Of a stretch of 64,000 nucleotides of DNA, positions 1-64,000 are shown in pieces (the first letter of the stretch is position 1; each line of letters starts with the position of its first letter). This DNA comes from a virus (lineage: Duplodnaviria; Heunggongvirae; Uroviricota; Caudoviricetes), in IMG/VR virus record IMGVR_UViG_3300035520_000484, positions 34,993 through 98,992 of that record, one strand, 5' to 3'. Position numbers and translations under genes: made by a program. The notes under the pieces were generated by a model. That model worked only from the letters and a program-made list of their open reading frames with translations. It was not told the DNA's origin and did no database searches.

Positions 1-2
1 CT

Positions 3-368
3 TTAGATACTTCTTTAGGTGCAAGTCTTAGGTATATGTTTTATAATTGTACAAGTTTAACAGAGATTATGTTAGATTTATCTAGTGCTACTTCCTTACT
101 ATCAACTTTTTATAATTGTAAAGGTGTAGTTGTAGCACAATTTGTTAATCTAGGAAAAGCATCAGGATTAACAACTGCTAACTTAAGTGCATTAACTGCT
201 TGGGGTACCAAGCTTCCTGTTTACTTACACAAGACAATAAGTTATCTCTTTGATAGAGCATCAGCTGGTTATAGTACATGTACACTTACTTTGTCTACTG
301 CTACCAAAGCATTACTTACAGATTCAGAAATAGCGACAATTGCAGCTAAAGGTTATACACTAGCATAA
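3..368 (+). CDS. C-terminal part of BspA/DUF285-like leucine-rich-repeat protein (probable tail fibre/receptor-binding protein), 5'-truncated
   Basis: Frame open from window start; repeats LDTS..LRYMFYNCTSL / DLSS..LLSTFYNCKG resemble BspA/DUF285-type LRR units; TAA at 366-368. Confidence 0.55.
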   Translation, partial: LDTSLGASLRYMFYNCTSLTEIMLDLSSATSLLSTFYNCKGVVVAQFVNLGKASGLTTANLSALTAWGTKLPVYLHKTISYLFDRASAGYSTCTLTLSTATKALLTDSEIATIAAKGYTLA

Positions 369-406
369 TAGATAAACTTCTTTAAATAAACTTTAATATT
401 CTTATT

Positions 407-634
407 ATGACTACCGACACTATTCAAATTGAAATTCTTACACCTTCTGAAGGTTATAGATTAACACAAGCTGCTGATATTGATATACAGGATCGTGTTA
501 TTTCTGAAAAAATATTTTTAGCAGTAACAGATAAAGCAGAAAATTGGAAAGAAATTACAATAGAAGAAGCAAATTCTATTCTTGAAGAGCAAGAAAGACT
601 CATGGAAGAAGAAATGAATAAAATGGAGGAATAA
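407..634 (+). CDS. Small acidic hypothetical protein (75 aa) following the fibre gene
   Basis: Intact ORF with A/T-rich upstream region; ends TAA and is followed by a terminator. Confidence 0.7.
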   Translation: MTTDTIQIEILTPSEGYRLTQAADIDIQDRVISEKIFLAVTDKAENWKEITIEEANSILEEQERLMEEEMNKMEE

Positions 635-711
635 TTTATAGAATTTATCTACTATGATATTTGAATATAATTAGATGATTTTATACAATCATTATTTCAT
701 AATAACTTATT

Positions 712-748
712 AAGAAATCCGGCTCACAAGGTCGGATTTTCTTTTTTA
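712..748 (+). terminator. Rho-independent terminator
   Basis: Hairpin AAGAAATCCGGC/GTCGGATTTTCT followed by a T-run. Confidence 0.75.
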
Positions 749-818
749 TGCATATCTGAATTTTAAAAATTAATAAAATACTGTATTAAATAATTTAACA
801 CCTTTTAACTATATTTAC

Positions 819-849
819 TTTGGATTGATTAAAAAAGTATATAGATTTG
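819..849 (+). promoter_or_regulatory. Bacteroidota sigma-A-type promoter
   Basis: TTTG (819-822), 19-nt spacer, TAGATTTG (842-849) matches the -33 TTTG / -7 TAnnTTTG consensus; about 100 nt upstream of ATG 951. Confidence 0.7.
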
Positions 850-950
850 TATATCGAAATTAAAACGATAATATAATGTGAACGTTCATAGGTGTAGATA
901 ACTTTTTATTTTTCAGATATATTATATTTTTAAACAATTAATTTATATGT

Positions 951-1916
951 ATGTCAGACAGTAAAGTTTTTATGTTTCCTGAACAGAGTTCTGGAAATAG
1001 TGGTTTAATGTCATTGTTAGGCCCGATGCTTTCATAGCGTGGAATTGATCCTGGTGTTCTCGCCTTAATGAAAAATAATAATAGTTTTGGTGGTGAAGGT
1101 GGCTGGTTTATGTGGGTTATCTTCCTCTTCTTCCTTATGGGATGGGGAGGCGGTGGCTGGGGTGGTTTCGGAGGAAACCGTGCAGCTACAACTCAAGGAG
1201 TAGATTATTTATCTACATAGCTTAATAATGATGCAGGTAGAGAACTTTTGATGCAGGCAATAAACGGAAATGGTAACGCTATTAGTCAACTTGCTTCAAC
1301 CCTTAATTGCTCTGTTGGTAATATTCAGACCGCACTTAGTGGTATATTATCACAAGTTCAGAATGTGGGTAATCAAGTAGGTATGTCCTCACAGCAAGTA
1401 ATTAATGCAATTCAATCAGGTGATTGTGCAATAGCAAATTAGCTTTCACAAACTTGTTGCAATGTAAGACAAGCAATTACTGAACAGGGTTATCAAAATC
1501 AACTTGCTAATTGCCAGCAAACTAATACTTTAGCAAACGCTATTAACAATAATACTATCTCTCTTAGAGATGGGGCTTCTGCTAATACAAATGCTATTAT
1601 TGGTAAGTTAGATGCAATGCAAACTTAGGCTTTATATGATAAAATTGATGCATTGCGTGAATCTAAGAGTTAGCTACAGAGTCAATTATCATAGCAAGTT
1701 CAAACTGCTACATTTGGTCAAATGATTAGTCAAGCTGTTACTCCAATTAACACTTCTCTCTGCGATTTGAGTTCTAGATTAGCTTCTATTGAATGTAATC
1801 AACCTTTAGTTGCAAAAGTTCCTTATACTCCTGCGATGGGTGGTTTCATTCCTGTTAATTATGGTTTAAATGTAGCTAGTGGAATTTCCACTTTAAGTGG
1901 AGGCTGCAATTGCTAA
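951..1916 (+). CDS. Hypothetical protein (321 aa, code 15) with one transmembrane segment, Gly/Trp-rich stretch and Gln/Asn-rich coiled coil
   Basis: ATG 951 is in frame with track ORFs 1248 and 1722, interrupted only by TAG (e.g. MLS*RGIDP, LST*LNNDAGRELLMQAI); GGWFMWVIFLFFLMGWGGGGWGG is hydrophobic; ends GGCNC-TAA. Confidence 0.8.
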
Positions 1917-1930
1917 GAAAGGAGGTAAAT

Positions 1931-2404
1931 ATGTGGAGTTATAGTCCTATAATTACCGATCTTGCATTATTAAATCTTAATTAGAGACCTGGACTACAAA
2001 GATTAGATGTTGGAGGTATTTATGTTTTAAATACTAACAGTGTTTAGGTAAATGACAAGAGTATTGATTATGGTGTTAATCCAGAATTGTATAATGAACT
2101 TCCTTGTGAATGTTTGCTACTTTTGCAAGTACATGAAGCAGTTCCTTCTACATGCTCTTCTCTTCCTGTAACATTAGCAATTCCTTTTAGAGGTAATGCT
2201 ACAACTACAGTGGGAAGTGATATATCTGGAAATAATACTATTAATATTGTGGATAGTCAAGGTGACAATGTTCTTGGCTGTGATGTTGAAAATAATACTC
2301 AACGATTTGCATATCTTAATAAACGTACAGGAACAATGAGATTTTTGGAATTTACATCATCTGCATCTAGCACAAAAAGTTCCGAAACAACTACTAACGA
2401 ATAA
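1931..2404 (+). CDS. Hypothetical protein (157 aa, code 15)
   Basis: ATG 1931 preceded by AAAGGAGGT; two in-frame TAGs join it to track ORF 2087-2404. Confidence 0.75.
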
Positions 2405-2411
2405 TTAAATT

Positions 2412-2891
2412 ATGTTTTCAGCTTTAAGATAGGGAAGTATATTATATATTCTAGAAAAAGGAGAATCTCCTAATTTAAAAATAGGTCAGGTTACAAGTGT
2501 GTCTTAGCCTACTTATAATAATAATTTTTTAATGAATGGATCAACTGTTAATATTGGAGTTAAAGTTGGAGAACAAACAATGGACTTTTAGAATATTGTT
2601 GGTTCTTTATCAGTTGCTAGTTATAATAATGTAACTATAGCAGAAACAAAGGAATTAATTTCCAATGAAGTTGATAGTATGTTACAGAATAGTAAAAATA
2701 TTATAGATAGTGTTGCTTATCATGAGAAAGTAATTGCTTCTTGTGAAGAAATTTTAAGAGACTTAAATCCAAGATTTGCTAAAGAAAAAGAACGCGATGA
2801 GGATATAAGTAACCTAAAAACTAAAATAGGAGGTCTTGAAAATAAAATGGATAAACTAATATCTATCTTATCTAAAGATGAGAAAAAGTAA
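2412..2891 (+). CDS. Hypothetical protein with C-terminal coiled coil (159 aa, code 15)
   Basis: MFSALR*GSILYILEKGESPNLKIGQVTSVS*P is in frame with track ORF 2679-2891; starts 7 nt after the previous stop. Confidence 0.8.
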
Positions 2892-3093
2892 TACTACTAT
2901 GAGAGGATATATTGAAATAAAAGAAGATCAGTATGAGGATACTATTGAACATCTTTACAGAATTAAACATATTGCTTGTAAATTAATGGAAAAACTTCAA
3001 GAAAATTCTGATGTTTATAGTGAAGATGGTGATTCTGATACTGAATATTATACAAAACATGTTAAGAAAGTTAAGGGTAGATATGATTATTAA
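2878..3093 (+). CDS. Hypothetical protein (71 aa)
   Basis: Intact ORF overlapping the previous stop; followed by a terminator. Confidence 0.65.
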   Translation: MRKSNTTMRGYIEIKEDQYEDTIEHLYRIKHIACKLMEKLQENSDVYSEDGDSDTEYYTKHVKKVKGRYDY

Positions 3094-3099
3094 TTTAGC

Positions 3100-3132
3100 A
3101 GGCGATGGCAGGTAATGCTGTCGCCTTTTTTA
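3100..3132 (+). terminator. Rho-independent terminator
   Basis: AGGCGATGGCA-GGTAA-TGCTGTCGCCT hairpin followed by a T-run. Confidence 0.8.
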
Positions 3133-3136
3133 TTAT

Positions 3137-3508
3137 ATGGATTTTACTTAGTACGATAAAAAACCAGAAGGCTTTATTAATTATCTTAGATATTATGGGC
3201 CTCATTTTAACAAGAAACTATGTGAGTTTGCTTGTAGTCAATTTCCAAAAAATGATTATACAGTTGATAAAGTAAATAGTTTATTAACATCTTATGGAAT
3301 TGAATTAAAGAATTGTAAATTACATGATGCTGTTTATGTAGCTAATTGGGCGAAATCAGTATTTTATGGATCTAGTTTGGCAGATGATAAACATCTAGCA
3401 TTATTTATAAAAGATATTTTTGATAAAGAAGGAGATCTTGTATTTAACAGATGGTTTGCTGATATTGCAAAATAGGGTATTCCTATTGAATGGGATGAAA
3501 TGATTTAA
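3137..3508 (+). CDS. Hypothetical protein (123 aa, code 15; absent from ORF track)
   Basis: MDFT*YDKKPEGFINYLRYYGPHFNKKLCEFAC...DAVYVANWAK...RWFADIAK*GIPIEWDEMI-TAA; only two TAG interruptions. Confidence 0.8.
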
Positions 3509-3512
3509 TATT

Positions 3513-3572
3513 TGGTTAATACATAATTAATGTTTATATTTAACACGTGATTATGTATTAACCATTATTTTT
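3513..3572 (+). promoter_or_regulatory. Long inverted repeat (hairpin) directly upstream of the endolysin start
   Basis: TGGTTAATACATAAT (3513-3527) and ATTATGTATTAACCA (3550-3564) form a perfect 15-bp stem, followed by TTATTTTT and ATG at 3575. Confidence 0.6.
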
Positions 3573-3574
3573 AT

Positions 3575-3973
3575 ATGAAGTATTTTACAATCAAAGAATT
3601 ATGTAAATCTACTACTGCAAATAAGTATAATATAGATAATACTCCGAATGAGGAGATAATATCTAATTTAACAGCATTAGTAGAAAATGTTTTAGATCCA
3701 TTACGTGAAGCATGGGGAAGACCTATTACTGTTAGTAGTGGTTATCGCTGTAAGGCTTTAAACACAAAGGTAAAAGGCTCTAGCACAAGTCAACATATGT
3801 TAGGACAAGCTGCAGATATTAGTGCTGGCACTATTGAAGAAAATAAAAAATTATTTCAATTAGCTCAGAATTTAAAACTTCCTTATGATCAACTAATTGA
3901 TGAGTATGGTTATTCTTGGGTACATATTAGTTATGGTCCGAGAAATAGAAGAAGTGTATTACATTTGAAGTAA
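3575..3973 (+). CDS. Peptidase M15A family Zn D-Ala-D-Ala peptidase (probable endolysin)
   Basis: Motifs SSGYRC, SQHMLGQAAD, WVHIS are typical of Peptidase_M15_3. Confidence 0.9.
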   Translation: MKYFTIKELCKSTTANKYNIDNTPNEEIISNLTALVENVLDPLREAWGRPITVSSGYRCKALNTKVKGSSTSQHMLGQAADISAGTIEENKKLFQLAQNLKLPYDQLIDEYGYSWVHISYGPRNRRSVLHLK

Positions 3974-4191
3974 TGGAAGAATTATTAAAAAGAATAGAAG
4001 CTCTAGAGAAAAAAGTAGCTGAACTAAGTTCTGGAAATAATTTAAGTTCTTCTATGTTTGGAAGAACTTATAGTCAGGTAGGAAGTTCAGACTCAGATTT
4101 CTTAATAAAAACTAGAGGATAGGTCAAAATATAGATTGGTAATATGTTTATTGACCTTATAAAGAATGGTAAGATTAACACAAATTCCTAA
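3973..4191 (+). CDS. Small hypothetical protein (72 aa, code 15)
   Basis: TAATG-coupled to the endolysin; MEELLKRIEALEKK...LIKTRG*VKI*IGNMFIDLIKNGKIN-TAA. Confidence 0.7.
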
Positions 4192-4204
4192 TTTGGTATA
4201 ATGT

Positions 4205-4242
4205 TTAACTATTTTTAATCATTAAATTAATATGTAAATTTG
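4205..4242 (+). promoter_or_regulatory. Probable promoter for the scaffold-capsid operon
   Basis: TAAATTTG at 4235-4242 (-7 element); -33 element weak (TTTA); upstream TTAACTAT(A/T)TTT is shared with the 819-849 promoter region. Confidence 0.55.
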
Positions 4243-4268
4243 CATATTAAATCAAATGTATATAAAAT

Positions 4269-5294
4269 ATGGATGAAGAAATTGATGATTTTGAATTAAT
4301 GGATGATGAGTAGGAAGGGATTGATAATACCACAACTCAAAATACAAACTCTGACTTAGACGATAGCTCTGGTTAGCAAGATTATGAAGATCAAGAAGAG
4401 TCTGTAGAAGATAGTCTTATAAATCAGCTTCTAGAACTTAAAGGAATTACTGATAGTTCTAAGATTAAGTTTGAAAACGAAGAAGGAAAGATTGATGAAG
4501 TTGATTGGAATACTCTCGATAATGATGAGAAATTAAATATTCTTAGATCTTCTGAATCTGATAATCAATTGCAAGATTCTGAAATACAATTGTTAAATGC
4601 AATTAGATAGAGTAATCTAACTCCTCAAGAATATTTGCAATATGTATCTCGTTCTAGCGTAGAAAATTTTATCTAGAACACTCAGGCTTAGAATAGAGTA
4701 TATTCTACAGATTAGTACAGTGATGAAGAATTATATGTAATGGATTTGATTAGTAAATCAAAGGACATTACTGAAGAAGAAGCACTAGAAGCATTAGAAC
4801 GTGCTAAATCTAATTCTAATCTATTTAAAAAGCAAACTGCAGCTATTCGTGATGAATATAAACGAATTGAAGAGGATTATGCTCAGCAAGCTCGTTACCA
4901 ACAAGAAGAAGCTGCTCAGGAATAGTTTAATAGGTTTGCTTCAAGTATTGAAGATAGTATCCTAAGGTTTACGGATTACTCAGGTTATCCCATTAACATG
5001 GATAGTGATGATATGCAGGACCTTTATGATTTTATCACAACTACAGATAATGCAGGTAATAATTGGTTTAGTAAAGCTTTAAATGATCCTGATTCTGTAG
5101 TACAAATGGCATGGTTCTTACTTAATGGTGAGAAAATGATTCAAGATACTGTTGATTATTACAACAATGAAATCACAAAGGTTAGAAAAGAAAGTTATGC
5201 AAAAGGTCTTAAAGACGCTCAAGATAAACCCAATATTGTATATAAAAACAAATCTAAAGTTAGACAATAGTTTGATGACTTAGATGATTTTTAA
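4269..5294 (+). CDS. Acidic protein upstream of MCP, probable scaffolding protein (341 aa, code 15)
   Basis: Joins track ORFs 4740 and 4998 through TAGs only; very D/E-rich N-terminus, coiled-coil middle; ends TAA 16 nt before the MCP start. Function inferred from position and composition. Confidence 0.65.
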
Positions 5295-5310
5295 TTAAAA
5301 AAGAATTAAT

Positions 5311-5352
5311 ATGTTAGTTGCGAATTTTACTTCAAGAATACCCACAATGGGT
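5311..5352 (+). CDS. MCP exon 1
   Basis: 14 codons ending in U of ATGGGT, which pairs with the intron IGS GCCCAT with a U-G wobble. Confidence 0.85.
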
Positions 5353-8300
5353 GAGAGTATTGCCCATTTAAAATCCTGTGAATTGCTGGAAGCCCTTCAT
5401 TACAACTAGCATCGGGTAATCAGCAGCGAAGCTTAAAGTTTAAAAGCTTTTTGAACGTTCAAAGACTAATACCTGAAACTAATTCGTTAGAATATATGGT
5501 AACACGAGCGCAGGATTTAAATGAGATAGTCTGACCTTATAAAATGATAAATTATAAGAAATATAGGATAAAGAGCCTATATGATAACACTTGAATACTA
5601 AAACATACGAAGATTGGTCTAAGTACCTTGGTTCTAAGCCTAACCGCCTTGGTGTGGTAGCTCGTATGTACACTGATAACACTCTTAACTTTATTACTGA
5701 TGGTTTGAGAAATGTCTACTATAAAAACTCTGATGTAGATAAATTCCAGCTGTCTAATTCTCTTCTTATTGAATGGGATGTTGAAACCAATCAAATTAAG
5801 AAGATTGAATTTGCAGAGGTTCCTGAAGGTACTGGAGCTAATGGTGAAGAAATTACAATGCGCTTCAAGGAAAATTATTATCAGAAGTATGATATTTTCC
5901 GTATTGATAAAACAAGACAGCAGTGTCAAGTTGTAAGCCGTCCTATTCGTAAGAGTGATAATTGCTGGGAAGTATAGGTACGTCTTGTAGATAATAACTA
6001 TGATACTACTTTGGATACTGATGGTTGTCAGATTGGTGACCTCACAACGTTCCAATCAGTTGCTCAACCTGAACTCTCAGAGGAGGGTAAAAAATATTTT
6101 GAATTGCTCTCCTCCGTTATGTTGGCTGCATAATGAAAAATTAAAAAAACTTCCTTAATTGCTGGAAACCTAAGTTGAAAGATATGGCAATCAGCAGCGA
6201 AACCTTGATAAAGGTACGTTCAACGACTATCGAAAGTATATTTAATGAGAAACACATTAAAGAATAAATGAGTAGAGTACACTATTCAGTGGAAACAGGA
6301 AGGATATATATAACGGTAATAGAAATATATATTAAGATATAGTCTGATCTTATAGGAAACTATAAGCTAACACAAATGTATTCAAAATTCTAGTCTTAGG
6401 TTGAAAGACATCGTAATTATATGACTTTCTTCCGTAACGATGCATCTTGGTCGTCATTATATGCACTTCAAGAAAATGTATTTATGTCGATCTCCGATGA
6501 TAAGGATAAGACTAAGACTGAAGGTGTTTATAAGATGCTTAAGAAGGAAAAGGAACTCCTTGATACCTTCATGTATGCTATGAACACTGGTTTGTTACTT
6601 AATAAGGGTAATATTGATCAGAATGGTAAAGCTACAATTCAGGATCCGGATACAAATAGGCCTATATATATTGGCGAAGGCCTGATTCCTCAAATAGAAG
6701 CTGCATGTAATAAATATTGCTATAATAACAAACCCACGCTTCCCTTGTTTAATCAAATCATGTCTGACATGGCTGATAAGTCTCAGAGTGATACTGGTAA
6801 CAAGTTTGTATTTATTTGTAACCGTCAATTCTGGAATGATGCAAACATGGTTCTTGGTGAGTATCTTTCTAACTATAGAACTGATGGTACTTACATGTAT
6901 TCTAAGAATGCAAATAAGGGCGATGGTGGTTATGTTAAGGTAGGTGCTACTTTTGATACCTACATTTTCGCTGGAAACCAGGTTACTTTTACCTGTGATC
7001 GTGCTTTGACACGTGAATATCCTGATAAGGGTTATGCAATCTGTCTTGACCTCACTGCAGATAAGACTACTGGTTCTCCTGCCCTTGCTAAGTATTCTAT
7101 GACTGGCAAAGACTTCATGACTAACAAGATAATCGGCGTAAACATTACCTGCGCCGCTTAAGAGGTGACTCTTTTGAAAATTAATTTCTTTAATTGCTGG
7201 AAAGCTAAGTACATTATGTATATGCTAATCAGCAGCCAAGACTAGGAATATGCAAGATCTAAGATCAGCTCCTAGTAAGGTTCAGAGACTAGTCTGAAAA
7301 GACGTACATCTTTTTATAGATGGAAATGGGAAATAACTTATATAAAGTATAAAATTATGGAATATATAGTGTATGTAACTATTAATACTGTTAATAATAA
7401 AATTTATGTAGGAGTTCATTAGACAGAAGATTCTACTAAATTTGATGGATATATCGGAAATGGAATTAATATAAATAAAGCTTCAAGTATAAAGCATCCA
7501 AAAGAACCTTTTCATTATGCTGTAAAAAAGTATGGTTTTAAAGCATTTAAAAGAATAGTTTTATGTTCATATGATAATATTTAGAGTGCTTTAGATTTAG
7601 AAGCTGAAATTGTAAATGAAGATTTCATTAAAAGAAAGGATACTTACAATATAACTATAGGCGGAGGACTTCCTCCACTGTTAAATAAAAAAGTTTATCA
7701 ATATGATTTTAATGGAAATTTTATAAAAGAATGGTTCTCTTTAACAGAAGCAGGAATAGAATTAAAAACTGCTCCTAATTGCATTGGAAGAGCTGCTTTA
7801 TATAAAAGAACTTCTGCTAGTAGTTATTGGTCGTTTTATAAATTTGATAAACTTGATATATCTGAATATAAAAAATATTCTCCAGAACAACCAGTTCATA
7901 TTTATGATGAATTTGGAATATATGTTAGAAGTTTTAAATCACAGACAGAATGTGCTAAATTTTTAAATAGTAATATATCTCATATACAAAGGTCTATTAA
8001 AACTAGCACTATGACAAAAGGATATTATATATCTTTGGAATTAAGTCAAACCTTTATTAAACCTAAAAAAGAAAGATTATCAGGATTAATTCATCAATAT
8101 GACTTAGATGGAAATTATATTCAATCCTTTAAAAATCCTACAGAATTAGAAACTAAATTAGGTTTAAAAACATCTGGTATTAATACTTCTATAAGATTAA
8201 ATCAATCATATAAAGGATTTCTTTGGTTACGCGGGGAAAAACTTGATAAAATTGATCCATTTATTTCAAAAACTAAATCTAGAAAGATTGGTCAATATTC

Positions 8301-8612
8301 TCAAGAAGGAAAATTAATAAAAGTTTTCGATACTTTAAGAGCAGCAAGAAAAGAATTTCCAAATGTTTCTAAAGTATTAAATGGAACAGCAAAACATTGT
8401 CATAATTTTATATTTAAATATTTAGAATAAGTTAAAGATATAGTCCGATCTTGTAAGAAATTACAAGTTAACATAAAAAATGAGGTGGCTACGATGGCAA
8501 GACTTCTGGTGAAGTTTCTAGCAATGTAGCCGGTTCTAAGCTTGTTATGTCAGGTTATGCTGGTGTTGCTGCATTCACACCGTTCAGAAGTGTGATTGTA
8601 CGCTAGGCATAA
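5311..8612 (+). CDS. Major capsid protein, spliced: join(5311..5352,5594..6088,6379..7139,8483..8612), 475 aa, code 15
   Basis: Exons total 1428 nt and join in frame: MLVANFTSRIPTMG|NTKTYEDW...PELSEEG|YSKFQSQVERHRNY...TNKIIGV|GGYDGKTSGEVSSNVAGSKL...VRQA. The product resembles crAss-like HK97-fold MCPs, sits after the scaffold gene and is followed by a strong terminator. Confidence 0.9.
5353..5593 (+). mobile_element. Group I intron 1 in MCP (241 nt, ORF-less)
   Basis: P1 ATGGGT/GCCCAT (5362-67); P10 GTATT (5357-61)/exon-2 AATAC; P3 AAATCCTG/CAGGATTT; core AATTGCTGGAAG 5381, AATCAGCAG 5418, GTTCAAAGACTA 5457, GAGATAGTC 5523; terminal G at 5593. Confidence 0.9.
5594..6088 (+). CDS. MCP exon 2
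   Basis: NTKTYEDWSKYLG...WEV*VRLVDNNY...PELSEEG; in-frame TAG at 5975-5977. Confidence 0.88.
6089..6378 (+). mobile_element. Group I intron 2 in MCP (290 nt, ORF-less)
   Basis: P1 GAGGAGGGT/GCTCTCCTC (6106-14) with U-G at the splice site; P10 ATTTTGAAT (6096-6104)/exon-3 ATTCAAAAT; core AATTGCTGGAAA 6157, AATCAGCAG 6189, GTTCAACGACTA 6218, AAGATATAGTC 6334; terminal G at 6378. Confidence 0.9.
6379..7139 (+). CDS. MCP exon 3
   Basis: YSKF*S*VERHRNYMTFFRND...TNKIIG-GT; contains track ORF 6421; TAGs at 6391 and 6397. Confidence 0.88.
7140..8482 (+). mobile_element. Group I intron 3 in MCP (1343 nt) carrying a homing endonuclease ORF
   Basis: P1 CGGCGT/GCGCCG (7151-56); P10 ACCT (7147-50)/exon-4 AGGT; core AATTGCTGGAAA 7192, AATCAGCAG 7227, GTTCAGAGACTA 7280, AAGATATAGTC 8435; terminal G at 8482; interrupts a Val codon (GT|A). 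Confidence 0.92.
7357..8430 (+). CDS. Intron-encoded GIY-YIG homing endonuclease with four NUMOD1-like repeats (357 aa, code 15)
   Basis: MEYIVYVTINTVNNKIYVGVH*TEDSTKFDGYIGNG is a GIY-YIG-type N-terminus; repeats VYQYDFNGNFIKEW, VHIYDEFGIYVRSF, IHQYDLDGNYIQSF, IGQYSQEGKLIKVF; two in-frame TAGs; lies between the R and S core elements. Confidence 0.88.
8483..8612 (+). CDS. MCP exon 4
   Basis: (A)GGT GGC TAC GAT...GYAGVAAFTPFRSVIVR*A-TAA. Confidence 0.88.
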
Positions 8613-8635
8613 TAAATTTTAAGATATATAGATTA

Positions 8636-8675
8636 GATAGGAGGAGCCTTAACACCCTCCTCCTATCAATTTTTT
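8636..8675 (+). terminator. Rho-independent terminator after MCP
   Basis: GATAGGAGGAG...CTCCTCCTATC stem followed by AATTTTTT. Confidence 0.8.
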
Positions 8676-8693
8676 AATGTGATATGAATTAAT

Positions 8694-9554
8694 ATGAGTA
8701 AGACTGTTACTAAAACAGAAGTTGTTTTTGACGATAAAAAATTTACATTAAGAAGTACATATGACAAGACTAATATTAAATATTTTATTTAGCCTTGTAA
8801 GAATAAGTACGGTCAATATCCTAATTGTATTAAGCGAGTAAATGCTTAGGGTGATATGATTATGAGTGAAAAAGAACGTAATGATTATTCAGAAGGTAAA
8901 GCTGTGTTCTTCCCTGAAAATCACGTATTTGAGATTACCAGTGGTAAAACTTATAATCTAGATAATAAATATGATAAAGCAGAATGGGAAGCTATTGAAA
9001 ATTGTCCTTATATTGCTAAGAGTCGAGATGAACGGAATCCTGATGGAACCTTAAAAATTGATGGTGAGCGTTGGACCCCATTTAAACCTACTCGTAACGG
9101 TGTAGCTGAACTTTATATAGATAGACCTGGCTTAGATGTTCAGCGTCGTATATCTCGTAAGCAATTGATTCACAAAGCTGAATCCTTTATTTATGATGAT
9201 CCTCGTGGTGCTCAAGGTCAACTTAATATGGCTAGAATCCTTGGTAAGGATATGACTAATCAGCCTACCGCTGATGTTATTGACTTTCTTATTAGAGTTG
9301 CAGAAAAAGATCCCAATAAGATTATTAATTTATATACAGGGGATGATATTTCGTTGAGACTTACTTTTATTGAAGCTAAAGAAAAGCATGTTATTTATGT
9401 AAAGAATAAACTTTATATGTATGGGGATAACATTGCACTTGGTGCTACCGATGATGCAGTTATTGCATGGATGAAAGAGCCTAGAAACCAAAAAGTATTA
9501 GAACTTATTAAACACGATACATACCCTGATTATTATCCTGAAGAAGAAAAATAA
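8694..9554 (+). CDS. crAss-like virion-module protein following MCP (286 aa, code 15)
   Basis: ATG 8694 is in frame with track ORF 8856 via two TAGs; TAATG-coupled to the next gene. Confidence 0.75.
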
Positions 9555-10594
9555 TGGCATATTCCGCAAGGCAATGCTTTGAAGGAGTTTTAACTGAATT
9601 AAGTAAGACTAAAACTTCTACTTTATTATTAGAGGATTTTAATTACCTTTTTAATAAAGCTCTTAACTAGTATATAAATAAACGTTACAATATATACGAT
9701 GTTAATTAGCAAACTACGGACGATTTACGAGTTTTAAAAGCAACTGCATTACTTAAACCTACTCCTGCCACAGCAATTATGAATACTGATTTAGTTGAGG
9801 TAGATCCTGATACAAAAGAAGTTATAAGCTCTTATCAAGATTGGGGAGCAGGAAAAGCTAAAATATTTGGTGGAACTTTTGAAGTAATGTTGCCTAAAGA
9901 CTATCTACATATTCTTAATTGTATATGTATTTATACTCTTGATAAAAGATATAAATGTTACAATAAGGGCGATCAAGTAGCTTTTGCAGCCACACGTTTA
10001 ACTGCAGATGCTTGGAGTACAATTATTAACGATTTCTTTAATCGTCCAAAACCTCAACGCCCCTATTATTATATTCATAATGTAAATACTAATCCTGATG
10101 GTTATGTAACTAATCCTTATGATAGTGAAACTGGTACAGGCACAGATTAGTATGAGTACGTTAAATTAGGAGAATCTACTGAAGAAGAGACTGTTCCTGA
10201 ATCTTCTACTTATAAACGAACAGTAAAATTAGACGATGAATATGGTCTTGATTTAGTAGATAGAACAGCATATCAAAGAACTCCTAACTCTACAGGAGTA
10301 CGCTGTGAAATTCGATATGGTCGTGATACTAGTGTATTTAGACTAGTGGGTGTTTCCATTGATTATATTAAAGCTCCATAGCAAATTCGTCTAACGTAGG
10401 AATAGATAGATTTAACAGAAGATACATCATAGATTCTGGAATTTCCAGATTATGTATGTTAGGAGATTATAAATGAGTTGGTAACTTTAATTATGGAACA
10501 GAACGCTGATCCAAGAACTTAGACACATCAACAAGTTACACAGTCTATTGCATAGCCAACTCAGCAATAGGCGCAAACGCCTCAATAGGCATAA
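9554..10594 (+). CDS. Probable tail ring (head-tail connector) protein (346 aa, code 15)
   Basis: LEDFNYLFNKALN*YINKRYNIYDVN*QTTDDLRVL and IDYIKAP*QIRLT*E*IDLTEDTS*ILEFPDYVC*EIINELV resemble Crassvirales ring proteins as recalled; only TAG interruptions. Confidence 0.7.
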
Positions 10595-10609
10595 TAAATC
10601 TATTTAGTT

Positions 10610-11533
10610 ATGTTTAATTTTACAACTACTACCGTACTTAACTCTTTATCTGATCTTACAACTGGTAAAGATCTTATTACTTCACTTTCTGACAAATCAG
10701 GTGTAACCGTTAAGAGAGTTGGTACTTTCCTTAAAGATAATGTTCTTTCCTTCTATAAGGCAGTTGGTAATGATCCTGTAATGGAAAAAGTTACCATTGA
10801 CTTGTCAAAAGTTAAAGGTGCTGAGAAAGGTAAGCAATATAGACTTGCTCTTTATATTGGTCTTACACAAGCTTCTCAGGATTCTCGCTATTCAAATGAT
10901 ATGGTACTTAAGGGTAAACCTTTTACTGTAGATTTTGTATGGAAGGATAGTTCTGAAGCTACTGTAGAAGCTCTTGTAAAAACTATTAAAAAGTATGAAG
11001 TTCTCGTTTATGGAGAAAAACTGCTTGATATTGATAGTGATAGCTTTACTATTACTCTTACTGCAACTACTGAGTTCCAGAGATTTAAGAAAGTAAATAT
11101 TGAAGAATTTGATAAGGATGCGTACATGGGCATGGGTGATTATACTCCTGTTCTTACTCTTGAAGATACCGAAGCTGTTAAGAAAGTAGACGGTGTTGAA
11201 GGTTTTGGTACTTATTCTTATATTCTTCATAATCTTCGTCTCCCGACTTCTGCTCGTACTGAAGCATTTGCTATCAATCAGGATGAATCTCCGATTCCTG
11301 GTGCAGTATACGATCAGTATACTATTCACTATTGCAAGAATCGTGGTCCTCTTGGTATGAACGCAGTTGGTGAAGTTACTAAATCAGTTACTACTCATGT
11401 ATTCTATGTTCTTCACTCTCTTGCTGATAAGTTTGAAGAAGCTTTTGGTGACATCAAAGCAACAGATGCTCATGATGGTCATGAATCAAAATCAGAAGCT
11501 GAGCAGGCTGCTGAAACAGTAGCAGGAGAATAA
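10610..11533 (+). CDS. Virion structural protein, possibly auxiliary capsid protein (307 aa)
   Basis: Intact ORF with no in-frame TAG, followed by its own terminator; size and position in the capsid module suggest a high-copy structural protein (inference). Confidence 0.55.
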   Translation: MFNFTTTTVLNSLSDLTTGKDLITSLSDKSGVTVKRVGTFLKDNVLSFYKAVGNDPVMEKVTIDLSKVKGAEKGKQYRLALYIGLTQASQDSRYSNDMVLKGKPFTVDFVWKDSSEATVEALVKTIKKYEVLVYGEKLLDIDSDSFTITLTATTEFQRFKKVNIEEFDKDAYMGMGDYTPVLTLEDTEAVKKVDGVEGFGTYSYILHNLRLPTSARTEAFAINQDESPIPGAVYDQYTIHYCKNRGPLGMNAVGEVTKSVTTHVFYVLHSLADKFEEAFGDIKATDAHDGHESKSEAEQAAETVAGE

Positions 11534-11553
11534 TATTATTGATTTATAGTAAT

Positions 11554-11585
11554 GGCGAGGGCGTCAATTCGCCTTCGCCTTTTTT
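11554..11585 (+). terminator. Rho-independent terminator
   Basis: GGCGAGGGCG-TCAATT-CGCCTTCGCC followed by TTTTTT. Confidence 0.85.
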
Positions 11586-11590
11586 AGTTT

Positions 11591-12280
11591 ATGTATAATC
11601 AAATTGAAAAATTAGCTTCGGCTATACATAATGATATTATAGGAGGTTTAAGAGGTTATCATACTAATTTAAGCTTATCTATGGAATAGCTTGAATAGGA
11701 TATTGTAGATGAACGTTTACAAATTATTAAAGAATATTCTCTTAAAGGTTCTCTTCCTACTAAAGATCTTTATATATCTATAAATTGTATTCCTATAGAT
11801 TGTAAAGATATTGAAAGATGTAGATGTGGAGGTAGTTCTGAAGATGAAACTCCAACAGCTCATTTTGAAATTCCTTAGATTGTAAATGATTATGGAAATC
11901 TATCTATAGATTACATAGGTTCTACAGATAGATAGAATCCTTTTATATACTATACTTCTTCAGCTCAACAACGTTATCATAAATATCGTAAAAGAGGAAA
12001 AAACAAACCCTATGTATGGATTGATGTAACTCCTAATGAAAATGGAATGTATGATTGCTTTGTTTTTAATGCTCCATATTTATAGGAAGTTTCAATTACT
12101 GCAATCTTTAAAGATTTAAGATAGCTAGAAGGTTATGGATGCTGTAATGATGGGCAAGACGATAATATGACTTTTATTAATAATGAAATTAAGAAAAGAG
12201 TTACTGAGAAAAAAATCAGATATTATCGCTAGCTCCAGCCTTCTTTATTACCTAATGATCAACAATATATTGCTGGATGA
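11591..12280 (+). CDS. Probable tail ring protein (229 aa, code 15; absent from ORF track)
   Basis: MYNQIEKLASAIHNDIIGGLRG...SME*LE*DIVDERLQIIKEY...KKIRYYR*LQPSLLPNDQQYIAG-TGA; frame checked, only TAG interruptions. Confidence 0.75.
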
Positions 12281-12338
12281 CCTACTCTGGAATAATATAT
12301 AAATATACCTCACCCTCTTAATAATTATATTTGGAAAT

Positions 12339-13028
12339 ATGAATAATTTTCATTACGCAATGAGTTTATTAGACACTCTATATGGGATTAATATGCAAGA
12401 AGATGATTTTGAAGAAATTGCATTAATAGGGTGGAAATTAATAGGAAATAAACGTACTAGAATATATAGATATAGTACAACAGTAGATGATTGCAGTGAA
12501 GGTGTAGAACTTCCTTGTAATGTTGATGAATTAGAAGCAGTCACTACTGACTTTGAAGATTGGAATTATAGCACAAATGATACTCCTAATGGAGATATTA
12601 ATTCTGCATATACTGAAGAATATATTGAAGGTAGAAAACAATTCCGTTCTCCTTTATATGCTCCAGGTAAATTTATACGTTACGAAAGAGTTGGTAATAC
12701 TCTATATTTTGATCATCCTCATGGAAAGATACATATCTTATATAAAGGTGAACTACTTGATGATGATGGACTTCCTGAAATAACTGATAAAGAAGCTATG
12801 GCATTAGCTACTTATTGTGCATATGTTACTAAATTTAAAGAAGGATTAGCAACAAATAATTAGAACACAATAGTTTTTGCAGATACGCTTAAAAAAAGAT
12901 GGGATGTTCAAATTGATTAGGCACGAGCTGACTATTATATGTCTCAAAATGAATGGGATCAAGTATTAGATGCCAAGAATAGTTGGAATCGTAAGACTTA
13001 TGGTAAATCATTAAAATATAACCGATGA
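12339..13028 (+). CDS. Probable tail ring/tubular protein (229 aa, code 15)
   Basis: Track ORF 12339-12863 continues through TAGs to ...MSQNEWDQVLDAKNSWNRKTYGKSLKYNR-TGA, overlapping the next ATG (ATGA). Confidence 0.7.
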
Positions 13029-14047
13029 GCTATAGTACAGGATGTGCTTTTAATCTGGATGATATGATAATGAATCTTCCCTTTCGTAAATTAACTTTTA
13101 CTGGAGAAGATTGTGCAAATGTTATTAAAGATAATCACAGACATCGGTTAGTTAAAAAAATTTTTAGAGAGTGTTTTAAATTAGTAATTAAGGATATTAT
13201 AAACAATAATGTTACATTTTGGCTGCCTTTGACAGGTATTCGTAAATGTAATATGCACATGAAAAAGTTTCAAAATAAAGACTTTAAAAATCTAAGAAAA
13301 AGTGGTAAATGGAAAGATGTAGATTTTGTTAAATCTTACTTTACTGCTTATCAAATTGGATTTTATATGTTAGGAAATAGAACTCCTAGAACTAAACTTG
13401 TTTATCTTAATAAGGAATTAACTAAAATTATTACAGATAATACGAATAAAGGTATGCCTTATGGTGATGGGAAAACTGATACTTATATAAAGGATTATTA
13501 TAATGATGTACATAAGAAATTTCCTACTATTCCATTATAGGATATAAAGCGTATTTTGAATTTTACTTGGAAATCTCTATATTTACACAATAGTTATGGA
13601 GGTGATACATTAATTACTGATAAGGAGATTTGGTGTTACATAGGTAACTTACGAAAAGATCCGATAGAGCATTTTCTGTACTATATTAAGAAGCTTTCGA
13701 CCAAACTTAGAGTACTTTATCGAAGAAAAAGAATCCCATATAATGGTTATTATTACTTTGCATTAAATGATGTTTAGTATGATAATTATTTAAAATAGAA
13801 AAAGAAAAGAGGGAGACCTAGAAAAAACTTTGAGTATGGTAATGTTCTTCTTTACTAGATAGAAGAAGAGTGTAAATTAGTAGAGCATAATAAACGATAT
13901 ATATTTAGAATCCCATATGTTTCTACAATTGGTTATACTCACTTTATATACAATTTAGTAACTGGAAATGCGGAATTAATACTTATTAGAGAACCTCTAA
14001 AATTCAAAGATATATTAACATGTACAAATGATTATGAAATATTATGA
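13025..14047 (+). CDS. Basic protein in tail module, possibly the IHF/HU-like Crassvirales protein (340 aa, code 15)
   Basis: Joins track ORFs 13025 and 13556; K/R-rich; ATGA overlaps at both ends. Fold assignment is inferred from gene order. Confidence 0.5.
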
Positions 14048-17000
14048 AACAAAGTTCATCAACTAATACTTTTACAGGAGGATTAGTACAAGATCTAAAT
14101 CCTCTAAATAATGTTAGTAGAATGTAGGATGTACTTACTAATTGTTTAAATGGTACTCTTATTACTTATAATGGTAATGAATATGTATTATAGAATGATA
14201 TGGGAAATGGCAGAGTAGAAACTGCTTATTTACCAGAAGGTTTTATTCCAGTAGGTACAGCAGAATTAGGAGGTATCATTTATATAATTTCGTATAATCC
14301 TCTGACATAGCAAAGTTAGATAGGAAGTTTTCCGTCTCCAGAACGAAATATTACATCTGATGATGTATTACCAAAAAATGCTAAAGAATTAACATATAAT
14401 GACTTAATTACAGAAAAGTCCATTGGAAATGGAACAATAACTAAAAAATATGCTTGTGTTAAAAGTCCTAAATATAAACTGACTCTTTTAGATAAAGAAA
14501 TTAATCCTGGAGATAAATTTCAAATATATAGTTAGAACATTAATAAATTTCAAAAATTTTTAAGTGCATATTCTAGTGAATCGGAATAGAATATAAATAA
14601 GATTCCTAAATATCTAAAATTACATGTTGTTTGTGTTGATAGTCAAGGAAGTATAACATTTTTAGATGATAATCTAGTATGGGAAAATGATTATTATATT
14701 AAAAGCTATGAAAATGAAAATGATTTAGATGATATTGATGAATATAGGAATTTAGTAGAATCTAATTATAATGTATTTATTTCTAGGTCTAAAGGCACTT
14801 TAGCTATTCTAGCTGAATTAGAGTGCATTGATACTTTCGAGGTAACTTGGGATGCTGATATAAAGGATTATATACCTGAGGATGAGAAGAAGGTCTTGTT
14901 TAATAAATAGGCTGATATTACATTTACTTTAAAATGGTCTTATGATAATGAATATGCTCCCAATGAAGTAAATTTGAATAAATTTCTGTTTATTAATACA
15001 GATATTATGGACTATCCTATAAAAGAAGTTACTAATATTAAAGATGACACAAATAATTATGATAAAGATAATTGTGAATATAAATATTAGTATAAATTAA
15101 TGTACAATTAGGTATCTACTACAGATACTTCAGAGATTGATACTTAGGATTTAACTATAGGAACTGTAGCAACTATAGCATCTAAACCTGGGGATTTTGC
15201 TAATTTCTCACCATTATCTTAGCAGGAAATTCAACATTATACTATAATTCCAGGTATGGAATTTGGATATATGGATTATTTAGCTAAAACTATAGATATT
15301 AATATATCTAAATTAGGAACTGGCGATACTGATTTAATAGAATGGAAATATTATGTTAATGATTCTAATATTATTCTAAACTGGGGATTAGACTGTTATC
15401 CAGAGAAAAATAAGCAAGTTAATAAAGTAACTTTTGACTTCTTTAAATCAAATAGTCAATTTAAAGGGTATCAATTTAATAATCCAGATGATTACGAAAA
15501 AAATATAAACATAAATATAGATTTAGATAAGTATAATGATAAATATCGTACAGGAGATCCTTATATATTAAATTGGACTAAATTTGAAAAAGAATCAGGG
15601 ACTGAATATTTAAGCCCTGATTATACTATAGTTTTTGATGATAAAGAATCATATTCTGGACATTTTACTGAAGATATTCATTTAATGCAATCTTCAATTG
15701 ATGAAGGATTAAAACCTAATGATTTTTATCTTGTAAGAATTACTATCAATTATTCTGGAGAAGATAGGTATTTTTATAGAATCATACATACTTGTAAAGT
15801 ATTTAATCAAACATATTTAGATAATATCAATACTTCTAATTTTGATTTTAAAAATATACAATTAGGAACTATTGATCCTCCTAAAGTGTTAGTTAATAAC
15901 GTAAGAACTACTTGGGGTACATTAAATACTAAATATGAAAATAATGGTGATATTCTTGATATAAATAAAAATATTTATTTAGAAGAAACAGTATATGATA
16001 AAACTAATATACACAATACTACAAGTTTAGAAATGAATGCAACTATGGAACTTGTATCTGATTGTGCTACTTTTGATCTTACAGGATGTGAGTTAAAAGA
16101 GAATACTGTTTCTAGTCCATTAACTTTTACCAATAATGCTGAATTAATATTTACTGATTATAAAGATGATACTTTTGAAGATAGAAAAATTAATTATGAC
16201 ATTTTTGGGGAATATAAGTTCCAATCAAATGGCTGTAATATAAACATTCAAGCTAATGACCTTTTTATTTATACGCCTTTTAATGCAAGATATGAGACAT
16301 CTAAAACTCAATAGTTAGATTATGAATTAACTCAAATTTCTCATCCTACTCCACAAGTTAATAATATTAGATTAGGAGAAACATATTTGGATGTAGAAAT
16401 GGGAGAAACTAAAACTTTTAATGCTTGGTAGACTGAAATTTGGTTATCTATGTAGGAAGGGGGAGCTTCTTCTGCTACTTTAGGAAATCTCGGAACTCAT
16501 GATTATACAATTAGTAATTGGAAATTCGGTCAACAAAGTCATAGTGCTAAACTTGGTTATCATTATATGATAAATAATATTTTATATAATACTGATAGCT
16601 CTGGTGATAATTGGACATTTATAAAAAGTGGTGAATTATCGAATATAAGCGAATAGACTTTAGTTTAGACATATGCTATTAATTATAGAAATGGTGCATG
16701 TAATTTAATTAATTTTGTAGCAGAACCTACAGGAAGTAAAAAATATTATATTACAACTCCTAATGATGATACATATAGAAAAAGAGTATCACAAAGTGCT
16801 GATGAATATGAAGAATATCTTAACAACACTAATTATAGTAATTCTATAGAAAAAGTATTCGATACTCTATATAAATGGGCTAAACCAAAATCTAATAATC
16901 TTGTTGAAATATATACTTTATCTAATCTTAATTATTATTCATCATATTTATTAACTCCCGTTTTTAAATATAAAACTAATAATGTAATATACCCTAATAC

Positions 17001-17496
17001 TTACACTATAGGAGATAGTGTAATTCCTTGCCATGGTAGTAATAATTATGGTATACACTTGGCTGCTAATTTAGATTATCCATCAACAGGATTTTTTCCT
17101 GAATTTGAATTAATTGGATCTTCTATTAAAATAGATACTTCAGACTTATATAATAAATTAAATAAAGCTCCTGCAATACTTGCTGCTAAAGTAGATCCTT
17201 CTACAGATAAAAGAATAATTATAACAGATTTAAGTGAAGTACAGACTAATTCTGTATATCAATTATCTGGAAATAATTATAATATTATTGATACTCTTTC
17301 ATTTGATTTTCAACAAATAGAAATTATGATAGATGATAATGAGCAATTATATGTAACTAGTATAAAATGGAAACCTTCAAGTTCAGGTGCTACTGCTAAT
17401 GATACAGGAGTTATAGACAGTGGCTTAAAGTTTGGATATGGTAAAGATAACACTGGTGGTAAATCTTATTTATATTTTACTAATACGGTTATATAA
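14044..17496 (+). CDS. Large tail protein (1150 aa, code 15)
   Basis: N-terminus NTFTGGLVQDLNP...LTNCLNGTLITYNGNEYVL*NDMGNGRVETAYLPEGFIPVG...SYNPLT*QS*IGSFPSPERN resembles crAss-like tail proteins; frame read through with no TAA/TGA until 17494. Confidence 0.8.
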
Positions 17497-20400
17497 TGGA
17501 AAGTATTGACAATAATGTAAATTTTTCAGATTTACAAATTGATTTTAAAACAGCATTAAAATTATATCCTGATTCTGGGAATCTTGTTTATGAATATAAT
17601 CCATTTAGAAATTATAGATTAAATGAAGATATGTTTGATTATTCGGGATAGTTCTATACAAAAGAAGAACTAGCTGAAGAATTGGGTTATAAAGATTGGG
17701 ACACTCTTGTACAAAAAATAAACGATGGAACTGAGGAAAATCCTGTTTATAATTGGTATAATATAATTCCTAAAACTAATACAATCCCACAATTACATTA
17801 GAAAGGAGAATTAGTTGATTTTACTACAAAAGAATTATCTTTTGATATAAATTATCCTGTTTCTATACTTCCTTCATATTCATATGATAATTCAGTTGAT
17901 TTAATTATTAATGATGGAAAAAATCAACCTAGGTTAATTAATTCTAGATTTAGTGCAACTGAAAGAAATAAATATGAAATAATAGACAGAGAAGGAAATA
18001 ATGATACTAATATTTATGACAGAGGCCCTGAATTTGATGTAGATACTTCCTTATATAAAAAGATTACTACAATTCCAAAGTTAAGTTTAACAGATGTTTC
18101 AGGTGGAGGTAACTTACCTATTGGAGCATATACTTTTTATTTTAAATATATAGACGATGATGGAAATGAATCAGATTTCTTTGCAGAATCTGGATTAATT
18201 CAAATATTTATTGGAAATTCTCCATCATCTATTTATTCTGGATTTAGAAATGAAAATTCACATAAGTCAGTAACATTTACATTAAGTAATCTTGATAAAG
18301 GTTATTAGAAAATAGTAGTTTATTATACAAAAACTACTTCAGATATTCATGAAAATGCTACGACTAGCGCACATAGAATTAATAATTATTTCATTATTAA
18401 TAATCTATCCTTATTAAAAATTCATATTACAGGATATGAAGATTCTACTGAAGTATCTACATAGGATATTAATGAATAGTTACAACGTTATCAAGCTGTA
18501 GAAACTTAGGATATTTGTTAGAATATGTTATTTTTTGCTCATAATTATAAAATTAGAAGAGATAGAAATGAGTTAAAAGATTTAGCATTAAGATTTTTAC
18601 CATATCCTGATACTTCTAAAACATATACTCCTCTTAATTCTAAATATAATCAAACTAGTACTGATAATTATTATAATCCAGTATTCTCTTATAAATATAC
18701 AGGATATTGGAGTGATATTTATCGTTTCGGAATAGTTTTTATTTACTCTGATAATACTTTAAGTGAAGTTTATAATACTAGAGGTGGATGTAATATAAAT
18801 GATAATTCTGAATATACAGACATTAAGTTTGAAGAAAATGGAACTAGAATTTATATTACTCATGACGAAAGTAATTACAGTATTACTAATGGGAATAATT
18901 CTCAAAATAAAAGTAAAGCTAATGTAGATTAGGAAAACTGTAAAGGAGTTATAAAATTTCCTGATGTAGGACATCTTGACATAATTGGAATTACTTTTAA
19001 AACAACTAATGAAGTATTATCATAGCTTAAAAAATTAGGAATAAAAGGATTTTTCTTTGTAAGACAGAAAAGAATCCCTACAATCTTATGTCAAGCTTAC
19101 ACAATAGGTATTGATAATTAGAGTAATGTTCCCGCTCTTCCTTATAGTAGTAATCTAGCAACAGTTGAAGGATTTCTTAATAAAAATCAAATATTAGAAC
19201 ATAATATTAGCGGTAGAATTAATGAAATTACTAATGAATAGATTCGTAAACAAGGTGCTATTTGTCCTGAGTATGATGTTAATTCTCCATATTTTAATTC
19301 CTTATTTACAGGTGGAGAGTTTGTAATAGAACCTTATGAAGGTTAGGAATTTGATACTTCTAAATCTAATGAATATAATGTTATTAAAGATTTTAGAGAA
19401 GTTGAAGGAAATTCCTATACTGTAAATATATTAGGAGTTGAGGATAATGTAAAATTAGTTGCTATTGGTAGTAATAAATTTGCAGCTAGAGCAGGTGAGG
19501 CCGAAGAAGCTTTCAGATATGCATATATTGGTAAAGAAAATAAAGTAACAGAATGTACTAATTTAGTACGAGGATCTTTTGGACCATACTTAGGAATAGT
19601 AGGATATGAAGAAATGGGTAAATTAATAAATATCCGTATTCCTGGATATACTGAATCTGATATGGATAAGTATTTTCAAATGAGATATAATGATCCATTC
19701 CCTTATTATGCTATTTCTGAATACTATGATTTATATGATGAATATAGTTTTTCTGAAAATGAAGATTGGACATCTGATACATTATATAGAGGTGATTGCT
19801 TTATTTGTAACTATACTCACAGACTTAATAGAAATTTTCAAGATCCTTCAGCACCTTTAAATGATGAAATAGTTGACACATATTGTTGGAAAAATAACTA
19901 TGAAGTTTCCGACAATGTTGTAAAAAAAGAGAATTTTGATAAAATAAATTTAGGTGATGTTAATGCTGTAAGAATGGGTAGATATGTTCATTTAGTAATA
20001 AGATCTAATATGAACTTAAATATCCGAGCATTAGATGATTCTATTCCTGATGAAATGGGATTATCTGGGCATCCTAGAACATTCTGTCCTCATATTAGTA
20101 CAAGTACAGAAGGCCCTTATAAAACTCCTGAAGCTCTTTGTTATAATAAAGGATTTGAAAAGTCTGTATCAGAAAAAGCATATTTTGCTTTAGAAGATGC
20201 TCCTTATTATAAAGAAGATTTTACTAATAGAATTTCATATTCTAATATTAAAATTACCGATAGTTTCTAGAATGGGTTTAGAGTATTTAAAGGAACTAAT
20301 TATCGAGATTATCCTAAAACTTATGGTTCTATTACTAAAATTATAGAATCAAATGGTTCTTTAATTTGTGTTCTAGAACATGGTATTTATAAAATAGCAG

Positions 20401-22571
20401 TTAATGAACGTGCTGTTGCTGCTCAAGGTGAAGGAGGTATGGCATATATTAATACTTCTAATGTACTTCCTGAAAATCCAGATGTTTTATCAGATGCTTA
20501 TGGAAGTCAGTGGCGAGATTCTGTTATTAAAACGCCTAGTGGTATTTATGGAGTTGATACTGTAGGTAAGAAAATATGGAAAGTTACAGAATCTGGATTT
20601 GCTATTATCTCAGACTTTAAAGTAGGTAAATTCTTAATTGATAATATTTCATTATCAGAACGTGAACTTACTCCTATTATAGGTATTCGTAATGTAAAAA
20701 CACATTATAATAGATATAAAGGAGATATAATGTTTACTTTCTACGATAACTTATATGGTTTTGAAGAAAAAGTATGGAATTTATGTTATAATGAAAATCT
20801 TGAAAAATGGATTACTTTTTATTCATGGGTTCCTTCTTATTCCGAGAATATCTATAGTTCATACTTCAGCTTCGATAGAAATACTTCTAAATGGATTGCT
20901 AAACTAGGAGTTAGTGCTACTAATAGTTCTTTTGCTGACGGAGTAACTCTTGATAATAATTATATATCAACTAATCAGGCTGATAATGGTTATTATAAAG
21001 TAGGTAAATTAGCCTTATCTAATAGAGAATTACCAACAGGTACAAATATTTCTAATAAAATTATTTATACTTTAGAAAGAGATAATTTCTAGAATTATAA
21101 AAACTTTAAGATTATAGATGATACTTTATATTCTACAATCTCACCTATTGAATTATATTCTCAATTTTATTGGAGAAAATGTACAAATGTAACTACTTGG
21201 ATGTAGGGATTTGATATGAATGGTAATGAAATAATGGTACCTGCAACTATTACTTCAGTAAATTGTGTTGTTACTAACCCTACTAACATATTAGTAGTAA
21301 ATAATATTAAATATGTAGGAGCTACTTTACTAAAAAATAAATATTTAGCAAATGAAACTAATCCTAAAGATGATTTTTATATTAAATATACAGACTATAT
21401 AGACGGTTCTATTTATAAAAACAGTTTAGGTAGAAGAGTTTGGCTTGATAATGAAAAACAAGTTAATTCAGATTCTCCAGTAATCTTATTAAATATTAGA
21501 GCACATATAACTACGACTACTACAGGTAATACTGATTTAGAGGAAGCTATTGTAACTGGTATGGCTAATAAATCAGAAACAGATAGTGGATATTATGATT
21601 CCGTAGTTGCAGTTACTACTAAGTACAATATGCAATACTTAACTACTGATTTCTGGAAACATGGACAAGCAGGCATTATTGATATTGCAGATAAGATTTA
21701 TCCAACATATTGGTATGGTAAATAGCATCCTTTTGAATTTGAATTTATTGTAAGTAATGATATTGATTCACATAAAATTTTCGATAATCTTGAAATTATA
21801 AGTAATAATGCGGAGCCAGAATCCTTCCATTATGAAATAATTGGAGATAGTTATGACTTTGCAAAAGATAAAGAAAATATGTATGTTCGTCAAGAAGCTT
21901 CAAAACATTTATGGCAATATAATGGTTCTAATGTTACTTATAATTCTGATTATTTAACAGGTTATTAGGAACATAGAAAAATTGAAGGCTCAGAAAATTA
22001 TGATAAATCAACAATACTTCCTGGATTCTATGAACGTTAGGATACAATAAATGAAATAGAGGATTATTATCATGGAATAAATGGTTCTTCTGAAAGTAAA
22101 GACTTTAGTAATAGGTCAGGTGGTGAAATAACTTATTATCCAGATTTACAAGAATATAGAATTGTAAATCATGCGAAAGCAGTTGATATGAGAAAATCTG
22201 GAAGATTAAGAGGTAACATGCAATATAAAGAGGATAAATGGTACGTTTAGATAAATCCTTTAAATATTGTAGAATGTAACGAACCTGATTGGAGTAACTC
22301 TCTTTTGGATGGTACAGGAAATTCTGAATTAGTTCCAGTAACTCTTGATGCAATTACTAATTTAAGACCATCTGATTTAAAAGATATTTCAAATGTTGAT
22401 ATTCCTGAAGATTGGGGAGATAGAGGTATTGTTAAATGGAGTTCTAATAAAGTTAGAAAGCTAGAAGCTAAATTAAAAGATAAATTTATTAAAATAAGAG
22501 TACGATATTCAGGTGAAAAACCTGCTATTATATTCTCATTAAAAACATTATATTCTATAAGTTATTGCTAA
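17496..22571 (+). CDS. Tail stabilisation / muzzle-like protein (1691 aa, code 15)
   Basis: Five track ORFs (18525, 19614, 20439, 21216, 22305) share this frame; motifs GNLVYEYNPFRNYRL, NDGKNQPRLINSRFS, VLPENPDVLSDAYGSQW, GIYGVDTVGKKIW. Confidence 0.8.
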
Positions 22572-22572
22572 T

Positions 22573-25002
22573 ATGGATAGTTATTATGACTATTTGAAAA
22601 GAGGAGGAACAAAGAGTAAAGATGATCCAAGTTGGCAATCTGAATATGCTTAGATGCTTACTTAGATAAATACTTCTCAATCTGTAAATTTTCAATCAAA
22701 TTTAGGTTTTGGAAATAGCGCAGGTCAATTTCCAGTTTTTAATAATACAGGAACTTCAAACGAATAGAATACTACATAGGATAACAATACAGTAGCAAAG
22801 GTAGCTGGAGAAGCTGCCGCTGCTGCTGTACAAAGTACTTAGTAGTCATCTATACCTTAGTATGCACAAGGTATAATAAATTATGCAAATAATAATGTAG
22901 ATTGGTCAAAAATACCAGATGTTTCTAAAAATGGTAGTGCTGTTGGTACTAATTTACCTGTTACAAAAGATAATGAAGAAGATGATATTCCTTTATTTAC
23001 TCAAAAAGAGATTGATGAGGAGAGTAAAAGAATAGACTAGCAGAATTCTACTCCATCTCCTAAACTTGCAAAAAACAGTCCTTCTGATAGTTCTAATGAT
23101 GATATAGAAGATGCAGATGATGGAGCTAACATCAGAAAATCACCGAAGTTAGGAGAAAAATTTGAAAATTCTACATTTGGTAAAAATTTTGGTAGTTGGT
23201 CGTCTGGATTAAGCATAGCAAATAATCTAATTGGTTAGCGCCCTGAAATGAATGGACCTAATGCAGGTCTTTCTCAAGGTATTCAACAAGGATGGGATTC
23301 TGCTTCCGATGCATTAGCTCAAGCTGGACCTTATGGTCAAATGGCTTCATTAGCAATGAAAGCTGCTAGCTTAGGTAACAATATAGCAGGCAAAATAGGT
23401 GGTGGGACTGATGGAATGACCACTACAGATAGTATTTTAGGTTCTCCTTTAGGTTTCATTACTGGTGTAGGACTTGTTAATGGTTTTGGTGGTGCTAAAG
23501 CTGATACTATTACAAAGGATGAAGAAGCTTTCTCTACTGTTGGTGCATCTTATGGTGGTACTGGGGATGCTGTTGATGAGGCTCTAAAAAAATCAGGAAA
23601 AAAATATGGGTTTTTTAGTAGTGGTGCTAGAAAAGAAGCTAATAAATAGATTTTTGAAGCTAAAAGGCAACAATCTATTATGGCGGATATTTCTTCAGAA
23701 GCTCAAGATAGATCTGCTATACAATCTTCTATGTCTGCTATTAATCAAAATAGAAGATTACTCCAACTTCAGGGTGGCTATAATTAGTCAGCTATTAGAG
23801 CTGCAAGACATGGTGTTAAAGTAAAAACTATTCTTGATAAATACTATGAAAAATAGAAATAGGAGGAAGAAGCTAAGCAACCCTAGAAACCATCTTTTGA
23901 AGAATGGTTTAATAGTTTAAAACCCGATTATCGTGACCCTGCTTATGATTATCGAAGAGCTTGGGAATAGTTTGATACTGATTTATTATTAAGACATGCT
24001 GCTGATCCAGATAATAATCATTTAGGTTCTATTTATAATACTGCTAATGAACTTGGAGAAATACCTTTCTTAAAACTAGGGACTGTTGAAGAAAATCCTG
24101 AAATTAAACCAGAATTTGAATGGTATTATAGTGATGCTGGAGCTGAATGGAGAGATCGTTATGATATTGAATATAGAGGGGATAGATACTATTATGTACC
24201 TAAAAAAGTTACAAGTGTTATTGAAGAATTAGTTCCTCCTTCTATATTAGAAGAATTAGCACTTCCTTCATCTATTACAGAATTAGAAGTACCTGATATT
24301 ATTGAACTTAATCCTGATGATGAAGATTTAGAGTATACTCCAGAAAATCCTGAAAAAATTATTAAATTTGTAAATAAGCATAAAAAGGTTAACTTTGTAC
24401 AAAGATTAAAAGATATATTTAGAGAAACTATTTCTAATTGGGAAGATAATTCTCAAGTAGCTACTCATAAATTAGCTTGGGCAGAAGATAGAGGTAAAAT
24501 CAAAGTATTTCCAATGGTATAGGAAATTGACGGAGAATTACATGATTTTACAGATCCTTAGTATAAACACGGAAAATGGGATGCTCTAGAATCTGCAGAA
24601 AAGAATCATGATGTAATTATATTCGATAATGCAGATGATGCAGATTGGTTTACTAAAAATTATAAAGAATTTTATCCTACTTTTGATAAATATAGAGAAG
24701 GAGGTAAATTTAATGTAATTCCTGAAGGAGCCTTGCATGCTAGATTACATCATATGGAAAATGACGAAGATATAACTAAAAAAGGAATACCTGTAGTTGT
24801 TGAGACTTCTGATGGCAAACTATCACAACAAGCAGAAATAGAACGTAATGAAGTAATATTCAGATTATCAGTTACTAAATAGCTTGAGGAACTAGCAAAC
24901 GATGGCTCTGATGCTTCTGCTATTGAAGCAGGTAAATTATTAGTAAAAGAATTATTATACAATACAATAGATAATACTGGTTTAATTAACGAAATTATGT
25001 AA
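22573..25002 (+). CDS. Probable internal virion (cargo/ejection) protein (809 aa, code 15)
   Basis: Read in full with only TAG interruptions, including tandem TAG TAG at 22840-22845; Gly/Ala-rich hydrophobic segment; C-terminal GGKFNVIPEGALHAR...KGIPVV...QQAEIERNE...AIEAGKLL domain. Confidence 0.75.
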
Positions 25003-25004
25003 AA

Positions 25005-26177
25005 ATGGGAGTACAAATAATAGAGATTCCACAAGGTTCAGGATAGTATTTTACAAAATATGATGATGGATATATAGAACCTCTTAATCTTTCAGGACGT
25101 TCTTTATTAAGTAATAGGGATTTAGGATTTACTGCAGGAGACTCAATGCCTATTGAAGTAAACAGAAGTTTTGTAGGAGCTAATACAGGCAGACCTGTAG
25201 CTATAACAGTAACACCTAATGGAGGTACAATTACTTATGATGATTGGGCACAATCTAATCCAGCTGATGCTATATAGACAGAGCGAAATAAGCAATTAGC
25301 GAGAGAAAGACTAAGAGTAAGTAATCTAATTGATAATGAAACAAGTCAGTTTAACGAAGCAGCAATAACTGCACTATTAGCATCATTAGGAGGTGTAGGA
25401 GGTAGAACACTTTAGACAGCTGGTGCTGTTTCACGAGAATTACCTGCACTATTAGCATCATTAGGATTAACAGGAGCAGCAGGATATGGTGCTTATCAAT
25501 AGGGTAAATCTATGTTTTATCCTGGAGATGCTATTTATTTAGCAGATACAGCACCTGCTACTGCAGCACCCAATGATCCTACATCAACAGCTGGAGGTGC
25601 AGCTCCTACAACCCCACCACCTACTGGTACACCTGCTCCTGCAGGTTCAACAACTGCAGCACCACCTACTGGTACACCTGCTCCTGCTCCTGATAATAAA
25701 CCTGAGGATAAAAAGCCTGAAAAACCTAAAGGTCGTTTAAGACGATTACTTGATGCGTGGAAAAAACCAACTGAAGAAACAGCAGAATTACATGCTTCAC
25801 CTGTAAAAAAACATTTTAGCTTCAAGCCATGGAAATCTGATTATCCGTTAACTACCCTAGGTGTAGATGGGTTAATATTTAATAATATCGTATGGCCTGT
25901 AGGAGAAGCAATACATGATGTAAATACTGGCCAAAAAGGTGGTTATAAAACATTTCTTGATAGAACATGGGGACATGATATTGGAGATGTGCTTGATTCA
26001 CTTTTTTATGACCTATATAAAAAGAATAATACTAATGATACTAATGACAACAAAGAAGAAGTAGATACAGTAAAGGCAGAACAAAATGATAACTATTATT
26101 CCCCAGGTCCGACAACTACGGTAGATAGTTTGCGGACTGGAGATATACAAACTGCAGATGAACTTTTTAGTTAGTAA
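25005..26177 (+). CDS. Probable cargo protein with Pro/Ala/Thr-rich linker (390 aa, code 15)
   Basis: ATG 25005 is in frame with track ORF 25512; ends AGT TAG TAA. Confidence 0.7.
25369..25466 (+). repeat. 23-bp direct repeat CTGCACTATTAGCATCATTAGGA (ALLASLG x2)
   Basis: Copies at 25369-25391 and 25444-25466. Confidence 0.8.
25615..25687 (+). repeat. 28-bp direct repeat encoding PPTGTPAPA x2
   Basis: CACCACCTACTGGTACACCTGCTCCTGC at 25615-25642 and 25660-25687. Confidence 0.85.
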
Positions 26178-26179
26178 TA

Positions 26180-26758
26180 ATGTTAGAAAGTAATATTACC
26201 ATACATGGTAAACAATATAAAGTAACTGAAATATATTCTACAAAAGAAAAAGAAAAAGGATTAATGAATAGAACTTCATTACCTGAAAATGAAGGTATGT
26301 TATTTTGTTATGATCCTCCCGAAGATGTTTCTTTTTGGATGAAAAATACTCTTATTCCTCTTGATATTGTTTTTATTAATGAAGACTAGGAAGTTATTTC
26401 AGTTGCTAAAGGAGTTCCTAATTCTAGAAAACCTATCTCCGAATCTCAAGTATCTTATGTCTTAGAAGTAAATACTAATTCTGGAATAAAAAGAGGTGAT
26501 GAATTAGAGTTTGAGGATGATTCTGCTCCAGAAATGAAAGTATTAGCTCCTGATGGTACTACATAGTATACATTAGCAGGAGGAGAACGTATATTCTCAC
26601 GAAAAAATACAAAAATTTTAATTAAGAAAGCAAAAAAAGCAGATTTATCACAAGATGATAGAGATTATAAAGCTTTGGGTAAGTATATGTTTAAATGTAT
26701 TAGAATTTAGGATAATAGAGATCCTGAATATGTATCTTTACCTGAATCAAAAGAGTGA
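26180..26758 (+). CDS. DUF192 (UPF0127) domain protein with C-terminal extension (192 aa, code 15)
   Basis: [18 protein letters not shown]...[21 protein letters not shown]...YVLEVN is the DUF192 signature; continues through TAGs to TGA 26756. Confidence 0.85.
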
Positions 26759-26797
26759 TTGATATTTAATTTATATACTTATTATATAATCTAATAT

Positions 26798-26829
26798 TTT
26801 GTATAAGTTAGTATAAAATCCTAAATTTG
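26798..26829 (+). promoter_or_regulatory. Bacteroidota sigma-A-type promoter
   Basis: TTTG (26798-26801), 20-nt spacer, TAAATTTG (26822-26829), 34 nt upstream of ATG 26864. Confidence 0.75.
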
Positions 26830-26863
26830 CTATTATTAATAATAATTATAATTTAATTAAGTT

Positions 26864-27166
26864 ATGAAATTTATACCTAGAAAATTCCAACAAGGTGGAG
26901 AAATGACAGCTGAAGGGGCTCCCGAAGAAGCTGCAGCTCCTGAAGCACAAGCAGCTCCTGAAGAAGGCGGAGCAGAACAAGATCCTATGGCAGCTATTGC
27001 ATAGGGTGCAATGCAAGCATTACAGAATCAAGATTGTCAAACAGCTCTTCAAGTATGTCAGGCATTAGTTCAATTGATGCAACAAGCTCAAGGTGGGCAA
27101 CCTGCAGAACAAGGAGAACCTGTCTATCGTAGAGGAGGTATCCTAGTTAGAAGAATTAGAAAATAA
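26864..27166 (+). CDS. Small Ala/Gln/Glu-rich protein (100 aa, code 15; absent from ORF track)
   Basis: MKFIPRKFQQGG...DPMAAIA*GAMQALQNQDCQTALQVCQAL...PVYRRGGILVRRIRK-TAA; has its own promoter and terminator. Confidence 0.8.
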
Positions 27167-27181
27167 TTATTAAATCTAGAT

Positions 27182-27212
27182 GGGGTATATATTAATTTAT
27201 ATACCCCTTTTT
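27182..27212 (+). terminator. Rho-independent terminator
   Basis: GGGGTATATA-TTAATT-TATATACCCC followed by TTTTT. Confidence 0.8.
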
Positions 27213-27218
27213 AATTAT

Positions 27219-30167
27219 ATGGCAGACGAAATTACAACAACCACTGAACCTCAAGAAACTGCAACTGTAGAAAAACCTAAAACCTATAAAAGAGGAGAAT
27301 AGGAAGTATCTCTTAGTACATACTTAGACAGCGCAGATTTAGGTTTTGCAAATTGGTTACAACATACACGCTTTAAAGATAAAGAAAAGAGAGCAGTACA
27401 AGAAGCTTTCGGTCAATTAATGTAGGGAATTAAAGATGGAACATTAACATATACTATAGGTGGAGGATTTAGAGATACAAGTTCTCACCAATATACTAAT
27501 GCAAAAAAAGGTTTCGATGCATATGGATATGCTGCAGGTTATTTAGGTAATATTCTAAGAAATCAAGAAGTTTATAAAGAACCTGTTGATACTTCTAAAA
27601 TATCATATTCAGGAATTGACACTATTGCTGACTGGCTTACTGATAAAATGTCAGGCGGTGTGAATGATGATGATTCATGGCAACAAGATTGGATTGATCT
27701 AGATACTCCTGGTGATAATTTCAGAACAAATGCTGTAAGAACTAAAAGATTACAAGGTTATTTACAAACACTTCATGATAATTGGGATAATTTATTTACT
27801 GGATTTGAACCTGCTAAAAAGAAAGAATGGGAGGATTTATATGCTAGTGCTATGGATCCTGAAACTGGGATATTTAAAGATAATCAAATTTCAGACGATG
27901 AATATTTAACTCTTCGAGCTTTAACTGGGTTAAATCTTAGAGATTTAATGAGTACCACATATACTAAACCTACAGATAATCAAGCAGCTTAGGCTACTCC
28001 TGCAGCAGCAACCGCTGCTAATGAAGATGGTACTGTTGCTCTTCCTGATATAACTAGTGATGAAGTTCAAAATTATCTTAAGACTACATATCCTAGAGAT
28101 ACCAATTATATAGAGTAGAGTATGAATGTTAATGATACTGCAAAATATGGAAGTTGGACTCTAGAATAGATAACTAATAGAATTAATGCATGTGAAAATA
28201 AAACTTTAGCAAAAGGAGTATTATAGTATTCAAGAACACCTCATAAAGTTTAGTACGCATATGCAAAGCCTTTTCAAGTTCTTGTTAATGGTGTTCCTAT
28301 ACCTTATAATAATGCAAAATTTATTGAATTAGTTCTAGATACTCTTTTAAAAAGAAATTATTTAATTCCATGTAGTGATAATAATGAGGAAGAATACATA
28401 GTTCCTAATTCAATTGATACTAAAAATACAGCACTTGTTTGGAATAAAAATACAAAAAGACTAATTAGACGACATATTTTAGATATTCCTTATCTAAAAC
28501 AAAAAGCTTATAATAACTATTTAACAAAAAAAGTACCAACCCATAAACAAGGTGGTGTAATTAAATTTGAGCCAGGTGGTAAGACTGATATTTGGGAAGC
28601 TGTTAGTTATGATGATGATGCCTTAAAAAAGAAAAATCGTTATAGATGGACTTGGCAAAATGGAAAATTAGGTTTGGTAAAACGTAATACATTAATGTCT
28701 ACTGATAAAATTGCTCCAAAAAATGGTGCATATGATCCAGAACTTGATGATGTTAATGGTGTTAAAACTGATTTAGGAAAACAAATTGAAGCCTTACCTT
28801 CCTATAATAAGTTTATGGGTTTAGTTGAGAGTAATGAAAATTTAGGAAAAGCATGGGTTAAAGGATATGGTCATTATAATACTACTGATACTAAACATAT
28901 GACTAGATTTACAAATGCTTAGGGAGAATATGATCAAGCTAAGTTTAAATCTAATCGAGCAAAATATACAAGTGATGGTATTAATGGTACTGGACACGAT
29001 GTTATTAAAGGCAAAACATATCGAATAGAGGGTGAAAATGGTACTTACTATAGTGCCCCTCTTGAAGGTTATGATATTGTAGGTGATCCTGAATCTGCAG
29101 AAGATGGACTTATTGATATTTATACTTTAAGAAAGAAAGCTGCAGAAACAACTCCCACAACTAGTACTCAGGCTACTCCTGAAACAACTCCTGAAGGTAC
29201 CGCCGAAGCAGATAAGTCTGTAAGTACTCCTGCAGGCACTCCTGCAGGTACTGGATCCAAATCAAATGCGAAAGGATCTGATCTTTACGAAAGATATTTG
29301 AAAACATTACAAAATCCTGAACCAAAAAGTAATAAATGGAATAGTTGGTTACTTAATTCTTTAGGAGCAGGTAGATTAGGATTATCTCTTTGGTCTAATA
29401 ATAAAATTACTGATGTAGTTGACAAATCTTTAAAAGCAGTTTTAAAGAATCCTTTTGAAAAATATAGTCCAGTTACTGGAGATTTTGGAGGAATGTAGTT
29501 TAAAAATAAGCAAGCTGCTGATGTAATGCATTTGGCTTCACGACCTGTAACTTCTGATGCTACACAATAGTATGCTCAAATGTTAAACGGTCTTGAAAAA
29601 GGTAATCAATTACGTACTGAAGGTTGGTTATCGGATAATCAGAAGATTGCTACTACTATGAAAGAAGCTCTTCAACGTGCTGAAGATAATCTTAAATTGC
29701 GCTCAGAAGTTGCAGACTTTAACAGACAATCTATCAATACTACAAATAGAGAAAAAGCACAATTAGAGGCTACAAGACTTAAATCTAATTGGAGTTCTTG
29801 GGATGAATTTCTTAAAGGTATTGAATCTGACTGGAAAACTAAAATTGATGAAAATAATCAATTTAGTAAGCAATTCCAAGTTAAGGTAGGAACTGATGCG
29901 GCTCAAAAATGGTATTCTCAAGTTATGTCTAAATTAGAAGCCGATAAGAAAGCATGGGAAGCTGATACAAAAAATGACGGAAAAGATTATTATGATAATA
30001 ATCCAGCATCAAAGCTATTCTCAACATTAGCTAATTATCGTTATAAAGCAATGATAAATGAACTTATGGCAAAAGCATATAATCAGTCTTATTAGAATCC
30101 ATATACTTAGGCGGATTATGATACTTTTGACTTTAGTAATAGAATGAATTATACTATAAATGATTAA
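27219..30167 (+). CDS. Probable cargo/ejection protein (982 aa, code 15)
   Basis: Track ORFs 27648, 28674, 29298 and 29580 share this frame; gaps read contain only TAG; overlaps the next start. Confidence 0.75.
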
Positions 30168-32058
30168 AATACCAAAATTTGAAAGTGGTGGTTTTGCATC
30201 ACTATTTACATTATATAAACCTGTTGAATGGTAGAGATCAACTTCTAAGGGGACTACAGAGTCCTCTTAGAAGTCATCTAGCGATGACGATGATACAAAA
30301 GGAAAATTAACTGAGAAAGATTTATTTTAGCTAATAAAAGATATGGATGGACTTCCAAATGATATGAATCAAATAACTGCAAGTTTATTAAGTGTTCTTA
30401 ATGATGCTCAAGTAACTGGTATAGATGGAATAACTGATTTATCTACAACTTATGTAAAAATATTAAACAAGCTTAAAAATGCTAAGTTTAATAAAGAAGA
30501 ATATAAAAATGCTTATGATAGAGCAAAAGATAATAAGAGTTTAAATGACGTTGCTATTTCAGAAACAGGTAAAGTATATGTATTAGACTCTAAAAATCAA
30601 TTAAAGACTATTACACCCGAACAATATTATAATATAAAAAGTGGAAATAGTCATATGAAAGTTACTCCATTAACTAATGGTAACTTATTATGGCTACGTT
30701 CTAATTCTCCTAAATTCACTAATGATAATACAATATTACAAATAGTTACAAATGGTATAGGACTGGAAAAAGTAACTGAATTAATTAGAAATGCTGTAAC
30801 TGGATTTAAACTTTCTCAAGAAACGTCTATTGATCATCTCGAATATAGAGATGGATCTAAAAAGAAGAAAACAGAATAGGGTTTACAAATATTAGAAAGT
30901 TTAGCTCATGACGGCCCTGAAGGTTATTATAAATTATTGGAAGAAAAGAAAGGCCCTAATGGAGATGCTATTAATGCTGCTTTAAGCTATATATATACAA
31001 CATTACCTCAAAATGCTAAAACGAGATTAAAAATTGAAGCAGGTGGTAAAGAAAGTGGAATATTGAATTTACTTTAGACCATGTTATATGCTCAAACAGA
31101 TAATTCTACTAAATATACAGTTGACTACAAAGGAACAGAAAAAGCTCTTCTTAAAGAAACAGGAAGTACTTCTGGCGATGATGATATTGAAAAAGTTAAA
31201 TCAACTGTTCCTATGCAATTCTTTCAAGGTTAGGGTAGTGTAGAAGTACATCAATTTATGGTAGGTAATGAACTTACTACAACATGGGGTATAGAAAAAC
31301 CATTTACTGGAAGTGATAATCATAGTTTAGGATCTAATATCACCCTTAATGAAGCAGTTAGCGGAAACTGGAGATAGATGTTAGATATTAGTAAAGCAAC
31401 TATTGGCGGACACCCATTACCTCTTTCACAATTTAATTCAACTTTAGTTCCTTCAGGTTCTGCAGTTAGAATTGATTTCCCTGTCGATGAAAAAGGGAAT
31501 CCTGATTTATCTCCTAAAACTATAGCAGCTAAAAAAGCATTTGATAAGGATATTGCAGAATTAGGAATTAATCTTAATAATCCAGCAGAAGTTAAGCAAA
31601 ATCTTAATAAAATTGAATCCCTTCTTCGTAAACATAAATTACCTTCTGCATATGATTCAAATGGCAATATAATTGGTAAAAATTGGAAAACCTTTGCAGT
31701 TTGTACAGTTCAAACTTATTTACATGATTTAAATTAGAATGAAATGAACGCAACTGGACTCAGAGATATTACTGATCACAAGGAAATTGAAAGATTTGTA
31801 GAAAATCTTAAAGCTGCTAAAGGTGATGATATTGGTAAATTTGACTTTAATGGTTTTGAAGGCATGATTCCAAGCTATTTTAGTTGGGATCATGTTGCTG
31901 AAGGAACTGTATTTATTCCTCTAAAGGATAATATAATTGATGCTACATTAGGTACAGGTTTGAATATGGTATAGGCACATCAATTAGATACAGATTCTAA
32001 GAAAGTTGATAGAGCGTCAAATATGAATTATACAAATCCTAATTCACTAGAACAATAA
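30160..32058 (+). CDS. Probable cargo/ejection protein (632 aa, code 15)
   Basis: MIKIPKFESGG start; track ORFs 30343, 31378 and 31744 share this frame. Confidence 0.75.
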
Positions 32059-32066
32059 TATAAAAT

Positions 32067-35000
32067 ATGGCACAAGAAACTAATGATTTAGTATTAAATC
32101 TAGCAGTAAATAAAGATATGTCACTAAGTGACTATCAGTTAATTGGATTTAACTCAGATAATACCTCTATAAAAGATATAGATTCTTATAGAGATAATAA
32201 AATTATTAAAGATAAATTTACTAATGAAGCTGGAAACTTTGATGAAGCTGGCTTTAGAAAGTTATATAATACTGCAATTCTATATTCTAATGCTATGGAT
32301 AGTAAAGAATATAGAACAAAAGATTTAACAGCATTATCTTTATCTTATGATGAAAAGAATGCATTAGCTCCTATGAATCAGAGAAAATTTACTCCTGATT
32401 TCACAAGAATTATTGTTTCTAATCCTGATTAGATTACTACTGGTTTAGGAGGACTTGATTATACTAGTGATCCCCTTCTTTCACAAGAGGAAATTGCTCA
32501 GGGTAATTAGGTTCTTCTTAACCCTGTTGCATATGATAAGGGAGCTGCTCCTAAGTGGGGTAAAAATCCTCATGATGGATTTTTTGATTATTTTACTGAT
32601 ACTTTAGTATTAGCTACTTATAATGAAGAAGGTGACCATAGAGATCCAGTTACTGGAGAAATGGTTCACCATAAAAAAGGCGATCGTAAATTAAATGATG
32701 AAGGATCTTATTATTATGAAGTTTTAGATGGACGTAGTATTTATGATAAAGTAGTTTTAAATAAAATGAATGTTCTCACTACGGAAGGAAACTGGGCAAA
32801 TGACTTAGATTTCTTTGATAGTGATGATATGAAAAAAAGCGCTGGTGGTGCTGTAATGAAAGAATTAGCTTTAGTAGGTACTATGTTTATCCCATATATT
32901 GGTCCCTGGGTTAGAGGATTAAGTGTTGCTACTCAATCTGCCGGACTATTGGCTACCTTAGCTAAAATGGCTACTTTTGATAGTGATAATCCTACATTAT
33001 CAGCTATTGAAGGATGGTCAAAATCAGTAAGTCGTTCTAGTAATGTTTCTCAATATGCACAATAGAATGTATGGTGCTTAGAAAATTGGATTCATATGAT
33101 TGGGGATGTTGCAGGATAGTTAGCAGAACAACGATTCATATTTGAAAAAGTACCTGCAGTATTTAAGGGAGAATTAATGTATGGTAAAAATGCTAAATCT
33201 ACTAAATTATTATAGGATGCTAAATTACAAAAGTATCTTGACGAAGAATAGCTTATAGCTAATACCAGAGGGGAAGCTTTAATAAAAAATGCAACTGGAA
33301 AAGATCTAGGTAATGCTATTAAAGCACAAGCTGAATTAAAAGCAAGTGCTACTATGAAAGCACAAATGGATTTAAATTCCTTTATTAAAGATTATAATAA
33401 AATAGGTGAAATTTTAAGTAAAGGATATATGACTGCTGTTACCGTGGGTGATACTTATGGTGAAGCTATTAATGCTGGTGCTTCAGATATAGATGCAACA
33501 TTACTTACTCTTGGTTATGCTATAGGTGAATATAAAATCTTAAGTACAGGTATTGGTGAATGGATTATGCCTGAAAAGAGAGCTGAAAATACAGCCACAA
33601 CTCAAGCTTTAAAAACGTTATTTAAAGATTCTGTTGAAAAAACTGCTGGAAAAGAAGCAACTGCTATAACTTCTAAAGTAGGTAAAATGCAACGTGTTAA
33701 AGATATGCTTAAAAAAGGAGAAGAAATTGCATATACTATTTACGATAGAAATAAGAAAAATATTAGCAAAATTGCTAAGCAATCTTTAGTACATGGTTTA
33801 GGTGAAGGTGTTGAAGAAGTTTCAGAAGAAGTATTAGCTGATTTCTCTAAAGGCTGTTATGATGTATTTAATTGGCTACGTGGAAATGATGTCAGATTAA
33901 ATTCTTTTGGGTTTAGTTGGGAAGACGGAAAGCGTTCTTGGAATTTTCAAGATATTAGAGACCGCTACGGTATGTCATTTGTAGGAGGTCTTGTTGGTGG
34001 TGGTTTAACTAGTGCAGGCACTTCCTTCTATAATGGAACTCCTGAAATTAAAACCACTAGACAAGCTATGGAACAATTAGTTTATCGTCTTAGAGAAGAT
34101 GGTAATTTCGATAAAGTAAGAAAACTTATTGAAAAAACACCTTTGGGAGATAAGAATTTATCTACTCAAATGTATACAGACGAAGATGGAATGAGAACTT
34201 TTAAGAAAGGAACTGCAGAAGATAATCAAGACCGTGCTGCTAAAATGATGGCTAATCGTTTATTAGATACTATTGAAGATGTTATAAATGCACATGGTTC
34301 TTCCTTAAGAGATGGTTCTTTTCTTGATACTCAAACCTTAAATGATTTACGTTTTAATCTTTTTCAAAATACTGTAACTGCTTCTAGAGCTATATAGAGA
34401 TACAATTCTTTAAATACTGAATTAGTTGTAACTCAATAGAATATTAATCTACTTTTAGAAAAAGCTAAGGATCTTAATAAGGATGGAAATGTAAATGATT
34501 ATGAAGCACGAAAGGCACGTTTAAGTGAGACTGAAAAGAAAACTTTACAAGAATATGAAAACCATTTAAAAGAAACTTAGCAAGAATTATAGGATTTAGT
34601 TGAAGGAAAGTATTCATTAGATTTTATTGCACAATCTTTATTGGAATTATCTCCTGATGTTTATACTGGTTTTGCACCACAATTATCTTTTCAATTATAT
34701 GTTAAAAATAAATATCATAAGAAATTTGAAGAATTAAACGAGCATTAGCAATAGCAATCATAGAAGGAATGGGAGGAATATAAGAAATATGTTCTTAAAG
34801 ATTAGATTCCAATTATGACTTCTGTTTTTATGGATGCTCTTAAGCAACTTCAACCTATTCTTAAAAAGCAAATAGAAACTCATGAGAAATCAGAAGAATA
34901 GGCTTAGAATTTTACTGATATTATAACATCATCTTTTACCTTAGAATCTAATCCTACTGATACATTAGCTACAATGTATAATATAGGTCATGAATTAGGA

Positions 35001-38000
35001 ATAAAAGAATTTGATACATTAATTGAGGAATTTAATGAAAAACTTAAGAAAATTGATAATACTCAAAATAGAGATGATTATGAATCATAGGTAGTTGAAT
35101 TAAGAAAGCAATATCTTAATGATGCTTATACTATACTTTCTACAAATGCGTTAAAAATATTAGAACCTTTTATTAAATAGGGATATGTGACTACTCCTGT
35201 TAAATAGAATTTAATGCCAATACTTAATACTATTGCTGAAAAGCTAAAATCAAATTGGTATGGTTCTAAAAAACCTATTTATGATGACTTTGACGAAATT
35301 ATTGGTTTTGAGCAAGATGAAAATAATCCTAATGAAAAAATTTATAATCAATTTGTAGAACAACTTGATAAATTTAATAACTTACAAGCAACTCCTGCAG
35401 AAATATTCTTAAATCAATTCTAGGAAGCTATGGGTATGGAACCTAGCAATATTATAGAATTAATATCTAGATTAAAAGAATAGCTTAGTAAGGGAGCTAC
35501 TTTAGAAGAGTTTACTATGGATTCTAAAATGAGTAATGATTTAATGAATGCATTACAAGCACTTAGAATGTATAGAACTGTAGTAGCTGCTTCTAAAAAT
35601 AATGATGCGGGTCTTACTGATAGATTTGGGTTTGTTACCACATTAAATGAAGTATCTGAAAAATTAAGTAAAGAAAAGAAAATAGGTAAACCTCTTAATT
35701 TTGTTACTTTTTCTGCTGATTTTGCTAACGCATTACAACATGACTTATTTAATTTAGAGAATACTTTAAAATGGTATAAGGATATTTATGATATAAATAG
35801 AGGTAATAAATTAGCTCAATAGGATAAAGTCTCAGCAAAAGCATGTGAAGTAATCATGGATAAATTAAAATTAATTATTCAAGTTGGAGATGATGATCCT
35901 ATTAAACAATGGGATGGATGGGGAGAATTAGCTATAGCTTTAAATATGGATAATTTCCCTACTCTAAAAATGATTACTAATCAAGAACAATATACTTTAA
36001 ATAAAGACCAGAAGAAAGCATTAGAGCAAGAGTCTATGAAAATAGGCGATGCTGTTTATAATTTCTTTAGTAAAAATCAAAGTAAACTTAATGATCCTGC
36101 TAAATTATCAGAATTAATTAGTTTAAAACGTTTTCCAGGATTAATATCTTCAGAAACTAGTTTATTAAATGAAAAAATAGAGGAACTTGATGATAAAACT
36201 TTTGTTTGGTGGTTAGCAGGAAAAGCTGCTATAAAAACTTCTGATTTTTATCATAATTTTAAAGAAATATTAGATCCTGAAACAGGATTAATGTCTGTGG
36301 TTCCACAAGAAATAGCTATCTTTAATAATGTAGCTTCTATTGTTAATGGTAATGTTTTTAGTAAGTTTCAAAATGCTTGGAGATATTCTCTGCAATCTAC
36401 TTGGGAAAATATGTCTCAAGATGAGAGAATTAAGTTTTTAAAAGATAATTATAATTTAAATGAATAGACAATTAAACTCTTTGTTAACAAAAATTCTATT
36501 TTTTCTATTGCTGCAGCACCTCGATATGATCATATTACTTTTACAGAAGGAATTGCAGGAGCAGGTAAAACTAATGGAGTTACTGTATTAACAGTAAAAT
36601 ATCTTTAGAAGTATTACACAGATAATACTACTAAAAATATGTATGTTATTAGTTGTTCGGATGAAGAAGGTATTACAACCCAAGGTGATGCATTAAATGA
36701 AAAATTAAATAAAATAGGACATGTTTCTACTATAGATAAATTTTTAAAACAATATTATCCTGAATATATTCCTGAAAATAACGGAAGCGTCGATTCTTCT
36801 TAGTATACAATTAATGAAACTGAGGAAGTAGTTTCTAATTTAAAAATTAAAGCTAGTTCTGATACTCCTACTTTATTAATTGTTGATGAAGGATTACGTT
36901 TAAATTCTATACAATTAGATTTATTAAATAAATTAGCTATAGAAAAAGGTTTTACTATCTTGATGACTGGAGATTTTGATCAAACTCAAAATACTACAAT
37001 ATTAGAAAAAGATGGAATACGACATTTCTTAAAAAATTTTAGACAATATTTTATACATTCTCCTAAATTAGGATTATCTTTAAGAACTGACAATAGTATT
37101 AAAACTTTTAATGTTACTAATTTCCAATATTGGATGAATTCTAATAATTCAACAAATCAAGTTCAGTTGAATTATTATGAAGATGAAAATGGATTATTTG
37201 GTGATAGAGTTTTTAATCTTGATCGAGATGTTCCTAAAGATACAATAATCCCTCAAATAAAGAGAATGATAGATACATTACAAACATTACCTAACGGTAA
37301 AAAAGAAAAAATTGTTTTAGTTTGTGATGATATTTAGACTAGTGCTATAGCCAATAATGATGAAATAAAAAACAATCCTGCAATTGAGATCATTACTAGT
37401 TCTCAAATGCAAGGTCGTGAGGCACGTTACTATATTGTAGAAGTTAATCGTAATATTGAATTTGGGTTAAGTGATGAAGAAGATACCAGAATCAAACGAA
37501 TGTTATATACTGGTATATCTCGATCTTAGCAAGGTGGTTTGTTATTAGTCAATGATAGCATTGCTAAAAAGATTAGTAATGTTAAGTAGAATGAGAAAAT
37601 AGATGAACAATTTAAGGATCTTATTAGAAATCATACAATTGCAAGAAAGAAGATTCTTGATGAAATTGTTCCATAGGGACAACAAATTCCATTTGTTCCC
37701 AGAACTACTATGACCATCGAACCAGCTAAGGTTAAATAGAATGAACCTGATCCTGACTTTCCTACATTATTACCTGCTTATATTCCAACCCCAAGAGCTT
37801 AGACACCTAATAGTAATATTAAAGTAGCTACCGCTGATGATTTAAAAGGTAAATATGGAGAGGTACTTGATGTATATGATGTATCTGTTGATTTTGAAGG
37901 ACATTAGATTCCGCTTGAATTAGTTCCCTTAACGATATTAGTATCTCCTACAGGAAATAATGCAGATGCTACTGAACAAACTACATCTAATATAGTAAAA

Positions 38001-41000
38001 CTTGTTGATCCTGATGACGAAGTCCCTGATAATTTATATGTATTAGTAAAAATAGGTGATTATTATCAACCATTTGTTTTAGATGAAGATAATAAGTTTT
38101 TCCCAATATTTGGTATAAGACCTGATGGAACTTATTTTATTGATAGAAACAATGTTAATAATCCTTTACTTAATGCTATTGCAGACAAGTTAAATTAGGA
38201 AATAATTACAAAATATACAGGTGATGCACCTACTGTTATTGATAATTCTGAAACTTATCAAGGATTAGCATCCCAATTAAATAGATCTATTGATGTTAAT
38301 GCTTCTGAAGAAGATGTTGTAAATTCATGTTATTCTAAGTTAGAAGAAGAATTAACTAAACTTAAAGACAATCCTGATTATAATCCTCCTATAAAACCAA
38401 CATCTATAGAAGAACAACCTGCAGGAAGTATCTTACATCCTGAAGAAGAGGATACTGTGATATAGAATGATGTTGTCAATCAAGAAGAAGAGGAAAAAAG
38501 AATAATAGGATCTAGCATTAATAAATTACCTTAGACTACATCAGTACCTATAAAAGATAATGACGGTAATACTGTTGGTATTAAAATTAATACTAGGTTA
38601 TATTCGTTTAACATGCTTGAATTAGGAGCTGTTACTGATGATAATGGTAATATAATTGATGATGGTGTTTATTCTAAAGCTCGTATTGATAGTGTCAATG
38701 GTTTACGAAAAATTGATAAGATTGTCTTAGCTAGACCTGTTGTAGATATAATACGTGAGCAAGCTATTAGAGAAAGAGCTTAGAATACTTCAAAAGATAT
38801 GTACTTACAACGTATGTCTTTCTTGCAATAGATTTGTTTAAATACCGCTGAACCTGAAGAAATACTCAGAAAGATTAATTAGTATTTGGGATTTGACGCA
38901 AAAAATATTAGATTTGCAATACATTGTTCGCCTAATTTTACTGAAAAGTCTAGACGGGATGATAGTAAAGAACATCTAGTTTCAGAAACTAGTACTGATT
39001 ACTTAATTTTCGATTAGAATAAAAATGAGAAAAATTATCATCATAATTCTAAGGATGAGAGAAGCGATGAAATTAGACCTCATCGTTTAGTATGTATAAT
39101 TGGATCTGAAGAAACTGGTGATATATTAAGTATTCCTTTATTCTGTTTAAATTCACCTCTTACCGTTTTAAATGAAAAAGGTGCAGATGGAGAATTTATT
39201 TATGCAGAAGTTAAAGATGTATTTGATGCTGAAGAAGAAAATACTGGTCAAATTAATAAAGCTGTAAAGAAAGTTATATAGGAATTTGATGGAAATCCTA
39301 AATATTAGGAATTAATTGATCAATTTAAACTATTTAATTTTACTTTTTCAGGACTTTTTGATATTAGTAAAATTATTCCTGGATGGTCTCCAGTAAAGAA
39401 TATGACTAATTTAGGTCCCATGTTTAGCTCTATTAGAGGTATTTATCAATACGCTAATGGATATTCATATGATATAAATCTGGCAACTCGAGAACAATGG
39501 ATGGATGTTTCAGAATTTGCTAAATCACCTAAATGTCATGTTAGTTCTATCTTTACAACTCTTGATGAAAATTATGGTCCAAGAGGTCATAAATTTGTTC
39601 TTGTAAGTTATGATAACAATATTATAACAGATGAACAAATTGTAAGACAATATGAAAAGCAATGTAATGATCCTAATGAACCTCCTAAAGTGAAGTTAAT
39701 GAATGTTGAATTACCAACTGCTACTGTTAAAGAGTATATAGAACACTTAGACGGTTTGTTTGATGGTAAGCAACCAGTCCATATTGGAACATCTTTTACA
39801 CCTTTCCGATTAATAAATATTTTACTTCAAGATGAAGGATTTATGAATAAATACTTTACTCAAGTATTGTTTGGAGGGGGTAAAGAAACTACTGAAAAAT
39901 TACGTAGTTTGTTAGAAGATGTTGTAAAAGCTGATAAGGAACAAAACTATGATGAAGTTAATAACTTATTACATATGCATGATAAATATGACGGAAGAAC
40001 TGATATGGCTCTTGTAACCTATTTAGATAATGTTCTTTTGAACTTAGCTTATGGTAGTCTTTATGCCGACATGTTTATCAGTGGTAATAATACTAGAAAA
40101 TTAAATAATGAAGTTATTGCTGCTATGTAGGAAGTTTTAAAAAAGTCTAATTATTCTATTCAGCATAATGCAGTATTAATGCCTCAAGTTGATCCAAGAT
40201 CGCATGTAGGTAACTTTATTAGGGTTGTTCAAGGTGTAGATACTGATGGTGAGACTCCATTATGGACAATTGATGGTAAACCTATAAAAATACATGGTAA
40301 ACTTGATAATTACGTATTTTAGGGCGATTTGAGTGATGTTATTCATACTATTGTTACAGAGTTAATAGTTCCTACAACAACTAAGAAAGGGTAGTCTACT
40401 TAGACATCTAATGGAGAATAGCAACTAAGATCTAAAGATTCTTATAATAAGCCAAAAACTCCATAGCAATAGAGACAAACCAAAACTCAACAAAAACAGC
40501 TTATTAAAGAAAAATGGAATAACGTTATTTCTAAAGTAAATGGATTAGTAGATACTTCTGTTTTTGGAAGAATTACTAATTGGAAATAGTTTAATCAAGC
40601 TTGCTCTGATATATGTCATATATTAAGCGAGACACATAATAGACTTGCTTTTATGGTTAATGGTGAAATTATTTTTTCTGAAAAGCCTGTAGGAATTAAA
40701 CCAAAAACAATAGTTGGTAAGAATTATAGTACTGAACTTACACCTTCTTAGAATAAAATAATTGAATTTGAGTATAGAGATGGATCTGATAATTCTACAC
40801 ATAAAGTTAAATATGATTCAGTAAAGAAGGAATTAATAATAGAAGAGGAAACTCAAGAAATTCAGGAAACTCCAGCAGTATTAGATATTCCTAATTTTGA
40901 TGAATATAAAAGTAATTTAATAGCATTAAAAGGTAATACTACTAGTAAAGCATTAGAAAATATATTTACAAGGTTATCTGAAGTTTTAGATGTTAATATA

Positions 41001-41198
41001 TTAATGGATAGAATTAATGAAATAAGACTTACAGATAAGGTAAAATAGAAGTTTAATGAATTTAGACAAGAATTAGAAGCAAATCCAAGTTTACGTAATT
41101 TAGTACCTGTTTTAGATAATTTACTTAATGTTATAGAAAAGAAAAATTCAGTTACAATGACTTGTAGAATATCTACTAAAAAAATAAAAATGTTATGA
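32067..41198 (+). CDS. Giant virion protein A (about 3043 aa, code 15) with SF1 helicase-like P-loop domain
   Basis: Eight track ORFs share this frame; Walker A GIAGAGKT (36549), Walker B LLIVDE (36873), TGDFDQ (about 36966), QMQGRE, LYTGISRS (37503); ends TGA overlapping the next ATG. Confidence 0.8.
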
Positions 41199-44100
41199 GT
41201 ACATGTTATACCCCTTTAGAGAACTTTATTACGGATGTAATGGTTGATTATGTAGATGATACAAGTATACCTTTAGGAGATACCATAAAGGCATATATTA
41301 ATGAAAAATCTTCAGATAAGCCTGGGTTATTTAATGATATTCCAGATGCTGATTAGCATAAATCAGAAATTATAGATATTATGAGAAAAATAGCTTTTTA
41401 CTGGGCACCTAATGATCCTACAGTTGAAAGTGTTTTTAATGCAAGTAATTTAAATATTGCTATTGATGATGTTAATGCCCAATCTGCAAATAGACAAGTT
41501 GATCGTAGTACTTTTGATAGTCTAATTGATTCTTAGGCAGCTGTTAGTAGAAGATCTGCTAATAGATCGTTCTTACATGATGCTTATGGAACAGCAACTA
41601 ATGTAAAAGAAGCTGCAGAAAAAGAGGTATTAAAGGAATTAGTAGAATGTTTCTTCATAAATTCCAAAGGTCCAGTCACAAACTCTGTTGATATGAATAG
41701 AAATATCTAGGATTATCAGCAGAGATTGCTGAACAAAATTATTGATTATTTTGTAAACTCTAATAATCTAGATGAAAATACAAAAGTAGCTTTATCTAAA
41801 AGATTACTTTATGAAAATGGTAGAACTACTGAAATATTAGATATTGTGCGTCCTATTGGTGATAGATTTTTTAAAAATCTAACTCCAGACTTTCTTACAC
41901 AATTATATATAAAGAGTAAGAGTTCTCCTAATGCTAAAGAAAGAGAAAATGCTAAACGTAACCTTGATGCTTATAATGCTTATGTATTTCTAAAACATCT
42001 TGATAGTTATATTCATGATGTTTTTAAGAAAAGTATTTCTATTAATAATAGACTATTTAATGTTTTAACATAGGATGATACTAAATATTCTTTAGCAGAA
42101 AAAATGTCTAGTGTTCATTCTACATTTAGAGATTCTGATCCAGATGTTGAAAAAGAAGTAAATGAAGTTGTAAAGAAAATCATAGAAACCAGACCTTTAC
42201 ATAATTTTGGTGAAGACGAAGTTATCCCTGGTCAATATCTAAGATTTCAAGACTTTGAATTAGCTATTGCAGCTATTAAGGATTTAGCATTAACTCAAGA
42301 AGCTAATAATATCAATTTTACTGCAGAATGGCTTGAATTACATCCAAATTTTAGAGATAGTTTAAGTATGGAAGCCTTAAATTATATTTTTAGATGTGGT
42401 TCTTTAGCTAATGCAATTAATTTAATAGGAGAAAATCCTAGAGTTAATTTTTCACATGTATTTGAAGTATTAACTAATCCTTATTTTATTGAAGATTTTG
42501 AAAGATCTTTATATAATAAAAGAATGTTTCCGGATCCTAAATTAAAGAATGTCTTTTATTCTGTAGGTGTAGAGATTTTTAATAAATTAAAAAGTAATAG
42601 TAATTCTGATTCTAATTTTGATTATTTTGCATATATTACTAATGTTTGTAATACTATGTTTAGTAATCATATGCTATAGATATATGTCGATGAAAAAGGA
42701 AACATTGCTTTTAGGCAACTTCGATATAATGAAACTTAGAAATTTAAAAAGAAATTACTAAGTAAAGTTGATATTGCTAATAGTTTGATTGATTGGAAAT
42801 AGACAGAAAAAGAATTAAACTTTATACCTAAAGTAATAGGAGGTACAGTACAATCTTGTACTTTTAATATTCCAGGAACTAACTATTAGGCAACTGTTAA
42901 TTATAAAGAATAGAATGTATTTATTTCAAGAAATGGTGAAAAAGTAAAGAGCCTTAGTTCACTACTACAGAATGATAAATTCATGGAGTGGATTCAAGAA
43001 GTTACTTAGGTTAATGTAAGTGATCCAGAACTTTTAAATATATTAAAGTATAGACATGATAATTCTGAATAGAATATTGTAGAAGGCTTACTTAATATGG
43101 CTGCAAGAATTACTGCTAATTCTTATGTTAATCAACAATTAAAAGGATTAGGATATAATGATGTTACCAAGAAAATTGATTCAATATTTAAGAAAAGCAA
43201 TCAAATTAAATATAATGTATCCTTAAAATCTATTAATTTACTTCCTAAAATAGATTAGGAATTTTTAAATTCTATAGCATTTGCACAAGCTATTACTGAA
43301 GGTATAGGTTCATCTCCTACTGTTAAAGATAGTAAAGCACATAGTCAATCTATTATTTCTCTTAGTCGTTTAAGTGGTAATATTGCTTATCAATGGGCTA
43401 AGCTAGAAAGGAGACCAGATTCGGCTACAAGAGATTTCATATTATTCAGACCTGGCTTTTTTAACGGAGTATTCAATAATATTGAATATGCTAATAATGA
43501 TGGCTCTCAAAAGGATTCTACTGATTTAACTGCAGGTGAAAGAACTTATGCAGGATTTATGTATGGGTTCTTACCAGCATTAATTAATTCTGAGAAAGAT
43601 GGATATAATATAGTAAATGCAGGTAATGCATTATTTTTAATGTCTGTTAATTCTGATAAAAATTATATTAATTATGGCTCTTTTGATTTAAATACTCTTA
43701 TAGATGAGTATAAAGATGCTAACGGATAGCCTAAAAGACTAATTGATTTAAATTAGACAGAATTACGTGATTTAATTAATAAACAATTAGGTAAGTATTA
43801 TGCAAATATGATAAATCAGATTGATACTGATTTTGACACATTAGCTACTTTTATTAAAGCTAATGGGTATAATGACTTTCCTGGGTTTGACTATATTGAT
43901 AACTTTACTAAATTAAATTCATGGTATTATCAATCTGGAATAGAAAAAGGTACTGTTGTTGAATTTATTAAACAATAGTGTTATGAATATAATAGAAAAC
44001 ATAGAAAACATCCTATTGCATTAATTGATAATATACATTTTAGTAAGAAATCTACAGATGTTGAAGTACTTCCTGGCAAATTTGAAAAAAGAGAAGCACT

Positions 44101-47100
44101 AGTTAATAATGCTACTATTATTTCATAGATTGCTAAATTTAGACCTGAGGGATGTAAATATTCAAGTGCATTTGATGGTTCGCAAGCTGAACGTTTTTGG
44201 AAACGCTAGGCTATTGAAACTGTTAGAAGCTTAGTTAATAGTGAAATAGAATTTGATTTACGTCCTAGAGTTAGTGATAATGCTATTTAGAAAAAGGACA
44301 GTAGTGGGCAATTAAAAATAAATGAAGGATAGAAAATAGATGCAGGATTATGGTTCCGTCATTATTATCCTAGTTGGGTAAGTCCTTCTGATAGAATTAT
44401 ATATGCTAAAGTTACAATTGACGGTGTAACTTATTCTATTGCAACTAAAACAGATCTTGTCTTAATGGAAAGAGCTGTTGGTATGAAATTCTTTGGTACT
44501 GATGAAGAGACTATTAGTAATCGACTATTAAAAGAAGGAAATATTGAAATTAATCCTGTACTTGATCAATATAATAACCTTGACTATTTAATTACTTAGG
44601 AATGGTAGAACGCAGGAGTAGGTACTTTTGCTACACATTCAGGTAAAGCAGGTAAATCATCTATGAAAACTTCAGAAATGACAGATTTATCAAATTACGA
44701 TTTAAGCTTACAAGCAGAATCATCTAAATTTCTTGGACAACATAAAAGAAATGTATCATGGTCTGCATAGATGCATGCTTTTCAAGTTAATAAATTAAAT
44801 GGTATTAGAGGTCAATATAATATCGCTGCAATTGATGACTTTACTGATATAGTACATGTTATTTCTGGTAGAAATAACGAAGTCGTTCCTTATAATGGTG
44901 TAACATTTGTTGATCCATTTACAGCATTACTTGAAAACTATTCTTTGGATGGTAATTTTGCAGGTTCTGTTAAAAAACCATTCTGCCATTTTAAGAATCC
45001 TCAAACAGGTACTGGTGGTATTATTAAAACAGCTAGTTTTACTTTTACTAACAATACTATGAGAAATTCTATTTTTGATGCTAATCTTATGAAGAAAATG
45101 ACTGATCATTCATGGATTGATGAAGACGGTAATCTTCTTGATATTGATATTGTTGGTAATTCTGGTAAAGGAATAGGCAGTTATAATGGTCAAATTATAG
45201 AATATGGTGATATTTACTTTAAAAGAAATGGTGTAATTTATAAAGTAGAACCTAATACTATAACCAAACTTGATACTCGTACTAAAAAAGATGGCACTCT
45301 TAGTCAATGTTACTCTAGAATAATAACACCTGTAAATAGTTAGGGAAATGTTATCGGTACTTCTAAACAAGAAATAGTTGAAGTAAATAGTAACTATGAT
45401 TTATGGAATTTCTTTGGTGGGTATTATAGTATGGAAATGCAAAGAGGACAGTTAGTTGAATCTGAAATATCAGTAAAACAAACTGTTCAAGCAATGAACT
45501 CTATTGGACAGATTAAATAGGGACATACTCTTACTACTGAAAGTACTCAAGAAGATATTTATTAGCCTCTTAAGCATGTAGGTATTAATTACTTAGTAAC
45601 TCATGAAGCTATTAAACAAGGAGCTGCTAATCTTAATCACGTTAATAAATTCTTTACTACTGATAATGATTTAGATTTCTATACTATAGAGCTAACTCAA
45701 ATAGGAATCTAGCTTGATAAGGAACATCATGCAGATAATGCTGAAGTTTCTCTTATGACTTAGGTTATTTCTGCTGCTGCGGGATTAGGTTATACTTATG
45801 AAAGAGCAGACGGACTATATCAAATGTTAAGTCAGGTTTCTAGACTTGGTGCAAAATAGTTTGTTGAAACTTATAGAAAGCATTTATCTAATCCTGAGGA
45901 TGAAAATGCTACTAAGAATTTCCAAGAAAGAATACTTAAAATAATTATTAAGAATCTTGCAAAACCTGATAGTTCTAATTTCTCAGAATCATTAGCTTAG
46001 GATATAAAATAGGATATTGCTAATAATGGTGGATTATTCTCTGATTAGGCTTTCCCTATTAGTGATAATACCTTATATAATAAAGCTATTAGTTCTTTAG
46101 CTTCATATATTTCTAGAAGTACTATCAAACTTAAATTTAATGGTTCTCTATCTGTATTGAATCCTTCTGGGCAACGAATGAAAGTTGTTGAAATAGAAGA
46201 TATTGATGGTAAGCAGTCAACTGTTAAGTATAATAGTTTTGATAGGTCTATGCCTGATTTTACTACAGAAGATATTGATTTATAGCAATGTAGTATATCA
46301 TTTGAAAATCCCTTACAACGTGACGAAGAAAAATCAGTAATTCTTACATTTAATGATGGTGTTGAAATTGCTGTATCTAAGACAAAAACTCCTGAAAATT
46401 ATGCAGTTCATTATTTATCGGGAGTAATAAATGATACAAATGTAAACACTATTCTAGAGTAGATAATAAATGTAATACCTGAAAAAGCTAAAGTTACTCT
46501 CTTTGGTCGTTTTCCTAATGAAAATCCAGATGTACAATTATTACAAAAATTGGCTGATAACTAGAGATTTAGTAAATTTGGTGAGAAAGATGCTTCGTTA
46601 CTTGACCCACTTGTACTTCCTATTTTAAGAAAAAATCCTACTGGTAATCAAGTTGGAAAACTTACTTTTAATGAGCAATTAGAGATTCAACAACGCAGGA
46701 AAGACCATAATCCCTTATATGAACAAGGTGAAAATGGAAAGCAATTTGGGAGTCTTGTAAAGCTTGAAATGGGTAGAAAATATAAAGTACAATTTAATAA
46801 GGAAGCTCTTGATAGAGAATTAAATCTTATTGATGAAAGATTAAATTCGGATATTAGTGAATATGAAAAGAAGTATTATAAAAAACGTAAAGAACTACTT
46901 TAGTCTTTAGATGGTAATTATGAACGTATTTATAATCTAGACCCCGAAACTTATTATTATTTCTTATCATTAACTAATCGTGGAGTAATATCTAGAGTTT
47001 CTGAATATATTAAAGATGGTCGCGATCTTGGTACTTATAATGTGAGATTTATGGATAGTTCTCATAAAATGCATCAAATGTGGGAATTAGTTTCTATTAA

Positions 47101-50100
47101 AATGGCACATGAACTTGAAGAAATAAGAGGTGATAAAAACCAAGATGAACTATTTGCATAGTGGTTAGCAAAATATGATTTAAAGTATGAATCATTTGCA
47201 GAAGCTTACAAAAAAACAAGAAATCAATTATAGAAAGACTTAGAAACTTTATCAAATTCTGTAGAAACTAAATTAGATTAGTTTGAAAAACATCTATCCG
47301 CATATGATCAAGCATTAGATTATCTAGGATAGATTATAGATACTGGTTCTGATGAAGAAATAATTGAAGCAAAAAAAGCTATTGAAAAAGCAGAAGGTCG
47401 TCTTAATCTCTGGATTGCTCGTTCTTTGAGTTTAGAAGAACGTACTGAATTAGATACTTAGTTTCCTAATATTCCTGTAAACTTTAATGATAGAATGAAC
47501 TATGTAAGAAATAGTCATTCTTTGAAGAATACTGTTAACTTAATTGGTAATGGCGAAGTAGAAGTTAATAAAGGTACTATAAATGTACAGGCATATGAAT
47601 TAATTATGCCTAAAGTATTTGCTACTACTTATGGTTTAAATGACCAAACTGATTTAAGTGCTATTATTAAGGATAGAGGATATTTTATTAGACAAGCTAT
47701 TCATAATAGATCTGCTTTAATATCTCCTCAAAAATATGATATTATGCTTAGAAGGTATAATGGAAAACATATTTACATTACTACTGAAGAGCATAAAGAT
47801 CCAAATCTAAGACTTGTTCCTGAAACATAGTTAGAAACAGAAGAACATGATGGTCGTATTATAAGAATAGATCCTGATACAGATAAGGATATGTATGATA
47901 TTCTTCCTAATTCAGAAATATATAGAGACTCATTAGGAAATGAAGTTATTGTAGTATCTGGGGATGCTTAGTTGCAAACTATAAGTGATTATATAAACAA
48001 TATAGCATTTGATGAATTTGTATTAAGTCAAAACTTACGTAATGAGTCTATATTTACTAACGCATTATTAGAAACATTGTAGGATAATGAAACAGTAGGT
48101 GGTTTTATTAAGTATACATTACTTAAAAATGATACTTCTACTACTCCTGAAGATAGAACTAAATTTATTCTTGATAAGTATAAACAATGGGATTCTATTA
48201 CAGAAGATAATTACATGAATAAATTATCTCCTAATCATCCTCTTATTAAAAATGGTTTAGCTAAACATTCATCTTTCTTAAAGAGTTTGGAAGTTATTGC
48301 AGCTCGTATTCCTGCACAATCAATGCAGTCATTCATGGGTATGAAAGTTGTAGCATTTGAAGATACTGATACTAATAATGCGTATGTTTCTAATCTTTAG
48401 ATATTCTTACAAGGATCTGACTTTGATATAGATTCTGTTACATTATGGGCTTATAATATTCCTCATAATGGAGTACTTCCTATTTGGACTCCTTATTCTA
48501 ATTATGAAACTATTACAACTCTTAATAAATCTATGGAAATGCCAGTTCCAACAGGAAAAGAGGCTACTATGGAGAATACTAAAAACATCAGTAAAATTAT
48601 GTAGTTTATTGATTCCTATAAGTCATTAATAGGAATTAATAAGAAAAATAAACCTTTCTTTTTACCTAATAAAGAGTTAGCTACATATGATGTTTTAAAA
48701 CGATTCCTTAAAGAAACTGCTATACCTTCTCCTGACGAAAGTATTGAGTTAGAAGTTGAAAGGAAATTCCAAGAAATATTTCCTAATGTAAATTATCAAG
48801 ATATATTAGAAGTATTTAGAAAAGCTCTTGATAAACATAATCTTTATTTAGATACAACCTCTGAAAAAAATCCTAATAAGTTTAGAGCAATTGCTGATAA
48901 CTATATGTTATATGAAACATTTATGATTAGTAGTGATCCAGTCAATTAGACTCAAGGCTAGGTATCTGTAGATACAGTAACAGCTCCTTTAAAAGAGAAA
49001 TCTAAATTATCAGATGCTTCAGAAAATTCTAAATACAGAATGGCTGGAATTGCGTCAAATAAGTCTGATTCTATTGAAGAAACTTAGGAAGGTAAGGATT
49101 GTATTGCAAAGTCCGCTTCTTCTATTAAAGGATTCTTTACTTTATTCCATTATTTCAATAAAGTACTTAATGGAGATTTTGAAAGTGATAATTTATCTTT
49201 AGCACAAAGTAGACTAATAGGACGAGGATTTAGTAAAAAGAATCCTGATGCTATTATGCTTGCTAATGTCAGAGCATTGGATCCTAGTACCATTGAAAAT
49301 GAAGAAGTTTGGCAGAAAGTACAAAGCATGAATTCCTTAGATGATGTTGTTTAGGTATTAAGTGCTTTACTTGGTCTTTCTGCGGATAATGCTAAAGAGC
49401 TTGTTTTATCTAAGTTAAATGCAGGTATTGATATGATTGGTTTATATCTTTATGGTACTGCAATAGGAAAATCATTTGATGAATTATCAGAATTAATGAT
49501 GAGTCCTACAGCTTAGATTCTTAAAAAGCAAATATCTGGAAATGTATTTAATAATAATCCAGGATATGGACAAGTTGATAGAGCTTTTACTTATTTTACT
49601 AAGAAAGGTTTCTTTGAATAGTTAGATTAGGTTGATATATCTAGGCAAGAAGCTAACTTAGTTTACAGATACTTATTCGGCATATGTAAAGGTCATATTG
49701 AGTATGACAATGAAATGCGTGAAGAATATGACGATGTTGAAAATGGAAAGGAATTATAGGAAAATAAGAATGATGAAGATATTGCAACATTAAAAAGTGA
49801 TGGCCCTCTTTGGTATTTCATGCAAAATTATGGTCTTAATAGAATTTTAAGAGACCTTGAATATATGAAAACTGTTGATAAATGGAAATATCAATTTAAA
49901 AATAATTCTAGGATAATAAGATACATCGAACAACTTGAAAAGTATGCAATTAATTATAAAAGCATTAATTGGAAACAATATAAGCAATTAAAATCTCTTG
50001 CTTATGGTGCTAAAAATATGGCTAAAATAGGTTAGATTGCAGGTTTAAATAAAGGTATACCAAGCAATGACCGAGACCTTTTCAAGTATATTGCTATTGT

Positions 50101-51508
50101 TGAAGAAGCTTTATAGGAAGAATTTGATTTATATAAAGAATATGCAATGAGTGCAACGGATAATGATATACAGAAAATAGATTTACAAAGATGGATAACT
50201 GATCCCGAATACAGAGAACAAACAATCTCTGACTATGAGAAGTATAAACATTCTTTTAATCTATTAGATGTTATTGACAAAGATCCTAAATTATTTGGAT
50301 ATGTTAGTAGACTTGCAGAGACTGATGAAGCATTTAAACAAACTAGCTTTAAATATAGAAGTACTAGAAAAGTCTATTATGATCTTCACAAGCAATATAA
50401 AGTACCTATTAATGATGTAGTCTCAGGATTATATGATTATCTTTCAGAAACTACTATTAATGATTGGTTATATTCTTAGAATATTACAATAACTATACCA
50501 TCGGGAATGAAAATTTATGAGCCTAATGGAAAATTAAGTGAAAATCCTTTAACTAAAGCTAAAGAAATTCGATTAGGAACTAGTTGGGCAAATGCTACTT
50601 TCTAGAAATATATGGATACTATAGTATTTCCTGCTATACATAGAGGTGATATAGAGGAAGGTAGAGTATCTTCTATTAGAGATACTTTATTTGCTTCAAA
50701 ACTTTCTGCTGACCTTAGAACTAATACTACTTTAGGTAATCCTATGATTATTAGAACTGTTCCAATTAATATGCTTTCTAGATCAGAAAATGGATAGCAA
50801 GCTATGTTAGATTATATTAGAGACTTTGATTAGAACATAGCTAAATATACATATATGAAAGATGGAAATAATGTTGCAGTATCTGACCTAATATTGTATT
50901 ATACCATGATTGCTCATGGTTGGAAACAAAGAGAAAATTCTATGGTTAATCTATTTACTAATCAAAAGAAATCAGGTGTATTAAAGAACTTTCTTGAATT
51001 TGAAACTGGATTAGATAGATCAAATTATATACTGGGCAATACAAGTGATTATCTATCTGAAATCAAACCTTATATTGCAAAACATAAGAGTCCATTTGGA
51101 GCAAAAGAACCATTTATAATTAGTTAGCACAATGGAGAATATAAGCTTATGGAAAAACAGGAACGTAATGACTAGGGAGAGTTTGAAAATACAGGTGGAG
51201 AGATGGTTGGTAATTATGAAGTTATGGATAAAGGACTTGATAAAAGTGTATTTGCAAGTGGTCAAATATTAAATCAAGGTCGTATTTATTCTGAAGAATT
51301 TGAAACTGAGGATAATGATGGTAATAAAACTAAACATAAATTAGAAATTACCTTCCATAGTGGATCTGATTCAGTAAAATTAGATAATGTAGATTATCCT
51401 GAGATTAAAATACGTATGATAATAAAGAATGGAGTTCCTATTCCTGATGCTGAAACTATAAAAGGCCAGATAATGGAAAAGAAAAAACCAACTGATAATT
51501 GTCAATAA
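41195..51508 (+). CDS. Giant virion-packaged DNA-directed RNA polymerase (crAss-like single-chain two-barrel RNAP; about 3437 aa, code 15)
   Basis: Ten track ORFs share this frame; catalytic loop QGSDFDID (DFDID at 48419-48433) preceded by EVIAARIPAQSMQSFM; also GI*LDKEHHADNAEVSLMT*V. DFDID is the metal-binding motif described for crAss-like virion RNAPs. Confidence 0.88.
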
Positions 51509-51510
51509 TT

Positions 51511-52578
51511 ATGGCTATATGTATTAATAGAAATTCTATGGAATACCAAGATCTCCAAAAGAGATCTGGTGTTCCATAGGAAATTCTTGATTCAACATGT
51601 GTAAAATATTTAGAGAAATATGGTAGATTACCTTACTTAGATGAAATACCAGGAAGTAATTCTAAAGCACATCTAGAATCAGAACTTAAATTAAATAAAA
51701 GTAAAGGTACTACTATAGATAAAGTCTTAGAAGTATCTGGAACTAAGTCTGTAGAAGAAGCTACTATAAGATTAAACGATATTTATCGAGATACTGAAGT
51801 AGATATAATCCCTGTTGAAGATGAAGCTATTGTTAATGTAACTCCCAGACCTACGGATGAATATAAACCAATTAAAAAATGGTATGATGTTGATGTTAAT
51901 CCAAATATGTCAAGTGTTTTAAATCATGCTATTGATAAGTTGCAAGATTTATATGGAATTAAAGTACATAGTGTTACTGATACTGATTTAGAATCTAAGG
52001 AATGGTCTGATATTATTGAAAGAGATAAATTTGTAAAAGCTTTCATTTATAAAGGAGAAATTTATGTAAATACAGATAGAGCTACAGGTGATTCTACTAT
52101 TCATGAAATGCTTCATTTATTGATAGGTTCAATTCGATTTGATAATCCAGGATTGTATCAAGGTTTAATAGATAGTGCAGAATCATTTGAATCTTATCCT
52201 GCTTTAGCTTAGTCTTTTGCAGGTAAAACTCGTAATGATATGAATGAAGAAATATTTGTACAAGAGTTAGCCAAACATCTTGCAGGTATGGATTCTCAAA
52301 TTTCTAATCTATCTGAATAGGCTTTATATACAATTAACTATAATATAAGACGAGTTTTAGATACTATTTTTATGGGTGATTTTAGTACTAAAACTATAGA
52401 AGATAAATATCTTTATAATATGTCTTTTAAATAGGTCGCAAGAGCTACTAATTCTAGTGCCTTAACTAGTCAATTTAAAGGATATTTAAATGTAGAAGGT
52501 TCAGAATTACATAGATAGCTTAATAATTTAAAAGAAAAGTTATTAAGAGAAGGAACATTAGAAGAAAATTGTGAATAA
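51511..52578 (+). CDS. Virion protein C with zincin-like metallopeptidase domain (355 aa, code 15)
   Basis: MAICINRNS start; HEMLH (HExxH) at 52102-52116 with downstream NEEIF; ends EENCE-TAA coupled to the next ATG. Confidence 0.75.
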
Positions 52579-55500
52579 TGGCTTGTAAATATATTTTTAA
52601 AGGGCACACATTTGATTCAGAAGCATAGTTAGATGACTTCTTATTAGATAAATATAAACACATGGAAAAATTCGGGGACTTAGTATTTTAGTTATCGACT
52701 CGAACTTTACATGTAGTAAATTCTGTTTTAGATATTAGAAAAAAATGTAAGGAGGATTGGAATAAATATATAGAATGGGGCAAAAACCAAGATAATTATG
52801 TTTATTCTTCCGATGGTGAAGCTGACTTTGTTCAACTTCCTTATATTGGTGTTAATAAATTCTTAGCACAATAGGAAAATCCTCGATTATTTCCTGAATT
52901 TAGAGAAGAAAATTATTGGAATCTTCGATATGAAGCATGGAGAAGAGGAGAATTTAATGAAGTTGAAAAAGAAGTATTTGGAATTACTGAAAGTGAGACT
53001 AAAGAAGCTTTAGCACAAAAATGGAGTAATAAAACTTCAGACCAACTTAAAGTTGATCGTGCTTAGGTTAAAGAAAGATGGGTAGCTTAGGGAAGAATAG
53101 GTGATTCTATTCACAATGTAATGTAGCTATACTTCTCAAGAGTAAAAGGAAAATTTGTTTTTGATATGTCTAATGCAAAAGAATATATTCTATAGCATAT
53201 AGATGAAAAAAATAAAAAATTTCTTATTCGTCCTAACGGAAATACTCCTAATATTGATGATATACTTACTTACGCAAAAAATTTAAAAGAATCTATTTAT
53301 CAAGAATATGATCCAAAGCGTACTGGTTCTTTAGCTTTCTTTCCTGAATTGATTATTAGTGATAAATTAGATGATTCTGGTTCTACTCATGCTGATAAAA
53401 TTATTGGTAAGGTTGACTTATTGATTATAGACGGAGAAGGTAGAACGCATATTCTTGATTATAAAACATCACCTAAAGATTATATTAATTATGATCCTGC
53501 TAAGGAAAGAACTTATCGTTATCAGTTAGCCACTTATCAACGTATTCTAAATAGACTTGGATTATATACTGATAATGGGGATTTGATTATAGCTCCTATT
53601 AAGCTTAATGAATTTAAAAAGAATGATGACGGAGTGTATTAGTTTGAGTCTGTAAATCCTGAAGGTTTATTAAAGAAATAGGATATAGTAGCAATGGAAG
53701 GAGATGTATATAAGAATATTGAAAAATTCTTAGCTCCTAGACTGACTTTTGATGTAACTCCTGATAAAGCTCAAGAACAGGTTTAGAAATTTATGTCTGA
53801 AATTGCGCCCCTTAATACAGTGGATAGAAGTTTTGATGAAAAATCTACAACTAAGTGGTTAAAATCATGTAAAGCTTTTGATTCTAAAAATTCTGATGGT
53901 GATTATGAATTTTAGCCACCGGGTTCAACTACTAAAATAATAGGTAAAGATAAAGCTGATTTAGTTAAAAAGGTATTAGAATATTAGAAAAGCCTTTTAC
54001 CTAAAAGACTTCGTGTTTCTGCTCAATTTAAAAATCTTGTAAAAGAAGCAATTGATAATAATACCTCTGAGGTTACTTGGCCTAATGTTCAATCTCCTAA
54101 ACATCATGGAGTATCTGGTACATGGTTAAAAGATACTCTTAGACCTTATTGTAATAAATGTTGGGTAGTTGAAGATAATGAATTTTTTGAACGTTATGGT
54201 ATTATCACTTTAAGAAATATTCAAGAAAATAGAGTTGATTTTATTCGTATTTCTACTAATTTTTTGGAAAGTAATCATACAGAATTTAAAGCTAATAAAA
54301 GCTTTTATAAAGGTACTGGTATGATTGGTAAATTTCAAACTGATGCTTAGTCGGAATCTCGTAGTGATTCGTTAATGTTACAAATGTATAATGGCAATCT
54401 TGAATGTATTGAGATAATGGCATTACTTAATGCTTCTAATGGATTTCCTAATACTGAAATTGGATCTATTTAGGTAATCAATCCTTATTATTCTTAGCAA
54501 ATGTAGCCAACAAATGAGGAATTATATTACACATTTAATCAATTAAATAGATTTGCACCAATGGAAAATAATAAATTCCAAAATGGTGAAGTAAAATTTA
54601 TGAGTCGCTTTGCTAAGATTGCTAATGATGTTAGAAATATTATGTTCTTAGGTGAGGATACTAAATGGGGAGATGAATATAAACCCTTTAAAACTATCAA
54701 AGCTTGTACTGATTTATTTGCTAATGTAGGAAGTTTAAATACTGAAGAAAAAATTTAGAAACTTCAGAATTTATTAAGTATGTTAGAAAGTGATAAATTC
54801 TCTAAACATGGTGAGCTTGACACAATGTATCATAGTATTACTGAATTAAATCAAGTACATATTCGTCTAAGAAATGATATACTTATGGCTATTGCTGCTT
54901 TAAGAGGTGTTAAATTTAGACAACAAATTAGAGACCATAATAAATTTATAGATTCTCTAAAATTATGGTCAAAAGGACATACTGGATCTTATATGGATAA
55001 CCCTGGTAACCTAACATCTGACACTCTTAACTTAATTACTAGAATGGTTATGGAAGGTTATTAGAATGTTAGAGAAGAGGTACTTCTAGAAAAAGAAAAG
55101 TTAGATGTACTTACTAAGAAATTAAAAGCAGAAAAGAATTTTGATTATTTAAAAGAGAATCTTGGATGGAATCAAGTTGATTTGTATAAGAATATGATAG
55201 TAGAAAAAGATGGAGATATTCGTTTTAGAAATGTATATGATTCTAAACTTTCTCCTGCTGAAAAAGAATTTCTTACTCATATTCTTGAAGTAATCAATAA
55301 AAATAGATATGGTTCTAAAGGTGAAACTACTCTTCAGCAAATGAGAGATAACGATGATATTCAATATTATCAACTTCCTTTAGCTAGAGGTAATGATGAT
55401 TCTTTAGTATCAGCAACTAATATGCTGCAATTAATTAAAGAAAAGTTTAGATTGCTTAACCCTAAAGAATTATTTAAAAGATTCTAGCAAAAGATTGAAG

Positions 55501-57461
55501 GAATTGATTATAAAGAACGTTCTAAAACAGAAGATACTAATTAGATTATTTTTAATTTAACTAGTATGTTTGATTCAGGAGATTCAGGTTCTAAAGAAGA
55601 TAGAGAACTATTAATTAAGAAAGTTGGTGGTCTTAAATTCTTAGAGAGAAATCTTGAAACTCTTACTTTACAACATGTATTTGCTTATTCCCAAGCTAAT
55701 AATATCAATAAAGTATTTCCTTTAATTAAAGCTGCTACAATTCACTTACAAAGAGAAGGTGCTAAGTTTAATAGAGTATTTACTAATGATTTACAATATG
55801 CTTAGGAGTATATTGAAAATAAGATTTAGAATAAATCTATTGTTGATCCAAATCTTTAGGATGCGGCAAAATTAGCAGGTATGATAAAAAGTGCTGCTAG
55901 TAGATTTACTCTTGCATTTTCTCCTGTTTAGTTATTTTATCAACCATTACAAGGTATTTTTTAGGATATTAGTCTTTGGGCAAGAAAACCTGATGGAACA
56001 GATGCATTTACATTTAAACATTTTAGAAAAGCTTTAAAAATTGCTTATGGTGATTTAATAGATTTTTCAGGTAAACCTACTCTATGTTCTAGATTTAATG
56101 AACTTTACGGTCTTAATGATATGGACATGAATTAGTATGTAGACCGTATTTCTAAGAATAGAAAAGGATTCTGGAATATGGATAATTTAATGATGAAATT
56201 TGCATCTAGACCTGACTATTATAATCGTTTAACTATATTTTTATGCCAATTACAAGCTGATGGGTGTTTAGAAGCACATACTATGAAAAATGGTAAATTA
56301 GTTTATGATTGGAAATTAGATAAACGTTTTTCTAAATATGCTGCAAATCCAACAGGAACTTCTAGTGATCCTGAATTTAATAAATAGAAATCTCTATTTT
56401 ATGCGATGGCTAAATAGCTTGAGAATGAGCACGCACTTGATGAAAATGGCAATCCTTATAAATTTGATCCATAGCATCCTTCATTACCTAAAGCATATAC
56501 CAATAAATAGTCTGAAAGTATGAAATCACTTGCAGATAAGATTTATGGTTATTATTCTCATGAAAAGAAATCTCTTATTCAATCTACTGCTTTGGGTTCT
56601 CTGTGGCTTCAATTTAAAACTTACTGGTCTGGTAAAAAAGATTAGTATTTCAAATCAAGTGGTATTAAATTACAAGGTGATTTTATGCCTGTTGAAGAAA
56701 TGTAGCTTGGAGAAGATGGATAGCCTACAGGAGAAACCGTTCATTGGTATTATCAAGTGGATGCTTCTGGAAATATTGATTATGAATTACCTCCTCTCCC
56801 TGATAAAAAACCTAATAAAAATTATGGTGGTGAAATTGTTTCTGATAAATCTAAAATGATTGCACCTGTAGTATAGTGGAAAGGTAGATGGGAAGAAGGT
56901 ATTGTAGTATCATTAGGAAGAATCTTTAGTGATAGACATGTATTTAACAATTTCAAACAAATTTGGAATGAGCCTGATACTAATCTAAGAAACTGCTATA
57001 GAAGTAATATTAAACAATTAGGTATTGATTTAGTATTCTTTGGTGTAGTAGGAAGTATTCTTGGAGGTTTAATGGCTGATTGGATTAAAGACTTGAAGAA
57101 AGAGAATAAAAAGAGTACAGACTTTTTAGATGGTTGTGCAGTAGCTGCTGCTAATATTGCTGTATATACAGTTAAAAATTCTTTACTTGATTTTAATTTC
57201 TTTGATTCAATTGGATCCCCTCTTGGACAATGGACTCCTTTCGCTTTTGATTGGTCTAGTAGATTTGCAAGAAATCTTTATAATACTGCAATTGGTGAAA
57301 AAGACTGGTATGATGGTATTGTAGAAATGACTGCATTTGGTAAGTAGACTAAACCATTATGGGATACTTTAAAACCTGAATAGTTTAGAACTAAACAAGA
57401 AGGGGGAACTTGGGAAAGTCGTACAGCTAAACATAATCGTGAACGTAGAGAAAATAAATAA
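52578..57461 (+). CDS. Giant virion protein D with PD-(D/E)XK nuclease domain (1627 aa, code 15)
   Basis: GRIGDSIH (53091), FPE, GKVDLLIID, ILDYKT (DYKT 53457), YQLATY (53520) match the RecB/AddB/Cas4-like motif order; six track ORFs share this frame. Confidence 0.8.
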
Positions 57462-57643
57462 TGACATATCAAGAAGCTTTACAATTATCTAAAGACGGAA
57501 AATTAATTAAATTACCTAATTTTGAAGGATTATTCAAATGGGATTATAATAAATAGAAATTAATATTCAGAAATAAAGATTATACTTGTGATGCAGAATA
57601 TTTTGATATTTTAAATAGAACGGATTTTTATTATATACTTTAA
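57461..57643 (+). CDS. Small protein (60 aa, code 15), possibly DUF2829/Tad2-like
   Basis: MTYQEALQLSKDGKLIKLPNFEG...DILNRTDFYYIL loosely fits the DUF2829 pattern M.F.EAL...K.G......W.G ... D..A.DW; TAATG-coupled. Confidence 0.5.
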
Positions 57644-57646
57644 ATT

Positions 57647-58492
57647 ATGTCAGATTGGTTAGACGATTTATTATATAAAAGTTCTAAAAGAATTATGTAG
57701 TATGGGAGAACCTCACAAATTGATCCTGGACATTAGACTGAAAATTCTTCAGGCGACATACGTTATAGGAAAAACGAATCTCCAGAAGGAGAAGCACAAG
57801 CTACATATCTTTTACCTAGATCTTTATAGAGAAAATACTTTTTAAAAGCAGGATATATTGATGGAACTCCTGGTGATTATGGATTAGTTAAAAAAGCTGT
57901 CGGAAACCGTAATATTCCTGTTTTTTAGACTGCTCCTGATGCAATATCTAGAGATTAGTTGACAGTTATAGGGAATCCTCCTTCATTTGACTACATGATT
58001 GATGTTCCATATAAAACTCAGTTAGCACATGCTGGTAGTTATCCATCAGCTTTATATACAGATAAAGATGGAAATTTATTTAGAAAAGATTGGGATTTAA
58101 ATGATTATGGCGATTCTTCTGGAGGAGATGGTGTAAGATATAAAGATTAGTGGATGGCTAATCTTATTGATAGAATAGGAAGTCCTGTAGTCGTAACGAC
58201 TGGTTTTTAGCCAGCATATAATATGAATTATTCAACAGAGGATGAGGTTGATTAGTATAAACCCATTCGTGCTACATTATATAACTCTTATAACGACTCT
58301 CCAATTGTTAGAGAATATATAAAGAATTTAGGATTAATTCCTTATTACGGTGATTATTTTAATGATGAAAGAGATTTTGAACAGGACGAGAATTATGGAT
58401 ATAAAGAGGAGGATAATGGAGAATATTCATTTTTAGATAGAAATCCAATAGCATTTACTTTACCAGAAGTAACAGTAACTAAAAAGAAATAA
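57647..58492 (+). CDS. Hypothetical protein (281 aa, code 15), last late gene
   Basis: Read in full with only TAG interruptions; ends LPEVTVTKKK-TAA. Confidence 0.75.
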
Positions 58493-58496
58493 AAAA

Positions 58497-58536
58497 TAAG
58501 CCCGCAACCTAGGCAAAATCCTAAGTTACGGGCTTA
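58497..58536. terminator. Terminator hairpin 1 at the strand convergence point
   Basis: TAAGCCCGCAACCTAGG-CAAAAT-CCTAAGTTACGGGCTTA imperfect stem flanked by A-tracts. Confidence 0.75.
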
Positions 58537-58538
58537 AA

Positions 58539-58590
58539 AAAATAAGGGGTTAGCCTAGCGTAATTGCCAGACTAACCCCTTATTTTATTT
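58539..58590. terminator. Terminator hairpin 2 (bidirectional)
   Basis: AAAATAAGGGGTTAG...CTAACCCCTTATTTT with an A-tract before and a T-rich tail after. Confidence 0.8.
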
Positions 58591-58755
58591 CTTTATAGCA
58601 TCATTCCCATAATGAACATGACTTATAGATGTATTTTCTATATTTCCACATTCTGGACATTCAAATGATACTTTTTCATTACCAAATTCAAATTCTATCT
58701 TCTTTCTATACTCTACAAATTTTCCGCATTTCTTACAAATTTTGTACGTTGCCAT
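58585..58755 (-). CDS. Zinc-ribbon protein (56 aa; absent from ORF track)
   Basis: MATYKICKKCGK...FECPECGN...-TAA; two CxxC motifs. Confidence 0.75.
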   Translation of the reverse strand: MATYKICKKCGKFVEYRKKIEFEFGNEKVSFECPECGNIENTSISHVHYGNDAIKK

Positions 58756-59209
58756 TATCTAACCACATCGCAGTCATTACACAATAATTTGCAAGATCTA
58801 AAAGAGTATCACGTATTGATTCATCATTTACTTTAACATGCTTACCTTTACTTAGTGCTTTAAATCTATTCCATTTATCACCCATTCTAATACGAGCTGC
58901 AGCAATACCTTCTTCATTTAGAGATTCTTCAAAACTATTTCCATAATCGTGATTTTTACGAATAAAGGTATCAATCATAGATTCAATAATAGTTCTAAAA
59001 TGTGATTCAGGAGTAGGATAAGATACTTTCTGTTCGTCAACAATATCTTCTAGACACAACTTAGCTTTAGATAGATTTTTCACAATATAATCACATCCAG
59101 TAGTAATATTATACATCTGATTACTATCATCATCTAATACTACAATATCATAAGGATTCATAATTACATTATTATTTTCTGAATATTTATCAGTACACTT
59201 ATACTTCAT
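58733..59209 (-). CDS. DUF1599 (nucleotide-modification-associated domain 1) protein
   Basis: FIRKNHDYGNSF...IRMGDKWNR...DESIRDTLLDLANYCVM is the DUF1599 signature. Confidence 0.85.
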   Translation of the reverse strand: MKYKCTDKYSENNNVIMNPYDIVVLDDDSNQMYNITTGCDYIVKNLSKAKLCLEDIVDEQKVSYPTPESHFRTIIESMIDTFIRKNHDYGNSFEESLNEEGIAAARIRMGDKWNRFKALSKGKHVKVNDESIRDTLLDLANYCVMTAMWLDNGNVQNL

Positions 59210-59523
59210 AATACTTTAATAATTTTACAGTTAATTCCTTCTAAGTATTTATTATTTTCAAATATTATTGGTAAATCTTCATAATCATTAGATAAAGCTA
59301 CGGTTTCAATTAATTCACCTGTTTTTAAGTCTTGAAGTAATACTTTATCACCACGTTTAACAGTAAATTCAGGTTTACAAAAGTAAATATCTTCAGGAAT
59401 CATATACGCAGAATCAGGACATTCATGACCTTCTATATTTTGACAAAGAATACATTCATTCCATCTCGGATTATTCATATATTCTTGTATTTCAGGCCAT
59501 GTTACCATTATGTATTTAACCAT
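59206..59523 (-). CDS. Hypothetical protein (105 aa)
   Basis: Intact ORF; ATGA overlap with the downstream gene. Confidence 0.75.
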   Translation of the reverse strand: MVKYIMVTWPEIQEYMNNPRWNECILCQNIEGHECPDSAYMIPEDIYFCKPEFTVKRGDKVLLQDLKTGELIETVALSNDYEDLPIIFENNKYLEGINCKIIKVL

Positions 59524-59780
59524 TCTTCTAAAGTTTTATCGTCCATAGTATAAATGGTAAGATCTTCGGATAGATATTTATTATTTATTTCATCATACAA
59601 AGCTTCTAAATTTTGCATAAATGAAAAATCCTCATCATAATCAATTGACCATTCTTTGTTAACTCCACTATTTGAAATATATCCTGCAAAAAGTTTACCA
59701 TTTTCAAAGAAAACTCCAATTTCATAGCATCCATCAGGAGTTAGCAATGTAATAGTTCTATCATTCATCGGATTAGTCAT
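59508..59780 (-). CDS. Acidic hypothetical protein (90 aa; start re-called at MTNPMNDR)
   Basis: ATG at 59780 overlaps the upstream gene stop; the longer track start overlaps another gene. Confidence 0.65.
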   Translation of the reverse strand: MTNPMNDRTITLLTPDGCYEIGVFFENGKLFAGYISNSGVNKEWSIDYDEDFSFMQNLEALYDEINNKYLSEDLTIYTMDDKTLEEWLNT

Positions 59781-59931
59781 AGTTCTTATATTTTCTTTTA
59801 AGTTTTTCAGATTTATCAAGACCAAAGTTTCGTTTATTCCATTTCTTTTTCAATTTAATATATTCTGAATTATCAATGTCTTTACCATGCATATAATCAT
59901 ACGATGCTTGTTCACGATAACTTTTTCCCAT
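59773..59931 (-). CDS. Small basic hypothetical protein (52 aa; start re-called at MGKSYREQ)
   Basis: ATG at 59931, 19 nt after the upstream stop. Confidence 0.55.
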   Translation of the reverse strand: MGKSYREQASYDYMHGKDIDNSEYIKLKKKWNKRNFGLDKSEKLKRKYKNYD

Positions 59932-59950
59932 TACACTTAATTTTTTAATA

Positions 59951-60241
59951 TTAGACTTCAACCCATGTATCACCTTCACATTCCCAAAGAGCGTGATACA
60001 TACAACCATATTCAACTGATAAACATCTCATATAAATATCCTTTTTATCAGGAATTCCTTTAAGTAATTCATCCATCTTCTCTTCAGGAAATGTCCACTT
60101 AGAATCAAAATATCCTTCAATTATATCAGAATCTTGATCTAGAATAGTATCCATTTCTTCATCAAAAAATGAATAGATATATTTTATATTTTCTGGATTC
60201 TGAGAAGTGGCATAAAAATAATTCTCACAAATATTAGCCAT
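59951..60241 (-). CDS. Hypothetical protein (96 aa), possibly ferredoxin-like fold
   Basis: MANICEN...EGYFDSKWTFP...YMRCLSVEYGCMY; intact ORF. Fold assignment is weak. Confidence 0.65.
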   Translation of the reverse strand: MANICENYFYATSQNPENIKYIYSFFDEEMDTILDQDSDIIEGYFDSKWTFPEEKMDELLKGIPDKKDIYMRCLSVEYGCMYHALWECEGDTWVEV

Positions 60242-60399
60242 TACTGTTCAAAGAATAAAACCATATCAACTGTATCTTTAAAATTCTGTTGTTCTAGATA
60301 TTCAAGAGCTTCATCATTTAGATTCTCTAAAAGTCTACCATAAAATCCCTGACATTGAGCCAGGGATTTAATTGCTTTAATTATTTCTTCCTTGTTCAT
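60241..60399 (-). CDS. Small hypothetical protein (52 aa; absent from ORF track)
   Basis: MNKEEIIKAIKSLAQCQGFYGRLL...EQQNFKDTVDMVLFFEQ-TAA; TAATG-coupled; all Gln codons are CAA/CAG. Confidence 0.75.
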   Translation of the reverse strand: MNKEEIIKAIKSLAQCQGFYGRLLENLNDEALEYLEQQNFKDTVDMVLFFEQ

Positions 60400-60997
60400 T
60401 TAATTGCTTTTTAAGTTCTTTGATTCCTTCTTTATTTAAAGACATTGCTACTTCTGGGATAATCATTTGATAAGGTTTATATTCATCTTTAGAACCATCC
60501 TCCTCATTTCCCCATTTTTCAACATATCTATAAAGTTCAGAATTACTAGTCCATGCAGAATAGCATCTTAAAGTTTTCTTATTCTTATAATATAACCAAT
60601 TAAGAAGATATTCCCAATAATGCATGTCTCCATTAACTTTTTCTCCAAATTCATTATAATAATAAATATCAAAGTTAATAGAGAATCCAATTGTTTTAAA
60701 TAAACAAACCCAAACATATGGACTTTTTTCATGTCTAGGACTATTCCATTTATCTTTCCATCCTATATCATGAAAATCTATTTCTAATATTTTTCCTACA
60801 TTATTATAACTAAAATATGAACAATTACGTTTTATACTAAAGAATGGATGAAAGCTAACTTTAGGAAATTTAAAATATTTACGAGCTTTCCACCAAGTAT
60901 GAAGTGGATTTTCAATCCATATATCGAAATAAGAATTTCCGTAACGAATATACCAAGGAAATTTTAATTTCTTTTTTAGTTTATCAATAATATTCAT
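60377..60997 (-). CDS. Trp/aromatic-rich hypothetical protein (206 aa)
   Basis: Intact ORF with coupled ends. Confidence 0.75.
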   Translation of the reverse strand: MNIIDKLKKKLKFPWYIRYGNSYFDIWIENPLHTWWKARKYFKFPKVSFHPFFSIKRNCSYFSYNNVGKILEIDFHDIGWKDKWNSPRHEKSPYVWVCLFKTIGFSINFDIYYYNEFGEKVNGDMHYWEYLLNWLYYKNKKTLRCYSAWTSNSELYRYVEKWGNEEDGSKDEYKPYQMIIPEVAMSLNKEGIKELKKQLNEQGRNN

Positions 60998-61143
60998 TTC
61001 TTAAGTTTTTTAGATTTGTCTAAATATCGTTTAACTTCTGTATTTAGATTTTTTCCACAATTTTCGCAATACCAATTACCTTTTCGGAACTCTGCTTCCA
61101 TATAATCATTACATTCAGGACAGCGTACAAAAATCCTTTCCAT
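60994..61143 (-). CDS. Zinc-ribbon protein (49 aa; absent from ORF track)
   Basis: MERIFVRCPECND...WYCENCGK...-TGA. Confidence 0.75.
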   Translation of the reverse strand: MERIFVRCPECNDYMEAEFRKGNWYCENCGKNLNTEVKRYLDKSKKLKK

Positions 61144-61145
61144 AC

Positions 61146-61676
61146 TTAATACCAAAGATTAAAGAAATATTTTCTAAAAGTATCCAAACCTTCATCTATT
61201 TTTAATTTGGAATCTACTTCAAAAACATCATCATCAACAATTAATTGAAAAGCAGTAATTATTTTATCCAATTCATTATACCATTCTTCTATTGAAGAAA
61301 ATTCAAAAGGAATTCCAATTGTAATTTCCTTAAATCTCTTCAATCGAGGTAATAGAAATTTAGCAATCGTTGCATCAAAATTCCATAATTCAGTATCATC
61401 AAATCCTCTTTGATGGCGTTGTTCTTTATATTCTTCCCATCTTTTGTCTTTAGGTTCAGATTGAGAAAAATTTACATTAGGTATTTTGTATGGATCCATA
61501 TCTTTTTGATTAGCTAAAAGAAGATGTTCATACATATCATAATAAAGAAAGGATTCTACTAAATAGCTACCGTCAGACAAAGAAATAATTTCCTCAGTGT
61601 CTGCTTCATTCCATAAATCTTCATTTGCTTTACAAGATACCTTTAAATTATCATTATCAACCTTTATATAATTCAT
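61146..61676 (-). CDS. Hypothetical protein (176 aa)
   Basis: Intact ORF; RGFDDTELWNFD...LPRLKRF...FRKYFFNLWY. Confidence 0.75.
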   Translation of the reverse strand: MNYIKVDNDNLKVSCKANEDLWNEADTEEIISLSDGSYLVESFLYYDMYEHLLLANQKDMDPYKIPNVNFSQSEPKDKRWEEYKEQRHQRGFDDTELWNFDATIAKFLLPRLKRFKEITIGIPFEFSSIEEWYNELDKIITAFQLIVDDDVFEVDSKLKIDEGLDTFRKYFFNLWY

Positions 61677-62268
61677 TTTGTTTAAATTGTTTTTCTAATT
61701 CAACAGCAAGTTTTCTAATATCAGGATGTGCATTTTCAGCTGTTCTTAACTTAAAGAAGGCTTTCCAATCACTTACAAACCCTGTGTATACCACCTCAGT
61801 AGCAGTACATAGAGGAAGAATTTCCCTAGCTTCTTGAGATTTACAAAAATGGTCTTTAGTTAGATACATGTAAGTATCCTCACATACTAATAAATTATCA
61901 AACCAAGCAGATTCTGTATAATAATCTAATTTCCACATAGGGGGAAATTCATGGTTAGCTTTATACTCCCCCTCTTTTATTTCTTTTATCCAATGAGGAA
62001 TACAGAAAGTAAGCTGATTTTCAAATTTATCCTTAGAATAATTACAATACCTTGTACTTTGTTCAGATATACTGAGACTTCTATGTCTATTCCACTCTCT
62101 AGATACTGAAATGGGACATATAACTTTTACAGTAACTCTCTTTTTATGATATTCTGTAGGCTCGCATAGATATTGTAAATCATCTAGCCATCCATTTTCT
62201 ATAATATGTCTGTAGTTTAAAGTGATATAGGCATATTTATCATCAGTGTTTACTTTAATTCCTACCAT
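61657..62268 (-). CDS. thyX: FAD-dependent thymidylate synthase ThyX, C-terminal fragment (203 aa)
   Basis: Signature RHRSLSISEQSTRYCNY, EAREILP, FFKLRT..AHPDIRKLA; own ATG inside the last codons of the HNH gene. Confidence 0.88.
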   Translation of the reverse strand: MVGIKVNTDDKYAYITLNYRHIIENGWLDDLQYLCEPTEYHKKRVTVKVICPISVSREWNRHRSLSISEQSTRYCNYSKDKFENQLTFCIPHWIKEIKEGEYKANHEFPPMWKLDYYTESAWFDNLLVCEDTYMYLTKDHFCKSQEAREILPLCTATEVVYTGFVSDWKAFFKLRTAENAHPDIRKLAVELEKQFKQNELYKG

Positions 62269-62902
62269 TATAATAATTTATTAATTGTTCAACATTCCAT
62301 TTACAATTAGATAATCTATATCTAACTATGTTATAAGGAATATTTAAATGTTTAGCAAGTGTTGATAGGGTATAAGTGTTTCCATCATATTCTATATAAT
62401 GATTTTTAGTTGTATTGTTCATTTGAACTTCTACAGTAGTCCATCTACAATTTTCTGGACAATAATTTCCATTTATATCTACTCTATCAATAGTAAGTTC
62501 TTTAGACCATCCATTATTTATAGACCAGTCATAAAAACTTTGAAAATTATTTGACCAATCTTCACATACACAAATACCTCTTCCTCCATAATTTTCATAT
62601 TCAGAAGCGTTAGGATTATTACATCTTTTCTTCATATTTTTCCAAGTACAATAAAGAGGATGTTTTTCTGCTAAACTATGTTTAGTTTGTGCTTCAGAAA
62701 CTCTTCTCTTCTGTTCACATCCACAAGATGTACTATGACCATTTCTAAGACATGCTAATTGAACTTCTCCTATATTTCCACACTCGCATTTACATCTAAA
62801 CATTCTTCTAGGTTTGTTACTAATAATTTTTGGAGCTATTTCTTCAATAATAGTCCATTTGCCAAATTTTTCACCTTGTTTAATTTCTAATTTTTTAGCC
62901 AT
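62255..62902 (-). CDS. Free-standing HNH-family homing endonuclease (215 aa) inserted in thyX
   Basis: GEKFGKWT...CKCECG...SCGC; WKNMKKRC...YGGRGICVCEDW...TIDRVDINGNYCPENCRW; no in-frame TAG. Confidence 0.85.
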   Translation of the reverse strand: MAKKLEIKQGEKFGKWTIIEEIAPKIISNKPRRMFRCKCECGNIGEVQLACLRNGHSTSCGCEQKRRVSEAQTKHSLAEKHPLYCTWKNMKKRCNNPNASEYENYGGRGICVCEDWSNNFQSFYDWSINNGWSKELTIDRVDINGNYCPENCRWTTVEVQMNNTTKNHYIEYDGNTYTLSTLAKHLNIPYNIVRYRLSNCKWNVEQLINYYNGRN

Positions 62903-62924
62903 AATTTTAAGATTTAATTATATG

Positions 62925-62955
62925 CAAATGTACTACAAATTTCAGATTCTCCAAA
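62925..62955 (-). promoter_or_regulatory. Bacteroidota-type promoter inside the thyX insertion, driving HNH and thyX-C
   Basis: On the minus strand: TTTG (62955-62952), 19-nt spacer, TACATTTG (62932-62925), 22 nt before the HNH ATG. Confidence 0.7.
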
Positions 62956-62972
62956 TTATTACTACAAATTAT

Positions 62973-63251
62973 TTATTTTTGAGGAAAATATTTATTTTTA
63001 TAATTTTTCTCGTATTCTTTAATAGGAATCTTAAGATATACAGTACCATGCTCTGCAACTGACTGATGTTTATAGACATTAACTATCTTATCTACAAAGT
63101 CTTTAGCTGTTAGAGAATTACCTTCTTCATCATACTTAATGCAACTCTCGCTTTTGTAGCATACTCTTGCTGCAAGCTCTATATTTTCAAGGATACCCTG
63201 AAGTCCTGGCTTCTGGGGAATAATTTCTACTGAGGAGTTAATTAGCTTCAT
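62973..63251 (-). CDS. thyX: ThyX N-terminal fragment (92 aa)
   Basis: IELAARVCYKS...HQSVAEHGTVYL matches the ThyX N-terminus (R.CY.S; H.S..EH); ends KYFPQK-TAA. Confidence 0.85.
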   Translation of the reverse strand: MKLINSSVEIIPQKPGLQGILENIELAARVCYKSESCIKYDEEGNSLTAKDFVDKIVNVYKHQSVAEHGTVYLKIPIKEYEKNYKNKYFPQK

Positions 63252-63254
63252 AAT

Positions 63255-63518
63255 TTATTCTTCTTTAGACCATATTTTAAATACATCAATTCTAGTACAA
63301 GCTTGATGATCATTTTCATATAAAGGAATTTCACCAATTACTTTTTGTTTCTTATTATTTAAAAGTAATCGGGAGACAGAAGTATCTCCCGATTTTACTA
63401 AATAAACTAAATAAGGATCATTATTTTCTAAATGATTAGCCCATTCAGTTAATTCTTTATCTATATAAAAAGTATATCCTTCATCATTAGTATATACTTC
63501 TTTAAAACGTTCTTTCAT
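63255..63518 (-). CDS. Hypothetical protein (87 aa)
   Basis: Intact ORF, TAATG-coupled. Confidence 0.7.
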   Translation of the reverse strand: MKERFKEVYTNDEGYTFYIDKELTEWANHLENNDPYLVYLVKSGDTSVSRLLLNNKKQKVIGEIPLYENDHQACTRIDVFKIWSKEE

Positions 63519-63925
63519 TAATCAATATTACAACAAATACTGGAAAATCCTGTGCATTGTAATTCAGAATCTCTTACAATATCCCAAATTACACTACTTT
63601 TAATTAAATCAGTTTCTAGCTCTGAAACATATTCTTTCATTGATAGAACTTCGTTAATTACTTCAATATTACCATCTGCATGTTTTTCAAATTCATTAAG
63701 TCTTGTAGTAGCTTTAGATAGTTCTTCTTTTATATCACACATTACTTGGTCTACATCAGAAGAATGTAATTCCATAACTTTAGGAATAGTATCATCTCCT
63801 ATAAAAGGAATATTTAAACTATCATTAAAATAAGAATATAATGTATTTGATCTAGATATAGAAAATATTAGAACTCTTTCTTGTGTGGACTTTAAAATTC
63901 CATAAATATTTAAATAACTACTCAT
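63518..63925 (-). CDS. Hypothetical protein (135 aa)
   Basis: Intact ORF. Confidence 0.75.
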   Translation of the reverse strand: MSSYLNIYGILKSTQERVLIFSISRSNTLYSYFNDSLNIPFIGDDTIPKVMELHSSDVDQVMCDIKEELSKATTRLNEFEKHADGNIEVINEVLSMKEYVSELETDLIKSSVIWDIVRDSELQCTGFSSICCNID

Positions 63926-63927
63926 AA

Positions 63928-64000
63928 TTAAAATAAAGTTAGTTGACCTCCTTGAGTTACAGCATTTATAATTTTCATAGATTCATCTATATAAAATTTA
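63928..64000 (-). CDS. C-terminal end of an upstream gene, possibly DNA polymerase (partial)
   Basis: KFYIDESMKIINAVTQGGQLTLF-TAA; only 23 residues visible. Confidence 0.45.
   Translation of the reverse strand, partial: KFYIDESMKIINAVTQGGQLTLF

Follow-up and report, generated by a model that had tools for sequence, protein, structure and literature searches.

Group I introns in capsid genes are already on record for crAss-like phages. The passages on introns in Yutin et al. 2021 (PMC7886860) report that Delta phages have introns in their major capsid protein (MCP) genes and that one such gene of a Zeta phage is split into five fragments; in a 2023 review (PMC10136315) this Zeta example is said to hold three group I introns. 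As these two sources present it, that gene (Zeta cMAG OLRF01000054) resembles the one analysed here in phage group, in the gene affected, in holding several group I introns and in having endonuclease ORFs within introns; it is described as five fragments with no recoded stops, whereas the present gene has four exons and four TAG codons read as glutamine. A structural gene with three group I introns is also known from phage Twort (orf142; Landthaler and Shub 1999, in the part of PMC11878797 that cites it), where, as here, three group I introns sit in one late phage gene; orf142 differs in being a Staphylococcus phage tail protein gene and in that splicing and exon skipping were demonstrated experimentally there. 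Three introns per gene also occur in polymerase and terminase genes of Bastillevirinae. The orf142 introns are reportedly closely spaced and mutually similar, whereas those of the present MCP gene come from three lineages. T4 offers a further comparison, as its td/sunY-type IA2 introns carry P7.1/P7.2 between P7 and P3, like introns 2 and 3 here, and T4 introns bear GIY-YIG ORFs, like intron 3, for whose ORF the nearest phage proteins are annotated as segD/Seg-like. The seg genes of T4 are free-standing and I-TevI is encoded in P6 of td, whereas the Seg-like gene here lies in the P8 loop of its intron.

The locus lies in a stretch of 64,000 nucleotides (the window) taken from a virus record of 162,992 bases, which is 91% complete and falls within the Zeta-group range of 145-192 kb. 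Its MCP shares 82.5% identity with the one encoded by OLYV01000018, and four genes next to it are arranged alike in both; that genome is classed as zeta_6 with TAG read as glutamine in the Supplementary Data of Yutin et al. 2021 (PMC7886860). Because MCP and gene order match, we place the phage in the Zeta group of crAss-like phages, where it belongs as judged by this close kinship. Throughout the best reading of the window (genetic code 15) TAG is a sense codon for glutamine, with ORFs of at least 100 aa covering 94% of the window under code 15 versus 37% under code 11, and the genome encodes a tRNA with a CUA anticodon (C1 153110-153184). The recoding is limited to part of the genome. At 10610-11533, a 307-aa structural-module gene has zero TAG codons, while the genes that flank it have 12 and 8. 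Very long ORFs (3043, 3437, 359 and 1627 aa under code 15) occupy 32067-57461 and probably encode virion cargo or RNA polymerase proteins; intron motifs were looked for in these long ORFs and none were found.

Removal of the three introns listed in Table 1 from 5311-8612 leaves 1428 nt, that is, 475 codons and a TAA stop. A sequence-only reading had proposed these introns, and their coordinates proved exact to the nucleotide. Its claim of a continuous frame of 475 aa was correct in length, but it had omitted that the spliced coding sequence requires TAG to be read as glutamine at codons 142, 184, 186 and 474. The hairpin downstream of the gene, with the U run that follows it, is likely an intrinsic terminator.

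Table 1. Features of the MCP locus (window coordinates)
Feature	Position	Strand	Description
MCP exon 1	5311..5352	+	codons 1-14, ends in GGU; colinear with intronless relatives
Group I intron 1	5353..5593	+	241 nt, after codon 14, phase 0, no ORF; RF00028
MCP exon 2	5594..6088	+	codons 15-179, one TAG read as Gln
Group I intron 2	6089..6378	+	290 nt, after codon 179, phase 0, no ORF; RF00028
MCP exon 3	6379..7139	+	codon 180 to base 2 of codon 433, two TAG read as Gln; PF23898
Group I intron 3	7140..8482	+	1343 nt, inside codon 433, phase 2, endonuclease gene inside; RF00028
Predicted Seg-like GIY-YIG homing endonuclease	7357..8430	+	357 aa, NUMOD1-type repeats, two TAG read as Gln
MCP exon 4	8483..8612	+	last base of codon 433 to stop, one TAG read as Gln (codon 474)
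Candidate intrinsic terminator	8633..8680	+	hairpin of -19.6 kcal/mol, then U run, 3' of MCP stop

The junctions were determined from the exons and from the intron RNA together. The spliced coding sequence aligned without gaps to 13 distinct intronless alleles (12 at 80-83% amino acid identity and one at 65%), with agreement at the junction codons. This alignment alone leaves junctions 1 and 3 free to shift by a few bases; they are nevertheless fixed to the nucleotide because the U/G rule applies together with P1 and P10. All 5' exons end in U and all introns in G; the P1 helices of introns 1, 2 and 3 have 7, 9 and 6 bp and end in U·G, and their P10 helices have 6, 9 and 6 bp. For each intron, the true site was the only one among the 445 U-ending positions of the spliced coding sequence at which both helices reached these lengths. 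Spliced alignment on the raw window gave the same three junctions, with the spliced protein itself as the query and hence not independently. Skipping of exon 2 would stay in frame (310 aa), and its alternative P10 of 5 bp is near chance expectation, so we do not claim it. As the MCP gene is single-copy in the genome and retention of intron 1, 2 or 3 would stop translation at codon 41, 193 or 439, a viable phage must splice all three.

We regard the identity of the spliced product as secure: it is a crAss-type MCP with an HK97 fold, the fold being modelled on a relative. This agrees with the earlier proposal, and the match to such proteins is full-length. The intronless relative L001, 83% identical, scored 52.3 bits against PF23898 (Crass_capsid; cut-off 27), and exon 3 by itself scored 26.5 bits (E 2.7e-6). 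Since folding of a single sequence gave a pLDDT of 31, an alignment-based fold of the relative was used instead (40 homologues, pLDDT 63), for which the best Foldseek hits were the ΦcrAss001 capsid chains 7qoi, 7qoh and 7qof (E ~1e-18), followed by other HK97-fold shells. Sequence searches of the PDB found no capsid. The genes downstream of the MCP gene encode crAss ring proteins.

The Rfam group I model RF00028 matched all three introns, at 59.4 bits (E 1.5e-12) for intron 1, 84.1 bits (E 6e-20) for intron 2 and 46.0 bits (E 1.6e-8) for intron 3, the last under the 50-bit cut-off because the ORF splits the match. The elements that had been read from the sequence, namely a P1 with U·G, a P10, four conserved core segments and a terminal G, were recovered in every intron: the P, Q, R and S motifs occur in order, with P3, the P4-P6 motifs and a P7 that contains the guanosine-binding G-C pair. 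Both intron 2 and intron 3 possess P2, P3, P4-P6, P7 with a P7.1/P7.2 extension, P8 and P9; intron 2 combines these with its 9-bp P1 and P10 and a closed P8, and in intron 3 the endonuclease gene lies between the two arms of P8 (7334-7341 and 8427-8434), with its stop codon in the 3' arm. The layout is IA2-like, the phage type, a subgroup judged here from structure and not from subgroup models. The RF00028 search gave no further group I match in the window. Just past the window end, on the minus strand (C1 ~100400-99400), a fourth group I intron, whose ORF is GIY-YIG-like and 254 aa long, interrupts what appears to be a DNA polymerase gene; the Rfam search of the genome missed it. A probable fifth lies in a ribonucleotide reductase-like gene (C1 ~113320-112480, minus strand), with a 189-aa ORF upstream of its R motif. 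With these two, three of about five introns of the genome would be in the capsid gene.

Intron 1 departs from this plan in its core. Its IGS/P1 G is at 5362, P3 pairs 5374-5380 with 5509-5515, P7 pairs 5464-5468 with 5527-5531, and two P9 hairpins follow. It has no P2, so that P1 passes almost directly to P3, and no P8, with only 4 nt (5516-5519) between the 3' strand of P3 and J8/7, which itself deviates from the usual sequence. Among 14 distinct introns at this site of the MCP gene (site 14), ten have a linker of 3-6 nt in the place of P8 and the other four a hairpin of 15-18 nt; introns at other sites have at least 12 nt there by a looser measure, except for one doubtful call (L127). The 14 are all ORF-less, in keeping with the fact that the loop in which the endonuclease lies at most other sites is missing or small in them. 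Two very small site-14 introns, L152:1212-1372 (161 nt) and L129:496-674 (179 nt), have shortened P5/P6 and no P7 extension.

Such a core raises the question of whether intron 1 works. P8-less L1949 introns of myxomycete rDNA share with it a catalytic core without the P8 helix and do not self-splice as naked RNA, needing host factors (PMC3679873); they are nuclear, obligatory, vertically inherited and host-factor dependent, whereas intron 1 is optional, short and part of a phage mRNA. As natural P8-less group I introns thus exist, intron 1 can be taken as a variant and is not excluded from group I, and by analogy it may need a protein for splicing. A stronger version of this doubt would make intron 1 a degenerate element that splices poorly or not at all, leaving the genome defective or reliant on a helper protein or on the core of another intron. 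The missing P2 and P8, the aberrant J8/7 and the precedent of host-factor dependence would all fit this explanation, which we nonetheless consider unlikely, since the P8-less form recurs in ten of 14 site-14 introns from different phages, compensating changes maintain P3 and P9, and P10 follows the exon. (MAFFT misplaced the P3 3' strand of the site-14 introns, and pair counts on that alignment were not used.) This recurrence, with the maintained helices and the P10 that tracks its exon, indicates selection for splicing in an essential gene. More tentatively, and with rather less than even confidence, we suggest that intron 1 represents a phage lineage of minimal ribozymes (179-338 nt) without P2 and P8 that self-splice unaided from an essential mRNA and depend for their spread solely on hitch-hiking with endonuclease introns elsewhere in the gene. 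A shallow search of the literature turned up no published P8-less phage intron that self-splices.

The assignment of ORFs among the introns, two without and one with an endonuclease, was borne out. By its sequence, the intron 3 ORF is a Seg-like GIY-YIG homing endonuclease of presumed activity, with an N-terminal GIY-YIG domain and C-terminal NUMOD repeats. It matched GIY-YIG (E 0.0014) and NUMOD1 (E 9e-15) in Pfam and TIGR01453 (E 6e-12), with Pfam and TIGR scores below the curated cut-offs, as well as phrog_314, and its nearest phage matches are annotated as segD or Seg-like. The ORF retains Y6, Y17, G19, H21, E82 and N98, at positions that 44-45 of 45 related ORFs conserve. T4-like phages with Seg-like genes (e.g. 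MT341500.1) were among the nearest matches. In T4, segD adjoins the major capsid gene 23, so that in both phage groups enzymes of related type are found at capsid genes.

Spliced alignment of fetched loci from relatives revealed about 20 insertion sites in the MCP gene, and each of the three in the present gene (after codon 14, after codon 179 and inside codon 433) is also occupied in relatives. Full-length genes carry 0, 1, 2, 3, 4, 5, 7 or 9 introns, the extreme being L265 (IMGVR_UViG_3300017569_000030, 7714-15779), in which nine group I introns leave exons down to 24-33 nt. Omitted from the counts as spliced-alignment artefacts were L010, the 5' ends of L018, L019 and L126, and site 179 of L161. 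The view that three introns are a high load on one MCP gene fails against these numbers, against the reuse of the same sites and against the published five-fragment Zeta gene; for this clade, three is a moderate load. ORFs of a different kind, LAGLIDADG-like, occur in the site-280 intron of L265 and the site-27 intron of L013.

The same survey bears on whether the introns have been domesticated, with splicing and TAG read-through delaying or gating capsid synthesis. Such a role could explain why unspliced RNA would yield just a 41-aa product and why four TAG codons stand in this gene in a genome that is recoded only in part. We found, however, 69 distinct intronless alleles, 12 of them at least 75% identical, and intron sets that vary freely between close relatives, and the site-by-site grouping of the introns and endonucleases is that of mobile elements. 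Because intronless alleles are common and intron sets vary so freely, a regulatory role is highly unlikely.

Grouping by site also speaks to the origin of the three introns. The endonucleases cluster by site (15 changes versus 32.5 when shuffled), that of intron 3 grouping with five others from site 432.2 (support 97/87), and for 59 of 66 introns the nearest neighbour by core was from the same site. Alternatively, a single intron could have entered the gene and multiplied there through reverse splicing, giving three related copies. The core motifs common to all three introns and the likeness of the intron 3 core to that of intron 2 (0.74) would agree with this, whereas introns 1 and 2 are nearer to same-site introns of other phages (0.81 and 0.83) than to each other (cores 0.60-0.74 alike), the same-site rule holds across the sample, and intron 3 falls in the site-432 lineage by its 5' region and its endonuclease. 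Recent copying within the gene is thereby largely refuted, and we rate this origin as extremely unlikely. The lineage of the trimmed intron 3 core is ambiguous, its likeness being 0.80 to site-179 introns versus 0.72 to site-432 introns, with weak tree support.

At site 14, P10 tracks the 3' exon, with 4.14 of 6 possible pairs for an intron with its own exon versus 3.33 when crossed (permutation p 0.00025, on related and hence non-independent rows), and a like trend was found at sites 179 and 432 (p 0.07 and 0.08). Codon 432 takes part in the P1 helix; it reads GGC in six of six intron-bearing alleles and in none of the 69 intronless ones, as P1 pairing or co-conversion predicts. Insertion sites did not lie significantly in more conserved parts of the protein (0.804 versus 0.789, p 0.18). 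In six relatives, introns end in A: at site 432.2 in L008:2361-3358, L017:391-1388 and L107:4762-6135, and at site 190.0 in L018:881-1121, L019:1027-1267 and L025:6510-6750. Exon colinearity and P10 both put the 3' splice site after the A, and introns at these sites in other phages end in G. An omega-A is known in the sea anemone ND5-717 intron (PMC8146996), and a phrase search of the literature found no phage example.

We consider it very likely that the MCP gene contains three independently acquired, site-specific, IA2-like introns that are excised from the late mRNA and persist as selfish passengers, spread by homing and co-conversion. In group I chemistry, free guanosine cuts at the U·G pair and the exons are joined after the terminal G. 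Here, guanosine would attack after the U of the P1 U·G pair, after which the 5' exon, positioned by P10, would attack after the terminal G; the 475-aa capsid protein would form once all three introns are out and the four TAG codons are read as glutamine. Intron 3 would spread by homing via its own GIY-YIG endonuclease, and introns 2 and 1, ~0.76 and 1.5 kb upstream of it, most likely owe their spread or persistence to co-conversion during the homing of an endonuclease intron nearby. Complete site-179 introns in relatives have ~990 nt with a 237-aa endonuclease, intron 2 being the only ORF-less one seen there. Among 18 distinct full-length gene layouts, ORF-less introns never occurred on their own, and each of the four layouts with a single intron included an endonuclease (p 0.028; L032 left out, in a small sample of related genomes), a weak lead towards hitch-hiking of ORF-less introns on endonuclease introns.

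RNA data neither support nor refute splicing of the three introns. Small portions of the stretch (share 0.05-0.10) were present in three gut metatranscriptome runs, whose contigs (depth 2-10, thin cover) included none that spanned a junction. Two contigs, one beginning at 6381-6382, close to where intron 2 ends, and one wholly inside intron 1, were not counted as evidence of splicing. In Bacteroidota Jug phages, RNA reads back the splicing of many small group I introns (PMC12880540).

Overall, a multi-intron capsid gene is ordinary for its group, and the known picture of intron-rich Zeta phages is unchanged by these findings. For annotation, they mean that standard gene callers fragment this MCP and that both splicing and TAG read as glutamine are needed to recover it. 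The P8-less intron 1 offers a cheap test of the minimum natural size of a group I core. The MCP gene of the clade, with about 20 intron sites that each have their own endonuclease lineage, provides a compact natural set in which to study how introns home, lose their endonucleases and hitch-hike.
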